From Candidatus Multivoradales bacterium (GTDB taxonomy: Bacteria > Acidobacteriota > Thermoanaerobaculia > Multivoradales > JAHEKO01): a DNA stretch of 64,000 nucleotides. The stretch spans positions 864,001-928,000 of the forward strand of contig CBDFIJ010000004.1 in NCBI GenBank assembly GCA_965248055.1, written 5' to 3'. The position numbers and the translations under genes are program-made. Below the pieces are notes generated by a model. The model was not told where the DNA came from. It was given only the letters and a program-made list of their open reading frames with translations, and made no database searches. The first letter of the stretch is position 1. Each line of letters opens with the position of its first letter. This document shows, one piece after another, positions 1 to 64,000 of the stretch.

Positions 1-146
1 TTCCGGTTGACGGCCTGCACCAGCAGCCTGGTCTCAACGCCATAGAGCACCGCTAAGTCGGCATCCAGCATCACCTTCACCCGGCGAAAGAGGATGATCG
101 CGCGAGTGATTTGCTCCGTCGAAACTAGGCTGACGCTCTCAGCCAT
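1..146 (-). CDS. ORF6N domain DNA-binding protein (5' part; runs off window)
   Basis: Manual translation from the ATG at 146: MAESVSLVSTEQITRAIILFRRVKVMLDADLAVLYGVETRLLVQAVNR, which matches the ORF6N signature VMLDxDLAxLYGVETxxLxQAVxRN. Confidence 0.85.
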   Translation of the reverse strand, partial: MAESVSLVSTEQITRAIILFRRVKVMLDADLAVLYGVETRLLVQAVNR

Positions 147-172
147 CAAACCCAACCCCCATGGGTTGTTGG

Positions 173-1024
173 CTACAACTCGACATCCAACACAACTTCC
201 TCCGTCTCCCCACCTGCCTCGATTTCAAACCGGTTGATGCCTTTGGTGAAGTGTTCGCCGATTTCTTTCAAATTAACGACAGCTCTGGAGGTTAGGCAGT
301 CGCCTTCTTCAGTGACCGCACCTAGGGCAACATCGATCGTGGGGATCTTCTTTTCGTTGATGGTGACCACGGACGCGCTTTCGAGAGCGTCGCCGTCGCA
401 CAGGGTCATCTGGATTGGCAGATCTGGGGACTTACCTTCTTCGTCCATCTCGTCGTAGAGGGGTTCGAGGTCGAGGCTTGTCCCAAAGCCGCCAAGTCGG
501 ACTTTGACCGGTGATTGGGAATCGTCGCCAATTGCGAACTCGGTATCTGCCTGGATAACGCCGTCAAATACGGTTCCCGTTTCGAGCACGGCTTGTTTGC
601 CCTTGATGAAGATCAGCGGCCAGGCGACCAATGCGAATAGGGTGACCGACAGGGCTTTGCGCCCCTTGCCTGACTTGTCGTAGCCACCGTCCAGAAGGAT
701 CTCCGCGCCGTCGATAGTCCGGGTGGATACGGCTTCGAGCTCCAACTTCCCTTTGCGACCGGCGATCTTGGAGGGCTGGGCCACGGAGACCTTGAGCAGC
801 ATAGGCTCGCCCGCCTTGATCACGGTCTTGCCATCGACCACGACATTCCTCCAGACCCGGGCGCGGACGATGTCGCCAACCGTAGTTTCTTTCTTCTTCG
901 AAGAGACGGTTTCATCCAGCTCTCCGTAGATTGAGGTCCCGGACGGAATAGTCATCGTTTGTCCTACCAACATCTGTGCGGGCAAAAGCAGAAGGGCCAG
1001 AACCAATGCGATTGTTTGCTTCAT
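173..1024 (-). CDS. Secreted/periplasmic hypothetical protein (TrbI-like beta-rich N-terminal domain)
   Basis: GGAGG RBS precedes MKQTIALVLALLLL (signal peptide); IPSGT..LDETVSS..VGD pattern; internal hydrophobic segment. Confidence 0.6.
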   Translation of the reverse strand: MKQTIALVLALLLLPAQMLVGQTMTIPSGTSIYGELDETVSSKKKETTVGDIVRARVWRNVVVDGKTVIKAGEPMLLKVSVAQPSKIAGRKGKLELEAVSTRTIDGAEILLDGGYDKSGKGRKALSVTLFALVAWPLIFIKGKQAVLETGTVFDGVIQADTEFAIGDDSQSPVKVRLGGFGTSLDLEPLYDEMDEEGKSPDLPIQMTLCDGDALESASVVTINEKKIPTIDVALGAVTEEGDCLTSRAVVNLKEIGEHFTKGINRFEIEAGGETEEVVLDVEL

Positions 1025-1206
1025 ACGTTTTCCTCCCTCTGAAATGTAAACTTCACAAACGACAACACGCGATGCTTGGCCGTGGCCCAGCTGTGCGAGC
1101 AAATCGGATCGGACGATTGTATACCGATAGACAGGTGGGTTTCGGCCTCGCCGTTTCTGGTTCACCGTTCGCTTGCGGGACGCAAGTGCATCGGGTTATC
1201 CTACCG

Positions 1207-1237
1207 GAGTCATACCATGGTCATACTCTAGTCACAT
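1207..1237. promoter_or_regulatory. Putative TA operator (GTCATAC direct repeats)
   Basis: GTCATAC at 1209 and 1220, and GTCACAT at 1231, with 11-bp periodicity immediately upstream of the RHH antitoxin. Confidence 0.5.
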
Positions 1238-1251
1238 CCGAGCAAACCACC

Positions 1252-1581
1252 ATGCCCAAGACCGCAAAAATCTCAATCAGCCTACCCGACGATGTTCTGA
1301 GCCGCGCAGATCGCAACCGAAGTGAGCGTGGGGAGAGTCGAAGCGAGTTTTTCCGCCGGGCCCTGGAGGCACTGTTTCGCGAAGAGGAGCGACGGGCGGC
1401 GGTGGATCGCTATGTCGCTGGCTATGTTGCTGAGTCCGAGAGTGAGTACGAAATCGACACCGCCAACGCAGCCGCGGCTGAAGCTTGGGGGGCGCAGGAG
1501 TGGGATGAGGGTAATGACGGCCAGGATGCTCCGGAGTCGACGGAGACCGAGCCAAGTAACGCTCGGGAGACTCAGGGTTGA
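1252..1581 (+). CDS. Ribbon-helix-helix (CopG/MazE-like) antitoxin
   Basis: MPKTAKISISLPDDVL..SRSEFFRRAL RHH pattern; acidic C-terminus; overlaps the toxin start by 4 bp. Confidence 0.85.
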   Translation: MPKTAKISISLPDDVLSRADRNRSERGESRSEFFRRALEALFREEERRAAVDRYVAGYVAESESEYEIDTANAAAAEAWGAQEWDEGNDGQDAPESTETEPSNARETQG

Positions 1582-1892
1582 GACGGGGCGAGATTTGGTG
1601 GGCAGAGCTTCCTGCACCCGCTGGCCGCCGCCCGGTGCTGTTGCTGTCGCGGGATGAGGCCTACGCGGTGCGCAGCCTGGTGACGGTCGCGCCGATCACG
1701 ACTCGCATTCGAAATATTCCTGTCGAGGTAGAGCTCGGGCCGGGCGACGGCCTGCCGAAGCGGTGCGTTGCCAATCTGGATTCGATCGTGACGATTCCCC
1801 AAGCGCGGCTCAGGCACCGAATCGGCCCCATCTCCAGGGAGAAGAGTCAGGCCGTTGAAAGTTCGATTCGGTTCGCGTTGGGGATGGATTAA
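1578..1892 (+). CDS. mazF: MazF/PemK family toxin endoribonuclease
   Basis: MRRGEIWWA..RRPVLLLS..VTVAPIT..IG motifs of PemK/MazF. Confidence 0.92.
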   Translation: MRRGEIWWAELPAPAGRRPVLLLSRDEAYAVRSLVTVAPITTRIRNIPVEVELGPGDGLPKRCVANLDSIVTIPQARLRHRIGPISREKSQAVESSIRFALGMD

Positions 1893-1911
1893 AAGGCGGT
1901 GGTCCTAGGAA

Positions 1912-2508
1912 TCAACTTCCCTGCTCGGCGGACAGAGCTGCCTCAAGGTCTTTTGTACTCGCCACCCATCCCCTATTCGAAGGTCGCCACATCCAGAACG
2001 GCTGTCCCACTCGCATGACGACAGAGCCAGCCATAAAGTCGTGGATGGCGCGGCGTTTGTCGTTCGTCAGCATGGTGCCGATCTCCAACCAACTCCAAAC
2101 AATCAGTCCTGTGAAAACCGCGGAAGGATCCAAGGCAGTAAAAGAGAGCGCGATCCATAACAATGGCACTAGCCCGTCACGGACAAAGGCGCGAGATAGA
2201 CCGAGGGTGCTGTGGTCAGTGTTCTTGACCACCCTGACACCCATCAACCACTTGCCAATAGTGCCAGAGAAGAGGCCGTGACCGATCACAGGATAAGCAA
2301 GAATCAGAAGGAATAGACCATCCGAGATCCAACCCAAGGTTGGCGACTCCTCGATAAATACTTTCCGGAGTACGAATCCGACTGGCATCAAAGCTATTTC
2401 AATCACCAGAATGTCTAGCCAGTGTGCGAGGAATCGGGGCAACGCTGTTGCGTAGACGGTGTCGCGGATGCGGTCGTCTTCGGTTGGGTGGTAGATCTTG
2501 GTGCTCAT
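1912..2508 (-). CDS. RDD family membrane protein
   Basis: RFLAHWLD, GTIGKWLMGVRVV and RRAIHDFMAGSVV RDD motifs. Confidence 0.9.
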   Translation of the reverse strand: MSTKIYHPTEDDRIRDTVYATALPRFLAHWLDILVIEIALMPVGFVLRKVFIEESPTLGWISDGLFLLILAYPVIGHGLFSGTIGKWLMGVRVVKNTDHSTLGLSRAFVRDGLVPLLWIALSFTALDPSAVFTGLIVWSWLEIGTMLTNDKRRAIHDFMAGSVVMRVGQPFWMWRPSNRGWVASTKDLEAALSAEQGS

Positions 2509-2573
2509 ATTTGGCCTCTGGGTTCCATCCGTTGGTTCAAGGTGAGAAAAAGGATGTCAGACCTAACAAGCGT

Positions 2574-2616
2574 TGAGATCCTTCGACTTCGGGCTGTGCC
2601 CTCCGCTCAGGATGAC
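2574..2616. repeat. REP-like hairpin repeat (GAGATCC...GGATGAC family)
   Basis: GAGATCCTTCGACTTCGGGCTGTGCCCTCCGCTCAGGATGAC; the same termini recur at about 4579, 4710 and 5779. Confidence 0.6.
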
Positions 2617-2715
2617 AAAGAAGCGTTGTGGGGGATGTCGTTTCAAGCGTCACTGAGAAGGCTGTTTCCGGGAAGCGAGAACCAAACTGGGCAGCTCCCG
2701 GCTCCCCGCCCTCGC

Positions 2716-2817
2716 CCCGCCGGGATGACGAGTGATGGAAGTCGACCCGCCAGGATGACGAGTGGTGGAAGTCGACCCGCCAGGATGACGAGTGGTGAGG
2801 GTCGACCCGCGGGATGA
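2716..2817. repeat. 30-bp tandem repeat, ~3.3 copies, containing GGATGAC
   Basis: Unit CCGCCAGGATGACGAGTGGTGGAAGTCGAC with period 30 (GGATGAC at 2723, 2753, 2783). Confidence 0.85.
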
Positions 2818-2890
2818 TCCCAGGCCACGCATTCGGGAGCAGGCAACGGGAAGGTCCCCACCCTCTGAGGTCACGACCCGCAGGGCAGGC

Positions 2891-3223
2891 TCAGCGTCCC
2901 TCAATCGCCCGCGCAAACTGAAAATCCAATTCCGTGAGCTTCCCCCCAACACTGTGGGTGGAAAGCGTCAACGTGACCTTGCGGTAACGAATGTCGATAT
3001 CCGGGTGGTGGTCGATGGATTCGGCGATTTCACCAGCGAATTGAACAAAGGCGAGGGCGGCGCGAAAGGAGGGGAAAGTGAAGGTCCGTTGGATGGCACT
3101 GCGACGATCTTTGCCGGTCCAGCCCGCAATGGTGGCGAGTTCAGCGGTGATTTCCGTCGGTTTTAGCGCTGGATTGGACGTGGTGACGCGATCAGTTTTG
3201 GCGGTTGGTCTTTTCTTGGCCAT
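2891..3223 (-). CDS. Pterin-4-alpha-carbinolamine dehydratase (PhhB-like)
   Basis: FTFPSFRAALAFV..AESIDHHPDIDIRY..LSTHSVGGKLTELD signature. Confidence 0.92.
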   Translation of the reverse strand: MAKKRPTAKTDRVTTSNPALKPTEITAELATIAGWTGKDRRSAIQRTFTFPSFRAALAFVQFAGEIAESIDHHPDIDIRYRKVTLTLSTHSVGGKLTELDFQFARAIEGR

Positions 3224-3494
3224 GAGAATCCCCCTGAATCACTGCGACTGAAGCAATGCGGCGCTCTTCTCTTTGCCGCAACCTCTTAAATAACTATGTG
3301 ATGCTAGCAGATACTGTGCTCTGTTCTGAATCTAGTGTCGCGCAAGCAGTTCCTGCGACCTGGAGCAGGCTGCATATGTCGCTGACTCGGCGGTCTTGAT
3401 TTCTAGAACAGTCGAGCAACCCTTCTGGTTCTGAGGTGACGAGCAGAGCATCTATCCCCTCTCTTCACCTCTGGAGCGGGACAACCAGCGCTGG

Positions 3495-4508
3495 CTACGG
3501 GGCTCTTTGGCGCAGGTTCAGCAGGACCTGCTGTGCTTGTTTATCTTCAGGGTGCTTCTCGATCCAACGTTCGAGAATTGCAAGACCATCTTCTGTCTGC
3601 CCCACATCAAAGAGCGCTTCAGCCAGGCTCTCGTTGGGCACGTACTTGTCAGCAAACAATTCGGCATTGCGGTGAAACAGTGCCAGTGCATCTTGTTGGC
3701 GGTCTTTGCGAAAGAACGCCCAGCCGATGTTGTCGAGTACGGTCCAATGGATGGTGCCTTCGGGCTCGCTGGAGCGAGCGTTTTCAAGCATTTCGAGCGT
3801 CGTTTCGACGCCATGGTCTGACAACTCCTGCTCTAGTTTGAGCATCAAGGTTTTGCGCCGAATGTCGAGGTCTTCCGGGTGAAACTCTTGGTTCGCCTGC
3901 GACAGGGCCACTGCATCCTGGTATTTACCCCGCGAAGCCAGTTCCAGGGCATATCGAAATAGCGTCGATGGCCGAAAGTCGTAGGCGTCGGAGCCGTAGT
4001 AACGCTCGCGAGTATCGCGATGCACTGTGATCGCCGCATCGATTCCATCTGCACGATAGGCCTCGTCCATCAGGTCGGTAAGAGAACGCGGGTCGGTACG
4101 ACCTTTGTGGCAGGTGTAGCAGGTGACTTCTAGCTCTGGAGCAACACGCCCTTCAAGCGTAGCCAGACGCTGATTGATCTCGGCGGTCATGGCGATCATC
4201 TCTCGAGCTTTGCGCTTCTCCACTTTCTCGTCGGAGGCGAAATCCCAGGCATCACGGGGCCCGTCCATCGAACCGACATGGCAAAAGAGACAGCCTTTGC
4301 CTCCACGGCGAGGCAGACCCAGACCGCGCAGGTTGTTGATCATGACCTGGCCCAAATCGTCATTGCTGATGTCGGTGGGGAGCACTTGAAGGTTGGTGTA
4401 CACGCGGTCCTGAGCAGTGGCGAAATCGGTGTTGAGGGCCCATAGTGGGACCAGCAGGAGCAGCAGTCGCGGAACAGAGGCCGAAGATTTGGCAATCGAG
4501 GTAGTCAT
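3495..4508 (-). CDS. Exported diheme c-type cytochrome (reaction-centre cytochrome c subunit-like domain) with C-terminal TPR
   Basis: Signal peptide; NLQVLP, CLFCH, KAREMIAM and VTCYTCH motifs; helical TPR-like C-terminus. Start chosen at MTTSIAK. Confidence 0.8.
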   Translation of the reverse strand: MTTSIAKSSASVPRLLLLLVPLWALNTDFATAQDRVYTNLQVLPTDISNDDLGQVMINNLRGLGLPRRGGKGCLFCHVGSMDGPRDAWDFASDEKVEKRKAREMIAMTAEINQRLATLEGRVAPELEVTCYTCHKGRTDPRSLTDLMDEAYRADGIDAAITVHRDTRERYYGSDAYDFRPSTLFRYALELASRGKYQDAVALSQANQEFHPEDLDIRRKTLMLKLEQELSDHGVETTLEMLENARSSEPEGTIHWTVLDNIGWAFFRKDRQQDALALFHRNAELFADKYVPNESLAEALFDVGQTEDGLAILERWIEKHPEDKQAQQVLLNLRQRAP

Positions 4509-4561
4509 GACCGTTGTACGGGTTGTTGGGGAATCGGGTTCTGGCGCGGTGAGGATCTGGT

Positions 4562-4630
4562 CTTGGTGATTCTGGGTGGAGATCCCGACCCCAGCCCCAG
4601 TGTCATTGAAGAGTTCCGCGCCGGGATGAC
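4562..4630. repeat. ~70-bp dispersed repeat copy 1
   Basis: CTTGGTGATTCTGGGTGGAGATCCCGACCCC..CCCAGTGTCATTGAAGAGT..GGGATGAC, closely similar to 5761-5829. Confidence 0.8.
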
Positions 4631-5005
4631 TATCCAACCGCGGGCTGGGGGTCTTGGGGGCGAAAATCTGTTGGACGAACGGGGGCCGGTCCTTGGTGGC
4701 TATGCATTGGAGATCCCAGGCCGCCGCCCTCTCCACCGCTGGGATGACGCCATCAGGAATAACTTGTTTGAAAAATGGTCCTCCCTCTCCTCCCACCCTC
4801 CGCGGAAGGGCGAAGGGTGGGAGGCCTCGTCGTGTGATGACGAGGGAGGATAAGGGTGGTTTTGGTGGCGAGGAGACCCTGGCTCCTCGAGCTGGATCAG
4901 GGTTCTCCGCCGCAAAGGCAGGAGGCCCGATACCGGCTCTCTTACTTTACACCCGCTGGCTTGGTTTGCCAGTGATTTTTGGTCTGCTCCTATGCTGGCG
5001 CTTTG

Positions 5006-5052
5006 ACTGGCTGTCTGATTGGCTCTCTGATTGGCTCTCTGATTGGCTCTCT
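5006..5052. repeat. 12-bp tandem repeat (GATTGGCTCTCT) x~4
   Basis: Read directly from the sequence. Confidence 0.85.
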
Positions 5053-5069
5053 AGTTGGCAGTTAGCTTT

Positions 5070-5546
5070 CTAGCCTTCCGCTTTCTCAACGGCAGGGGGC
5101 ACCAGGGTGAAGCCGAGTTGCTGGTTGAGCTCAAGGTCGTCCCAGCAGACGATTTCTTCAACCGGCTTGCGATCTTGGTAGCGCATTATCGTTAGGCTGG
5201 AGACCTTGGCGCTCTTGCCGGTTGTAGGAAGATCGCCCAAGGGCCTGTCGTTGGTGCCGTTGAAGGTCCAGTGGTGAAACGAGACCCCGTCTGCGAAGTA
5301 GCTCTCATCGTTGGTGACCACGGCATCGGAGTAGGCAGCGCGTAGTCCGGTCATGACGGGTTTGAGTTCATCCATCCCGGTGGCGTCCCCCGCTTGGCCA
5401 CGAGCTGCGCGGCTGAAATTGGGCGAAAACAAGACGTCAAAGTAAGCGTCGACGGCTGGGCTGTACATGGCTGCGTAGTCGGGTGCGAGTTGTGCCGCCG
5501 GCTGGCAGCCCAGAGCTAGCAGGGCCAGGACTGCGGTGAGCACCAT
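5070..5546 (-). CDS. SnoaL-like ester cyclase (NTF2 fold) lipoprotein, possibly degenerate
   Basis: Lipobox LALGC; HHWTFNGTN..PTTGKSAKVS..WDDLELNQQLG; appears to lack the usual WNxGxxxxLDE helix. Confidence 0.7.
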   Translation of the reverse strand: MVLTAVLALLALGCQPAAQLAPDYAAMYSPAVDAYFDVLFSPNFSRAARGQAGDATGMDELKPVMTGLRAAYSDAVVTNDESYFADGVSFHHWTFNGTNDRPLGDLPTTGKSAKVSSLTIMRYQDRKPVEEIVCWDDLELNQQLGFTLVPPAVEKAEG

Positions 5547-5559
5547 GGCTCCGCTGAGA

Positions 5560-5603
5560 CCAGGGTTCGGGTGAGCCAGGGTTCGGGTGAGCCAGGGTTC
5601 GGG
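5560..5603. repeat. 16-bp tandem repeat (CCAGGGTTCGGGTGAG) x~2.8
   Basis: Read directly from the sequence. Confidence 0.85.
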
Positions 5604-5760
5604 TTGGTTTCATGCGTTAACCTCCTTGGGTATGTCAGGGCTATCCCAGCGCTGTTCGCTGCCCGCGCCCGGGTATTCGCGAAGGTCGGGGGACGAGCAC
5701 GAAAGCTGGATGTGACGATAGTCACACAGGTAGGAATTGGCGAATTGGAGTGGGGCGATC

Positions 5761-5829
5761 CTTGGTGATTCTGCGTTGGAGATCCAGACCCCCGCCCAGT
5801 GGCATTGAAGAGTGCCCCGCCAGGATGAC
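5761..5829. repeat. ~70-bp dispersed repeat copy 2
   Basis: CTTGGTGATTCTGCGTTGGAGATCCAGACCCC..CCCAGTGGCATTGAAGAGT..CAGGATGAC. Confidence 0.8.
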
Positions 5830-5998
5830 GAGGTGGGGGTAGGCAAAGGGGGGCACCCACCGGGATGACCCGTTGCGGCATCCGCCGAGGTGGCTCGGTG
5901 GAGATCGGAGGTGGAAGTGTCGGGGATCGGTTCCGACGACGGATGTTGTAGCAGGGACAGAGGTTGCGGCTGGAGTAGCCTTCGAAACTGGGTCAAGG

Positions 5999-6014
5999 AC
6001 ACAACATATTGGGC
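5999..6014. promoter_or_regulatory. NrdR box
   Basis: ACACAACATATTGGGC resembles the NrdR consensus acaCwAtATaTwGtgt; lies ~115 bp upstream of nrdJ. Confidence 0.75.
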
Positions 6015-6129
6015 TCTCAGCTTGACGCGACGCCACCCGTAGTAGAGGATCGGAAGTCCCTGAAACTTGCTCTGAAGCGACCGCTTGAGCCGGGGTAACC
6101 GTCTTGTTTGAGATCCATCGCGGAGTGTC

Positions 6130-8979
6130 ATGACCACTGAAAGCCGAGCTATTCCCACCGAGGCCAACGAGGCCAAACTGTCGATTCCTAAGGCTGTTAC
6201 ACCGCTTCCTGAACCAACTCGACGTGGAAGCTCGGCTCAGAGCCAGGGCAAGCCCGAGGCCAAGCCCAACGCAAAGCAAGGACTGCGTTTTGAGCACCTC
6301 TTCTCCACTCCAGATACCGATCCGTTCGACCTGGTTAGCTGGGAGAAGCGCGATGCGGTGATCAGCGGTGAGGCTGGCCAAGTGGTGTTTGAGCAAAGGG
6401 GCGTTGAGATTCCGACATTTTGGTCGCAGACGGCAACCAACGTGGTGACCAACAAGTATTTTCGCGGCCAGATGGACACACCCGAGCGTGAATCGAGCGT
6501 GCGCCAACTGATTGGCCGGGTGGTCGACACCATTCATGGCTGGGGCAAGAAGGACGGCTATTTCGCTAGCAATGAAGATGGCAACACCTTCGCCGCCGAA
6601 CTCAAGCACCTGTTGTTGCACCAGATGGCTTGTTTTAACTCTCCGGTGTGGTTCAACGTCGGCACCGAGCCCCATCCACAGTGCTCAGCCTGTTTTATCA
6701 ATTCTGTGAATGACGATCTGGAATCGATCTTTGGCCTGGCCAAGACCGAGGGCATGCTTTTCAAGTACGGCTCGGGGGCGGGATCGAACTTGTCCTCGCT
6801 GCGTTCTTCCAAAGAACCTCTGTCGGGAGGCGGTACTTCCTCAGGGCCGGTGTCTTTCATGCGCGGCTACGACGCTTTTGCCGGGGTGGTCAAGAGCGGT
6901 GGCAAAACCCGACGCGCAGCCAAGATGGTGATCCTGAACGCCGATCATCCGGATGTTGAAGAGTTCATCACTTGTAAAGAGATCGAAGAAAAGAAAGCCC
7001 AGGCTTTGATTGACGCCGGCTATGACGGCGGCTTTAACGTGCCGGGAGGTGCCTACGATTCGGTCGCCTACCAAAACGCCAACCACTCGGTACGCGCTCA
7101 GGACAGCTTCATGGAGGCAGTTGAGAACGATCAACCGTGGACCACTCACGCGGTCACCGACGGAGGCACTATCGAAGAACTGTCAGCCAAAGAGTTGATG
7201 GACAAGATCGCCCAGGGGACCTGGGTCTGTGGTGACCCGGGCTTGCAGTTTGATACCACCATCAACGACTGGCATACCTGCCCTGAATCGGCTCCGATCA
7301 ACGCCAGTAACCCGTGTTCCGAGTACATGTTCGTTGATGATTCAGCCTGCAATTTGGCATCGATGAATCTGTTGCGTTTCTGGGACGACAAAAACGGATT
7401 CGATGCCACTGGATTTCGCCACGCCTGCGAGGTAGTGATCACCGCGCAGGAAATTCTGGTTGACAACGCCAGTTACCCGACCCCGGCGATCGCAGAAAAC
7501 TCAAGGGCCTTCCGACCGCTGGGAATCGGCTACGCCAACCTCGGCGCGCTGTTGATGGCTAACGGCCTGCCCTACGACTCGGATATCGGTCGCAACTACT
7601 CGGCGACCCTGACCGCGCTGCAGTCAGGGGCTTGCTACACTCAGTCGGCGCGAATCGCAGAAACCCGCGGTGCCTTTGAAGCGTTCGAGATCAACCGTGA
7701 ACCGATGCTGCGTGTGATTGGCAAACACGCTGCGGCGGTCGAAGACATCGACGCCCAAGACCTGCCGTCTGACTTGGTGCAAGCCGCCCGTTCTAGCTGG
7801 AGTGACGCGCTGCAACTCGGCGCTGCGTCGGGTTTCCGTAACAGTCAAATTTCCGCCATTGCCCCCACCGGCACCATCGCCTTCATGATGGACTGCGATA
7901 CCACCGGTATCGAACCGGATATCGCCTTGGTCAAATACAAGAAGCTGGTAGGTGGCGGACTGATCAAGATCGTCAACCAAACGGTGCCGCAAGCTCTCTC
8001 TCGCCTGGGTTACGACGAACCGCAGCGCGAGCAGATCCTGCAGTGGGTCGAAGAACACGACACCATCGAGGGCGCACCACACTTGGCTGACGAGCACCTG
8101 GCGGTGTTTGATTGCGCTTTCAAGGCCACCAACGGCAGCCGCAGCATTCACTACTCGGGTCACCTCAAAATGATGGCTGCCGCGCAACCGTTCATTTCGG
8201 GTGCCATCAGCAAGACCATCAACATGCCCGAAGAGGCAACGGTGGAAGAGATCCGCGAGGCCTACATGGAGAGCTGGCGGCTGGGGCTCAAGTCAGTGGC
8301 GATCTATCGTGACGGCTCCAAGCGCACGCAACCGCTGTCGACCTCGCTCGACCAAGAATCGGAAGAGACCGCGGTTGCCAACGGCCCCGCCCGGCGCAAA
8401 CTGCCCGACGAGCGACAGGCGATCACCCATAAATTTGCAGTGGCTGGCCACGAGGGGTACATCACGGTAGGGCTCTACGACGACGGTAAACCGGGAGAAT
8501 TGTTCCTGGTGATGGCCAAGGAAGGGTCAACCATTTCCGGCCTGATGGACGGACTGGCGACCTCAGTGTCGATTGCTCTGCAGTACGGAGTGCCGCTGGA
8601 GACCCTGATTCGCAAGTTCTCGCACACTCGTTTTGAGCCCTCAGGATTCACCGGTAACCGCGAGATTCCGATGGCTAAGTCGATTACCGACTATGTCTTT
8701 CGCTGGTTGGGGTCGAAGTTTCTGCCACGCGAGGAACAACAAGCTTTGGGCATTATCTTGCGCGATGAAGCGGGCAACCCCGAGTTGGTGGCACCAACTA
8801 TTTTGCTGGCGTCGGCCAGCGACCAACAACCGAACTCGACAGCGGCGAAGGCTTCCGGCTATTCCGTTTTCGTCAACCAGCAAGACGCACCAAGTTGTGC
8901 AGACTGCGGATCGATCATGGTGCGCAACGGTGCTTGCTACCAATGTTCCAATTGCGGAGCTTCCAGCGGCTGCGGTTGA
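6130..8979 (+). CDS. nrdJ: Adenosylcobalamin-dependent (class II) ribonucleotide reductase with TSCPD domain and C-terminal Zn ribbon
   Basis: FNSPVWFN, QCSACFI, GGKTRRAAKM, ASNPCSEY, APTGTI and YRDGSK motifs; C-terminal CxxC..CxxC..SGC. Confidence 0.97.
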   Translation: MTTESRAIPTEANEAKLSIPKAVTPLPEPTRRGSSAQSQGKPEAKPNAKQGLRFEHLFSTPDTDPFDLVSWEKRDAVISGEAGQVVFEQRGVEIPTFWSQTATNVVTNKYFRGQMDTPERESSVRQLIGRVVDTIHGWGKKDGYFASNEDGNTFAAELKHLLLHQMACFNSPVWFNVGTEPHPQCSACFINSVNDDLESIFGLAKTEGMLFKYGSGAGSNLSSLRSSKEPLSGGGTSSGPVSFMRGYDAFAGVVKSGGKTRRAAKMVILNADHPDVEEFITCKEIEEKKAQALIDAGYDGGFNVPGGAYDSVAYQNANHSVRAQDSFMEAVENDQPWTTHAVTDGGTIEELSAKELMDKIAQGTWVCGDPGLQFDTTINDWHTCPESAPINASNPCSEYMFVDDSACNLASMNLLRFWDDKNGFDATGFRHACEVVITAQEILVDNASYPTPAIAENSRAFRPLGIGYANLGALLMANGLPYDSDIGRNYSATLTALQSGACYTQSARIAETRGAFEAFEINREPMLRVIGKHAAAVEDIDAQDLPSDLVQAARSSWSDALQLGAASGFRNSQISAIAPTGTIAFMMDCDTTGIEPDIALVKYKKLVGGGLIKIVNQTVPQALSRLGYDEPQREQILQWVEEHDTIEGAPHLADEHLAVFDCAFKATNGSRSIHYSGHLKMMAAAQPFISGAISKTINMPEEATVEEIREAYMESWRLGLKSVAIYRDGSKRTQPLSTSLDQESEETAVANGPARRKLPDERQAITHKFAVAGHEGYITVGLYDDGKPGELFLVMAKEGSTISGLMDGLATSVSIALQYGVPLETLIRKFSHTRFEPSGFTGNREIPMAKSITDYVFRWLGSKFLPREEQQALGIILRDEAGNPELVAPTILLASASDQQPNSTAAKASGYSVFVNQQDAPSCADCGSIMVRNGACYQCSNCGASSGCG

Positions 8980-9012
8980 ATCGGTCACAGAACAAGACAC
9001 CCGAGAAACTGC

Positions 9013-9028
9013 GGGCACAAGTCTTGCT
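9013..9028 (+). promoter_or_regulatory. Putative sigma54 (-24/-12) promoter of the BON gene
   Basis: GGGCACAAGTCTTGCT = GG-N10-GC with GGCAC and TTGC, ~60 bp upstream of the AAGGAG RBS/ATG. Confidence 0.6.
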
Positions 9029-9089
9029 CGACAACAGACTCAACGAGTGGCATCTTGACGCCATCGATCAACCCAAGGAGACCAGAACG

Positions 9090-9635
9090 ATGAAAACGCG
9101 CCTTGCTTTGCAGCTGTTGACCATCGCTTTGCTGGCTGGAGTTACCCTCTCCGGCTGTGCCTCAACCCGTCCTATCAGCGACCAGTTTGAAGACGGAACG
9201 ATCACCACCAAGGTGAAGTCCAAATTGGCGGGCGACCCAGATATCAATCCGTTCAACATTGACGTCGACACGTTAGACGGGGTGGTCACTTTGCGTGGCG
9301 AAGTAGAAAAGGAACGGGCTCGGGATGAGGCGCAACACCACGCAGAAAATACTCGCGGGGTAAAACAGGTGATCAACGAAATTCGTGTGGTGTCGGCCGC
9401 CTATGAAGACGACGAACGCTACTCGGATGTTTGGATCACCACCAAGATCACCACTAAGTACACCGCCGATCCGCAATTGAATCCTTTCAATATCGATGTC
9501 GACACGCAGGATGGTCACGTCACTTTGTCGGGTCGAGTGAAGACCGAGAACGCTCGCAACGAGGCCGAGAAACTGGCCAACGACACCGCCGGTGTGATGA
9601 GTGTCTCAAATCAACTGGAAGTCGAGGCACCGTAG
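9090..9635 (+). CDS. Dual BON domain lipoprotein (OsmY-like)
   Basis: Lipobox LSGC; two repeats of D..ITTK..NPFNIDVDT..G.VTL.G.V. Confidence 0.92.
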   Translation: MKTRLALQLLTIALLAGVTLSGCASTRPISDQFEDGTITTKVKSKLAGDPDINPFNIDVDTLDGVVTLRGEVEKERARDEAQHHAENTRGVKQVINEIRVVSAAYEDDERYSDVWITTKITTKYTADPQLNPFNIDVDTQDGHVTLSGRVKTENARNEAEKLANDTAGVMSVSNQLEVEAP

Positions 9636-9708
9636 CCTAAGCACCCTCGTTTTGCTACTCCAGATCCGCAACTTGGTTCGCTCACGAGTCCGCCACTGGC
9701 GCACCGGG

Positions 9709-10344
9709 GTGTCGAGGATCGAACAGTCGCGCGGTGAAGAGATCGCCAACAGCATCAGCCACGGCGTCGGCCTGGTGGCAGCGCTAGTCGGTACCGGCTT
9801 CTTGATCGCTGCCGCGGTACGACAGGGCCATCCGATGACCATCGCGGCGCTGGCCGTGTTTGCCACCGCGATGATCTTGGTTTACCTGACCTCAACCGTG
9901 TACCACGCCTTACCCCGCAATCGAGCCAAGGAAGTATTTCGGGTGCTGGATCACCTGGCGATCTATTTGTTGATCGCCGGCACCTATACCCCGTTTACTC
10001 TTCTCGTGATGCGTGGCACCTGGGGTTGGACCTTGCTGGGCTTGGCTTGGGGATTCGCCTTGGTCGGCGTCTTGTTCAAGCTCAGCGCGCGGTTTCGCTT
10101 TCCCATTCTTTCGACGGTGATCTATCTGGTGATGGGTTGGATGTCGGTGATCGCGATCCAACCACTGTGGGAAGTTATGTCGGCATGGGGTCTGTTCTGG
10201 TTGGCTGCCGGAGGCTTGGCGTACACCTTAGGCATTCCGTTTTTCGCCGCCAGTCGTCTTCGCTACGCCCATTTTGTCTGGCATTTATTCGTGCTGGTGG
10301 GCACCGGCTGTCACTTCGTGGCAGTCTGGCAGTCGGTTATCTAA
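9709..10344 (+). CDS. Hemolysin III / PAQR family membrane protein
   Basis: EEIANSISHG, STVYH, DHLAIYLLIAGTYTPF and HFVWHLFV motifs; start uncertain. Confidence 0.93.
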   Translation: MSRIEQSRGEEIANSISHGVGLVAALVGTGFLIAAAVRQGHPMTIAALAVFATAMILVYLTSTVYHALPRNRAKEVFRVLDHLAIYLLIAGTYTPFTLLVMRGTWGWTLLGLAWGFALVGVLFKLSARFRFPILSTVIYLVMGWMSVIAIQPLWEVMSAWGLFWLAAGGLAYTLGIPFFAASRLRYAHFVWHLFVLVGTGCHFVAVWQSVI

Positions 10345-10432
10345 CTCGATAGAACGCCGAGCCAGCTAGGCGTTGGCTTCTCCGTTCATACAGCCTTTGG
10401 TGGGGGCCGCCCCTTTAGTCTAGGCAGTTAGT

Positions 10433-10478
10433 CTGGCCATGCAGGCTGGCCATGCAGGCTGGCCGTGCAAACTGGCCG
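10433..10478. repeat. 13-bp tandem repeat (CTGGCCATGCAGG) x~3.4 between convergent genes
   Basis: Read directly from the sequence. Confidence 0.75.
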
Positions 10479-10483
10479 AATAT

Positions 10484-11443
10484 CTAGTCGCCGATCACTT
10501 CGGCGACCGGATGAGCCACGGTCTCGCGCCCAAGGGCGGATAGGATCGATCCGGCAACCACTAGCAGAGCACCCAGCCAAGCGATCGGTCCCAATTTCGA
10601 CCCCAGCTCGGCTTGGGGCCAAAAGAAGATTGCGGCGTAGACCACACCAACCGTGACTAGCGGGGTCAGGGAAATCACCGCGCTGACTCTCGAAACCTCC
10701 CAATGATCCAACGCTTCGGCAAAACAGCCATAGGCGGCCAAAGTATTGAACACACCGAAGGCCAAGAGTCCCCAGCCGAATCGATCCAGAGCTAAGACGC
10801 TGGAGACCTTAACCATCGGCAACAACAGGAGGCCTGACAGGGTGTAGATCAAAAGCAGAATGTTTTCAGAAGGCAGAACTTCCAATAACTTTTTTTGCGC
10901 CAGGGCATATGCCGCCCAGCAGATCGCCGCGACAACGAGTATCGCCACCCCTTTACCTTCGTTGCCGGACAGTGTCAGTAGCGCGGGAATGCGTTGATTG
11001 AAAAACAGCAGCAAGCCGACAACTAGCAGAGCAAACCCAACCCACTGCAGCACCGCGAACTTCTCGTGAAAAATCATCAGCCCACCGACCAAGAACAGCA
11101 GCGGTGCCAACTGAATCACCAACTGGGCGGTCGCCGGTGGAACATAGTTGAGAGCGGTGATGAAGATGACGTAGTTCCCCAGAAGGCCAAAGAGAGCGAC
11201 CACAAACAATCCCCATTCGCGACCACTTAAGCTAGTCAAAGACGGAAGCTGTCCCCTCCACGCCTGATACCCACCCAGCAACAACGCGGCCCCCGCCATG
11301 CGGAACCAGGTTACGGTGTACGGGTCCAAGCGGCGCAATAACAAAGTCAGTGCGACGGCGAGAAATCCCCAAAGCACAGCGGTGCACAAGGCCAGCCCGA
11401 AGCCCAGACGCGGATTACCAAGATGTGTGGCAGACATCGACAT
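10484..11443 (-). CDS. EamA/DMT family transporter
   Basis: About 10 TM helices in two EamA repeats; LWG and FHEK motifs. Confidence 0.92.
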   Translation of the reverse strand: MSMSATHLGNPRLGFGLALCTAVLWGFLAVALTLLLRRLDPYTVTWFRMAGAALLLGGYQAWRGQLPSLTSLSGREWGLFVVALFGLLGNYVIFITALNYVPPATAQLVIQLAPLLFLVGGLMIFHEKFAVLQWVGFALLVVGLLLFFNQRIPALLTLSGNEGKGVAILVVAAICWAAYALAQKKLLEVLPSENILLLIYTLSGLLLLPMVKVSSVLALDRFGWGLLAFGVFNTLAAYGCFAEALDHWEVSRVSAVISLTPLVTVGVVYAAIFFWPQAELGSKLGPIAWLGALLVVAGSILSALGRETVAHPVAEVIGD

Positions 11444-11519
11444 CCGGTGACTTTACGGCAAGTCGCCAGATGCCGATAGTGACAGGAGTTGCCAGAATCA
11501 GGTTGCCCCTCAAGCAGCG

Positions 11520-12333
11520 TTACCGTCGCCCCAGTGTGCGCGTGACTCCCAGGTGTATTCCGATATCAGGACTGTTGTCGAAATTTGCTACGTTCTCCGT
11601 AACCCCAATGAAAAGGACCTGAGAACCTAGGACGTGCTTGAACCCCAAAGTTACTTGTGTCGAAATCGCCGCCAGTTCTTCCAGCTTCAAGTCTGCAAAT
11701 GGGCTCTGCAACAGGGTGGCCTGAATCAGTACCGTACTCTTATCTCCCACAACTCGCTCAAAACCAATCATCCCTGAAGTTCGCACTTGATCATTCAGGC
11801 CGAGTTGCTCCATCTCGCCAAGCATCAATGCACCTATAGACAGGTGTAAGCATGACTTTCGGAAGTACTGCGTGGCCAAGAATTCCACACCGAAATCGAG
11901 CGATCCGGAACTGGTAAACGCACTCGACTCCCCGGTAGGCAGTTTGATTTTGCCGCCAATCGCCAACTCCAACGACTTCGACCTTCGGCGCGGGAACAAA
12001 TCCGTTTTCACGCCCAGGATAATGTCCCCTAGGGAAAGCGCCGGATCATCGCCGACAAAAAGCTCCTGTTCACCGGATTGAACAAATACCACGAACCCAT
12101 CTTGGTTGGCGCCCAATCGACCAGCTTGCCCAAGGCTGAAGAGCTCGTGAAACCCCTCGATCGTCGAGTCGAGGAAGCCACCTTGAAAGCTGATGGTATG
12201 AACCAATATCTCGACCTGGGTGCCATGACCAATTCCACGGCGTAGCGCTAGTGCAGCGCGATAATGCTCCCCGTCGACCAGAAATAGACCGCCACCAGGA
12301 TTTTCAGACTCGACTGCGCGCAGCCAGCTTTCA
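11520..12333 (-). pseudogene. 5'-truncated outer-membrane beta-barrel protein (DUF3187-like)
   Basis: GGFLDSTIEGFHELFSL, KLPTG..SGSLDFG and ENVANFDNSPD motifs; no signal peptide; the reading frame begins inside the IS end. Confidence 0.65.
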
Positions 12334-13118
12334 CTAGGGCGTGTTAACACTAGATATAGCATCGACAATGAGTGCGAAGTGTATAAAGAATGTGAAGATT
12401 ATGTCCAATTTGTCGAAGCGTGAGAATATCCGACGAAACCCCTTCAAGCGACGAAACAAGCGCTCGACTTCATTGCGCTTCTTGTACATTTCTCGGTCGT
12501 ATTGCCAAGGTTGTAATCGATTGCTTTTCGGCGCCACAACAGGTGTAAGACCAAGATCGAGCACGAGTTGGCGTGTTTCATTACCTTCATACGCTCGGTC
12601 CATAATCATGTATTTGGCCGATAGGGTTGTTTCTCTCAATAGTTTACGCCCCTCTGGCGCGTCAGCAGCATTGCCAGGAGACAGAGAAAAATTCACTGCG
12701 GTCCGAGCATCTGCGGCAACCATATGAATCTTTGTAGTCCATCCTCCCCGCGACTTGCCGATCGCCTGTGGACCGTTTTTTTTAGAGCGCCCGTTCCATC
12801 AGGGTGTACCTTAACCGCTGTGCTATCGAGTGAAACCGCCTCAACACGGACCTGAATGACTTGCTGGCGTTGCAGTTCACTAAACACTCGATCCAGCACG
12901 CCTTTCTTTGCCCAACGGTTCATACGCGTATAGACGGTATGCCAATTACCAAAACGCTTCGGCAGCCCGCGCCACTTACAGCCATGTTCTGCAACGTAAA
13001 GTATCGCGTTGAGCACCTGGAGGTTATCTAACGATACATTGCCACGCTGTCGTGGAAGGAAAGGCTCGATTCGGGCAAATTGTTCTATTGTTATTTTCAT
13101 CCACCGAGTATACATCAA
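12334..13118 (-). CDS. IS5 transposase, two ORFs joined by a programmed -1 frameshift
   Basis: orfA has WRGLPKRFGNWHTVYTRMNRW and LDSTAVKVH; A8 slippery site at 12776-12783; the -1 frame reads KKNGPQAIGKSRGGWTTKIH, DRAYE and YKKRNEVERLF..FRRIFSRFDK. Confidence 0.92.
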
Positions 13119-13135
13119 CTAGTGTGAACACGCCC
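12337..13135 (-). mobile_element. IS5 family (IS427-group-like) insertion sequence, 799 bp
   Basis: 17-bp TIRs GGGCGTGTT(A/C)ACACTAG (16/17 match); flanked by TA within a CTAG context; visibly more AT-rich than the flanks. Confidence 0.93.
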
Positions 13136-13314
13136 TAGTTTCTGTTCGCCTTCGTTACCGGTGTCTTTGTTCGCCGCAGCGGCATCAACCGCCTGCTGAA
13201 ATTCGGCAAATGAGAGCGCATTGCTAGCGTGATAGATGTGCGCCTGCCCAAGCTTAGGGCGACTTCGATTACAATTCGAGCCTGATTTGCAGCAACGCAC
13301 AAGAGGAGTACCCC

Positions 13315-13911
13315 ATGCGATTCAAGATTATCAGCGCAGCCATATTGATTCTCACCCTCGGATTTGTTGGTGAGACTCTAGTCGCTCAAGACCTTCATCC
13401 CTCCCGGCGGCCAAGCCCCATGGGGATGTCTCGAATCACCGTCGGCGACACCTACATCCGCGTGGTCTACAGCCGTCCGTACAAGCGCGACCGCGACAAT
13501 ATCTTTGGCACCACCGAGTCCGAGGCCTTGGTGCCCTACGGCGAAGTCTGGCGCACAGGCGCCAACGAGGCCACTGAGATCACGGTGACCAACGACGTGA
13601 CGATCGGCGACCAGATCTTGGCAGCAGGAACCTATTCGATCTTCACCACTCCTAACGAGGAGAGCTGGACGGTTCATTTCAACAGCGCCCTCGGCTTGAC
13701 CGGTGCTGGTACCTTCGACCCTGAGAACGGCTTTACCCCGGTCGAACTGGGTTCAACTGAAGCGCTGGTCGTCACCGCCTCAGTCGGTACTCTGGAAGAA
13801 GAAGTCGATCAGCTGACCATCGCCATGGACGCTACCGATTCCGGTGCCGATATGTGCCTGCGGTGGATCATCACCGAAGTTTGCGTCCCGTTCACCGTCG
13901 CTAACGAGTAG
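13315..13911 (+). CDS. DUF2911 domain secreted protein
   Basis: Signal peptide; SP..YSRP..R.IFG..LVPYGEVWRTGANEAT..AGTYSIF motifs. Confidence 0.9.
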   Translation: MRFKIISAAILILTLGFVGETLVAQDLHPSRRPSPMGMSRITVGDTYIRVVYSRPYKRDRDNIFGTTESEALVPYGEVWRTGANEATEITVTNDVTIGDQILAAGTYSIFTTPNEESWTVHFNSALGLTGAGTFDPENGFTPVELGSTEALVVTASVGTLEEEVDQLTIAMDATDSGADMCLRWIITEVCVPFTVANE

Positions 13912-13936
13912 TCGTCCACCCTAGGTTGGCACTGTC

Positions 13937-13963
13937 GCGGCGAAGCCCCTGGGTTTCGCCGCG
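13937..13963 (+). terminator. GC-rich hairpin downstream of the DUF2911 gene
   Basis: GCGGCGAAGCCC-CT-GGGTTTCGCCGC inverted repeat; no clear U-tract. Confidence 0.4.
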
Positions 13964-14049
13964 CAAGGTCGGACCTTGCTGGTCTGCACATGCTGTGCTT
14001 GGCACATGCTGGCCCGGCATATAATTCGCAATGAGGTAGTCGGGGTTGG

Positions 14050-16032
14050 TTGCAGTCGAGGAAGGAGATGGAATTTCTTCCATCTGAACAGCCAGCGGGA
14101 AACTGGGCTCGCGATGACCGACTCTTACGATCGTTTGCGCTTCTCGATGAAGCGTCCCACTTCACCGAATCTAGCTATTCGACAATCAACTTGCGAGACA
14201 ACGTGCGCCAATCATTGAACGCCCATCCAACGGCAAACGGTAGCCGACTAGCCCCGATTCCACGCCAAACTTCTGGAGTCGATCGATCTCGCTCTGGGCA
14301 ACGGAATACGCCGGTATGGGTCGCACTGACCTTGGTGATCGGGGTGTTGACAATCGGAGCGTCGCTACCGCTTCGCGGTCAGGAAGCGTTGGGAAATGAG
14401 GCCGACGAAACCGTTTTTATCGAGACCACAAACGTCCGTGTGGTTAATGTGGATGTTTATGCAACAACTAGGGATGGTAGCCCGGTTACCGATCTCGAAG
14501 CAGAAGACTTCCACCTTGAGGAAGACGGTCGACCTGTCGCGTTGACCAACTTCTACAAAGTCGTGGACGGCATTCCGGTCAACCAGTTCATCGAAACCCC
14601 GACGGGCACGCAATCAGAAAACGTGCCCGCGATCCCCGAATCGCCTGGCCCTCCCACCGGCCAGCCGCCAGCACAGCAACCGGAAGTTCCAGAGACCCAA
14701 CGTCTTTGGTTGGTTGTCTATTTGGACAACCACAACATGAATCCAATCCATCGTACCCGCGTCCTGGCACAGCTCAATGAGTTCATTGACGCCAGTGTGC
14801 GCGGCGGCGATTACGGAATGTTGGTCAGTTACAACCAAACGCTCAAAGTACACCAACCGTTTACCGACAACTCGTCAGCGTTAATTCGAGCGGTGGGAGA
14901 CTTGGAGAAAGCGTCTGGGCGCCCCACATCTTTCGCCCGCGAGCGAATAGACCTTCTGCGCGATATCGAAGAAGCCGAAGTCCAGGGGGTTCTAGCTGGC
15001 CGGATTCGACAGTACGCGCAGTCTGTTGAGGTCGATCTGCGATTCACCTTGGAGTCGATGACCGATATGGTCCGTTCCTTGGCAGGGTTGCCTGGGCGCA
15101 AGGCAATGCTCCATGTCTCTGACGGCATGCCGATGACGCCAGGCAAGGATCTCTACTACGCACTGCGGAATAGATTTCAGGACGCTCCAGCGTTCGCTGG
15201 CGCCTCGGAATTCGACATGACTCGGCGACTTCGGCATTTGGAGCAATTGGCCAATTCGAACCGGGTGTCCTTTTTCACTCTCGATGCAACTGGACTGCAA
15301 ATGCCTTCCGGTTTCTCTGCGGAGAATCGGGGCGGCACCTTCGCCAATGACATGCGTAGTTCGGTCGACTCCTTGCATCAGGGCAACTACCAAGACTCGA
15401 TTCGCAGGATCGCGGTGCGCACCGGTGGTGTTCCGATTCTCAATACCAACAATGCAGCACCAGCCTTGCGTAAAGTCAGCAAGAGTCTACGCAGCTACTA
15501 TTCCCTCGGATACGCGCCCCTTCAGCAGGAGGACGGGCGTTACCATCACATCGAGCTCAAAGTTGACCGGCCTGGGGTGCAGATTCGTTACCGTGAGGGT
15601 TACCGTAGCAAAGACACAGCAACCCTGGTTGGCGAATCGCTACAGGCAGGAATGCGTTATGGCATTCAAACCAATCCACTCGCCGTTCGCGTCGAGATTG
15701 GAGAACCAGAGCCCTACGCGGACGGTTACCTGCTACTGCCGATGACCCTTCGCATTCCGATTGGCAAACTCCTTTTGGTACCACAAGGAGCGAAATATCG
15801 GGCTCAAGTGGATCTATTCTTCTCGGCGTTGTCTGACGAAGGAAAGGCAGCCGACCTGGTTCGGGACACCATCAACCTGGAGATCCCTCCGGAAGATCTC
15901 CAGGTCGCTCAGAACCAGATTTATCGCTTCGATACCAAACTGCAAATCAAGCCCGGCCCCCAAAGGGTTGGCATCGCAGTGCGCGATATCCTGGCCGACA
16001 AGACGTCGAAAATCGTCTACCCGCTTCACTAA
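14050..16032 (+). CDS. VWFA-related Acidobacterial domain protein (true start probably downstream)
   Basis: VVNVDVYAT..G.PVTDL...DF...EDG, LPGRKAMLHVSDG, TGG, YYSLGY and YREGY motifs. Confidence 0.88.
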   Translation: MQSRKEMEFLPSEQPAGNWARDDRLLRSFALLDEASHFTESSYSTINLRDNVRQSLNAHPTANGSRLAPIPRQTSGVDRSRSGQRNTPVWVALTLVIGVLTIGASLPLRGQEALGNEADETVFIETTNVRVVNVDVYATTRDGSPVTDLEAEDFHLEEDGRPVALTNFYKVVDGIPVNQFIETPTGTQSENVPAIPESPGPPTGQPPAQQPEVPETQRLWLVVYLDNHNMNPIHRTRVLAQLNEFIDASVRGGDYGMLVSYNQTLKVHQPFTDNSSALIRAVGDLEKASGRPTSFARERIDLLRDIEEAEVQGVLAGRIRQYAQSVEVDLRFTLESMTDMVRSLAGLPGRKAMLHVSDGMPMTPGKDLYYALRNRFQDAPAFAGASEFDMTRRLRHLEQLANSNRVSFFTLDATGLQMPSGFSAENRGGTFANDMRSSVDSLHQGNYQDSIRRIAVRTGGVPILNTNNAAPALRKVSKSLRSYYSLGYAPLQQEDGRYHHIELKVDRPGVQIRYREGYRSKDTATLVGESLQAGMRYGIQTNPLAVRVEIGEPEPYADGYLLLPMTLRIPIGKLLLVPQGAKYRAQVDLFFSALSDEGKAADLVRDTINLEIPPEDLQVAQNQIYRFDTKLQIKPGPQRVGIAVRDILADKTSKIVYPLH

Positions 16033-16036
16033 TCCT

Positions 16037-17797
16037 GTGACTCATTTCTCCAGTCTGCAAGGGCTGCGTTCCTCTCTTTTCTTGAGTCTCGTCGGCCTCT
16101 CGTGCGCGTTGACTGGGGGAACCGATCAACTATCCGCCCAGACACCGCCACAGACACCGACCGTGCAGCCGCCTTTCGTTGATGTCAGTGAGCGCGCCGA
16201 ACTCGATTTCGTCCACTTCAACGGGATGACCGGTGAGTACTACTATGCCGAAATCGTCGGTCCCGGAGTGGGGTTGTTTGACTACGACCGCGACGGCGAC
16301 CTGGATATTTTTCTTCCGCAGGGGAAGTTATTGGGCGCTGAAAAGACAATCGACGATGCAGCATTTCAACCTGCAAAGAGATTTCAACAAGGCGGTCGTT
16401 TGTACCGCAATGAACTAGTTCCCTCTGGCGATCTCAGATTCACCGATCAGACCGCGGAGAGTGGAATTAGGGCGAACGGATATGGCATGGGTGTGGCAGT
16501 GGGAGACTACGACGGCGACGGATGGCTCGATCTATACCTAACCAATCTCGACGACAATCAATTGTTGCGCAATGAAGGCAACGGAAGGTTCACCGATCAA
16601 ACCAAATCGGCAGGAGTCGAAGAGGCTCGCTGGAGCGTTAGCGCGACGTTCTTTGACTACGACGGCGACTCCGACGAGGACCTGTTCGTAGTCAACTACG
16701 TCGACTTCTCCATCAGTGAGCACAAACCGTGTTTTCGCAAATCGAGCGCTCGGGACTACTGCGGACCGCAGTCTTACAATCCGTGGCCAGACCGCTTGTT
16801 CAGCAACCAAGGAGACGGCACCTTTCGCGACGCGGGGACCGCCAGCGGAATTGCGCAATTGCCCGGAGCAGGGCTCGGCGTCGTGGTGTTTGATGCCAAT
16901 GGCGACACCAAGCCGGATCTTTACGTGGCAAACGACGGCATGCAGAACTTCCTCTGGACCAATCAGGGGGACGGCACTCTCAGCAATCAGGCGCTCATGG
17001 CCGGGGTCGCCGTCAACATGAGCGGTGCTGCCGAGGCGAGCATGGGCGTCGATGTCGGCGATTTTGACAACGACGGCGACGACGACATTTTTATCAGTCA
17101 TTTGAGTCGTGAGACCAACACTCTTTACGTCAATGACGGCAGCGGTGGGTTTTCTGATCGCACGGTGCTGCAGGGACTGGGCCCTGGGAGCATCGCCTTC
17201 ACGTCCTTTGGAACCGGGTGGTTCGATTTCGACAACGACGGTCTGTTGGACGTATTCCTCGCCAACGGTGAAGTCAAAGTCATTGAAGAGCTGGCACGCC
17301 AGAAAGACCCCCTGCCGATTCATCAACGCAACCAGTTGTTTCGCAACCATGGAGAGCGATTTCAACAGGTGCAGCCGTTCGCCAACGCGACCGGGGACCT
17401 TTCTGAAGTCAGTCGTGGTGCCGCGTTTGGTGACATCGACAACGATGGGGATACCGACATCGTGGTCGCAAACAACGCTGGCCCAGTCAGGCTGTTAGAA
17501 AACCTGCTGGGCAACCAAAACTCGTGGATCGGTTTCGAACTCGTTGATCCAAGAAGTGCTTCCGGTGCAGTCAATGCGAGGGTAGTCACCCAGCTCCCAT
17601 CCGGAAGATCGCTGTCGAGACGCTCTCGCCGGGACGGCAGTTATGCCTCCGCCAACGATCCGCGGATTGTAGTTGGCCTGCTGGACACCCAAAAGCCGGT
17701 CACCGCAGTCGTTCACTGGGCGGATGGATCGAGTCAAACGTTTGCCAACTTAGCGGTCAATCAGTACCACCGGTTGAAGAAAAGTGCTTCGAAATAG
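16037..17797 (+). CDS. CRTAC1 family protein (FG-GAP/VCBS repeats + ASPIC/UnbV)
   Basis: Multiple DYDxDGxxD repeats; ASMGVDVGDFDNDG; SRGAAFGDIDNDGD; C-terminal GSYASAND..VG. Confidence 0.93.
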   Translation: MTHFSSLQGLRSSLFLSLVGLSCALTGGTDQLSAQTPPQTPTVQPPFVDVSERAELDFVHFNGMTGEYYYAEIVGPGVGLFDYDRDGDLDIFLPQGKLLGAEKTIDDAAFQPAKRFQQGGRLYRNELVPSGDLRFTDQTAESGIRANGYGMGVAVGDYDGDGWLDLYLTNLDDNQLLRNEGNGRFTDQTKSAGVEEARWSVSATFFDYDGDSDEDLFVVNYVDFSISEHKPCFRKSSARDYCGPQSYNPWPDRLFSNQGDGTFRDAGTASGIAQLPGAGLGVVVFDANGDTKPDLYVANDGMQNFLWTNQGDGTLSNQALMAGVAVNMSGAAEASMGVDVGDFDNDGDDDIFISHLSRETNTLYVNDGSGGFSDRTVLQGLGPGSIAFTSFGTGWFDFDNDGLLDVFLANGEVKVIEELARQKDPLPIHQRNQLFRNHGERFQQVQPFANATGDLSEVSRGAAFGDIDNDGDTDIVVANNAGPVRLLENLLGNQNSWIGFELVDPRSASGAVNARVVTQLPSGRSLSRRSRRDGSYASANDPRIVVGLLDTQKPVTAVVHWADGSSQTFANLAVNQYHRLKKSASK

Positions 17798-17824
17798 ATT
17801 TCGCCAATCGTTCTCCCAGGGACA

Positions 17825-19477
17825 ATGACCGCAGTGCGACGCGTTTCCCGACTCCTTTCATCCGCTACTCTGGCAGCGCTGGCAGCGCTGGCAGCGTTGG
17901 TGGTAGCTCAATCAGCAAGTGCACAATCAACCCGTGTCGAACAGAGCTCGGAGGAAACACGGAAATGGGGCTCCAGCCTTTTGGCAATGATCCCGAAACC
18001 CAACACCGAAGGTCTGGAACCAAGGGTCACCGCGCTGCTAGAGAGCAGCTATATGAGTTTGGTAGATGTTTTTGACCCTTCCTCCGAGGAGAGCGCTCTT
18101 GAGCAAGCCGAGACGTTGGGGATGGCGGGGGAAGTGTTCCACGCCCACGCCGCATTGGGATCAGCGATCGCTAGCTATCGTTTGGCGCACGAACGTGACC
18201 CTCAGAACGCACGCTGGCCCTACCTGCTGGGCGTAATTGCCAAAGGACAAGGAGCCTTAGAGGAGAGCCTGACACTGCTCGGCCGTGGCCACGAGCTGAG
18301 GCCAGACCCATTCACCATGTTTCGTATCGCTCAGATTTATCTGGAGCAGGGACGTATCGAAGAGGCTGTCTCGGTCCTTGAACCCTTGCGGGAAATCGAA
18401 GGACTACAGGCGGCGACGCTGGCTGAAATGGGCAAAGCGGCGCTACTCATCGGCGATTTCTCCATTGCAGTCTCCCATTTCACCGACGCACTAGAACAAC
18501 AACCGGAGGCGGTCAGCCTTCACTTCCCCCTCTCGCAAGCCCATCGTGGTAGTGGCGATCTCGACTTAGCTCAGCACCACGCAGAGCTGGGGGGGCAGCG
18601 AAAGGTACGGGCGCTTGATCCGATCCTTCAACAAGTCGGCGAGCGTTCGGTGAGTTCAGAAACCTACGTCACCATGGGAGCGCAAGCGCTGAGAACCGGA
18701 CAGGCGGAGATTGCCGGCGCTGCCTACAGCAAGGCGGTGGAACTCAACCCAGAAAACTATCGCGCTTGGATGAACCTTGGCGTTCTGGCGATGGAGGCAG
18801 AGAACTATGCCAACGCTGAAGATCTGTTTCGCAAGGCCCTGGAACTAGACCCTGAATATGGTTTCGCCCATTTCAATCTGGCCGAGGTGCTGGTCAAAAT
18901 AGATCGCCCGGGCGACGCTCTGGAGCATTTGCGCCAAGCGGTGGTGGTGAACCCCAGCAACGTGGAATTCGGCATGGCCTACGCCGACCAGTTGATGCAC
19001 GCCGAGAACTGGACCGAGGCAGCCGCTCAATACCAACAGGTGGCGAAGGAGGCTCCAGACTTCGCCCGACCACGTCATCTGCAGGCTTTGGCCTTGGTCG
19101 CGCTTGACGACTTCGACGCCGCCTTTGGCTCGATCCGCGAGGCGTGGAAGATTGACCCGACTAACGTCTCTGTCGCCAGTGCGTTGATACGTCTGGCCTC
19201 AACCTCAGGCTCGGACGAGACAGCGAGAGCCGAAGCCTTGCAAGTCGCGAAAGAGCTCTTCCAACACGAACAGTCGGTGGAAAACGGAGAGCAGCTGGCA
19301 ATGGCGTTTGCCGCAACCGAGCATTTTGCCTTGGCGGTACAGATTCAGGAATCAATTACGCAAGTAATGCAAGACAGTGCTGCACCCACCAAAATCCTCT
19401 CATTTGCGCTGGAGAATCTGCGGCGATACAAGAACCAAACAACCGCGCTCGCCCCCTGGCCCGCAGGCTCTTTCTAA
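17825..19477 (+). CDS. Exported tetratricopeptide repeat protein
   Basis: Signal peptide; repeated A..L.P...A..NLG/A TPR motifs. Confidence 0.88.
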   Translation: MTAVRRVSRLLSSATLAALAALAALVVAQSASAQSTRVEQSSEETRKWGSSLLAMIPKPNTEGLEPRVTALLESSYMSLVDVFDPSSEESALEQAETLGMAGEVFHAHAALGSAIASYRLAHERDPQNARWPYLLGVIAKGQGALEESLTLLGRGHELRPDPFTMFRIAQIYLEQGRIEEAVSVLEPLREIEGLQAATLAEMGKAALLIGDFSIAVSHFTDALEQQPEAVSLHFPLSQAHRGSGDLDLAQHHAELGGQRKVRALDPILQQVGERSVSSETYVTMGAQALRTGQAEIAGAAYSKAVELNPENYRAWMNLGVLAMEAENYANAEDLFRKALELDPEYGFAHFNLAEVLVKIDRPGDALEHLRQAVVVNPSNVEFGMAYADQLMHAENWTEAAAQYQQVAKEAPDFARPRHLQALALVALDDFDAAFGSIREAWKIDPTNVSVASALIRLASTSGSDETARAEALQVAKELFQHEQSVENGEQLAMAFAATEHFALAVQIQESITQVMQDSAAPTKILSFALENLRRYKNQTTALAPWPAGSF

Positions 19478-19510
19478 GGCCTCAAGTCGGGTAAGGATTC
19501 GGGCAGAAAT

Positions 19511-21964
19511 TCACTGTTCCAGGTCAGATAAAACCTGGTGTAAGCGGGGTTGATCCGAATTCAGCGCCAGGGAGATCTCCAGCGCTTCCCTCGCTGCACC
19601 AATGTCTCCGGCGCAGGCGGCTCCGAGACCGTAAAAGGCATGGACCGGTGCGCTGGCTGGGAACCGACTCGACGCGGCGGCTCCAACTTCAGCGGCGCGC
19701 TTACATTCTTCCAAGCGAATCAACACAACCATGTAGTGCACATGGAGCGGCTCGTGCCCGGGAAATCTTTGCAACGCACCGGTGAGAATGGTTGCCGAGC
19801 GCTCCGGTAAATCCAAGATGTCGTAGTCGGCTGCTGCCTGATCTAGGCTGCGCTCGGACGACCTCAGCCCTTTGTCCACAGAGATCCACAGCTCTCGGTC
19901 GGCGTCATCGTGCCGCCCCATTTCTATGTACATGCGCCGCAAGTTGTAATGCGGCGAGGGGTATTCCGGGCTGAGCTCAATGGCTTCTCTGAGAAGAGCT
20001 TCAGCTTCCTCATATTCTTTCTCGTTGATCTTGAGCACCGCAAGGTTGTTCAACTCACCACGGGTACGGACTCCGCTGGCGGGCGACGCCGGAGTCGATT
20101 CTGGGGTTACTGGAGCTGAACTCTGCGAAGAGCCCACAGACTCCACAGTGGAATCTCCTCCGAGGTAGCCCAATGCCTGCAACTTGGCGATGAATTCTGG
20201 ATCCTGGGCCAACGCGACTTCGGCGCCAAACTGCTCTCGTGGCAACACTGTCAATCCAGAATAGTCGACCGCCGGAAGCGCCGCTGGAGTCGGAGATCCT
20301 GGGAGTGGTTTACCAGTCCAAGATTCGTCGGCGGGAATTCCCAGGGCTGCGGCAATGGTTGGAGCCACGTCGTAGACTGAAGCCTCATCGCTAACCTGGC
20401 CCAAGCGCCGTGTGCCGACCCCGGCGACCGCAAAGGATGCATCGGTGGCATGCCACAACGGGGCGGTGCGCCCGGAGAATCCACCCAGTCCTCGAGGTCT
20501 TTCGTCGCCCCATTTGAAGCCATGGTCCGAAACCAAAATCCAAGTACACTCAGAGAGTGGGCACTCTTGGAGGTAGCGACCGATCCAGCGATCTGCGGCC
20601 TGGTAGTAACGAGGAATCGCCTCAGAGTAGCGCGATGCCTCCTCAACACTGACATCAGCGTCAACCGGTGGTGATTGGTATCTCGCTAGCAAGTGGCCGA
20701 CCGTATCGGTACCCTCAAGGTAAGCCATCAACAGATCGGGTTTATCTTGTGCCACCAATAATCCAGACCCCATGTAGGTTCGCGTCGAGGCAACAATCCG
20801 CCGAAATCCATCGATCGGATCTTCCATTCCCGCGTCCGCGGCAACCGCCTCGGCGTATTCATCTGCCGGCACCGCCATGAATGGATTCACGACCTGCCAA
20901 TTGGTCTCTTCCACAGCGCGGTTTCGTAAAGAGGTAAATTCCTCAGTTCGCGAAGCAGGATAAACCAAGTGTTCAGGATCGCGGCTAAACACGCTCTTGT
21001 CGATCCCCTGCGTCAGAGTGTAGTAAAGGCGATCCGAGACCAAGGTGCCATTCAGCTCGGTCGCAGGCCAAGAAGCCCACCACCCGATAACTCCAACACG
21101 CTTACCCAGAACCGACGCCATTTCCCAAATCGTGGGTGACTTGCGACTGCGAGCACTGACTGGCACCACCTGACCGGTCTCTGGATCGCGTTCGACAAAA
21201 TCCAAAATGCCGTGCTGGTCAGGGCTAACACCCGTCGCCACACTGGTCCAAATCAGCGGGGACAAGATGGGCACCAGTGTTTCCATGGTTCCCCAAGTCC
21301 CGGCCTGCAAGAGATTGGTCAGGTTGGGCATCCGACCCGACCTTGACAACGGTTGAACGAAATCCCAATCCAAACCATCGACCGCCATCACCACCACCCG
21401 AGCCGATCGCGACGGCAAGGTCGCCCGAATGCCACGCGCAAGATACCGCTTCATCGACTGGGCGGAACTGGTGAATTCGACCCCCAGTCGAGATCCCGCG
21501 AGATCTTTATCTTGCTGGAATCCGGACCCCGTTAAGGCTGCGGCGACCTGTTGCGCCAACTCACTAGCAGGGTTTGGCGGACAATCGGGCTCCGCCAATG
21601 CGGCAAAAAAGCAACCGAAGGAGATTTTCTCAGACCACGTCCGGAGGGAATCTTCCACCACTTGTTTAAACGCTGTAGCGGGGTAGTCCGCAGCAACTAG
21701 CTGTACCAGAGTCCCTTTGGGCGGTGTCCAACGCAAACCAGCTTGAACGGTCTCCCCGCTGGCGGTCGGAAGTTCTATTGCAGCGGAGAGGGGAACTCCT
21801 CCACTCGACTGCCAGCGCCAACGCGGGCTGGGGGAAAAGAACGAAGATGCTTTGATCTCGCCCGTGCCCGGATTCCAAAGCAGTTCCCCGGATCTTGTCC
21901 AACGGAACGCAAACAGCAGAGTTAGCGGTAGGACGATCGCCACGCCTATGATCAGTTTTCGCAC
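19511..21964 (-). CDS. Alkaline phosphatase superfamily (type I phosphodiesterase-like) protein with C-terminal TPRs
   Basis: VDGLDW, PILSPLIWTSVATG, GTDTVGH, SDHGF, YDVAPT and LQALGYL motifs, followed by TPRs. Confidence 0.88.
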   Translation of the reverse strand: MRKLIIGVAIVLPLTLLFAFRWTRSGELLWNPGTGEIKASSFFSPSPRWRWQSSGGVPLSAAIELPTASGETVQAGLRWTPPKGTLVQLVAADYPATAFKQVVEDSLRTWSEKISFGCFFAALAEPDCPPNPASELAQQVAAALTGSGFQQDKDLAGSRLGVEFTSSAQSMKRYLARGIRATLPSRSARVVVMAVDGLDWDFVQPLSRSGRMPNLTNLLQAGTWGTMETLVPILSPLIWTSVATGVSPDQHGILDFVERDPETGQVVPVSARSRKSPTIWEMASVLGKRVGVIGWWASWPATELNGTLVSDRLYYTLTQGIDKSVFSRDPEHLVYPASRTEEFTSLRNRAVEETNWQVVNPFMAVPADEYAEAVAADAGMEDPIDGFRRIVASTRTYMGSGLLVAQDKPDLLMAYLEGTDTVGHLLARYQSPPVDADVSVEEASRYSEAIPRYYQAADRWIGRYLQECPLSECTWILVSDHGFKWGDERPRGLGGFSGRTAPLWHATDASFAVAGVGTRRLGQVSDEASVYDVAPTIAAALGIPADESWTGKPLPGSPTPAALPAVDYSGLTVLPREQFGAEVALAQDPEFIAKLQALGYLGGDSTVESVGSSQSSAPVTPESTPASPASGVRTRGELNNLAVLKINEKEYEEAEALLREAIELSPEYPSPHYNLRRMYIEMGRHDDADRELWISVDKGLRSSERSLDQAAADYDILDLPERSATILTGALQRFPGHEPLHVHYMVVLIRLEECKRAAEVGAAASSRFPASAPVHAFYGLGAACAGDIGAAREALEISLALNSDQPRLHQVLSDLEQ

Positions 21965-22007
21965 CAGCAGAGGCTATCGATCAGGAGGTTGATTAGCAAA
22001 GAGTAGA

Positions 22008-22040
22008 CAAAAAGAAAGGGGGGCTGATGCCCCCCTTTCG
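22008..22040 (-). terminator. Rho-independent terminator of the TonB receptor
   Basis: Minus strand reads GAAAGGGGGGC-ATCA-GCCCCCCTTTC followed by TTTTT. Confidence 0.85.
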
Positions 22041-22061
22041 TACACGCTGTTAAGAGCGGAC

Positions 22062-24986
22062 TTAGAAGCTAAAGCGAACACCCAAACGAATCGACCGCGG
22101 ACGCTGCCATGCGTTCGTTGTGTTGAACGCTGTGTTGGTCGGCGGACGCGCGCTATCGCCAGGTTGGATCGGTGCATAGTGCTCACCGGTCACCCAGTCG
22201 AGAACTCCATAGTCCTCTTGAGGGGGCGTGTAGCGATTACTGCGCAAAGTCTCACCCTGCAGGTCGAGTAGATTGAATATGTCTACCAGCAGGTTGATCT
22301 CAGTACCGTTGCTGAGTGAAATCGGGTAACCCACATGGAGGTCAGCCTCATACTCAGTATCTGTGCTACCGAAAGCTCCGCGCTCGGAGAGGTAGTACTC
22401 CCAGTTGGAGTAGCCTTGTGAATACCCCATTGCCGTAACCGGCGTACCGTCGCGCATGTAAGCGGAGGCACCCAAGACAACGCCATTCTCAAAGCTGTAG
22501 GAACCATCCCACTTGGCCTGGAACGGACGATCATTCGACAATTTACCGGTGTTATTGACCGAGAAATCGAAGTAGTCGAACGCCGAGTTCAGGTTGGGAT
22601 CGAGTTGACCGGTAGAGGCCTGGAACAATCCGTCATAGGTACCTTCAAGATCTGAGAAGAGCAAGGAGGCGATGAACTGGAAGTTCTTGGTTGGGCGCTT
22701 GGTTAAGGTCACCTCAAAACCAGTAAACGAACGGGTCGGAACCGGTAGGGTGTGCAAGGTCTCGTTATAGCCAAAGGCATAGCCCAGGTCATAGGTACCT
22801 TGCATGTCACCGCGGCCAGGGTTGCCGATGAAGTAATCACCGTCAGCAGCTAGCGCGTCTTCCATGATGTTTTCCAACTCACGGTCGATGTACTTGATGC
22901 CCAAACCGAGTCCCTGTGTGAGCTCGTACTCAGCACCCAGAACGATCTCTTCGATGTGTTGGCTCTCAGTCGCAGGATCGACACGAGAAAATCCACCACC
23001 CAAGGTACGAGAAGGCCTGATACTGCTGTCGTTGGCGATGTTGTTCGGGTCATCAGTCAAGTTGTATGCAAAGACTGAAATCTCACCGCCGTAGGAGCGA
23101 ATCACGATATCCATTGGGATGGTCTCGTAAAACGTGCCGTAGTGACCATAGATCTTGGAACGCCCGTTCTTGAGCGGATCCCAGATGATACCAATGCGAG
23201 GTGCAGTGGCGTCATCCAGCTCTTGGTGAGCAACACCGTCCCCGTTGAACAGAGTCTGGGTATCGTGACGCACACCCAAGTTCAGGGTGAGATTGTCGGC
23301 CACGCGCCAGGAATCCTGCACGAAGAATGCGTCATCTTCCGCTTTGGTCTTGACCGTCAACGGATGTTGCAGATCAGCCAGGGTAGCGAAATTCGGATCG
23401 ATCTTTGAACTCACATAGTAGCGATGACGATAGTAGTAGTCCTGGTCACAACGACTGCCGCAGTTGAAGCGATAGATCCGCTGACCTCCTGAATTGGTGT
23501 TGGCGTTGTCCACCGAGATCTCCTCGGTCTCAGCACCAAACTTGAACTCATGGTCACCACCGAAATCGTTGGCAAAGTAGGTCAGGTCAACACGAACTTG
23601 GTCGCGGCCAAACTTTTGATTCTGGTGAAAACCGAAACCGGAAGCCGAAGGCGCACCAGGCCAACCCCAAACAGTGGTGCCGTCGCCCAGAGGATTACTG
23701 CTATCGATGAAGCCGATCAAATCAGCACCGGCTCCAGCCAATGACGACTCTTCTTGATGCTCGGAAATTCGGCCTGAGACCAAGACGTTGTCAGTAAAGA
23801 CGCCGTCGTAGTTCAAAGCATAGTCAGGAGCACCAGTGTTGAGGACACCGGTGAAATGAGTCGGAGGGGCTGCCAAGGAATAGCCAGCCAGCAGTCCATT
23901 TTCACTACCAGAATCGTCAAAGTAGGAACCCGCCAACGTGTGGGTTGGAGTCATTTTCCAGGTCAACTTGGCAGCAGCCAAATCACGCTCGGTGGTAGTG
24001 GTAAACGCATCGCCGAGACCAGGTGCACCCGCCACAAATGGGGCGAAGTTTTCCAACGATTCTTTGTCGTCTTGATTGTCGACACGGTCATAGGCCACGA
24101 AATACCAGAGCTTGTCCTTCGAAAACGCACCGCCAATGTCGAAGCCAAGGTCTGAGCGATTACGGCCAACCGTCTTGGTCGAACCGGACACCGCACCAGC
24201 GGCCGCCTCGGAAACAAGGCTGGACTCGAGGGAATCGTCATCCCAGTAACCGAAAATGTCACCGGTCAACTCGTTGCCACCCGACTTGGTCACCACTTCA
24301 ATGATGCCACCCGTGTTGCGGCCATACTCGGCGCCGTAGCTACCGGTCTTGACCTGCACCTCTTGGATGAACTCAAAGTTGAGCGATTTACCCTGTTGCC
24401 CGAGCTCTACGCCGGTGGTGTTCACACCGTCGATGTAGTACGCATTCTCGGCACCAGTGGAACCATAAAAGGTGGTTCCGGAGGCGTCGGTCTGTGCACC
24501 AGGCGCCACTTGTGCGGCACCAATATAGTTGCGACCAGCAGGGTTGTTCTCAAAATAGTCAGAACCCAACGTGATACCACCTTCGGTACTCGAAGTGTTG
24601 ATCAAGGGGCGGTCGCTACCGGTCACCACAACGGTGTCGGTGAAGCTGGAGTTCATCGTCACAGCCAAGGGGGTATTCCCCGAAAGAGTAACTCGAACAT
24701 CCTCTTGGACCACGTCCTGAAAGCCTTCAATGCTGAAGGTCACACTGTAGCTGCCCGGGGGCAGTGGGACCAAACGGAATGATCCGTTGGTGCCGCTAAC
24801 CACAATCTTCTCACCCTGCAAAGCGGGCGAAGCAGCGGTAGCGGTGACGCCCGGAAGCGTCGCGCCGTTCTCGTCGACCACGCGGCCCGAAATCGCGCCA
24901 GTGCTGGACTGAGCAAAGGTGACAGACGGGACCAACAACAAAGCCACTGCAAGCAGGGCTAAGCCTAATGTCCTTTTGTCGTACAT
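22062..24986 (-). CDS. TonB-dependent receptor (Oar-like) with carboxypeptidase-regulatory-like N-terminal domain
   Basis: G.V.D..GA.LPGVT N-terminus; IQEVQVKTGSYGAEYG..GG...VVTKSGGN; QDSW..LTLNLGVR; C-terminal PRSIRLGVRFSF. Confidence 0.95.
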   Translation of the reverse strand: MYDKRTLGLALLAVALLLVPSVTFAQSSTGAISGRVVDENGATLPGVTATAASPALQGEKIVVSGTNGSFRLVPLPPGSYSVTFSIEGFQDVVQEDVRVTLSGNTPLAVTMNSSFTDTVVVTGSDRPLINTSSTEGGITLGSDYFENNPAGRNYIGAAQVAPGAQTDASGTTFYGSTGAENAYYIDGVNTTGVELGQQGKSLNFEFIQEVQVKTGSYGAEYGRNTGGIIEVVTKSGGNELTGDIFGYWDDDSLESSLVSEAAAGAVSGSTKTVGRNRSDLGFDIGGAFSKDKLWYFVAYDRVDNQDDKESLENFAPFVAGAPGLGDAFTTTTERDLAAAKLTWKMTPTHTLAGSYFDDSGSENGLLAGYSLAAPPTHFTGVLNTGAPDYALNYDGVFTDNVLVSGRISEHQEESSLAGAGADLIGFIDSSNPLGDGTTVWGWPGAPSASGFGFHQNQKFGRDQVRVDLTYFANDFGGDHEFKFGAETEEISVDNANTNSGGQRIYRFNCGSRCDQDYYYRHRYYVSSKIDPNFATLADLQHPLTVKTKAEDDAFFVQDSWRVADNLTLNLGVRHDTQTLFNGDGVAHQELDDATAPRIGIIWDPLKNGRSKIYGHYGTFYETIPMDIVIRSYGGEISVFAYNLTDDPNNIANDSSIRPSRTLGGGFSRVDPATESQHIEEIVLGAEYELTQGLGLGIKYIDRELENIMEDALAADGDYFIGNPGRGDMQGTYDLGYAFGYNETLHTLPVPTRSFTGFEVTLTKRPTKNFQFIASLLFSDLEGTYDGLFQASTGQLDPNLNSAFDYFDFSVNNTGKLSNDRPFQAKWDGSYSFENGVVLGASAYMRDGTPVTAMGYSQGYSNWEYYLSERGAFGSTDTEYEADLHVGYPISLSNGTEINLLVDIFNLLDLQGETLRSNRYTPPQEDYGVLDWVTGEHYAPIQPGDSARPPTNTAFNTTNAWQRPRSIRLGVRFSF

Positions 24987-25124
24987 AAAACGATCCTCCT
25001 TTGGGGATTAATGGGGTGATCGAATATCCGCGACCAAGGTTTTGGGCGAGTGATTTCGACCGCTTCTTAACATTATCTTTTGTTATGTAGTAGTACTGCA
25101 CGCAGTACCTTCGTTGGGAAAAGT

Positions 25125-25140
25125 TGCAATCCCTGTACCA
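25125..25140 (-). promoter_or_regulatory. Putative sigma54 promoter of the TonB receptor
   Basis: Minus strand reads TGGTACAGGGATTGCA = GG-N10-GC, ~140 bp upstream of the AGGAGG RBS/ATG. Confidence 0.65.
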
Positions 25141-25319
25141 TAGGACGTAGCAAGGCAGAACTCAACCCCTAGGGCGCCAAGAGCAGCCTAAGTGTCTCTA
25201 TTTATGCGACTAACGGTCCCATCTGACGACAGACCGAAAGTCCATTCTGGGTTCTCGGTCTCTCTGGGAATTCAATGAATTGAAGTGTGATCCGGATGGT
25301 TGGAATTTATTTCCGAGTG

Positions 25320-26291
25320 TTACTCTAGGTAAGTCATCATTTCTGCGGCAGTGGCCGCATCTTCAGTCCCAGGAGCAAGCTCGACGACCCGCTCAAAATG
25401 ATGTCTTGCCTGGTCACTGTCCCTAGCATTCACGTAGCACAGTCCGAGTTGAAAATGAGCGGCAGGCAAGTCGGGGTTGAGTGCCAAGGCGTGGTTCAGG
25501 GAACTCTGCGCAGCATCCATGTCACCGGCGTTGAAATGCGACAACCCCACCTCGGCGTGTCCGGCGGCAGCCTTGATAGGAGACACCTCCTCCAGCTCCA
25601 CCAACATCGGCATCAGCTCTTCCACCGAAGCACCATTGTGCTTAAACGCCATATAGCGGAGTTCGATCCCTTTGACATTGGAAGGGTCAAGCTCGACTGC
25701 CCTAGTAGCCAGCTCGCTGGATTGTGCATAACTACCCTGTTCCAAACGGATGGCACTCAACGCGACCAACGCAGGCACCACCGAGTCGTCCAACGACAAG
25801 ACCTCTTCAAAGGCAGCGGATGCACTGTCGTAGTCGCCCTGGCGGGCTGCTTCGAATGCCCGGTCATAAGGCTTCACCGCGTCGGGGTGCATGGCATAGC
25901 TACCATCAGCCATGGCTCCACCCTTGACAGATGCTAGCGACGGCAGGGTCATGTTGTACTCGTCGTTCGCCTTGACTGCAACCGACAACTGTTGAGCCAA
26001 CGGAACATATCCCTCCTTGCTCAGCCGATAGAGATAGCTCACCGTCGCGTCATTGATCAGCAGCGAATAGGCCCCCTCAGCATCGCTGACCGTCTCAGCA
26101 ACCACTTCACCGGTATCCGGTGACTCAGCCGTAATCGCCACCTCAGCAAGCGGAACCCCATCCTGATCCGAAATCACCCCCCACACCCGCGCCTGCTTCC
26201 GCTGGGCCATGGCCGGGCTCGCCAAAACCAACACTGTGATGGCAGTCGCTACCACTCCTAGCCACGTTCGACTCTTCTTGCTATAGATCAT
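25320..26291 (-). CDS. Carboxypeptidase-regulatory-like domain + TPR protein
   Basis: Signal peptide; G.I.D..G.PL..V.I..SDAEGAY..GY beta-sandwich, followed by TPRs. Confidence 0.85.
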   Translation of the reverse strand: MIYSKKSRTWLGVVATAITVLVLASPAMAQRKQARVWGVISDQDGVPLAEVAITAESPDTGEVVAETVSDAEGAYSLLINDATVSYLYRLSKEGYVPLAQQLSVAVKANDEYNMTLPSLASVKGGAMADGSYAMHPDAVKPYDRAFEAARQGDYDSASAAFEEVLSLDDSVVPALVALSAIRLEQGSYAQSSELATRAVELDPSNVKGIELRYMAFKHNGASVEELMPMLVELEEVSPIKAAAGHAEVGLSHFNAGDMDAAQSSLNHALALNPDLPAAHFQLGLCYVNARDSDQARHHFERVVELAPGTEDAATAAEMMTYLE

Positions 26292-26484
26292 TTGTCATGA
26301 CTCCTCGTCCTCCTGGTAACTGCTGAAAGAAGCAATTCAACCTCGGTTCTCCATTTTATCGTCGCCCGGCTAGGTTGCCCAAGCTCGACGCGACAGCGTC
26401 ATTGACACAGCGCAAACTCCGTACCAACTACCCATCTGTGGATCAATCCATCCGAATTGCACAGCCACTTGATATCGTTGGCCG

Positions 26485-27255
26485 ATGATGCTCAAGCGAC
26501 TCCTGATACTGACAATCACCGTAGCAGTTCTCTCACCCACGCTCCTCGCCTCTCAAGCCAACGACCTTGACCCTTCCAGAATCCGCATGGCCGAGTCGGC
26601 AACCGACAAGGGCAACGCATTTCTCAAGAAAGAGAAGTATGAGCGCGCAGAAGGGGAATTCCGTCGGGCGATCGAGCACGAAAAACGATATCCGTCGGCG
26701 CATCTCGGCTTGGGTGCCACTCTGGTAGCCACGGCACGCTTTGACGAGGCCGTGACCGCCTTGCAAGATGCGGAACAACAATTCGCAGACTGGTTGGCGA
26801 TGAATCAAGTTGCCGGACTGCAAAATCGCCAGGCGTTCGCGGCCAGAGAGCGGAAAGCGCTGGACGCTGCTCGCCAGAGCGGGGCCTCGAACACTGGCAG
26901 TGGCAACGTTAATACCGGGGCCGTAATGCGGGAAGTCGAGATGGAGCGCCACATGGCCGACCGCATTCGCCCAGAAGATGTGGCGGGCATCCCAGCTCAG
27001 GTGTTCTACCTCAAGGGGCTGGCGCTGCTGCGCATCGGCAGTCGCGACCAAGGAATCGAATCGCTGTTGACATGCCTGTATATCGACCGCAAACACGCCC
27101 TCTCTCACTACAACCTTTCGGTCGCTTTCTTCACCGGAGGGGAGTTGCAGTCAGCCAAGCAGCATCTGGATGCTGCAATCGAGAATGGAGCCAGTCCGCA
27201 CCCGCAGTTTGTTGCAGACCTTGATGCGGCGCTGAATCGGCAGGCTCCATCATAG
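26485..27255 (+). CDS. Exported TPR protein (paralog 1)
   Basis: Signal peptide and TPR motifs; strongly similar to the next gene. Confidence 0.8.
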   Translation: MMLKRLLILTITVAVLSPTLLASQANDLDPSRIRMAESATDKGNAFLKKEKYERAEGEFRRAIEHEKRYPSAHLGLGATLVATARFDEAVTALQDAEQQFADWLAMNQVAGLQNRQAFAARERKALDAARQSGASNTGSGNVNTGAVMREVEMERHMADRIRPEDVAGIPAQVFYLKGLALLRIGSRDQGIESLLTCLYIDRKHALSHYNLSVAFFTGGELQSAKQHLDAAIENGASPHPQFVADLDAALNRQAPS

Positions 27256-27308
27256 GAGTGATTGAGTAGGTGGCGCTGGCGGTCCAATCTGCTACCCTCG
27301 CTGAAACT

Positions 27309-28085
27309 ATGGACTTGCGTCGGCCCCTCACGTTCGCAGCCTGCTTCGTTTTCGCCAGCTCGATAAACGCTGGGCCAAGTCGTGACATCAACCCTGCGCG
27401 TCTCAAGATGGCGCGCTCTCTGACCGATCAAGGAGACGTCTTTCTGCGCCGAGGCGATTACGAGCGCGCCGAAGAGGCCTTTGTTCACGCCACTGAGCAG
27501 GAACCGAGATACGCAGCAGCCTATCTCGGACTGGGAGCTACCCTGGTCGCCACCCAACGCTTTGAGGCTGCGATAACCGTTCTGCAGGAAGCTGAACGCA
27601 GGTTCGCCGAATGGCAACAAATGCATCAGGTGGCGGGACTGGTTGATCGCCAACACAACGCCGACCGGTCTCGAGAGATCCGAGACTTCGCAGCACAATT
27701 GAGGCAACGCACCCCCGCGAGCGCTGGCCCCACCGTCGAGCAAAACCTGCGGCGAGAAATCGACACCGCGGATCGTGGGCGGTTTGTTGCCGATCGTTTG
27801 CGTCCCGATCTTGTCGATGGAATCCCCGCTCAGGTGTTCTATCTGGAGGGGTTGGCGCTGCTACGCATTGGTCGAGCCGCGGACGGAATTGAGGCGCTCC
27901 GAACTGCTCTACTGCTGGACTCGAAGCATGCGCTGTCGCACTACAATTTAGCCGTAGCGTTGTATGTCCGAGGGGAGCTAGAACCGGCCAAGCTCCACCT
28001 CGACACAGCCGTCGACGAGGGCGCCCAGCCCCATCCCCAATTTGTTGCCGATCTCAACCAAGCGCTAGACGCAGCTTTGAACTAG
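27309..28085 (+). CDS. Exported TPR protein (paralog 2)
   Basis: Shares LGLGATLVAT, GIPAQVFYL.GLALLRIG, KHALSHYNL and PHPQFVADL with paralog 1. Confidence 0.8.
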   Translation: MDLRRPLTFAACFVFASSINAGPSRDINPARLKMARSLTDQGDVFLRRGDYERAEEAFVHATEQEPRYAAAYLGLGATLVATQRFEAAITVLQEAERRFAEWQQMHQVAGLVDRQHNADRSREIRDFAAQLRQRTPASAGPTVEQNLRREIDTADRGRFVADRLRPDLVDGIPAQVFYLEGLALLRIGRAADGIEALRTALLLDSKHALSHYNLAVALYVRGELEPAKLHLDTAVDEGAQPHPQFVADLNQALDAALN

Positions 28086-29272
28086 TCGAGCTGCTCTTGC
28101 GCTTCTTGATCCTCTGCGACGAGGGCCGCCGCAGAAGGTAGAGTTTCGAGCTGCCGCAACAAGCTGCCTGCCCAGCGACCCACCTCAGACGCCAGCTGTT
28201 GTGACGCTTCAGCCGTAGGTTTTCGCTTCAAGGCCCGGTCGCGGTTGGCACCAACGATTCCGCCGCGATCACCTGCCATTTCCCGCTCGGCCAAATAGCA
28301 GGACACGACCGAGGCCAGCTCATAGTGATGTTCACGGTGAAGAGGGCTATAGAAAGTAGATCTATCGGCTGCAAACACCGGCTCAAGATCCAATTCCAAC
28401 CGCTGTGCCGACTCACGCGTGCGGGCGAAGACCGCTCTGGTACCGGTATGCGTAACAGAAGTCTGTTGCTCGCTAAACCCCGCCCGGTGATAGACCAGCA
28501 CCGGACTGAAGGTCGTCGACCCTTCAAGAGTTCCTTGATCGCTCAACAAGCCAAAACAACCTGCGACACCTTCCTCAAGCCAAACTGGGAGATGATCTCC
28601 GAGCGCCACCCGGTTGAGCAGGTGAACAGCCTCATGGGTCACCGCCTTTTCGGTTGCTGACCATGAGTCGCCAACCAGCACTGCCGCCACCCGGCCAGCA
28701 GCCAATGCTGAATGGTCGCTTCCCTCGCCACTCTGGTATCGCTGCCAAAACTGCTGATACTCGCGCGGTTCGACCATGATCGCGATCCAGGACACCGCGC
28801 GATCCAGTTCGAACTCGCCATACCGCTGGCGGTAGCGACCCGGCAACTGTTCTAGCAGGCCCTGGTAAGTGGCCACTTCGTCTCCATCAGGAAGATCAGT
28901 CAGCAACCACACCCATCCCAAGTTGCGGCACCACAGCCCACTCGCTGGATCCACATCGGCACAGGGCGAGGACAAAACTTGCTGCGGAAGATGAGAACCG
29001 TAGTCGGGCTTTTCCAGCCAGCCTGACCGACCCAAGTAAACGACTCGGACCCACCCCGCGACACCCTCGCTCACCCTCAGTTCGACCAGGGTTTGAACGC
29101 GCGCCACTTCCTGCCCGTGTGGCCCAGGACGATTCCATAGAACGCTACCGCTATCGGCCCAAACCGTTGTCGGCTGCTGCTGGGCGTGAGCAACCCCCGG
29201 CGTCGCCAGCGCGCAGCAGAGCAGGAATCCGTTGAACGTCGTCGCTGAAACTCTGGCCACGCTAGTGAACAC
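28082..29272 (-). CDS. SH3b-like domain + zincin-like (HExxH) putative peptidase (DUF1570/peptidase MA-like)
   Basis: GWVRVVYLGRSGW SH3b-like segment; HEAVHLL..LPVWLEEGVA. Start chosen at the GTG overlapping the upstream stop. Confidence 0.7.
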   Translation of the reverse strand: MFTSVARVSATTFNGFLLCCALATPGVAHAQQQPTTVWADSGSVLWNRPGPHGQEVARVQTLVELRVSEGVAGWVRVVYLGRSGWLEKPDYGSHLPQQVLSSPCADVDPASGLWCRNLGWVWLLTDLPDGDEVATYQGLLEQLPGRYRQRYGEFELDRAVSWIAIMVEPREYQQFWQRYQSGEGSDHSALAAGRVAAVLVGDSWSATEKAVTHEAVHLLNRVALGDHLPVWLEEGVAGCFGLLSDQGTLEGSTTFSPVLVYHRAGFSEQQTSVTHTGTRAVFARTRESAQRLELDLEPVFAADRSTFYSPLHREHHYELASVVSCYLAEREMAGDRGGIVGANRDRALKRKPTAEASQQLASEVGRWAGSLLRQLETLPSAAALVAEDQEAQEQLD

Positions 29273-30578
29273 TGTCACCAATACTGCGTTTGGGTTCGAC
29301 CAAGATTTCCTGCGGCAGATGAAGACCAGAAATCCATGCGACCCGCTGATCGTCAACGATCGTCCGCAGGCGGGAGATCGCGCGTTCAACCGAACGCGGC
29401 GACCACAAATGCTGCACCTCGCCCCAACGACTGGGGCCATCTTCTCCTACCGCCCACACCAGCAACGGCACCCGCAACTCGGCCAGAAAGGACCTCGCCT
29501 CCGCAGCCGTGAAGCGATCGCCAGTGGGCGCCGTGAGGTCGCCAGGTGACTGCACCTCGGTGACCAGCACTACCCCCCGGCGCCGACTGCGTGATGCCGC
29601 CAAAAGACCCGCCACAGCCACCGCATCTGCCAGTCGTACGTCAGAGGGGTGGATCGCGTGAGGAGGACTGGTGCGGCGCAGGATCTCCACTAAGCTGCCG
29701 TCTCTACGAGTCAGATCACGGGAGTAATCAAAGAGCTGGGTGCTCTGAGCATTTGGATGACCATCGGAAGCCATCGGCCAAACAAAACGAACCCAGTCTT
29801 GATCTTCTAATACCGAGATCTCTTCAGCAAAAGCGGCTCCCCTGCCGGCCCTGCGCTCTCGGCGCTTGAGGGTTGCCACATCGAGGCGCTCACCAAACTC
29901 GCCTATGACGGCCGGATCGACCACCATGATGATCTGTGCCGGCCCGCGCTCCACAGCCAGCAATCGCGGTGATCGGCCATCAACCGACACCCCTCGAAAC
30001 GATGCCCCAACTCGGTCTGCACTGTCGTGACGAATCGGAATGGCGGTCAATTCAACGTCTTCACGAATGAGCTCTCCACCTCGCAACACGACGTCGGCGG
30101 TAGCAACCGAGAAGTCAGGAAACTCGACTTCCAAACGAACGAGTTCGATCTCCTGATCACCGGTCGGCAATGCTACCCAAGCCGGATCTTCGATTTCGAC
30201 ACCCACGCCACCCACTGTAAGGCGTAGCTCTCGAGGTTGGTGGCCGAGAACATGTGCCCAACGCAGCCGCAACGCGGCCTGGTCAGAGTCCGCCTTGACG
30301 AGTTCGATTCCCGCCTTGGCTGGCCCGCTTGGCAAGTTGATCCACTGTTCACTCTCGGCGGTTACCGTTCCTGCGCGATCCATCGCCTGTGCAACGAGAA
30401 GATGGGGACTAAGGCCTTCGCCGAAGTCGACATCAGCCTGCCACGGAGATCCCTTCAGTTCTGCCACTGGCTGATGGTCCAGGAACAGGCGAACCAGTGC
30501 GGTTGCTGCGGGCGGCTGAAGCTCCACAGTTGTTGGCCCCACGACTAGGCCTAGAAAGATGGTGACAAAGATGTTCAA
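29262..30578 (-). CDS. Acidobacterial Ig-like + degenerate VWA-like protein
   Basis: IFVTIFLGLVVG N-terminus; RLADAVAVAGL..RRRGVVLV..D..FLAELRVPLLVW. Confidence 0.65.
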   Translation of the reverse strand: MNIFVTIFLGLVVGPTTVELQPPAATALVRLFLDHQPVAELKGSPWQADVDFGEGLSPHLLVAQAMDRAGTVTAESEQWINLPSGPAKAGIELVKADSDQAALRLRWAHVLGHQPRELRLTVGGVGVEIEDPAWVALPTGDQEIELVRLEVEFPDFSVATADVVLRGGELIREDVELTAIPIRHDSADRVGASFRGVSVDGRSPRLLAVERGPAQIIMVVDPAVIGEFGERLDVATLKRRERRAGRGAAFAEEISVLEDQDWVRFVWPMASDGHPNAQSTQLFDYSRDLTRRDGSLVEILRRTSPPHAIHPSDVRLADAVAVAGLLAASRSRRRGVVLVTEVQSPGDLTAPTGDRFTAAEARSFLAELRVPLLVWAVGEDGPSRWGEVQHLWSPRSVERAISRLRTIVDDQRVAWISGLHLPQEILVEPKRSIGDSVH

Positions 30579-31681
30579 CGACGCCTATTACCCTCCGGTA
30601 AATAGAAGTAGCCAGGTCTCGCCACCACCTTCAAATTGGGATTGGCAACCTCCACTTCCACCTCGCGGAATCCTTCGTCTTGAGGCGTGTGTTGCACTTG
30701 ATAGCTGACCATGTAGTAGGCAACATTGCTCACCGCGATGTCTTCCATACGCGCTGCGAATCGCTCCACATAGGGGGCAAAGTCACCGCCAGTGTCACTG
30801 GCGATCTGCTGCAAAGTCGCGCTTTGTGAATGCTTTATTCCGGTGGGCGTGGTGTCGACTGGAAATACCGACACGTTGTTGTCATCCAACTTGGCGATCA
30901 GTTCGTCATAGCGTCGGCGGTCTGGCCACGCCATCCCTTGGCTCGTATTGTCCAAATCTCCAAAACCGGGGGAGTAGAGCACTAGGATCTTACGACCGAC
31001 GATACGGCCGGAAGCGTCTGCCAATAGCCCCAGAGCGTCATAGATGTTGGTTGAGGCTCGGATCAGCTCGCGATCACGGGGCAGCTCGGCAGATAGTTCC
31101 CATGGTGATCCGTCACCCTGTCGCCAAGGTCCAGACTTGGCGCGTTTTCCGCGCCCGGCGTTCTCGATACCAGTACGCAACGCCTCTCGATCTTGGGTGA
31201 AATCCTGCAGAATACTCAGCGAGGTCTGATAGGAAACAACCGCGATCCAATCACTCGGCCCTGGGCCGGACTCCAACCACTCCGAGAGATCGCGGCTCAT
31301 CTGCAACCTACGGCGGATTGCACCGGTGCGCTCGAACTCGGTACCCAATGGAGTGTGAACCACCAGCATGATAAAGCGGCTGTCGGGGTTGCGATCGGCA
31401 CTCCCGGTGTTGCGGGTCGAGTATCCGTTGACTCCGACCACATTCATCGGAACCCCGTTCTCGGTGACGGAGAAATCGCTCGGTGCCAGCCCGAGCACCG
31501 CATTGCCGAACCGATCGGTTACCCGTACGTCGATCGACACCTCAGTGACGTCGATTTCATCTCCAAACTCGGGTACGTTCTTGTCGGCGGCCTCTTGAGC
31601 GACTGAAACTGCACTGACGGCTAACACCGACAACAGCCAGATCGTGAGGCTAAGAATTGAACGGTTGGTTCTTATTGTCAT
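30575..31681 (-). CDS. VWFA-related Acidobacterial domain protein
   Basis: FGDEIDV..IDVRVTD..G..V.GL...DF.V.ENG, QDFT.D, GRKILV, DTGG, YYMVSY and ARPGYF motifs. Confidence 0.88.
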   Translation of the reverse strand: MTIRTNRSILSLTIWLLSVLAVSAVSVAQEAADKNVPEFGDEIDVTEVSIDVRVTDRFGNAVLGLAPSDFSVTENGVPMNVVGVNGYSTRNTGSADRNPDSRFIMLVVHTPLGTEFERTGAIRRRLQMSRDLSEWLESGPGPSDWIAVVSYQTSLSILQDFTQDREALRTGIENAGRGKRAKSGPWRQGDGSPWELSAELPRDRELIRASTNIYDALGLLADASGRIVGRKILVLYSPGFGDLDNTSQGMAWPDRRRYDELIAKLDDNNVSVFPVDTTPTGIKHSQSATLQQIASDTGGDFAPYVERFAARMEDIAVSNVAYYMVSYQVQHTPQDEGFREVEVEVANPNLKVVARPGYFYLPEGNRRR

Positions 31682-31926
31682 CGCGTCACCATTTTTACGA
31701 AACTAGAGTGAATGGGGATTGGCAGCATCAAGCCTTCGGATTCGGTAGATCTCCCGACCAGGAAGAGGGTTAGTGAGACTACTTGCCTACAGTCCTATTG
31801 TAACCACTTGTTGGGCGGAACCCTGGGTGCTCGATGACTCGGTGGCCAATCCCGGGGCGCCCTTGTTCTTCGTCAGGTGGCCGTCCAGCGTTCATCGCAG
31901 TTTCAACGTCACAAGTTTCTTTTGCA

Positions 31927-32343
31927 CTAGCAACTGACGGTTGGTGCTCGCTCGCCCTTGAGATAGCGCACCACGTCGGAGATATCGATCAGTAAGGAAA
32001 CAACATTCAGCACCAGCACAGAGACGATCCACCAACGAATCAAGGGAGAGCTCGCGGCGGGGTCGGGATACCGCAGATACAGCCACGGCAACATCACTAA
32101 CCAACCGAAGTGCCCGAGCCCTAGGAAACGGACAAATCCCAGGCGGCTAAAGAGCAACATCTGAGCTACCGCACCGAGAAGGAAAAAGCCGAGGACGACG
32201 ACCGCTTCAACTTGCGATTCCCCAGATCGAAGCAACAAAACCAGCGGCAGAATCAAATTGGCGAGCACCAACCCGCCGACCCAGATCACCCAATGTGTCG
32301 GCATGCGCAGGAGGCAGCGGATGAATAGGAACATGGACCGCAT
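31927..32343 (-). CDS. Small four-TM membrane protein
   Basis: Hydrophobic helices; GFVRFLGLGH and SLLIDISDV.RY..GER motifs. Confidence 0.65.
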   Translation of the reverse strand: MRSMFLFIRCLLRMPTHWVIWVGGLVLANLILPLVLLLRSGESQVEAVVVLGFFLLGAVAQMLLFSRLGFVRFLGLGHFGWLVMLPWLYLRYPDPAASSPLIRWWIVSVLVLNVVSLLIDISDVVRYLKGERAPTVSC

Positions 32344-32468
32344 CTAATCTCCGTTAGGTTCGCTTGATGTTCGACACGCGGCACCGAGGTTCATCAAACG
32401 CGCCATTTCTTTCGCGCCAAGAGCCATCTCCCGGTAGGATAGAATCTTTGGAACACTGGGCACTTGAG

Positions 32469-33518
32469 ATGTCATCATTTCTAATTAAATCGTACCGGAC
32501 ATGTCTTCTATTTACGACGCTAGCCTTTGTTTGGCTCACCCCAATCGTCGTTGCGCAGCCGATCGCAGATAACACTCATATCCCGAGACTGGCGGGCGGT
32601 CGTAGTCAGTTTGTTCAGCAGGGTCAGATACTTCATATTCCGAGCCCCGGAAGCGCAGCCCAGGAAGTGCTCTTATTGCCACAAATGCGGGTAAACACAG
32701 TCGCTCAGCAAGGCACGGAGACTTGGATCAGCGGACGCTCCAATGCTCAAGACCTCAATGGCCTGTTTGTCGCGTCGATTGGCGCGAACGGCCAAATTAT
32801 CGTGCTTCCGACTCCTCCAGACCGCGAACAACCCAGGGGAGCTCCAACTTTTCTTGTGGACCAGGGCAAGGTAACAGGATTGGTATGGCTTGAAGGCGAG
32901 CGTCAGGAGACTCTTAGTATCCGGGCTTCGCGATGGAACGGGACGGCTTGGAGCCCGGTGGAGGTAATTTCGCCCAGCCGCGGAAAGGAGCAAACCGGCT
33001 TGACAGCTACCGTCTTGACAGACGGCTCATGGCTTGTGGTTTGGGCGGCGGTCGACACCGACGATGATCTTTGGTGGAGCCGAAGAACGCGCCAAGGATG
33101 GAGTGAGCCGCAACGACTGCATTCGGACAATGACGTCCCAGACATCACTCCGGCCCTCATTTCGGTGCCGGGTGGAGCCCTAGCAGCGTGGAGTCAGTAC
33201 GATGGTAACGACTACCGCATCAGACTAGCCAAGCTACAACGTAGTCGATGGACGACACTTCCGCTGCGTACCGGCAAGGGCGCGGTAGAGCCCAAGTTTC
33301 TGTCTTTGGGCGACGCCATCGGGATTCTTTACAGTGAAGTCATTCCAGAGGCCTGGACCCTGGTACGCCTGAACCCTGACGGAAGTTCAGTTGGCCGCCG
33401 TTCGATCGAAACCACCCGTAGCGACAGACCTCTTATCGTCGAGACGCAGAACCGGTTCACTGCTCGTTGGCTGGAAGAGCAAAGCGAAATGCAAACCACA
33501 GCCGACCCAGAGCCATGA
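32469..33518 (+). CDS. Secreted beta-propeller-like hypothetical protein
   Basis: Signal peptide; repeated LVW..WS.P..I / LVVWAA / NDVPDITP segments. Confidence 0.65.
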   Translation: MSSFLIKSYRTCLLFTTLAFVWLTPIVVAQPIADNTHIPRLAGGRSQFVQQGQILHIPSPGSAAQEVLLLPQMRVNTVAQQGTETWISGRSNAQDLNGLFVASIGANGQIIVLPTPPDREQPRGAPTFLVDQGKVTGLVWLEGERQETLSIRASRWNGTAWSPVEVISPSRGKEQTGLTATVLTDGSWLVVWAAVDTDDDLWWSRRTRQGWSEPQRLHSDNDVPDITPALISVPGGALAAWSQYDGNDYRIRLAKLQRSRWTTLPLRTGKGAVEPKFLSLGDAIGILYSEVIPEAWTLVRLNPDGSSVGRRSIETTRSDRPLIVETQNRFTARWLEEQSEMQTTADPEP

Positions 33519-35299
33519 CTTTTCGCCGTGCATTGGCTCCGAACTCGGTCGCTTTCGCAATCGGCCTGGCCTATTTGCTGTGCCAAACACCTACCATCGG
33601 CCAGACATTCAACTACCTAGCGTTTGGCGACAGCATCACCTGCGGACGTGGGGACAGCGTTGAATGCAACTACACCAGCCCCAACCCGCTCAACCCACAG
33701 ACCGGTTACCCTGGACACCTGCGAACCAAACTCGGCTGCAATGGAACCAACTGTGAGGTTTACAACTGGGGAAAACCCGGAGAGCGAACGGCACAAGCCA
33801 AATCTCGGCTTCCCGGCATCCTGTCTGGCGGAAACTACGACGTGATGTTACTGATGGACGGAACCAATGATGTATTCGCCAACATCTCCAACACCACGAT
33901 CCAGACAAACCTGGGTTTGCTCGACGACATGGCGAGAAACTCCGGGGTCGACACAGTCCATGCATCGATCGTTCACTTTGATCCCGATAGTAGTTCCGGC
34001 AATAGCCAAGACGCAGATGTCGCTAATCTCCGAACCAAAGTTATCGCGTTAGCCAGTAGCCGCAACCGTTACTTTGCCGATCCATGGACCCCGCTGTGTG
34101 GCAGCCAAGCTTGTTTCGACGCTCATTACGTAAACCCAGCCGGAGCAGTCGGCCACCCGGACAACTCTGGGTATGCATTGCTTGCAACTGCGTTCGAGAG
34201 CGTGATCGAGCAGAATCCGGTTCCTGTAGCCCCTACCGCGCAATCGCCCAACGGAGACACTGCGTCAACAACGACCACCTGGGATAGCGTTGCCAACGCG
34301 ACCTGGTATCAGGTGCAGTGGGACGGTTCTCCCAGCAAATGGCGAGAGAGCGATGCGGCCTGCGGCGGCGGCTCCTGCAGCTACACCATTTCAGGATTAG
34401 CTCCAGGTGCCCACACCTGGAGAGTGCGCGCTCGCAACCCACTTGGGCGTAGCGGCTGGAGTGCCACCAAGAACTTCAACCTGTTCACCTCATCGCCTAA
34501 CGTACCCACGCCCATTAGCCCACAGGGAGACTTCTACACCAATCCTCCGACCGAATTCCGCTGGAGCGACGAAGCCACCGACACCAATGGCGCCTCTGGG
34601 TATCGTCTAAAGATTCTGTTTGAAGGCAATCCACTCTACGAGCAAGATGTAACTCCAGCCTGCGCCGCCAACGAATGTAGTTTCGATCCCGGCATCAGCT
34701 GGAATGAGGGGGATTACTCCTGGCAGGTACGCTCCTTCAACTTAGCAGGATCGAGCGCCTGGTCAGCAAATACTCTTTTTTCCTTTATTAACACCGTCCC
34801 CGGCGAGCCGCTACTGGTCTATCCAACGATGGATACCTTCGACACCACTCCACCCTTCCAGTGGATGGATTCGCTAGACGCTGACCAGTACCGTATCCAG
34901 GTATTTAACAACTCTGCCGTCCTGGTGATCAATGAACTTCTAACCGCCTCCACTGTTTGCACTGGAGCTACCTGCATCTACTCGCCAGCGGTGGCCTTGG
35001 CAACCGAGGCTCACACTTGGAGGGTGCGCGGGATCAATCCGGTCGGCGCAGGAGCCTTTTCGGCGACCAAGGCCTTCACCGTCCTTGCCTGTTCAAACCC
35101 CGTCGATCGCACGATCAGCAACACCACGGTCAGCGGCAGCACTTCAGAGTCCGCCTGTGAAACGCTCACCGCCGAAACCGCTTACGTTGTGGCTGGGCCA
35201 AACGGCGACTTAGAACTGCACGCAGGAATCGCAGTTATTCTGGGCAATGGATTTACGGTTGAAACAGGGGGCAGCTTAACTTGCCGCACCGACCCCTAA
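33515..35299 (+). CDS. SGNH/GDSL hydrolase with tandem Ig/FN3-like repeats
   Basis: FGDSIT, GKPGE, GTND and GHPD..GY; three repeats ending W.VR..N..G...WS/FS; short C-terminal module. Confidence 0.85.
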   Translation: MTFRRALAPNSVAFAIGLAYLLCQTPTIGQTFNYLAFGDSITCGRGDSVECNYTSPNPLNPQTGYPGHLRTKLGCNGTNCEVYNWGKPGERTAQAKSRLPGILSGGNYDVMLLMDGTNDVFANISNTTIQTNLGLLDDMARNSGVDTVHASIVHFDPDSSSGNSQDADVANLRTKVIALASSRNRYFADPWTPLCGSQACFDAHYVNPAGAVGHPDNSGYALLATAFESVIEQNPVPVAPTAQSPNGDTASTTTTWDSVANATWYQVQWDGSPSKWRESDAACGGGSCSYTISGLAPGAHTWRVRARNPLGRSGWSATKNFNLFTSSPNVPTPISPQGDFYTNPPTEFRWSDEATDTNGASGYRLKILFEGNPLYEQDVTPACAANECSFDPGISWNEGDYSWQVRSFNLAGSSAWSANTLFSFINTVPGEPLLVYPTMDTFDTTPPFQWMDSLDADQYRIQVFNNSAVLVINELLTASTVCTGATCIYSPAVALATEAHTWRVRGINPVGAGAFSATKAFTVLACSNPVDRTISNTTVSGSTSESACETLTAETAYVVAGPNGDLELHAGIAVILGNGFTVETGGSLTCRTDP

Positions 35300-35364
35300 G
35301 TCAAATCCCTTATTAACACCTCGATCCCCTCTCAAACAGTCATATCATCCGCTGCGGAGAAATC

Positions 35365-36615
35365 GTGACGGTCAATCTCAGGGATATTCAGCACGCACGT
35401 ACGCGCATTCGCGAGCACATTCGGGAAACGCCCTGCTTGCACTCCCCTATCCTCTCTGAGGAACTGAGCTCGGAGATCTACCTCAAACTGGAGAGCCACC
35501 AACTCACCGGCTCGTTCAAGACCCGCGGTGCATTCAATCGCTTGCTGACGCTGGCTGCGGACGAAACAGCGCACGGTGTGATCGCCGCGTCGGCGGGTAA
35601 CCACGCCCAAGGGATCGCCTACGCGGCAGCGCAGACCGGAAGGCAAGCACACATTGTGATGCCCGAAGCGACACCTCAGATCAAGGTCAAGAGAACCAGA
35701 TCCTACGGTGCACAAGTCGAGCTATTCGGGGCTAGCTTCGACGACGCGGTGGAACGGGCCAGCGCCATAAGTGAAGAAACAGGGGGGCTAGTGGTTTCGG
35801 CGTTCGACGATGCAGGAGTGATCGCCGGACAAGGAAGCCTGGGTTTGGAACTACTGGAGCAAGTGGCCGATCTCGAAGCAGTGGTTTTCCCGGTCGGCGG
35901 CGGCGGTTTGAGTGGAGGCAGCGCAATCGCGCTCAAGGAATCCAACCCGGCAATCAAGATTTACGGAGTGCAGACCGAGGCTTTTCCGGCAATGCACGCA
36001 AGTTTTCACCAGGGGGAATTGGTTTCTTTTCCGGGGAAACCATCGATCGCCGATGGCATTGCAGTCAAACGCCCTGGCAAACTGACCTTCCCCATCCTCA
36101 AGCAGTATTTGGATGGCATGGTCCTGGTCTCGGAGTCGGAGATCGAGCACGCCGTCTTTGACCTCCTGGAGAGTGGAAAGGTGGTCGCCGAAGGAGCCGG
36201 GGCTGCCGCCTTCGCCGCCCTATGTACTGGCAAGATTCCACAACTGGTCGGTAAGAGAGTCGCAGTGGTGATTTCTGGAGGCAATATCGACCTCAACTTG
36301 CTTACCCGGATCATCGACCGCTCTTCGGTCCGTTTGGGCCGCATGGTGCGCATCGATGTCTCAATCTCCGACCGACCGGGCTCGCTGGCTCGTCTGCTCA
36401 ACGTGGTCGGCAGCGCCGAAGCCAGCGTGCTCAAAATCCGTCATCGGCGCGCCTTTGCCGAGACTGGCAGTTGGGGCACCGAGGTCGAGTTGACCCTCGA
36501 AATGCGGGGACCCGATCACGTCGAAGCGCTGATGGAGCAGCTCACTGATGCGGGCTTTGATCGAGTGCGTCGGGCGGGGGTGGCGCTGGCGTCGGGAGCG
36601 GCGGCTCCGGACTAA
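35365..36615 (+). CDS. ilvA: Threonine ammonia-lyase with ACT domain
   Basis: LTGSFKTRGA, ASAGNHAQG, VGGGGL, SGGNID and DRPGSL motifs. Confidence 0.95.
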   Translation: MTVNLRDIQHARTRIREHIRETPCLHSPILSEELSSEIYLKLESHQLTGSFKTRGAFNRLLTLAADETAHGVIAASAGNHAQGIAYAAAQTGRQAHIVMPEATPQIKVKRTRSYGAQVELFGASFDDAVERASAISEETGGLVVSAFDDAGVIAGQGSLGLELLEQVADLEAVVFPVGGGGLSGGSAIALKESNPAIKIYGVQTEAFPAMHASFHQGELVSFPGKPSIADGIAVKRPGKLTFPILKQYLDGMVLVSESEIEHAVFDLLESGKVVAEGAGAAAFAALCTGKIPQLVGKRVAVVISGGNIDLNLLTRIIDRSSVRLGRMVRIDVSISDRPGSLARLLNVVGSAEASVLKIRHRRAFAETGSWGTEVELTLEMRGPDHVEALMEQLTDAGFDRVRRAGVALASGAAAPD

Positions 36616-36708
36616 CAAGCAAACCTCGGCCTGCTTTTTCGGAAATTAGGCCCCATCCAGACCCTTCGGCTCGCAGGACTCGCTCAGGGTGATGATCTTC
36701 GCGCTAGA

Positions 36709-37272
36709 ATGCGCCCGAAGATCACCATGTTTACCCGCGAACCAGCAACCCTGCAACGAGACACGGCGGCGATCCAGATTCCCGACGGCACCTGGATCAA
36801 CTTGCCCAAAGATTCGGAAGTCGTGATCACCCAACAACTGGGGGGCAGCTACACGGTCATGACCCAGTACGGAGCTCTCTACCGCATCGACCCGGAAAAC
36901 GCCGACGCCTTGGGCAAAGAGGCGCCGAAGAAAGACCAGCAGCGAGACGACCCCAGCATTCCTTTGACCGAACGGGTTTGGGCGCAAATGGCCAAGTGTT
37001 ATGACCCAGAGATCCCTGTCAATATTGTCGAACTAGGACTGGTCTACGATGTCTGGGTGGAAGACGAGAGCGATGCCGAGAAGCGAGTTGGGGTGAAGAT
37101 GACCTTGACCGCACCGGGTTGCGGCATGGGGCCAGTCTTGGCTCAAGATGTCCGTCGCCGGGTCGAAGAAATCCCTGAGGTCACCCACGCCGACGTCGAG
37201 ATCGTCCTGGATCCACCATGGAATCAGAACATGATGAGCGAAGCCGCACGGCTGCAACTCGGGTTTCTGTAG
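36709..37272 (+). CDS. sufT: Putative Fe-S cluster assembly protein SufT
   Basis: ITQQLGGSYTV..LYRID..DALG N-terminus; CYDPEIPVNIVELGLVY..MTLTAPGCGMG..PPW..MSEAARL. Confidence 0.92.
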   Translation: MRPKITMFTREPATLQRDTAAIQIPDGTWINLPKDSEVVITQQLGGSYTVMTQYGALYRIDPENADALGKEAPKKDQQRDDPSIPLTERVWAQMAKCYDPEIPVNIVELGLVYDVWVEDESDAEKRVGVKMTLTAPGCGMGPVLAQDVRRRVEEIPEVTHADVEIVLDPPWNQNMMSEAARLQLGFL

Positions 37273-37297
37273 AGATTCTCTTTCCGAAAAAAAAGGG

Positions 37298-39763
37298 TTA
37301 ACGCCCGGTTGAAATAGGATCAAGGATCGGCGGGTAGTCCTCCGGTGCGAAATCCCGTACCAAGTTGTAGATCGCCAGCAGGATGTCTTCGCGGTTCGGC
37401 TTGGAGAAATAGTCGCCGTCGGTTCCGTAGGCCGGTCGGTGGGAAGAAGCGGAAATCGTCTTGGGCGGCGAATCCAACCACTGAAAAGCCTGCTGACGTT
37501 CCACCACCTGCTGCATCATGTAAGCGCTAGCGCCACCGGGAACATCTTCATCGACAAATACCACCCGATTGGTGCGCTCCACCGACTTGCCGATCACCCG
37601 GTGTAGATCAAAGGGAAGCAATGTGCGTACATCAATGACCTCAGCCTCGACCCCCATGGCAGCGAGATGCTCTGCGGCATCCAGCACGATCGGGCAGCAG
37701 GCACCATAGGTAACCACCGTTACGTCGGACCCCGACCGGAGAATTTCGGGAACCCCCAGGGGCACCGTGGCTTCGCTCAGGTTGTTCGGTATTCTTTCTT
37801 TGTTGCGATAGGCGTTGAGAACCTCTACCACCAGCGCCGGGTCGTCCCCCTGGAGCAAGGTGTTGTACATCCCAGCGGCCTGGGTCATGTTGCGCGGCAC
37901 GCACACCACCATGCCACGCAGGAAGTGGACCAAGCCACCCATTGGCGAACCGGAATGCCAAATTCCCTCCAGGCGATGACCGCGGGTACGAACGATCACC
38001 GGCGCCATTTGTTTGCCGCGGGTGCGCCAGCGCAAGGTCGCTAGGTCGTCGGACATGATCTGCAGCGCGTAGAGCACGTAGTCGAGATACTGAACTTCGG
38101 CAATCGGACGCAGCCCGCGCATCGCCAAGCCGATCGCTTGGCCAAGGATGGTCGCCTCGCGAATCCCGACATCGCTGACCCGGCCTACGCCGTACTTCTC
38201 CTGCAGCCCCGCCATCCCCTGGTTGACATCTCCTAGCTTGCCAACGTCTTCGCCAAAGGCCAAGACTCGGGGGTCACGCTCCAGCACTGCGTCAAAAAAA
38301 CCGCTGAGTACCTCGAAACCCTTCACCAGCGGACTGTCGGCGTCGTAGGTGGGTTCGACCACCGGCACCCGCAGCGGCGAGGACTCCGATTCGCAGTACA
38401 AATGATCTGCATAGCGGGCTAGATTTTCGTCGTGGTGCCGCTCTCGCCAGCTAAGCAATGCTTGCCGAGCCACTAGAACCTCTTCACCTCCTGAGGTCAC
38501 AGAATCGGTTCCGCTACTTGCGGTAAGAGCCAATGCCGACACAGCGGCCTGCGCCAGATCCTTGCGAATCACCACCTGCTTGCGCTCCAAACCGGCGATC
38601 AGATCTTGGATTGGCTGGTTCGGCTGGGGGACGACAAGACCGGCAAGCAGTGGAAGCAACTCGCTCCGCTCTCGATCCAGCTCGCCCTGGAATGACTCCC
38701 AGGCCGCCCGTTGAGCGCTGCGCACCGCGTCGCGGTCTTCTTCCTCCATCCGCTGTAACTCACCATCGGTGACCAGACCCCGATCCAGAATCAAACGACG
38801 CAAATGGGGCAGACAGTCGGCTTGGTGCTCCCACTCCAAGCGCTCCGCTGACTTGTAGCGCTCATGACTACCGGAAGTGGAATGGCCTTGCGGCTGAGTT
38901 AGCTCCACCACATGCACCAACGCCGGGACATGCCCTACTCGCGCATCATGAACCGCTTCTCCATAGACCTCGAGTAGGCGATCGTAGTCCCATCCGGGAA
39001 CGCGAAATATGTTGTAGCCAGATCCTTTTTCGCCCTTGGCAAATCCGGCAATGATTTCGGACAGGTTGGACTTGGTGAGTTGATATTCGTTGGGCACCGA
39101 AATGCCGTAACCATCGTCCCAGATCGAGATCACTGCCGGGACTTCCAAAACCCCTATGGCATTGACCGATTCCCAAAATACACCTTCAGCACAACTCGCG
39201 TTGCCGATACTGCCAAACGCGACTTCGTTGCCAAAACGAGAAAACTTCCCTTCCGGGTCCAGATTGGGAAACTCGCGGTAGACCTTGGATGCTTGTGCCA
39301 GACCCACTAAGCGAGGCATTTGGCTGCCGGTCGGCGATTGGTCTGCTGACGAATTAAATCGATCGGTCTGGCGCACAAACTCACCGTGCTGATCCACTAA
39401 CTCGGTGGCGAAGTGAGCGGTCATTTGGCGCCCGCCGGACCAAGGTTCTCTTACTGGGTCTGAATCTGCGTAAAGTTGCGCGAAAAACTGCTGCAGGGTG
39501 ATCGCCCCGAGCGCCAGCATCCAGGTTTGATCCCGGTAGTATCCGGAGCGAAAGTCTCCTGGCCTCACCTGCTTGGCCAGAGCAATCTGCGCCAGCTCCT
39601 TGCCGTCGCCGAAGATTCCGAACTTGGCTTTGCCGGTCAAGACCTCGCGCCGCCCCAAGAGACTCGCTTCCCGGCTGCGCACAGCAAGTCGGTAGTCTTC
39701 GACCAAACTGTCAAGCCGCGATGGATGAAACGATCTTGTCAATTCTTGGCTGCTCTCATTCAT
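37298..39763 (-). CDS. 2-oxoacid dehydrogenase E1, fused alpha/beta subunits
   Basis: GKAKFGIFGDGKE, SGYYRD, GHSTSGSH, FGEDVG and RPIAEVQY motifs. Confidence 0.93.
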   Translation of the reverse strand: MNESSQELTRSFHPSRLDSLVEDYRLAVRSREASLLGRREVLTGKAKFGIFGDGKELAQIALAKQVRPGDFRSGYYRDQTWMLALGAITLQQFFAQLYADSDPVREPWSGGRQMTAHFATELVDQHGEFVRQTDRFNSSADQSPTGSQMPRLVGLAQASKVYREFPNLDPEGKFSRFGNEVAFGSIGNASCAEGVFWESVNAIGVLEVPAVISIWDDGYGISVPNEYQLTKSNLSEIIAGFAKGEKGSGYNIFRVPGWDYDRLLEVYGEAVHDARVGHVPALVHVVELTQPQGHSTSGSHERYKSAERLEWEHQADCLPHLRRLILDRGLVTDGELQRMEEEDRDAVRSAQRAAWESFQGELDRERSELLPLLAGLVVPQPNQPIQDLIAGLERKQVVIRKDLAQAAVSALALTASSGTDSVTSGGEEVLVARQALLSWRERHHDENLARYADHLYCESESSPLRVPVVEPTYDADSPLVKGFEVLSGFFDAVLERDPRVLAFGEDVGKLGDVNQGMAGLQEKYGVGRVSDVGIREATILGQAIGLAMRGLRPIAEVQYLDYVLYALQIMSDDLATLRWRTRGKQMAPVIVRTRGHRLEGIWHSGSPMGGLVHFLRGMVVCVPRNMTQAAGMYNTLLQGDDPALVVEVLNAYRNKERIPNNLSEATVPLGVPEILRSGSDVTVVTYGACCPIVLDAAEHLAAMGVEAEVIDVRTLLPFDLHRVIGKSVERTNRVVFVDEDVPGGASAYMMQQVVERQQAFQWLDSPPKTISASSHRPAYGTDGDYFSKPNREDILLAIYNLVRDFAPEDYPPILDPISTGR

Positions 39764-39766
39764 GCT

Positions 39767-41116
39767 CTAGTTCGGCTCCGCGATCGTGCCGTTCCCAGCC
39801 GCAACCGAGAACGGATTATCGCCCGATGCAGACAGCAACTCTCTCAGCAGCGCGATGTTCATCCGATGGCCAGACCGTTCTGCGGTGACCTTGCCACGCA
39901 CCGGGTAGCCCAGCAGGTAGAGGTCACCAATGATGTCCAGCACTTTGTGGCGGGCAAATTCATTTTCAAATCGGAGCTCGGTATTGAGCACTCCTTCGTC
40001 GCCGACCAGGATGCAGTTGTTCAACCGTCCACCAACCGCCAAACCCAGCTCCGCCATCATCGCCAAGTCACTCATGAAACCAAAAGTCCGGGCCGAGGCA
40101 ATCTGATCGGTGTAGTGATCCGCACCGTCGAGTTCAAATGCACAAGTTTGGTCGCCCACCGGCGGCGGGTAACTCAATTGATACCCGACCGAGAATCCGT
40201 CGTAGGGTTCGATGCGCAGGCGGCGATCTCCATCTTCGATTTGGTAGGCCCGGTCAATTACGACTTCGCGACGACCGACTGGCTGATCCACCACCTCAGC
40301 CTTGCGGATCGCCTGACAAAACTCGGCGGCAGAACCGTCCAACACCGGGATCTCGCCGTTAACCCGAACCATCAGGTTGGTAATGCCAAATGCATGCAAC
40401 GCCGACAGCAGATGCTCGACCGTCTTGATGTGCTCGCCGCCGCCAGAAACCGTGGTCGCGTAATTGGTATTGGCGACGCTGCTGACGTGCGAAGGGATCA
40501 CGCTGCGCCCTGGGATGGTCATGAAATGAATGCCGGTATCGGGCGGCAAAGGGTGCATCGTCATTGCCGTGTCTTGTCCGGAGTGCAGGCCAATCCCCGA
40601 GAGTACGGTTGACCCCGATAAGGTGCGCTGAGGGCGATCACTACGCTCTATCAAGGAAAACACCGGTGGTGAGCGAAATTTTTCAACCGCACCAATCTTC
40701 ATGGCTCGTTGTTCCAAGGAACGGCGCAAACTATCGTCGGCAGAAACCTGGAGGGCGAAGCCAAATCCCTGATTGAGTCGTTCAACAACGCTGTGGAGCG
40801 AGAGGGGCTTCTCCAAGTAGTCTAAGGCACCCATCTTGATTGCCGAGGCAGCGGTCGAGGTCGTCCCGTGCCCTGACATGACGATCACTGCGACCGCGGA
40901 ATCGATCTCCAGAAGCTCTTGCAAGGTCTCCAGGCCGTCTCGATCCGGCAGCCAAACATCCAGGAAGGCAACCCGCGGGCGGTGCTCTCGATACAGGGCA
41001 AGCGCTTCTTCGCTGCTTCCGGCACACAGCGGCTCGCATCCTTCGTCGCGCACAATTTGCGCCAAGGTACTACGAATGCCCGGTTCGTCATCAACGATCA
41101 AAACATGGTTGCTCAT
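39767..41116 (-). CDS. lpxC: Response-regulator receiver domain fused to UDP-3-O-acyl-N-acetylglucosamine deacetylase
   Basis: REC: VLIVDDE, FLD53VWLPDRDG, MSGHG, EKP. LpxC: QRTL..GIGLHSG, TVEHLLSAL, EIPVLDGSA, ARTFGF, RHKVLDIIGDL, SGH. Confidence 0.92.
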   Translation of the reverse strand: MSNHVLIVDDEPGIRSTLAQIVRDEGCEPLCAGSSEEALALYREHRPRVAFLDVWLPDRDGLETLQELLEIDSAVAVIVMSGHGTTSTAASAIKMGALDYLEKPLSLHSVVERLNQGFGFALQVSADDSLRRSLEQRAMKIGAVEKFRSPPVFSLIERSDRPQRTLSGSTVLSGIGLHSGQDTAMTMHPLPPDTGIHFMTIPGRSVIPSHVSSVANTNYATTVSGGGEHIKTVEHLLSALHAFGITNLMVRVNGEIPVLDGSAAEFCQAIRKAEVVDQPVGRREVVIDRAYQIEDGDRRLRIEPYDGFSVGYQLSYPPPVGDQTCAFELDGADHYTDQIASARTFGFMSDLAMMAELGLAVGGRLNNCILVGDEGVLNTELRFENEFARHKVLDIIGDLYLLGYPVRGKVTAERSGHRMNIALLRELLSASGDNPFSVAAGNGTIAEPN

Positions 41117-41169
41117 GCTGGTTACGATCCTTCTTAGCGCACTTCTTGAGTAGACCCACGGAAGGCTGA

Positions 41170-42969
41170 TTGCACCTCCACCACCTCCGTGGCATTGTAG
41201 CCCTAGTGGCCTATCCCAGTCCCAATATCCTCGTCCCTAAACCGCGGGACATCCGTGTTGGCAATGCGTTCCCAACCCCGCAGTCGGTGGCCCTGCGAGG
41301 CCCCTGGTCCGAAGACCTGGCCCATTCCTTCGATGCCGACGCCAACACTGGGTGGTCGATCGAAATCCAGATCGACGCAGAGATACCGAGTCAGCACTAT
41401 CGATTGAATCTCACTAGCTCGGGTGCGGTCCTCCAGACCTCGGACCGCTCTGGGGCATGGAATGGGCTGCAAACCACTCGCCAATGGTTGCAGGCACACC
41501 AAGCGCTCCCTCAAATATCAGCGCTGTCAGTGGTCGATGGCCCGGATTTCGTGCGCCGAGGAATCACACTCGATATCAGCCGTTGCCGAGTGCCGCAAAT
41601 GAGCCAGCTCTACGCCCTGGTCGATAGCCTGGCGGGATGGAAGATCAATCAACTCCAGCTCTATACCGAACACACCTTCGCCTACGCTGGCCACAAGCAG
41701 GCGTGGAACGGCTGCTCTCCGATAACCGCGGAGGAAATTCATGCCTTAAGTACTTATTGTGCCCAGCGCGAGGTTCGACTGGTGCCCAATCAAAACAGCC
41801 TGGGTCATTTTCATCGCTGGTTGAAACACGCCGCGTACCGTCCACTTGCCGAATGCCCACAGGGAATCGAACACCCTTTTAGCTCGGCAGTCGAGCCTTA
41901 CGGACTGTGTGCCACCGATCCGCGGGTGTTCGATCTGCTCAGCGACCTCTACGGTCAACTGCTGCCCCAGATCGACGGCGACCGAGTACACGTCGGCTGC
42001 GATGAGACCATCGACCTAGGACGGTGTCGCTCGAAGTCCGAGGCTGCCGCACGGGGAGTTCCGGCCCTGTTCACTGACTACGTGCTGCGCCTGCGCCAAC
42101 TGGCGGCCCGCTGGGATCGCAAGCTGGAGATCTGGGCGGATACCCCGTTGGCGAATCCAGAGATGGTCGACCAACTCCCGGACGACGTACGCCTTCAGGT
42201 CTGGGGTTACGAGGCCGAGCACCCCTTTGACCAACAATTGAGTCTATTGCACGGTAGAGACATCGACATCTGTCCGGGTACCAGCAGTTGGTGCAGCTTG
42301 GCGGGGCGGTCCAACAATGCTCTGGCCAACCTCAGTGCGGCTGCTCAAGCCGGAGTCGGCCATGCGGCGGGTTATGTAATCACCGATTGGGGTGATTACG
42401 GACATCCGCAGCCGCCTTCGGTGAGCACACTTGGTTATCTCGCAGGTTCGGACCTGGCTTGGAACGCGGTTGGCCGAGCCAGTGACCAGTACCGGGTTCT
42501 GCTCCAGCAGCATCTGGGGGATGGCATTGGTGCAGCCCTGTTTGACCTGGGCACGGCTCACGAAGCGTTGGCCACCCCTTGTTTCAACGGCACTCCCCTG
42601 TTTCATCTGTTGTTTCATTGGCAAGATTCGCTGTCCCATGGTCGCTATCGGGGCCTGGGAGCGAGCGATCTCAAAACCGCCAAGAGTGCGATCGACCGGG
42701 TTGCTGATCCAGGGAGTCACTCGCTCAAGAACGACATCCTGTGGCTTCGCAAAGGCCTGCAACTGTCGTGTGACTTAGGCCTCGCCCGCCTCGAACACCA
42801 CGACCGGATCGACCAACTACCACCCAGGGTTCGCGCCGATCTCGCCGATCGGCTGGCTACTTGGAGGTCGGACTACGCCGAACTGTGGCTGTCGACGTCG
42901 AGAACCGGTGGATTTGACGAATCGGTGGCACCGCTTGAGTCGCTGGGGGCAGCGCTTTCCACCGGCTGA
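41170..42969 (+). CDS. Glycoside hydrolase family 20 (beta-N-acetylhexosaminidase-like)
   Basis: RGITLDISR, KINQLQLYTEHTF, HVGCDE catalytic motif and TDWGDYGH. Confidence 0.9.
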   Translation: MHLHHLRGIVALVAYPSPNILVPKPRDIRVGNAFPTPQSVALRGPWSEDLAHSFDADANTGWSIEIQIDAEIPSQHYRLNLTSSGAVLQTSDRSGAWNGLQTTRQWLQAHQALPQISALSVVDGPDFVRRGITLDISRCRVPQMSQLYALVDSLAGWKINQLQLYTEHTFAYAGHKQAWNGCSPITAEEIHALSTYCAQREVRLVPNQNSLGHFHRWLKHAAYRPLAECPQGIEHPFSSAVEPYGLCATDPRVFDLLSDLYGQLLPQIDGDRVHVGCDETIDLGRCRSKSEAAARGVPALFTDYVLRLRQLAARWDRKLEIWADTPLANPEMVDQLPDDVRLQVWGYEAEHPFDQQLSLLHGRDIDICPGTSSWCSLAGRSNNALANLSAAAQAGVGHAAGYVITDWGDYGHPQPPSVSTLGYLAGSDLAWNAVGRASDQYRVLLQQHLGDGIGAALFDLGTAHEALATPCFNGTPLFHLLFHWQDSLSHGRYRGLGASDLKTAKSAIDRVADPGSHSLKNDILWLRKGLQLSCDLGLARLEHHDRIDQLPPRVRADLADRLATWRSDYAELWLSTSRTGGFDESVAPLESLGAALSTG

Positions 42970-43622
42970 CGCTGATCGGCATCGGTCACCTTGCGCGCTC
43001 CCAAGTAGAATGCCAGCACCCCGAACATACCGATCACGTGATAGAGATCATTGTGATTGAAGTTGCGGTGCAAGGTGAAGCCTGAGCGTTGGATGATCGA
43101 GGCGAGGGCAGTGATGCCGATCGCAGTCAGCCACCAGCGCATACTCGCTTGCTGGTGTCCGCGCACCAAGGTGGTTGCCGCTAGCAAGCCGACCACCACC
43201 AAAGCAAATCCATAGCCAGCGACCACGAACTTAAAATCACTGTGCCGTGCCATCCAGGTCGCATAGACCAGGAAATGTGCTCCTGCCAACAACATCACAA
43301 CTGTGCGCAGCGGATTGCGGGCGCTGGCGTAGGCAGTGCCCACCATCATCGAATAACTCGCCAGCCCCATGGCAAAAAAGACCGTACGCCACAAACCACT
43401 GTCCAACCAGCTAGGCGACTGCACCGCAAACGCGTGTGCGACGCCACCGGCGAAAGCGGCGACCGCCAAAGCGATTAAGGCGACAGCCCAATACCAGCGG
43501 GCGCTGGAACGGGCGCCCAGTTGCGAAGTGGAATTCTCCTTCCACAGGCGTCGAGCGCACAGCACCGCAACTAAGGCGACCAACAAATCGGTGAAAAACG
43601 TCATCGGTTCAGAAATCGGCAC
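42873..43622 (-). CDS. Multi-pass membrane protein (DUF6962-like)
   Basis: EPMTFFTD, GGVAH and FNHNDLYH motifs; about 7 TM helices. Confidence 0.75.
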   Translation of the reverse strand: MPISEPMTFFTDLLVALVAVLCARRLWKENSTSQLGARSSARWYWAVALIALAVAAFAGGVAHAFAVQSPSWLDSGLWRTVFFAMGLASYSMMVGTAYASARNPLRTVVMLLAGAHFLVYATWMARHSDFKFVVAGYGFALVVVGLLAATTLVRGHQQASMRWWLTAIGITALASIIQRSGFTLHRNFNHNDLYHVIGMFGVLAFYLGARKVTDADQRQPVESAAPSDSSGATDSSNPPVLDVDSHSSA

Positions 43623-43669
43623 GCGGCTATCATTGCGGCACGACCCGCTGCGGTCAATAGCAGTCCATC

Positions 43670-46600
43670 ATGCCCTCCCTCACTCCCCCACAACCCCCTG
43701 CATCCTCGACCGTGATCCAAGCATCGGGAACCCTGGCTTGCCAGGACCTGTTGTTCGACCGTCTGGATTCCTTGCTCGAGAATTACCAGACCCAGCCGGA
43801 CTTTCGCTCGCAGATCTGGCTGGTGGTACCAACTCGCGTCCTGCTTCGCCACCTACAACACCGCACAGTAGAAAGGTTGGGCGCCACACTCGGCCTGCGC
43901 TTCTGGACTCTCGGCGCTCTGGTGCGATCCCTGATTGCCAACGATCGGCACCACTCCGAAGCCAACAAGGATCGTTCGTCGAACGATGAGGACCCGACCG
44001 GCGACGATCTGCTGTTCGAGATCCTCGCCACGCGCCACCTAGCGGAACTGCGCGACACCAGCTTTGAACGCGCTCGAGGTCCAGGCGGCGCGCTGCGAGA
44101 TCTGGTCGATGCGGGGCTGGAGATTGAGCACCTCGGTAGCGTCATCGAACAGCTTGGCGACGCTGAGGTGTCCGGCGAGGACATCCAACGAGCCGAACAA
44201 CTGTTAATCGCTTGTGGAAAAACACTACAAGCTGCCGAGCAAGCGGGCATCTTCCCCGCTCGGCTGCGCTATGCAAGAGCCACCCAAACCTTGGACCAAG
44301 CAAACCAATACCCGAACTCCAGCGGCAACCCAAGCTCACTGTTGGTCTATGGCTTCGCCGACCTCACCGGCACCGGAGCTGATTTTCTACAAACCCTGGT
44401 CAACCGGTTCCATGGAACGGTGATCCTGAATCGACCTCCCGAGCCAGACGCCGCGACCCCGATTCCCGCGATCGATCGATATTTGCAGCGTTGGCAATCT
44501 CGACTCGCTCCACCGATCCTCGATTCCAGATCCGCTGCGTCACCAACAGTCACAGTGTTTCGCGCCGCCAAGCCCGCCGAAGAAATGCGCGGAATTGGCA
44601 CTCGCATTCGAACACTGCTGGAGCAAGGGATTACGCCGTCGTCGATTGGCGTGGTGCTTCGCCAACCGCTGGTCTATGCGCTGCCAGCGCTCAACGAACT
44701 GAGCCGACTGGAGATTCCCTGTTCAGCGCCGGGGCTGCCTGGGTTCCTGCTGCCCAGCGGGCGGCGTATTCGCGCTCTGTGCGACCTCCTCGATCACGGC
44801 GAGGCGGCACCCCTGGACCGCTGGCTCGACGCCCGTTGGGAGGCTGGGTCTTGGGAGGCCAGTGCTTTGGAGACCTACCCATGCGATGACCCAGACAGCG
44901 GAATTCCAACCTTCGAGATTCGCCGCCGGTTGGCACTCACCGGACTGCGGACTCTGGGGCATCTAGCGCGCCTAGAAGTGGACAACGAAAGCGACTCCTC
45001 CACCGAGGGCGGCAGGCAAGCGAAGTGGTGCGACGAAGCGAGCCAGATTCTCTCACTGCTGCACAGCTGGCGTTCCGGAGCGGGCGTTGACCATGCCCAT
45101 CAACTGGCCCAGCTGATCAAGCTTCTGCGCTGGCCCGAAGAGGAAATCTCGGCGATCGATATCGACTCACGGCTTCAGCCTCTGGAGTTGGAGCTTTCGT
45201 TCGATGAGTTTCGCTACTGGCTGAAACGTTCTACCGAAGACGACGGACGAACCGACTCAGATCCATGGACGCTCGGCGGGGTCCGCATCCTGAGAATTCA
45301 AGACGCTCGGGACGTGACCTTTTCCCACCTGTTCATTCCGGGGATGAGCCGGGGGCTCTTTCCACGCGCCATTCAAGGCGACGCCGAGTTGCGTGAGGAA
45401 TTACGCGAGTTGCTGGCCGGCGGATTGGTACCCGATCTGCCCTTGGCAAGTCGCTTCCACGACGAGGAAAGATATTTGTTTGCGCAACTATTGAGCGCTG
45501 CCCCCACAGTGACTCTCAGCCATTCGGAACGCAATCTCGACGAACGTTTAATGCCCCGGTCTTCTCTGCTGAGTCTGCTTCCGGCGGAAACCACGACTCA
45601 GATACCTCGTGGGGTCCCCGGTCCACAGGAGCCAGAGTTCGCACAATCTTGGAGCACTCTCAGCCCCTTTCAACGCCGGATTCAAGCAGGCCTTTGGAGT
45701 CGTAACCTGCAAGGGGAGGAGTTGTCCGCGGCGTCCATCGCGGTACTTGACGAGTACAACCGTGACGGACCCAGTCCCTACTTGGGTTGGATCGGTCCTT
45801 CCGAAGACGCTGGTGATCGACGCAACCGAACCGTCTACGTGACTCGTCTGGAAGGCTACGCTCGGTGCCCTTGGCAAACCTACCTGCGGAACTTCCTCAA
45901 GCTACGCCAACGCCAAGATCCCGATCTGGTCGCCCCAGATCTGCCACCGTTGGCCGTCGGTGCGGTGGTTCACGATCTACTTAAGGACATCGCCATAGCC
46001 GACGGCGTCCCCAGTGGCCCTTGGCGACGAGTGGCCGAGAACCAGCCGCAGGCCATGACTTGGCCCGACCAGGATGTATTGCAAGAAATGGTAGTCCAGG
46101 CGGCTCACAATTACACCAATCGTCAGGGAGTACGATTGCCCGGCTATGCCGAGACCCTGGCTCACGCGGTCGCCGCAACGCTTCAGCGGGCTCAAGCGGC
46201 AGACCTTCAGACCAAGACCCAAGTTGTGGCAGTGGAAAGCGAGGGAGTAGCCCAGTTCGATCGGCAAACGGTCGCTTTCCGCGTCGACCGACTGGAGATG
46301 CGCGACGGTGCCTTGCTAGCCACCGATTTTAAGACCGGAAGCCGCGCCCAGACCGGACGTCCCGCCACTCAGATTGGTAAGGCCCAATGGCTACAACTCC
46401 CCACCTACCTCTTGGGCGGTGCGGAGCAAGCACAGTTGTTGTTCATTGGCGACCGTGATCACCCCCAAGGCTTGGAAGTTGGTCTGGGTCTCGACGACAC
46501 CAAGGCGGTGGAAACATTTCGCGAACTGGCGGCGACTTTGTCCCAAGGATGGAGACAAGGGCGTTTCTTTCCTCGAGTCCTTACCCACTCCGGAAGTCGA

Positions 46601-46732
46601 CCGCGAACCTGCACCTGGTGCGAATTTGCTGAAGCCTGCTCCGAACGGGATCCCTTCGCCCGCAACCGAGTCAAGGAGGCGGTCGAGGCCGACGGCCCGG
46701 CAAATGGTGTCTGGAAGGTGGGGGTCGGATGA
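43670..46732 (+). CDS. addB: AddB-like inactive helicase / PD-(D/E)XK nuclease with Fe-S staple
   Basis: VVPT, YGFAD, EERYLF, YARCPW, RVDRLE..DFKTG, QLPTY and CTWCEFAEAC motifs. Confidence 0.82.
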   Translation: MPSLTPPQPPASSTVIQASGTLACQDLLFDRLDSLLENYQTQPDFRSQIWLVVPTRVLLRHLQHRTVERLGATLGLRFWTLGALVRSLIANDRHHSEANKDRSSNDEDPTGDDLLFEILATRHLAELRDTSFERARGPGGALRDLVDAGLEIEHLGSVIEQLGDAEVSGEDIQRAEQLLIACGKTLQAAEQAGIFPARLRYARATQTLDQANQYPNSSGNPSSLLVYGFADLTGTGADFLQTLVNRFHGTVILNRPPEPDAATPIPAIDRYLQRWQSRLAPPILDSRSAASPTVTVFRAAKPAEEMRGIGTRIRTLLEQGITPSSIGVVLRQPLVYALPALNELSRLEIPCSAPGLPGFLLPSGRRIRALCDLLDHGEAAPLDRWLDARWEAGSWEASALETYPCDDPDSGIPTFEIRRRLALTGLRTLGHLARLEVDNESDSSTEGGRQAKWCDEASQILSLLHSWRSGAGVDHAHQLAQLIKLLRWPEEEISAIDIDSRLQPLELELSFDEFRYWLKRSTEDDGRTDSDPWTLGGVRILRIQDARDVTFSHLFIPGMSRGLFPRAIQGDAELREELRELLAGGLVPDLPLASRFHDEERYLFAQLLSAAPTVTLSHSERNLDERLMPRSSLLSLLPAETTTQIPRGVPGPQEPEFAQSWSTLSPFQRRIQAGLWSRNLQGEELSAASIAVLDEYNRDGPSPYLGWIGPSEDAGDRRNRTVYVTRLEGYARCPWQTYLRNFLKLRQRQDPDLVAPDLPPLAVGAVVHDLLKDIAIADGVPSGPWRRVAENQPQAMTWPDQDVLQEMVVQAAHNYTNRQGVRLPGYAETLAHAVAATLQRAQAADLQTKTQVVAVESEGVAQFDRQTVAFRVDRLEMRDGALLATDFKTGSRAQTGRPATQIGKAQWLQLPTYLLGGAEQAQLLFIGDRDHPQGLEVGLGLDDTKAVETFRELAATLSQGWRQGRFFPRVLTHSGSRPRTCTWCEFAEACSERDPFARNRVKEAVEADGPANGVWKVGVG

Positions 46733-49700
46733 GCAAACAACTCGATCTATTTCCCAACGGCTCCGGTCCTCCGGAGGCAGACACTGCAACGACTGCGACT
46801 TCAAAGGGCGATGACTCAGCGGCCTCCACGTCGGAGAACACGGCTTCGGAGAACACGGCTTCGGTGAACACTGCCTCAGAGAACACTGCTTCGGTGAGCA
46901 CTGCCTCGGGGAACACTGCCTCAGAGAACACTGCCTCGACAACCACCGACTCCACCGCGCGGCAACGCGCCGCCTGTACCTTTGATCGCCCGGTCACCGT
47001 CGAAGCCGGGGCTGGTACCGGAAAAACCACTCTGCTGATCCACCGTCTACTGGTGTGGACTCTCGACGCTGGGTGGAAACACGCTGCCCGCCGAAAGAGA
47101 AACCAAGGCGCACCGTCGCAAGAGATTGCCTCCGAGCGCACCGCAGGGCAGATCCTGGATCGGATCGTCGCCATCACCTTCACCGAAGCCGCGGCAACCG
47201 AATTGGCGGACCGCTTTATCACCGCAATCACTAACGCAGCCCACTTGGAATTTCCACCCGGCTTTGACCGTGACTGGATCGAAACGGATGACGCCACCGT
47301 GCAACAACGCACCCGATGGCTGATGCCGCAGTTGGACCGTGCTCACATCTCAACCATCCACGCATGGTGTTTCGAGGTGTTGCGCCGCCACCCCTACGTC
47401 GCCGAGGTTCAGTCCGACCTGGAAATCCTGGCCGACGCCCAACAGATCGAGGCTGTGGCCCGACAAGTAGTGGAAAAGCACTACGCCCTGGCCTATCAGC
47501 AGGGCTATGACGCCGACTTGGTCCGCCTGGGGGAAGAAAAGATCGGCCCCAGGGATCTGATCGAAATTGCCCGCACCTGGATCACTGCCGACTGGAACTT
47601 GGATCACCAACTCCCCGAAGACGACGGACTGTCCACTGCGCTCGAAGTGATCTGCAGCAGCGCCCACGCCTTGGCTGACGCCGCTACACCCAGCCTGGGC
47701 ACCTTGGGTGGCAAGAATCTGGCTCCTCTAGTGGTCGAAGCGGCCCAGGCAACATCCCAACTCGATGGCAGCGACCCCGCTGAGGCATTGCAGCAACTCA
47801 ACAGCCTGTGGTCAGACAAGCTGCGGAAGCGGGCGGTCTCGTGGGCCGAACGAGACTTCAATGCCACCGAGGCGAGGGCGATCCGTTCTACCTCGACAGG
47901 CCAAGAGAACATCGGCCAAGCCGCGACCGGACTGGCACTGTACCTTCCGATTCTGCGCTTCTTGGACCCAATACGCTGGGGACGACGGAGACGAGTTCTA
48001 GTCGCCATCCTGAACGACCTCCAAGTGGCCCTCAACGAGGCGTCAGCGATCACCTTCGGTGGCCTACTGCGCCGTACCGCGGAGCTGCTCAACAACCACC
48101 CGGAAGTTGCTAGGAGCGAGCGCAACCGGATCGATCTGTTATTGGTCGATGAATTCCAAGATACCGATTCTCAGCAGGCGTCCTTGGTGACTTCGTTGTC
48201 GTTACATCAGGAATCCGGCCCCTGCCTGATCGTGGTCGGTGATCCCAAGCAATCGATCTATGGCTGGCGTAGCGCGGACTTGGAAACCTATGAACAAGTG
48301 CAAACGGCGGTACGCAAACGCAAGGGACTGGAATTGGTGCTGACCCAGAATTTCCGCAGTACCGGCGAGATTCTGGCTGCGACCGACCACATTGTTGGCT
48401 CGCAGATGGTCCTGAATCCGGGAATTCAGCCGCTCTACCATCCACTAGAACTAGGAGCCTCGCACGCCACGGAACCCGGCCAAGCGGTGGAGCTTTGGCG
48501 CACCCCACCAGCACTCAAGGCCGCAGAGGCCACCCATCTGGAGGCTGAGTGGTTAGCCCATGACTTACAGCAGAGACACAGCGCAGGAGGTCTCCAGTGG
48601 CACCAAGTGGGCATCTTGATGCGCGGCAAGACGCATGTACGAACCCTGCTCCGGGCTCTGCGCCGCCGGGGCGTTCCCTACGTGCTCAGCTCCGACGCTG
48701 GTTTTCACCAACGCAGCGAAGTGATCGACGGCGCCGCCTGGGTGCGCTTGGTGGCGGATCCCACCGACGAAGTCGCGCTACTCAAAGTCTGCCGCTCTCC
48801 GGTGGTCGGCATCCCCGACGGCGCCCTTCTGCCCTTGTGGACCGGAGACTTCGTGCAATTGATGGCGGGTTTTGACAAACCGAACAGCGAAACCGAAATC
48901 CTACTGCGAAATCAACTTACGGAAGCAGCGGCCAGCCTAGGTGAGATTCCCGGCCTGGAGCGAATCGAGGGATGGGTCGAACTGGCGAGCTCTAGCCTGG
49001 GCCACATCGGCGCTCTGCGCCAGACCCTGCGGCAACACTCGTTCGTCGAGTTCATCAACCGTTTGCGCGAAGTGACCGCGATTGAAACGATCGAAGCGCG
49101 ACGTCCCGAAGGAGAAGCGCGAACCGCAAACCTGGAAAAACTCTTTGACCAACTAGTGCAGCAAGTGGAAGAGTCGGGTGGCGACACCCACGCGGTGTTG
49201 CGAGTGTTGCGACGCGGCATCTTCTTTGAGCTGCCAGCCGAAGAAGCGCTATCCCTAACTCCGGCCGACGGCGCGGTGCAAGTGGCGACCGTCCATGCTG
49301 CCAAGGGCCTAGAGTTCGATCACGTCTACCTGATTCAAACCGGCTCCGGTGGAGGTCACGATGACACCACCTTGCAAGTGGAACCGACACGACCGGGCGC
49401 CACCTTGATTCGCTCGGTCGCCCATCCGCAATGGGCCCACGGCAGGTTGCGCCGTAGACAAGTGACCGAGGCCGAGGCCTTGCGGCTACTCTACGTCGCT
49501 CTGACCCGAGCTCGGCGACGCTTGGTCATTAGCCTGCCGGGGAAACCTAGAGCCAACACTTTGGCCAAGCTGATTGATTCGACAATTGCCAGCAGCCCCA
49601 ATGTGTGGCTTGAACGCGAACTCACCGACTCTCCGGATGAGCACATCGACCCCAACCTCGACGCCAATCGTCACCAACCGCTGCCCAATCCGCCTTGGAC

Positions 49701-50334
49701 CTCCCTGGCTTCTCCGCTAGCACTGCATCAGACGCCGACCAGTCTTCCAGATCACTGGGCCACAGATCAGGGAGTCCCAGATCATCGGACTCCAGATCAG
49801 CGGGCTTCTAGCAACTCCGCAGCGTCTGCCAGCGACCCCTTGGGCGAAGCACACCACCGTCGCCGCGGAGAGGTCATTCATCGCCTGTTGGCGGAGATTG
49901 ACCTCAGCGACACTGAACCACAGCCACCCTCCTCAGTCGCCAGTCAGAAAGATGCAGTCGACTTCTGGCAACGATTTCGCACTTCTAGCAGCGGACAGAG
50001 ACTGCTCAAACTGGGATCTGTATCACCTGAAGGAGGTCGCCTACGCGGGCGCGAAGTCGATGTCTTAGGTGACGCCGCCTTGCTGGGCAACACGAGCAAC
50101 GCTGTCTACGCTACCGGCCGCCTCGACCTGCTGTACCAAGATTCCGCAGGCACCTGGGTCATTGCCGATTTCAAGACCGGCGCCCCGAGCGACCTCAGCG
50201 CTGCGGTCGAGCAATATCGCCCCCAGCTCAGCTTCTATGGTCGGGCTCTACAACAGGCTCTCGCCCTGGATCAGATGCCGCGGCTAGAACTTTGGTTTGT
50301 CGACCTGGATCGAATTGAAGAAATTGCTTCCTAG
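46729..50334 (+). CDS. addA: AddA-like UvrD helicase/nuclease
   Basis: EAGAGTGKT, AITFTEAAA, STIHAWC, VDEFQDT, VGDPKQSIY, NFRS, TVHAAKGLEF, YVALTRAR and GRLD..DFKTG motifs. Confidence 0.92.
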   Translation: MSKQLDLFPNGSGPPEADTATTATSKGDDSAASTSENTASENTASVNTASENTASVSTASGNTASENTASTTTDSTARQRAACTFDRPVTVEAGAGTGKTTLLIHRLLVWTLDAGWKHAARRKRNQGAPSQEIASERTAGQILDRIVAITFTEAAATELADRFITAITNAAHLEFPPGFDRDWIETDDATVQQRTRWLMPQLDRAHISTIHAWCFEVLRRHPYVAEVQSDLEILADAQQIEAVARQVVEKHYALAYQQGYDADLVRLGEEKIGPRDLIEIARTWITADWNLDHQLPEDDGLSTALEVICSSAHALADAATPSLGTLGGKNLAPLVVEAAQATSQLDGSDPAEALQQLNSLWSDKLRKRAVSWAERDFNATEARAIRSTSTGQENIGQAATGLALYLPILRFLDPIRWGRRRRVLVAILNDLQVALNEASAITFGGLLRRTAELLNNHPEVARSERNRIDLLLVDEFQDTDSQQASLVTSLSLHQESGPCLIVVGDPKQSIYGWRSADLETYEQVQTAVRKRKGLELVLTQNFRSTGEILAATDHIVGSQMVLNPGIQPLYHPLELGASHATEPGQAVELWRTPPALKAAEATHLEAEWLAHDLQQRHSAGGLQWHQVGILMRGKTHVRTLLRALRRRGVPYVLSSDAGFHQRSEVIDGAAWVRLVADPTDEVALLKVCRSPVVGIPDGALLPLWTGDFVQLMAGFDKPNSETEILLRNQLTEAAASLGEIPGLERIEGWVELASSSLGHIGALRQTLRQHSFVEFINRLREVTAIETIEARRPEGEARTANLEKLFDQLVQQVEESGGDTHAVLRVLRRGIFFELPAEEALSLTPADGAVQVATVHAAKGLEFDHVYLIQTGSGGGHDDTTLQVEPTRPGATLIRSVAHPQWAHGRLRRRQVTEAEALRLLYVALTRARRRLVISLPGKPRANTLAKLIDSTIASSPNVWLERELTDSPDEHIDPNLDANRHQPLPNPPWTSLASPLALHQTPTSLPDHWATDQGVPDHRTPDQRASSNSAASASDPLGEAHHRRRGEVIHRLLAEIDLSDTEPQPPSSVASQKDAVDFWQRFRTSSSGQRLLKLGSVSPEGGRLRGREVDVLGDAALLGNTSNAVYATGRLDLLYQDSAGTWVIADFKTGAPSDLSAAVEQYRPQLSFYGRALQQALALDQMPRLELWFVDLDRIEEIAS
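46831..46938. repeat. In-frame 15-bp tandem repeat (ASENT) x~7 in the addA N-terminus
   Basis: TCGGAGAACACGGCT-like units read directly. Confidence 0.9.
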
Positions 50335-50388
50335 GGGGACACAAAGAGATTTGTGTCCCCTCTCTACAAGAAAATTTGTGTCCCCTAG
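50331..50388. repeat. Short inverted-repeat element between convergent addA and sulfatase-like genes
   Basis: CTAGGGGGACACAAA ... TTTGTGTCCCCT ... TTTGTGTCCCCTAG. Confidence 0.7.
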
Positions 50389-51758
50389 TCCAGGTAACCA
50401 AGCGCCCTCAACTGCTCAAGATCCTCCGCTTCCAGACTCGGCGGCGGTAGCTCATCGGACAGCGCCAAGCCCTGTTGCACCTGCCGTACCCAACGCGCCA
50501 AGTCGTCCCCCGGAGAACTCTTGGGGGCGACCAAGTTAATTTCCTCTTGCGGATCATCGGTCAGGTCATAGAGGCGGTGGACATCTGAGGGCAAACGCAC
50601 AATCTCCTTACGCCCGCCTTCGATCCTCGCCAACTCCAGCAAGCCGTTCTGACGCACTCGCTCACGGTTCTCGTCGTTCTTCACCGCACCGCGATGCGAC
50701 TGAAAGTAGGTCACTCGGTCAGACGCACTGGGCGCAGCTTGGCCAAGCAGCTCGGGGGCCCAGTTCCAGCCGCCAAACAGCTCCGCCCCATCGACCTTCA
50801 GCAAGCTCAGCAAAGTTGCGGGCAAGTCGATATTGAGCGATGGATCAGCGATCACTCCGGGCTTGATCTTGCCGTCCCAAGTAATCGCCATCGGCACCCT
50901 GAGTGTGGCGTCATAGACGTGCCGACCGTGCCCGGTGTAGCCGTGCTCGCCCAAGCTCTCGCCGTGATCGGCGACAAACACGATCAACAACTCTCGGTCT
51001 TGCCCCAGCGCCCGAATCCAATTCACCATCGCCCCGATGCGATCGTCGGCAAAGGCAATCTCTGTGTCATAGCGGTTGCCCTTCGAACGAGCATCGTCCC
51101 CTTCAATCCCCATGCGCGCAGCAAACTGCGGCCAATACTGATAGGGACCATGCGGTTCTACGTAGTGCAGCCACAAGAAATAGGGTCGTGCTGAGTCCTC
51201 TGCCTGATAAGCCCGCAGCCATCGTTTGCCCGCTTGATTGACATCGTCGGCGTTGGATTCCGAGGCAAACACCAGCCAACGCTTGCGCTCCAACACCGGG
51301 AAGTAGTCCTCGAAGTGCTCCCCTAGTCCTGAAATCTTGTCGCGCAAAGTCCAATTGGCGACAAAAGCAGCGGTGCGGTAGCCGCGTCGTTTGAGCAGCT
51401 TGGGCAACGATGGCAGATCTTTGCGCATCGCCACTCCGTTTCTGGTGGCACCGTGTTCATGGGGGTGCAACCCAGTGAGCATCGAGGTCAATGCCGGAGC
51501 GGTTAACGGCTCCACCGTTCGAGCATCAGAAAAACGCACGCCTTCATCCATTAATTGATCAATAAATGGACTGGTGATGCGCGAGTAGCCGTAAGATGCC
51601 AAACGGTCCGCGCGCAAGGTATCGACGGAAATCAACAGTACGTTGGGAGCGCGCTCGGCCGCGGCGAGCGGTGGCGAAACACCCAGTGCAACGATCTGCA
51701 ATAGCAGTAGCACGACAACCCCGAAGTACAGCCCGATCCCTCTTTGATCCCTATCCAT
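50385..51758 (-). CDS. Sulfatase-like hydrolase/transferase (AP superfamily; Thr at the nucleophile position)
   Basis: PNVLLISVDTLRAD, EPLTAPALTSMLTG, HYVEPH, ADHGE..EHG..GHG, LYDL..DP.E and LRALGYL motifs. Confidence 0.9.
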   Translation of the reverse strand: MDRDQRGIGLYFGVVVLLLLQIVALGVSPPLAAAERAPNVLLISVDTLRADRLASYGYSRITSPFIDQLMDEGVRFSDARTVEPLTAPALTSMLTGLHPHEHGATRNGVAMRKDLPSLPKLLKRRGYRTAAFVANWTLRDKISGLGEHFEDYFPVLERKRWLVFASESNADDVNQAGKRWLRAYQAEDSARPYFLWLHYVEPHGPYQYWPQFAARMGIEGDDARSKGNRYDTEIAFADDRIGAMVNWIRALGQDRELLIVFVADHGESLGEHGYTGHGRHVYDATLRVPMAITWDGKIKPGVIADPSLNIDLPATLLSLLKVDGAELFGGWNWAPELLGQAAPSASDRVTYFQSHRGAVKNDENRERVRQNGLLELARIEGGRKEIVRLPSDVHRLYDLTDDPQEEINLVAPKSSPGDDLARWVRQVQQGLALSDELPPPSLEAEDLEQLRALGYLD

Positions 51759-52119
51759 CAACCGAAACCTCCAAGACTTGATCGGCGGCGCGCTGCGCAG
51801 CCGATCCAAACAAAGAATTGCCTCGACCACCAACCAGACGGCCGCGACGAGCGGCATTCAAGCCAACCAGGGATAACACCGTCCGCTTTCATGCCCTTGA
51901 CCCCAATGGCCTATCGTCGAGCTGAAAGCCCTCGGTCGAAAGCAATCGAAAGTAGACTCGATAGCCGAGCGCGTAAGTCAGTAGACGGGCTGCTGTATCC
52001 AGAATAACCATGACTTGTAATTTTGGAATTCAGGCCCATCGCGGCCAAAGCCCTAGCAGCCAAGGATAGCGAGCCTGGGCGCTGGATCAAAGACTCTGCC
52101 TCTGGCTCGCCTGGCCAAG

Positions 52120-53154
52120 CTATCCGCCGATGTAGGACATCTCCACCCGCGGCTCCCTGGTCGTTGACTCTGAAGGCCCGATACCAATCAACTCAGCGCG
52201 TTGTTCGGAGTAGCGATCCACCCGCTGACGCCAGACGGTATCGATTAGATCCCTTAGCTCTTGATCCGACACCCCAGTTCGTAGCGGAGCTCGTAAGTCA
52301 ATCCCTGCGCTGGCAAACAGACAGGTGTAAAGCACCCCGTTGGCCGCCAGCCGAGCGCGCGTACAGTCTTGGCAAAACGGCTCGGTCACCGACGCAATGA
52401 CTCCGATCTCGCCCCCGCCTTCCAGCCGGTAGCGACTGGCGACCTCCCCAGGCCGCGTCGCCGGCAACCGCTCCAGCGCGTATCTCAACTCAATGTACTG
52501 GCGCATCTCGGCTGCCGAAACCACCATCTCCGGTTGCCAGCCGTTAGTTGATCCCACGTCCATGAATTCGATCAACCGGACAATCACTCCCTCGCCGGCC
52601 AGTCGATTGATGATCGGCACAATTTGCTGGTCGTTGACCCCGCGCACCACGGTCACGTTGACCTTCACCGGGGTCAACCCCTCGGTCACCGCCCGCTCAA
52701 TGCCCAAAAGCAGCCGATCAATGTCCACCTTGGTGTCAGCCGCCGACACGGCGATCTCTGGGTCGAGAGCGTCCAAGCTCACAGTCACTCGATCCAAGCC
52801 TGCTGCAGCAAGTTCCTGCGCCGCCTCAGCCAACAGCACGCCGTTGGTGGTCAACGCCAGATCCAGATCGGGATGATTGCGGCGCAGCGCGGTGATCAAA
52901 TGAGGTAAGTCCCGGCGCAACAGCGGCTCGCCGCCGGTAATCCGCACTTTGTCGACTCCGAGCGAGACGAACAGGTTCACTACCGCGCTGATCTCCTCGT
53001 AACTGAGAATCTCCGAGCGCCTGAGAAACATCGCCTCGTCGCCGTAGACCTCGCGCGGCATGCAATACGGGCAGCGCAAGTTACATCGATCGGTGACCGA
53101 CACCCGAAGATCCGTCAATCGGCGACCGAGCCGGTCGCGCGCTGGGGTATTCAT
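52120..53154 (-). CDS. moaA: GTP 3',8-cyclase MoaA
   Basis: LRVSVTDRCNLRCPYCMP, RITGGEPL, FCQDCTRARL..CLF and C-terminal MSYIGG. Confidence 0.97.
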   Translation of the reverse strand: MNTPARDRLGRRLTDLRVSVTDRCNLRCPYCMPREVYGDEAMFLRRSEILSYEEISAVVNLFVSLGVDKVRITGGEPLLRRDLPHLITALRRNHPDLDLALTTNGVLLAEAAQELAAAGLDRVTVSLDALDPEIAVSAADTKVDIDRLLLGIERAVTEGLTPVKVNVTVVRGVNDQQIVPIINRLAGEGVIVRLIEFMDVGSTNGWQPEMVVSAAEMRQYIELRYALERLPATRPGEVASRYRLEGGGEIGVIASVTEPFCQDCTRARLAANGVLYTCLFASAGIDLRAPLRTGVSDQELRDLIDTVWRQRVDRYSEQRAELIGIGPSESTTREPRVEMSYIGG

Positions 53155-53192
53155 CGTAATAGGAGTCGAGCTAGAGGAGCTGCTTGTCCGCT

Positions 53193-53687
53193 CTAGCTTG
53201 GTTGCGACGGGTCGGGGCTCGCCAGCACCGCCTCTTTCTGGGATTGGCGATAATCGACAATATTGGCGGCTAAGACGTCCGAAGAACTCGCCAGAATCTG
53301 CACCGCGAAGATCGCCGCGTTGATCGCACCCGCTTTGCCGATGGCAAAGGTGGCGACCGGCACGCCTTTGGGCATCTGTACCATCGATAGCAGCGAGTCC
53401 AGCCCGTCCAACGACCAGGCCTGAATCGGCACGCCCAAGACCGGCCGTGGAGTCAGAGCCGCGACCGCCCCAGGAAGCGCAGCCGCACCGCCTGCACCGG
53501 CAATGAACACTTGGCAACCGCTGGCTTCCTGTTGTCGAATGAAGTCTGCCAGCTCGTCGGGAGTCCGGTGTGCCGACAGCACTCGAACCTCGGCGTCGAC
53601 GCCGAGACTGCGTAGGGTTTCGCGGCAATGTTCCATGGTGCTCCAATCGGAGCTAGAACCCATGACAATGGTGACGGGTGCGCTCAT
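53193..53687 (-). CDS. purE: N5-carboxyaminoimidazole ribonucleotide mutase
   Basis: VMGSSSD, SAHRTP, AGAGGAAALPG and MVQMPKGVPVAT motifs. Confidence 0.97.
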   Translation of the reverse strand: MSAPVTIVMGSSSDWSTMEHCRETLRSLGVDAEVRVLSAHRTPDELADFIRQQEASGCQVFIAGAGGAAALPGAVAALTPRPVLGVPIQAWSLDGLDSLLSMVQMPKGVPVATFAIGKAGAINAAIFAVQILASSSDVLAANIVDYRQSQKEAVLASPDPSQPS

Positions 53688-53714
53688 AGCGTCAAATCTA
53701 GCACGAGCGTGAGC

Positions 53715-55055
53715 TCAGCCAGTTGGGCTTTCGGAGTCGAACGACTCGCGGGTAATCACCTTGGCGAGAAGAATTAGACCGACCAGATTGGGCAGCGCCA
53801 TCAGTCCATTCATCAGATCAGAAAGCGTCCAGACGAACCCCAACGAACGCACCGTGCCGACGAAAATCGCGACCACAAAGAGCATGCGATAGGGAGTCAC
53901 GGCGCGTCCTCCAAGCAAATATTCGAGGCACTTCTCACCGTAGTAGCTCCAGCCGAGAATGGTTGAAAAGGCAAACATGGATAGCGACACCGCGACCACC
54001 ACGCCACCGATTCCACCCATGCCAGCGGTAAACGCCTCTTGGGTCATCGCAACACCCTCGGCTCCTCCACTCCAGGCGCCCGTAACCAACAAAGCGAGCC
54101 CGGTCAGAGTGCAGACCACCAAGGTGTCGATGAAGGTCTGAGTCATGGAGACCAGAGCCTGAGTTTTTGGCGTTCGAGTCTGGGCAGCAGCAGCGGCGAT
54201 CCCGGCCGAACCGAGGCCGGACTCATTGGAGAAAATCCCGCGGGCGACCCCATAGCGAAGTGCCGACCCGGCCGCACCGCCTACCGCTGCGGACCCGGTG
54301 AAAGCGCTGGAAAACACCAACGACAGGGCTTCTGGAATGCGCTCGGCAAAGGCGACGAGTACCCAAAGACAACCCGCCATGTAGAGCAAGATCATCACCG
54401 GAACCAAGACTCCGGTAACCCGGCCAATCGAACGAATGCCACCAAACAAGACCGCTCCGGCGATCACCGCCAACACCACTCCGGTGATCCATGGCTTGAC
54501 GCCAAACGCGCCATCAATCGCCGAAGCCACCGAGTTGGATTGAACCATGTTGCCGATACCAAAAGCGGCAATCGCACCAAAGATCGCGAACGCTACAGCC
54601 AGGACCTTGCCGAAGGATCCGCCGACACCGCGCTCCAGGTAATACATCGGGCCACCGGATTGCTCACCGTCCTCATCCGTCTTGCGGTACTTCACCGACA
54701 GCAGCGCCTCCGAGTACTTGGTCGCCATGCCAAACAAACCAGTCATCCACATCCAAAACAGGGCCCCAGGACCGCCCAGGGAAATCGCGGTGGCGACGCC
54801 GACGATATTGCCGGTTCCGACGGTCGCAGCCAACGCCGTCATCAGCGCCTGAAAATGGGAGATGTCTCCCTCAGCTCCTTCTTCCCGGCGAACGATCAAC
54901 CCTAGGTAAAGAGCCTTCCCCAATTGGGTGAACTGGATGCCATGCAGCCGTAGAGTCAGGAAGACTCCTGTGGCCAGTAACAACGGAATCAACAAATACG
55001 GGCCCCAGACAAAAGACGAGGCACTGCCAATCCAACGTTCAAACAGCTCAATCAT
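53715..55055 (-). CDS. Sodium:alanine/glycine symporter (AgcS family)
   Basis: [27 protein letters not shown] and [12 protein letters not shown] motifs. Confidence 0.95.
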
Positions 55056-55108
55056 GGTTTTTGCCTTTCGTTGCTACGGGTGTTAACAGGCGTCAGGAAA
55101 ACGCATTT

Positions 55109-55522
55109 CTAAAAATTGAACAACTCGTCAAAGGCCGACTTGGTATCGGTACCACGTTTGGATTCACTCTCTGACTCAATGGCTTGCCGAGCCTCAAACG
55201 AGCTGCATTGGTTGGCCTTGGCTTTATTGGCCACCGGCTCGACTGCCTCTACCCGACATTCGTTGACCGCGGCCGTATCAAAATGTCGACAATGAGTGCA
55301 GGTGTGCAGATCGGTTCCGCAGCCGTCGCACACCGCGGTGTTGTCTCCAGTCTTGACCTCAGCGTGCGCGCCACAGTCTCGGCAGCGGAAAACACTGCTT
55401 CCGGGAGCTCCCAACCCGCGTCCCCGGGGCGCCTCGCCTCGTTCTCGACGCACCCCAGGCTCACGGCGGCTCTCACCAGCATCGTCATCTTGGTAACCCG
55501 GTTGTCGGTATTTTTGACTCAT
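55109..55522 (-). CDS. Cysteine-rich putative metal-binding hypothetical protein
   Basis: CRDC, CDGC, CTHCRHFD, EC and ANQC; C-terminal AFDELF. Confidence 0.7.
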   Translation of the reverse strand: MSQKYRQPGYQDDDAGESRREPGVRRERGEAPRGRGLGAPGSSVFRCRDCGAHAEVKTGDNTAVCDGCGTDLHTCTHCRHFDTAAVNECRVEAVEPVANKAKANQCSSFEARQAIESESESKRGTDTKSAFDELFNF

Positions 55523-55604
55523 CGCACTGTGATTCTACTTACTGCCATTCTATTTAGTGGGATTCTACGCACAACTCGCTCGCGCCACCGTCGATCGGTT
55601 CCGC

Positions 55605-56606
55605 TTAGGCTGAAAGAGTCAAGGTGGAGCATTCGAAAACCCGTTCTGCCGGAAGCCGCGATTCGAGCTGAAAACGGCACCACTGCAACATCTCGGTTTC
55701 CAGACTCCGGTCGAAACCGAGCCCGTCGTCATGGGCCGAGAATTCCTGAGCAAGAAACGGATCGTCGGGATAGAGCTTTTCCAGATTGCGCAGAAAGGGT
55801 TTCGGCATGCGAAAGCTACCGAAGGAAACCGAATGGATCGATTCTCCCGAGAGCGTGGCGAACACCTGATCAAACAAGGCCGCGTAGTGCTTCTGGTAGT
55901 CAACAGTCCAAATCAGGGGATCAAATCGCAGCCCAAGCGGCCAGCCACGCTCCGCCAATCCGGCCAGGGTCGTCAGCCGCTTTTCGACAGTCGGGACCCC
56001 CGGCTCCAAAGCGTCGGAGTCGGGCTGCGGGGTAAAACTCATCGCCACCACGCAGTTGGCGATCGCTTCTCGTTCCATCAGCGCCTGTAGCTGCACACTC
56101 TTGGTCCGCAGCTCAAGAAACGCTTGGGGTCGTGCCGAAAAAAAATCCAGTGCATCATCGACGAACCCAGTCAAACGATCCAGCGCCAGGCTGTCGCAGT
56201 CGTAGCCGGAGAAGAAACATACTGAGTCCTGTCCCTGGCAAGCGGCATCAATTTCTGTGGTGAACTCATCCCAATTGACGAACAGCACGTAGTGAGCGGA
56301 TCGAAACATGCCCTGCAGGAAACAGTAGCGACAGTCGTAGAGACAGTTCAGTAGATGGGAAAAGTAAAAATTACGCTGGTGACCAATAGCGTAGATCGGC
56401 GGCGCGGGCAGCACCTTGCGGCCAAATTTGCGCGCCAGAATCAGCGCAGGTTGTTGTTTCTGCAACCGAAAATCTTGACGCTTGCGGTTGAGAATCTCGC
56501 CATATCGGTCGATCGAAATCACCCGGGCGCGGGGTAGCTTGGCTAAGATTCTCCGGGTGCGCGGATACTCGGCAACCTCGCGCTCCAGGTAGATGGTCTC
56601 AATCAT
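55605..56606 (-). CDS. Spore photoproduct lyase-like radical SAM protein
   Basis: NCLYDCRYCFLQ, ELRTKS and GLRFDPLI motifs of the SPL family. Confidence 0.88.
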   Translation of the reverse strand: MIETIYLEREVAEYPRTRRILAKLPRARVISIDRYGEILNRKRQDFRLQKQQPALILARKFGRKVLPAPPIYAIGHQRNFYFSHLLNCLYDCRYCFLQGMFRSAHYVLFVNWDEFTTEIDAACQGQDSVCFFSGYDCDSLALDRLTGFVDDALDFFSARPQAFLELRTKSVQLQALMEREAIANCVVAMSFTPQPDSDALEPGVPTVEKRLTTLAGLAERGWPLGLRFDPLIWTVDYQKHYAALFDQVFATLSGESIHSVSFGSFRMPKPFLRNLEKLYPDDPFLAQEFSAHDDGLGFDRSLETEMLQWCRFQLESRLPAERVFECSTLTLSA

Positions 56607-57409
56607 CCAGCCGACTCCGAATCACCATCTCGACTCAGTGCCTCACGAAGTTGCGCCAAGGCTGCGCGGGCTGAATCTGCATTCAATTCCTCGGGCTGCG
56701 GGGTCTCGATTTCCAGAGCGCGGATCCGTTCTAGAGCCCTTTGCAATTGGACTTGCTGGCTCGCGGTAAAGCGCCAGCGATCCTGAAAGGCTGCGACCAA
56801 CGACCGATCCGGTCGGCGAGAACGCACCGACTTCGCCACCTCGGCGAGCCTCTCGACCCACTCAACCAGGAACGAGGTGTGCTCGGCCATGGCCCGCTCG
56901 ATGACCCCGGCGTCCAATTGATCGATCCCTTGCTCCGGCCCATCAACTCGCACTTTGATTACCTGCACCCGTTCCAACGAAACAAGCTTGAGTGCTTCTG
57001 GATAAAACCCCGCCGCCTCCATGTCATAGAGCACCGGTTCCGGATAGCGTGTCTCGGGCTGGGCAACGGTCCTGACCTCGCCGGTCGCTTGATCCACCGG
57101 AAACGGAAACTGGGGAAACCAAGAATCGCCTTCGTCCGTGCTCACTCGATGGGCGACGACTAATTCACCGATCTCGCCGATACCACCAGCACAGCCGACG
57201 TTGAGCCAACAGGTCGCGCGATCTGCCTGCGCCGACAGCCGCCTCACCGCGGATTGAGCGTTGATCATCCCAACTCCGCTGATCGCGAGCGCAACCCCAT
57301 CTTTGGCGAAGACCCGCTCCCCGCTGGACTCCAGCCCCAGTTGCTGAATCAAGGGACGCCCTTCGCAGCGCAAGGCACACACCACGCCGACATCAAGAAA
57401 CTCGTTCAA
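56603..57409 (-). CDS. Nucleoside phosphorylase / MTA-SAH nucleosidase-like protein with C-terminal helical extension
   Basis: ALRCE, SGVG..NA, NVGCAG, YDMEAAG and IKVRVD motifs (PNP_UDP_1 fold). Confidence 0.75.
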   Translation of the reverse strand: MNEFLDVGVVCALRCEGRPLIQQLGLESSGERVFAKDGVALAISGVGMINAQSAVRRLSAQADRATCWLNVGCAGGIGEIGELVVAHRVSTDEGDSWFPQFPFPVDQATGEVRTVAQPETRYPEPVLYDMEAAGFYPEALKLVSLERVQVIKVRVDGPEQGIDQLDAGVIERAMAEHTSFLVEWVERLAEVAKSVRSRRPDRSLVAAFQDRWRFTASQQVQLQRALERIRALEIETPQPEELNADSARAALAQLREALSRDGDSESAG

Positions 57410-58311
57410 CTGCTTGCCACCCTTTGGTCAACCCAGCCTCCTAGCGAGCTGTCAAAAAACAAGACCCAGTGACGCTCCAAGCCCAGCAGGTGTGTGTAGT
57501 GCTGCAGCTTACGGCGGTAGACCTTAGCTACTGCCAGGCCACGCTTCTGAGCTCCCGGAGACAGCACTTCCAGCTTCTCCACTAGGGTCTCCAAGGTTGC
57601 CACTCGATCCCCAGCGCTCAGCGCAGAAATTCGATATGCGTGTTCTAACGCCATCACTCGGTATTGGTCCAAAGCTTCCGTGGTTCGTGACAGTTGGTCG
57701 TCGTGCCCACCGTACTTAACCACCAACGGTTGATCGACAAAGCACACCGGAAGCTGACAGCAGATACGCAGCCACAAGTCGTAATCCTCGCATGCTGGCA
57801 GCGACTCGTTAAACCCACCGACTTCCTCGAACAGAGACCTCTCCAAGATTACGGCCGACGGAGAAATGCAGCACAACGGCAGACAATGCCGGTAGATGAA
57901 ACCGCCCCACTTCTTGTGCCGGTCGCGCGGATTTACCCGGCGGCCATTGCGAATCCAGGTTTCCTCACAATGGCCGATTCGATAGCCCGACTGGTGCATC
58001 GCCTGCAGTTGTACTTCCAGTTTCTCGGGCTGCCATTGGTCGTCGGAGTCGAGAAACGCCAGCCAGTGCGAAGTGGTTGAATCCACTCCGTGGTTGCGTG
58101 CCCGCGATACCCCCCCGTGCTCGATCGCCCCTACACGAACCTCGGGGAATTCTTGTTGAACCGCCTCTGCGGTGTCGTCGGTCGAACCATCGTCGACCAC
58201 CACAATCTCATTTGGGGCCCTAGTTTGAGCGACGACTGACTCGACCGCGCGCAGGGTCCAATCACGACGGTTATAGGTCGGAATAATGACCGCGACAGTC
58301 GGCTCAGTCAT
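57406..58311 (-). CDS. Glycosyltransferase family 2
   Basis: VIIPTYNR, VVDDGSTD, GVSRARN, FLDSDD and CEDYDLWLR motifs. Confidence 0.93.
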   Translation of the reverse strand: MTEPTVAVIIPTYNRRDWTLRAVESVVAQTRAPNEIVVVDDGSTDDTAEAVQQEFPEVRVGAIEHGGVSRARNHGVDSTTSHWLAFLDSDDQWQPEKLEVQLQAMHQSGYRIGHCEETWIRNGRRVNPRDRHKKWGGFIYRHCLPLCCISPSAVILERSLFEEVGGFNESLPACEDYDLWLRICCQLPVCFVDQPLVVKYGGHDDQLSRTTEALDQYRVMALEHAYRISALSAGDRVATLETLVEKLEVLSPGAQKRGLAVAKVYRRKLQHYTHLLGLERHWVLFFDSSLGGWVDQRVASS

Positions 58312-58340
58312 CGTCACAAAGTCGAGAGAAAAGAGACACT

Positions 58341-60191
58341 CTAGAGAGAAATCGAACCCTTGCGAAAGTCGCTGGCGGCTAGCCGGACGTTGACCAACAC
58401 CGCCTCGCCCTGGGCCGCCCAAGCTTTGGCCTGGAGCAACGCTGGGACCAATTCTTCCAAGGTGTTTACCGCCAGCCCTCTGCCACCATAGCCCTCTGCC
58501 ACTCGGTGATAGTCAGTGTGGCGCAGGGCGGTGGCCAAATCGTCACCCAAGATTTCTACTTGCTCGCGGGCAATCTGCGCCCAACTGGCGTCGTTCCCGA
58601 CTACCGCGATCACCCCCAGGCCATGACGACGATAGCTATCGAACTCAGAAAGGCTGAAGGCGCTCGACCCATCCCCCCAGATCAACCAGACTTCCGACTC
58701 CGGTCGCACTAATTTGGCACCCAAGGAAAACCCACCGCCGACGCCCAAGGTGCCAAAGGCCCCGGGATCTAGCCAGCTCAAGGGTCCGCGCGGACGCAGG
58801 GTATAGGAAGCGGTGCCGACAAAATCGCCACCGTCGGCCACCACTACGCTGTCGAGGTCGAGGAGTGGATCGAGAGCGCGGAACAAGGCCAGCGGAGTGA
58901 TCCCTGCGCTGCCAGTTGTCTCATTGGCCGTCTCATTGGTCGTCTCACTGGCCTGTTGATCGATTTGCTGCTCCCGTTCGCTCTCCCTCTCACGCAGCAC
59001 ATCGACCCAGGCGTTGCCTTCGCCAGTTGCCCCGGGCCACTGCACCTGTTGCGACAGATCGCACACCGTACGACCGGGGTCCGCTTCAATCAAGATTTGT
59101 GGCGAGCGGTTCTTGCGCCCAGTTTCTGCACTGCGGTGGATCGACACCAGGGTCGCCTTGGCAGCGATCTGGCGCCCGTAGTTGAGTCGAAAATCGCAAA
59201 CCACACCAGCCAGAATTACCAGATCTGCTCGCTTCAAGGCTTCACTGCGTCGATGGCGAAACAAGCGCAAATCGGCTGGCCCCAGAAGACCCCGCGCCAT
59301 CCCAGAGCAATAGCTAGGCACTCCCAGGGTCCGAACCGCCGCCGCAAGATCATGCGCATGTTCGGCCTCGGCCATCGCTCCGCTGCCGATCAACAACACG
59401 GGTCGTTGGGCTTTGCGCACCTTGCGCGCCACCGCCTGCAGTTGTCTCGTGGAGGCCTTGGCCATTCTTGGCAACTCGCAGAGGCCATTTCGCTGCGGGT
59501 CTACACCAGCGAATAGACGTCGCCGGTGCCAGGCGAGATAACCTCGGGTAGCCCGAGCGGACAAAGAGCTTCCTTTGATGGAAGAGGCGAACAACCTAGC
59601 AACTGTCTCTTCGCCATAGAGCAAGTCCACCGGACACTCGACAAACACCGGGCCAGGGACACCGTGCGCCGATCGCCACATTGCTTCCTCCACCGCCGGT
59701 GCCAAATCGCGCACCCGAGATACCGAGGTTTGCCATTTGACGTGCGGCGCCATCAGGGCCAGTTGGTCGATGTCCTGCAACGACCCACGCCCCTTGAGGA
59801 CGGTGGCTGTAGCCCCACCGAGAATCACCACCGGCGATTCCGCCATCTGGGCGTTCTTGACCGCGGTGATGCTGTTAGTCAGACCCGGACCTGCGGTTAC
59901 TGCCGCCACCCCTGGAATACCCGTGAGCCGCGCCACCGCGTCTGCGGCAAACACTGCGTTGCGTTCATCCCGAACGTCGATGACCCGGACCCCATGACGC
60001 TCAGCTTCCACCAGAATCGGAGAAATGTGACCGCCGCAAAGAGTGAACAGAAACGGTACGCCGAAACGCTCGAGAACCTCGGCCACTTGAACTCCCCCGA
60101 GCGGCCTCGATTCCGCGGCACTGGATTTTTCAGACCCAAATTCCGCAGGCTCAGGTTCCGACACACTCTTTCCCAGCGATCCGTCACTCAT
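58341..60191 (-). CDS. Thiamine pyrophosphate-binding enzyme (IlvB-like / 2-hydroxyacyl-CoA lyase-like)
   Basis: [37 protein letters not shown] and GDGS..N motifs. Confidence 0.88.
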
Positions 60192-60580
60192 GAGCCCACT
60201 CCCGCCAGCACGTGGCGTTCTAGAACCGCACAACGCATGACGAAACGGGCGACCACCTGGCCCTCACTTTCCACTTCGACCTCCACCTGAGGTCGCCGAG
60301 GGTCCCGGTCACTGGTGGCGCGGGCAATTAACGATTCGCCGACTCTTGTGGGTTTCAGGAAATGGCTATCGGCACCAGCCAGCACCACCCAGGGGTGATT
60401 AACTGCCACCATCGCCGCGTGATCGGCCAGGCCAAAGACAAACCCACCGTGTACCAATTGTTGCTCGTCAACTGCCATCGCTGCGGTGGTTTTTAACACC
60501 ACCACGGCGGTTCCGCCGCCGATCTCGGTCACTCGACCACACAGTTCCTCGGAGATCGCGCGATGGGTGGCTAGGTCCAT
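60188..60580 (-). CDS. PaaI family hotdog-fold thioesterase
   Basis: VHGGFVFGLAD and FLKP motifs. Confidence 0.88.
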   Translation of the reverse strand: MDLATHRAISEELCGRVTEIGGGTAVVVLKTTAAMAVDEQQLVHGGFVFGLADHAAMVAVNHPWVVLAGADSHFLKPTRVGESLIARATSDRDPRRPQVEVEVESEGQVVARFVMRCAVLERHVLAGVGS

Positions 60581-60585
60581 AGAGC

Positions 60586-62211
60586 CTAAGCCATATGGGG
60601 ATAACGAAAATCCGTCGGGGGAACTAGGGTCTCTTTCATCGCCCGTTGCGAAGTCCAACGCATCAGATTAGCCGCCGACCCAGCCTTGTCATTGGTTCCA
60701 GAAGCTCGGGACCCGCCGAAGGGCTGCTGCCCAACCACCGCACCGGTGGGCTTGTCATTGATATAGAAATTGCCCGCGGCGTGCCTCAGCTTAGTGGACA
60801 TCTCGACAATCACCCGCCGATCTCGGGCAAAGATTGCTCCGGTCAGCGCGTAAGGACTGGTGGTGTTGCAGACCTCCAGCGTCTCATTCAGCTGATCGTC
60901 GGCGTAGACATGCACCGTCAGAACCGGAGCGAAAATCTCTTCACACATCAGCCGTGATTTTGGATCTTCGCTCACCACTACCGTCGGCGGCACGAAATAG
61001 CCAATTTCGTCGTCTCCTTTGCCGCCGGTCAAGAACTCCATGTCGTTGCAGTTTCGCACCGAAGCAAAGTAGCCCTCAACATTGTCGAACGAGGACTGGT
61101 CAATGACCGCAGCCATAAAGTTGCTGAAATCGATGGGTGAGCCGATCGTGATCTCCCCAACCATCGCCTGCAAACGCTCGCGCATCTCAGGCCACAAGCT
61201 CTGAGGGATGTAGGCCCGCGAAGCCGCCGAACACTTCTGCCCTTGGTACTCGAAAGCTCCGCGCACCAGGGCCACGGTCAGCGCTTGCGGGTCGGCACTC
61301 GGATGGGCAAAGACAAAATCCTTACCCCCGGTTTCGCCGACAATTCTAGGGTAGGTCTTGTAGCGGTCAATATTGCCACCAATGGTCTTCCACATCCCCT
61401 GAAAGACGGCGGTGGAACCGGTGAAATGCACCCCCGCCAGGTCTGCGCTGGCGAGCACCGGGTCGCCGATTCTGCGTCCTGATCCGGGCACGAAGTTGAT
61501 CACCCCAGGAGGCAATCCCGCCTCCTTCAGAATCTGCATGATGACGTAGGCCGAAAGCACCGCGGTGGAGGCTGGCTTCCACACGACAACGTTTCCCATC
61601 AGGGCCGGAGCGGTCGGAAGATTGCCGCCAATGGAGGTGAAATTAAAAGGCGTCGCGGCGAAGACAAAGCCTTCCAGCGCTCGGTACTCAACCCGATTCC
61701 ACATTCCCAGTGCCGAAGATGGTTGTTCTTCCATCATCTGGCGTTGAAAATGAACGTTGAAGCGCCAGAAATCGATCAACTCACAGGCGGCGTCGACCTC
61801 AGCCTGAAATACCGTCTTCGACTGATTCAGCATGGTCGCCGCATTCAAGGTGTCGCGCCACGGTCCTGCGAGCAAGTCAGCAGCCTTGAGAAAAACTGCC
61901 GCGCGGTCTTCCCAGGCCAGCTCCGACCACTGATTCCACGCAGCCATCCCGTTATTGATGGCTTGCTCGACTTCCCCATCAGCTCCCTGATGGAACTGAC
62001 CCAAGGAGCGCTGGTGATCGTGGGGACAAAGCATTCCACCGGTGTTGCCGGTTCTAGTTTCCTCGCCACCAATGATCAAGGGAATGTCGTAGGACTCCTG
62101 GAGCATGGTTTCGATTCTGCTCTGCAGCGAAGTTCGCTCAGCGGACCCTGGGGCGTAGCCGCGAATCGGTTCATTGATCGGAGTCGGGACCGAAAAAACT
62201 GCGTGTGACAT
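60586..62211 (-). CDS. pruA: Delta-1-pyrroline-5-carboxylate dehydrogenase
   Basis: NEP..YAPGS, PFNFTSI, FTGST, GETGGKDF, YQGQKCSA, EEIFAP and QPFGGSRASGTNDK motifs. Confidence 0.96.
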   Translation of the reverse strand: MSHAVFSVPTPINEPIRGYAPGSAERTSLQSRIETMLQESYDIPLIIGGEETRTGNTGGMLCPHDHQRSLGQFHQGADGEVEQAINNGMAAWNQWSELAWEDRAAVFLKAADLLAGPWRDTLNAATMLNQSKTVFQAEVDAACELIDFWRFNVHFQRQMMEEQPSSALGMWNRVEYRALEGFVFAATPFNFTSIGGNLPTAPALMGNVVVWKPASTAVLSAYVIMQILKEAGLPPGVINFVPGSGRRIGDPVLASADLAGVHFTGSTAVFQGMWKTIGGNIDRYKTYPRIVGETGGKDFVFAHPSADPQALTVALVRGAFEYQGQKCSAASRAYIPQSLWPEMRERLQAMVGEITIGSPIDFSNFMAAVIDQSSFDNVEGYFASVRNCNDMEFLTGGKGDDEIGYFVPPTVVVSEDPKSRLMCEEIFAPVLTVHVYADDQLNETLEVCNTTSPYALTGAIFARDRRVIVEMSTKLRHAAGNFYINDKPTGAVVGQQPFGGSRASGTNDKAGSAANLMRWTSQRAMKETLVPPTDFRYPHMA

Positions 62212-62284
62212 GACTCAACTACTCCATTTACTTGTCTTGTTATTGTGCTTTAGGCATCCTAAGGGGACTGCTATCGAGAGTCGA

Positions 62285-62647
62285 CTAAGCCGCACCGCGC
62301 CAGATCTTCCAGGCAGCCAGACCAAGTCCGACAATCATCGACGCGCCACCGATCGGCGCGATCGCTCCGAGCCAACGCGGACCGCCCAGGGCCAGGCCAC
62401 CAACCGCAGCCGCAAAGATCAAACCGCCGCAAGCCACCCATCCAGCACTGGCTCCGGTGACCACTCCACGCTGGTTGGCCAAACCCAATATCGCAACAGC
62501 AAAGGAAGCGATCATCCAATAGCGGACCGCGGTCAACCATTGCTCCATCGCCACCACGTCGAGGCGATCGCGCAGACCGTGGGCTCCGAAAGCTCCGGCA
62601 GCCACACCGAGGGCACAGCCGAAAAAACCGAGCGCCAGCCAATTCAC
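62285..62647 (-). CDS. DUF423 family small membrane protein
   Basis: GAFGAHGL..TAVRY..GAIAPIGG motifs; GTG start overlaps the upstream TGA. Confidence 0.88.
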   Translation of the reverse strand: MNWLALGFFGCALGVAAGAFGAHGLRDRLDVVAMEQWLTAVRYWMIASFAVAILGLANQRGVVTGASAGWVACGGLIFAAAVGGLALGGPRWLGAIAPIGGASMIVGLGLAAWKIWRGAA

Positions 62648-62976
62648 TGGGTCTCCAATTTTGAGGTCTCCAATCTTGCGGGCTCCGTCCCCTGCGACTC
62701 TGAATCCGGGCGCTCTCCCAGAGGCCACTGGCCGGCAACGTCAGCCCACCGAATCAACACACGGCCATGTTTCGGCCAAACGCCGAAACGATCGGCGCGA
62801 TCGAGATATTCGGCTCTCGACATCTCATCGCTGGTGCGGTGAATGTCGGCGTCGAGCAAAATGACCTCAGTCTCGTTCTCGTCATCGCAACGACCGACGA
62901 TGGCATCCCCTTGGAGAGTCTCGATCACTAGGGTGATTCCATGCAGCGGAGATTTATCTTGATGAAAGGTACCCAT
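62644..62976 (-). CDS. Hypothetical protein, possible Sm/LSm-like fold
   Basis: Sits within the operon; LHGITLVIET..G...VGRC......VILLDAD resembles the Sm1 pattern. Confidence 0.6.
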   Translation of the reverse strand: MGTFHQDKSPLHGITLVIETLQGDAIVGRCDDENETEVILLDADIHRTSDEMSRAEYLDRADRFGVWPKHGRVLIRWADVAGQWPLGERPDSESQGTEPARLETSKLETQ

Positions 62977-62988
62977 AACTCTGTCGCT

Positions 62989-63426
62989 TCAGCTTTCGAG
63001 CCCTACCGAAAAATACCGCTCAAAGGCTGCCTCAAGATCGGCGGCGACCTCAGTCGCCTGTCGGTTCTCGATCCGATGTCGGGGTACAAAGTAGACCAAT
63101 TCGCCATTATTCAACAACGCCATCGACGGACTACTCGGCGGCACGTCGGCAAAATAGCTCCTCATCTTTTGCGTCGCTTCCAGATCCTGGCCGGCGAACA
63201 CGGTCACCAAATGGGGCGGGCGTTTGTCGCTATCCGCGGCCATCCGCGCACCGGGACGTGCCTGTCCTGTGGCGCAGCCACAAACCGAGTTGATCACCAC
63301 CCAGGCTCCCTCGTTCGCTTGATTGTCCATGAACTCTTCCACCTGTTCGGCGGTGGTCAGCTCGAGAAAGCCGATCTCCGTCATTTCATCGCGCATCGGT
63401 CGCACCAACAGTGGGCTATATCGCAT
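62989..63426 (-). CDS. BrxA/BrxB family bacilliredoxin
   Basis: NSVCGCA.G.ARP, TVFAGQD.EAT, PPSSPSMAL and RHRIE motifs. Confidence 0.93.
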   Translation of the reverse strand: MRYSPLLVRPMRDEMTEIGFLELTTAEQVEEFMDNQANEGAWVVINSVCGCATGQARPGARMAADSDKRPPHLVTVFAGQDLEATQKMRSYFADVPPSSPSMALLNNGELVYFVPRHRIENRQATEVAADLEAAFERYFSVGLES

Positions 63427-63553
63427 GTCTTAAGACTCCCTATCGAGTGAATATCAACTGAGCGGTAACAAGTACCGATAGTATTTCGTTTTCCGGTCGA
63501 TCTGGGCTGCGAAACTCAGGTCAATCGTTGTGCCATTCTACTCTGGAGACCGC

Positions 63554-64000
63554 ATGACCAACAGCCTTGCCACACGGGCACTTCTCGGGGTTCTACTCAG
63601 CCTGGTTTGTATCCAATGTTCGTCCACCGGACTGGCCGGGCAACAACCTTCCGCGTCAACCACTCGACCTGGGTCACGACCGCTGCTCGACAGCTGGATC
63701 AACGCCGGGTTTCTCCTATTGGAGGGGACCTACGGCACCGAACTGGTTGCTCCCTGGGACGTGTTTGACCATGTCCAGTACCACGCTGAGGGTGGTATTC
63801 GGGTGTTCACGGTGGCACCATCAAAAGACCCGGTAGCGACCGCGGAGGGATTGCGCATCGTTCCGGACTTCACCTTCGACAACCATCCCGACATCGACTT
63901 ACTGGTGGTTCCCAGCGCCGAGAATTCTCGCGGCAGTGATCTACAAAAGACTGGTGTGGTCGAATGGGTGAGACGGACCGGAACCGATGCAGATCATGTG
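63554..64000 (+). CDS. Exported DJ-1/PfpI family protein (runs off window)
   Basis: Manual translation MTNSLATRALLG..GTELVAPWDVF..VFTVA..VATAEGLRIVPDFTFDNHPDIDLLVVP. Confidence 0.85.
   Translation, partial: MTNSLATRALLGVLLSLVCIQCSSTGLAGQQPSASTTRPGSRPLLDSWINAGFLLLEGTYGTELVAPWDVFDHVQYHAEGGIRVFTVAPSKDPVATAEGLRIVPDFTFDNHPDIDLLVVPSAENSRGSDLQKTGVVEWVRRTGTDADHV

Follow-up and report, generated by a model that had tools for sequence, protein, structure and literature searches.

LpxC commits the cell to the synthesis of outer-membrane lipid A. Most of what is understood about how cells adjust its activity as the envelope grows comes from a small number of Proteobacteria, in which regulated proteolysis is the dominant mode. 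Within the 64,000-nt stretch of DNA analysed here (the window), one gene joins LpxC to a phospho-receiver (REC) domain, raising the question of whether a histidine kinase could act on the enzyme itself. If so, the fusion would represent a different solution, a kinase-driven switch on LpxC. A literature search returned no paper describing a REC-LpxC fusion and none with LpxC as the output of a response regulator, and the comparative analysis below points to a hitherto undescribed, direct form of control over outer-membrane synthesis.

Anatomy of the REC-LpxC fusion

The fusion gene lies at 39767..41116 on the minus strand, a strand assignment that we add to the original prediction. As had been predicted, it is a single 449-aa open reading frame, running in one frame from ATG to TAG, and its translation matches both Pfam and NCBIfam models. 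Contigs from four of four sequencing runs span positions 39500-41400 and show neither differences nor gaps; the four runs all derive from one sample, possibly the one from which the assembly itself was made. Independently of those reads, a single-frame fusion was also present in 26 out of 26 loci fetched from other genomes. Together, the run contigs and the outside loci rule out an assembly chimera at the junction: the fusion is real. It is also the only LpxC match in a search of the whole genome, which holds no second, stand-alone lpxC; LpxA, LpxB and LpxK are present in one copy each.

The receiver domain spans residues 5-114 (40775..41104, minus strand; Pfam Response_reg, PF00072, 90.2 bits, cut-off 30.2). 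Its predicted motifs are all in place, namely DDE at residues 9-11, the phospho-acceptor D53 in FLDVWLP (codon 40958-40960, minus strand), MSGHG at 80-84 and KP at 103-104. In an AlphaFold2 (AF2) single-chain model of the protein (pLDDT 88.4, pTM 0.86), DSSP assigned strands 4-8, 28-32, 49-53, 76-81 and 99-102 and helices 12-24, 35-45, 61-71, 86-94 and 107-126, which form a five-stranded alpha/beta fold. No variation was seen at D9, D10, D53, W55, S81, K103 or P104 among 45 aligned fusions (40-87% identity). Across phyla, D10, D53, W55, S81, K103 and P104 are identical in 36/36 sequences, all of which carry Tyr or Phe at the aromatic switch position 100. The NtrX model NF051870 matches over model positions 2-112 only, with a score of 97.5 bits (cut-off 600), and the Sigma54_activat and HTH_8 domains are absent from the Pfam and NCBIfam matches. 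By these profile matches the receiver is NtrX-like and the whole protein is not an NtrX.

Residues 115-162 (40631..40774, minus strand), delimited by DSSP on the AF2 model, form the linker. It comprises the prolonged helix alpha-5 (107-126), a helix at 128-137 and a Pro-rich stretch leading up to LpxC. Up to regulator residue 133, the linker aligns weakly with the segment between REC and AAA+ in the lpxC-linked sigma-54 regulator found in relatives of this genome.

The LpxC catalytic domain, residues 163-428 (39833..40630, minus strand), matches nearly the whole of Pfam LpxC (PF03331; profile positions 1-267 of 268) at 290.5 bits (cut-off 27), and NCBIfam TIGR00325 scores 243.4 bits (cut-off 187.25). 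The motifs predicted here are present as well, from QRTL at residue 163 (nucleotide 40630) through TVEH, RHKVLD, SGH and ARTFGF. The zinc ligands (His, His, Asp) and the catalytic Glu and His, equivalent to E. coli H79, H238, D242, E78 and H265, are represented here by E234, H235, H390, D394 and H417; this set, together with K391 and D398, is invariant in 45/45 fusions and present in 34-35 of 36 cross-phylum sequences, the gaps tracing to one truncated and one frameshifted copy. Compared with solved LpxC chains, the model gave TM scores of 0.83-0.95 by target length (r.m.s.d. 1.4-2.4 Å, 35-39% identity). The domain is predicted to be a catalytically competent LpxC; deacetylase activity on UDP-3-O-acyl-GlcNAc finds indirect support in its being the sole LpxC of a genome that also encodes LpxA, LpxB and LpxK. 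The final segment, residues 429-449 (39770..39832, minus strand), is predicted to be disordered; pLDDT falls below 50 at residues 437-449, and the tail is not conserved among the 45 aligned fusions.

LpxC-FabZ, named in the original prediction as the familiar LpxC fusion, is correctly so described (NCBIfam NF009667), and it likewise joins LpxC with a second domain in one polypeptide. However, its partner is a C-terminal dehydratase that provides metabolic coupling, whereas REC is an N-terminal signalling domain. NF009667 scored 204.2 bits here (cut-off 465) over the LpxC portion only, and neither Pfam nor NCBIfam placed a FabZ domain in REC-LpxC. As to how REC and LpxC might touch, complex prediction of residues 1-140 with 151-436 scored 0.00 in two runs that did not fold the controls, an outcome that we take neither as favouring nor as opposing a contact. 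Fusion-specific LpxC residues were rejected as a map of REC contacts because six stand-alone LpxCs that fall inside the LpxC clade of the fusion share them.

Upstream of the gene lies a short divergent intergenic region (41117..41169) that carries no sigma-54 promoter: the best -24/-12 match in the 350 nt 5′ of the fusion had 5 mismatches. A scan for a sigma-70-like promoter upstream of REC-LpxC also returned none, and AAGAAGGA is located approximately 13 nt ahead of the ATG. Downstream, 3 bases separate the TAG from the ATG of a fused alpha+beta E1 of 2-oxoacid dehydrogenase (37298..39763, minus strand; Pfam E1_dh, Transket_pyr and Transketolase_C), the spacing that had been predicted, and the two genes are probably co-transcribed. 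The further suggestion that this neighbour ties LpxC to acyl-CoA supply did not hold up. Among 11 family loci, E1 directly adjoins the fusion in L003 and L006 and is found at a distance of approximately 1.1-1.3 kb in L005 and L008; the adjacency also occurs in L069. None of the 15 loci that were retrieved together with 6-kb flanks has it. We therefore rejected functional coupling to the dehydrogenase, because the adjacency is confined to close relatives and not conserved.

Spread of the fusion and the circuit of its unfused relatives

The fusion has a wide distribution that extends beyond Acidobacteriota. Within that phylum, 23 of 301 sampled genomes carry the fusion, and in all 23 it is the sole LpxC match; it was also found in Desulfobacterota-type metagenome-assembled genomes, Binatia, Nitrospirota and Nitrospinota.

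In relatives without the fusion, lpxC instead heads a cluster with a DUF4390 gene, a gene for a membrane kinase and one for a sigma-54 response regulator, colinear in the order lpxC-DUF4390-kinase-regulator in all 15 acidobacterial unfused loci examined. The promoters differ as well: a sigma-54 -24/-12 element with at most 2 mismatches lies 20-95 nt 5′ of 16 of the 22 stand-alone lpxC genes, compared with 2 of 26 fusions, none of these with at most 1 mismatch, against a background of approximately 2% per 380-nt window. The lpxC-linked regulator scores 477.5 bits with the NtrX model (cut-off 600). Its receiver shares a signature with that of the fusion, a Trp at D+2, which occurs in 27/27 fusion RECs and 15/15 lpxC-linked regulator RECs and in 0/11 other regulators.

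The genome studied here retains what looks like the remainder of such a cluster. Its locus smpB | DUF4390-kinase | yqeY has no regulator beside the kinase and equals the G031 locus smpB | lpxC-DUF4390-kinase-regulator minus lpxC and the regulator. The best match to the lpxC-linked regulator elsewhere in the genome shares 51% identity; judged from sequence comparison it is a paralogue, because genomes G027 and G031 each hold separate orthologs of it at 63-65%.

Intermediates between a separate regulator and lpxC on the one hand and the fusion on the other exist. All six stand-alone lpxC genes within the LpxC clade of the fusion have a sigma-54 regulator directly upstream, and locus L103 encodes a REC-AAA+-lid-LpxC form. 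The family is unusual in preserving successive steps by which a transcriptional circuit turned post-translational, a series that would run from kinase-regulator-lpxC through REC-AAA+-LpxC and kinase-REC-LpxC to the unlinked REC-LpxC. The history was not one clean event, since the fusion and stand-alone labels require 5 changes on a wide FastTree phylogeny; a single clade uniting the fusions of all phyla was not obtained. Nor did receiver phylogeny name a donor. In a careful REC tree, an orphan sigma-54 regulator of this genome (C4:169880-171226) and a regulator of G193 were sister to the fusion RECs (87/78), an AU test made no choice between placements (p = 0.506) and a wider tree had too few columns to resolve the donor. 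One conceivable reading, which we hold only tentatively, is that REC-LpxC is a self-contained 'plug-in' regulator-enzyme that spreads laterally between phyla, ousting the resident lpxC and sigma-54 regulator and coupling to the envelope-sensing kinase already present there, a protein with an almost invariant docking helix.

The candidate partner kinase

As stated in the original prediction, the window encodes no kinase: its stretch of the contig has no HATPase_c match. The candidate is the DUF4390-linked membrane histidine kinase at G000:C4:1161186-1163324, encoded behind the DUF4390 gene approximately 256 kb from REC-LpxC. It carries HAMP, PAS, HisKA and HATPase_c domains and 3+1 hydrophobic segments; the predicted layout is three transmembrane (TM) segments, a non-cytoplasmic loop of approximately 180 residues, a fourth TM segment and then HAMP-PAS-HisKA-HATPase. 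The DUF4390 protein is probably periplasmic. For none of the kinases examined does Pfam report an NtrY N-terminal domain, the G031 kinase reaches no NCBIfam model at or above its cut-off, and on sequence grounds we call the putative partner 'NtrY-architecture' only.

In a kinase tree, the lpxC-linked kinases of G031 and G027 fall into one group with this protein (95*), and the fusion-bearing genome G202 has a kinase whose sister is the lpxC-linked one of G180 (100*). The His box and the G1 and G2 boxes are kept in 32/32 kinases examined, and an intact kinase of the cognate type is present in all six fusion-bearing genomes checked (G000 and five others). In other lineages the two genes can be neighbours: in 12 out of 35 fusion loci, a homologous kinase gene with the same orientation ends just 5′ of the fusion. 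No such kinase stands beside the fusion in any acidobacterial locus examined. With a distance of 256 kb here and no adjacency in Acidobacteriota, the pairing in this genome rests on homology and on patterns of loss. The small number of orphan kinases in this genome, 2-3 for 4 orphan receivers, also counts in its favour. Were the pairing correct, there would be a concrete candidate output for the kinase and for its DUF4390 neighbour, a so far uncharacterised protein.

Proposed phosphorylation of REC-LpxC and competing explanations

The observed anatomy, conservation, synteny, promoter difference and kinase adjacency in other lineages lead us to regard it as fairly probable that REC-LpxC is an enzymatic response regulator, through which the DUF4390-linked kinase would signal to LpxC itself in place of transcriptional control of lpxC. 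With its phosphorylatable D53, helical linker and competent LpxC domain, the protein would have the parts required, and the membrane kinase described above would be its likeliest phospho-donor. In related bacteria, the kinase and the sigma-54 regulator would turn on a stand-alone lpxC at the level of transcription. In the present lineage, the regulator and the stand-alone lpxC are absent and LpxC carries a REC of the regulator's type, which would let the envelope signal act on the enzyme and not on the lpxC promoter. The original prediction of direct two-component control of lipid A synthesis thereby gains comparative evidence in the invariant phospho-site, the kinases preceding fusions in other lineages and the orphaned kinase ortholog of this genome; its biochemical core, phosphotransfer from the DUF4390-linked kinase to D53 and an effect of phosphorylation on LpxC activity, we still infer. 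As for the sign of that effect, sigma-54 activators only switch genes on, so a circuit of the same sign would need phosphorylated protein to mean more LpxC activity. Activation, or relief of inhibition, would thus be the more likely outcome; CheB and NtrC1/DctD-type receivers also work through relief of inhibition.

Alternatively, REC could set the lifetime of LpxC and not its rate, with phosphorylation exposing or hiding a degradation signal or recruiting a protease or adaptor, as with RssB-type receivers, thereby replacing or complementing turnover of the FtsH/LapB type. The evidence for a live phospho-site suits this reading equally well, and NCBIfam RssB models do match REC, albeit weakly (64.7 bits). 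In addition, the genome encodes a distantly LapB-like protein with a TM segment, TPR and a zinc ribbon, and proteolytic control of the amount of LpxC is the established mode in E. coli (PMC3333781). However, the sequence holds no specific sign of a degron, and its C-terminal tail shows no conservation. The LapB-like match reaches 68 bits (cut-off 363), and the Pfam zinc-ribbon model behind it also matches 10 of 14 control genomes. We consider control of lifetime by REC unlikely, and proteolytic control may operate besides phospho-control. The converse notion, that this genome lacks a LapB route, was dropped because the zinc-ribbon model is non-specific and the candidate only distantly LapB-like.

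A second alternative, which we judge improbable to a similar degree, keeps the phospho-switch and changes the donor. REC would receive its phosphate from another orphan kinase, such as the large one at C4:690924-692171, or from acetyl phosphate, and the DUF4390-linked kinase would serve the orphan regulator C4:169880-171226. That regulator could be the partner of the kinase instead of or besides the fusion: the genome holds 4 orphan receivers versus 2-3 orphan kinases, the regulator's REC lies near the fusion RECs in the tree noted above, and its relative in G193 sits 2.7 kb downstream of the kinase. By contrast, G027 and G031 have an ortholog of the orphan regulator plus a separate kinase-adjacent regulator, so the orphan regulator is not the adjacent partner of the kinase there. 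Nor does it have the Trp at D+2 or the SGH/EKPLS signatures that are common to fusion RECs and kinase-adjacent regulators, and the fusions that directly follow a kinase in other lineages argue against it too. That REC is a pseudo-receiver, serving as a structural or dimerisation module while LpxC is constitutive or controlled elsewhere, would accord with the missing kinase adjacency in acidobacterial loci and with a fixed architecture as modelled, yet it is highly improbable given that pseudo-receivers typically lose acidic-pocket or acceptor residues, whereas here D9, D10, D53, S81 and K103 are invariant, the phospho-site is identical across phyla and all six fusion-bearing genomes checked still encode an intact kinase of the cognate type.

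Direct phospho-control of LpxC would have parallels among response regulators with enzymatic output, such as CheB, PleD/WspR and RpfG. These share the order of an N-terminal REC, a linker and a C-terminal catalytic domain, and in them phosphorylation gates an enzyme and not DNA binding; by analogy REC-LpxC would work likewise, although their output domains are unrelated to LpxC. In E. coli, FtsH, LapB and YejM provide adaptor-mediated regulated proteolysis of LpxC, in contrast to the covalent phospho-switch proposed here. In a review of that system (PMC12444477), the words 'receiver', 'fusion' and 'fused' do not occur.

Two described systems come close at the level of the circuit. In Desulfovibrio vulgaris, the kinase DVU2931 and the sigma-54 response regulator DVU2934 had lpxC as their single mapped target (Rajeev et al. 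2011, PMC3333781), and the same source notes orthologs in Acidobacterium capsulatum and an lpxC adjoining the orthologous operon in S. fumaroxidans. As described there, this pair resembles the unfused acidobacterial clusters in being an lpxC-dedicated two-component system with a sigma-54 regulator, in keeping also with the sigma-54 promoters seen upstream of stand-alone lpxC genes. Its control is transcriptional and exerted by separate proteins, whereas REC-LpxC has neither an AAA+ nor a DNA-binding domain and its REC is covalently part of the enzyme. In Rhodobacter sphaeroides, loss of NtrYX raised the lpxC transcript 8.8-fold (Lemmer et al. 2020, PMC7240162). NtrY/NtrX is alike in its multi-TM kinase with HAMP, PAS, HisKA and HATPase domains, in NtrX being the best NCBIfam match of REC and in its role at the cell envelope; it is unlike in that its reported effect on lpxC is indirect and transcriptional and REC-LpxC is without AAA+ or HTH domains. 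The fusion is also carried by a cultured isolate, Desulfopila sp. IMCC35006, which makes the question accessible to experiment.

A receiver domain joined to a complete LpxC

The fusion gene (39767..41116, minus strand) is a single ATG-initiated frame of 449 amino acids in which a receiver domain (REC; residues 5–114, Pfam 90.2 bits against a cut-off of 30.2) precedes a complete LpxC domain (residues 163–428, 290.5 bits, profile positions 1–267 of 268). The protein also scores as an NCBIfam lpxC equivalog (243.4 bits versus a cut-off of 187.25), and its translation places every motif where the original prediction had put it. Contigs of 4/4 sequencing runs span the junction (39500–41400) with no differences and no gaps; all four runs come from one sample, perhaps the very one used for the assembly. 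Weightier proof comes from independent genomes: all 26 loci fetched from them encode this fusion in a single unbroken frame of 423–451 aa. Both Pfam domains were present in all of the best 120 database matches, among which public annotations call the fusion proteins plain LpxC. A search for another, stand-alone lpxC returned exactly one LpxC match in the window's own genome (3.4 Mb, 97.7% complete), the fusion gene itself; LpxA, LpxB and LpxK are single copy each.

Across 45 aligned fusions (40–87% identity to the window's protein), receiver residues D9, D10, D53 (the predicted phospho-acceptor), S81, K103 and P104 are invariant, as are LpxC residues E234, H235, T344, F347, H390, K391, D394, D398 and H417, whose E. 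coli counterparts we take to be, in order, E78, H79, T191, F192, H238, K239, D242, D246 and H265. Judging by these alignments, both halves of the fusion are constrained. An alignment-based AlphaFold2 model (mean pLDDT 88.4, pTM 0.86) predicts a canonical five-stranded receiver, an extended helix α5 (107–126), a second linker helix (128–137) and the LpxC domain. The LpxC part superimposes on solved LpxC structures with TM scores of 0.83–0.95, normalised by target length, and an rmsd of 1.4–2.4 Å; structure comparison of the model found no solved chain covering both REC and LpxC.

On this sequence evidence, the fusion is a real, conserved enzymatic response regulator, belonging to the known kind of receivers with enzymatic outputs. 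It is apparently undescribed: no paper on a REC–LpxC fusion was found in the literature searched (titles and starts of abstracts), and the words 'receiver', 'fusion' and 'fused' are absent from a 2025 review of lipid A regulation (PMC12444477). In a preprint on HD-GYP architectures, the Desulfovibrio vulgaris operon is the only relevant mention.

Spread of the fusion and the unfused cluster

Full-length fusion matches were found in 33 of 41 relatives' genomes (own genome counted), stand-alone lpxC in two (G027 and G031) and fragmentary or ambiguous matches in five. G036, a relative in the same order (8-Mb genome, 94% complete), yielded REC matches only and no LpxC match to the fusion query. 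In a phylum sample of 301 genomes, 23 carry the fusion at full length, and none of these has a second LpxC match; nine had no match at 1e-30, and the listed matches of the remainder were all confined to the LpxC part. Both tallies include the unpublished genomes G002, G063, G088 and G189, on which no claim rests. Among named species, fusions make up 35 of 80 kept loci. The acidobacterial carriers include Thermoanaerobaculia (the closest named relatives, at 59–60% identity), Holophagae, Terriglobia and Aminicenantes; carriers beyond Acidobacteriota include Syntrophobacter, Syntrophorhabdus, Desulfocapsaceae, Binatia, Thermodesulfovibrionia and Nitrospinaceae, as well as the cultured Desulfopila sp. 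IMCC35006. In one long-read MAG (L105:863-4247) the fusion is frameshifted, with a stop at 222 aa, and the upstream kinase aligns in two pieces, which is probably an indel error and possibly decay.

When G031 and G027 are searched with the fused REC, the top hit (50% identity) is to the receiver of a sigma-54 response regulator of 455 aa (REC, Sigma54_activat, HTH_8), whose gene lies 3–4 kb from the stand-alone lpxC. Between them lie a DUF4390 gene and a gene for a 741–748-aa histidine kinase (HAMP, PAS, HisKA, HATPase). This lpxC–DUF4390–kinase–regulator cluster is colinear in 15/15 acidobacterial loci examined, namely these two and 13 further loci picked for adjacent DUF4390 and lpxC coordinates.

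We scanned for −24/−12 sigma-54 elements (TGGCAC-N5-TTGCW, GG and GC obligatory, at most two mismatches; background about 2% per 380-nt window). Of 22 stand-alone lpxC genes, 16 (12/15 linked, 4/7 unlinked) have such an element 20–95 nt upstream, against 2/26 fusions, none of the latter with one mismatch or fewer; the best match at the window's fusion has five mismatches. The linked regulators and sigma-54 elements of stand-alone lpxC agree with the published D. vulgaris case, in which lpxC is the one mapped target of the sigma-54 regulator DVU2934 (PMC3333781).

A native kinase and a fusion of probably other descent

The window's own genome has a single DUF4390 gene, directly followed by the gene for a 719-aa kinase (contig C4, 1161186-1163324, about 256 kb from the fusion) with the architecture of the lpxC-linked kinases and 34% full-length identity to that of G031. 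The pair is flanked by smpB on one side and by yqeY and selB on the other, and has no response regulator at its locus. As smpB also borders the cluster on its lpxC side in G031, G027 and three further loci, we read this as the same locus minus lpxC and regulator: by synteny, it looks like an emptied cluster locus. At its N terminus the kinase carries three hydrophobic segments, followed by a loop of ~180 residues and a fourth segment before HAMP, and the DUF4390 protein has a signal-peptide-like segment; as a pair they resemble a sensor facing the envelope. The His box is nearly invariant, and the G1 and G2 boxes are intact, in 32/32 kinases examined. The kinase tree agrees with taxonomy: in it, the own kinase clusters with the G031 and G027 kinases (support 95), and G202, which carries the fusion, has a kinase sister to the lpxC-linked one of same-family G180 (100). 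The own kinase (L027:7172-9331) sits on a long terminal branch (1.77 versus a median of 0.36), with His and ATP-binding boxes intact.

The LpxC phylogeny differs. In a careful tree of acidobacterial sequences, one branch (100/100) splits the 27 fusion LpxC domains from the rest. In a 124-row FastTree, all 57 fusions share a single clade (support 98) with six stand-alone LpxCs, while the other 61 stand-alone LpxCs, including every acidobacterial one, fall outside; the fusion label needs five changes on this tree. The acidobacterial fusions are therefore not descended from the local stand-alone lpxC lineage, and the trees indicate that their carriers' kinases are native. The simplest reading is that the fusion arrived laterally, replacing the resident lpxC and regulator; alternatively, evolution may have sped up after the fusion. 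We consider four features of the present case new: the unlinked arrangement, the emptied smpB–DUF4390–kinase locus, the lost sigma-54 promoter and a native kinase with a non-native fusion.

RECs of fusions, lpxC-linked regulators and pre-fusion regulators separate from most other sigma-54 regulators (96/97; two changes), and Trp at acceptor Asp +2 occurs in 27/27 fusion RECs, 15/15 lpxC-linked RECs and 0/11 others. REC trees do not settle the donor: the own orphan regulator is sister to the fusions (87/78), with an AU test p = 0.506.

Other lineages hold intermediates. All six stand-alone lpxC genes within the fusion clade have a sigma-54 regulator directly upstream (gap about 35–165 nt), preceded by the kinase in two, and one Nitrospinaceae locus encodes a 661-aa protein of REC, sigma-54 AAA+ domain, lid and LpxC. 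Regulators directly upstream of lpxC at L102, L107 and L108 align to the G031 regulator only to about residue 383–388; they may already lack the HTH domain, a possible step toward fusion.

Proposed control of LpxC by the kinase

Direct genomic evidence for pairing of kinase and fusion comes from other lineages. In 12/35 fusion loci (none acidobacterial), a near-full-length kinase homologue is encoded on the fusion's strand and terminates immediately upstream of it, the fusion there taking the slot of the sigma-54 regulator in the unfused cluster. A second, shorter kinase and sigma-54 regulator pair (L029, L032 and L033 of family f54; L043) lies 1–4 kb upstream of the fusion in three of five f54 loci and in G030, with the regulator part at L084; its RECs are 27–39% identical to the fusion REC.

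From the observed anatomy, conservation, synteny and promoter differences and kinase adjacency elsewhere, we propose that the DUF4390-linked kinase would phosphorylate D53 of the fusion and that this would change LpxC activity, in keeping with the possible two-component control of lipid A synthesis raised in the original prediction. Activation, or relief of inhibition, seems to us the likelier effect, since the ancestral sigma-54 circuit works only as an activator. If biochemistry confirms it, REC–LpxC would be a new mode of LpxC control.

Phosphorylation might instead govern LpxC stability, which we consider unlikely; a distant LapB-like candidate (C4:1333174-1334574, minus strand; 466 aa) has an N-terminal TM segment, TPR repeats and a C-terminal zinc ribbon, and aligns over the whole LapB profile at 68 bits against a cut-off of 363. 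We give similarly low odds to another phospho-donor; of 11 receivers and about 10 kinases in the own genome, four receivers and two to three kinases are orphans. A silent, structural receiver is very improbable; the phospho-site is identical in 36/36 sequences across phyla, in which gaps at catalytic positions trace solely to a sequence cut off at a contig end and to a frameshifted copy.

Within the own genome, the lpxC-linked regulator is matched best by C4:169880-171226 (51% identity), which is a paralogue, because G027 and G031 hold separate orthologs of it at 63–65%. This orphan sigma-54 regulator (L028:5878-7320, minus strand) has an HtrA/DegP-like protease gene (L028:7428-9041) immediately upstream, and its relative in G193 lies 2.7 kb downstream of a DUF4390-type kinase. 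The regulator may serve the DUF4390-linked kinase as a second output.

Three bases separate the fusion's stop codon from the ATG of a 2-oxoacid dehydrogenase E1 gene (37298-39763, minus strand; 821 aa), one ORF that itself fuses alpha (E1_dh 44–355) and beta (Transket_pyr 488–648, Transketolase_C 673–773) parts. Upstream and divergent is a GH20-like hexosaminidase gene (41170-42969, plus strand), which also neighbours the fusion in G001 (L003), G003 (L010) and an Acidobacteria MAG (L071); having a GlcNAc-releasing enzyme next to a pathway that consumes UDP-GlcNAc could be significant or coincidental. The 3′-terminal 97 nt of the GH20-like ORF are shared with a DUF6962 ORF (42873-43622, minus strand) running the opposite way.
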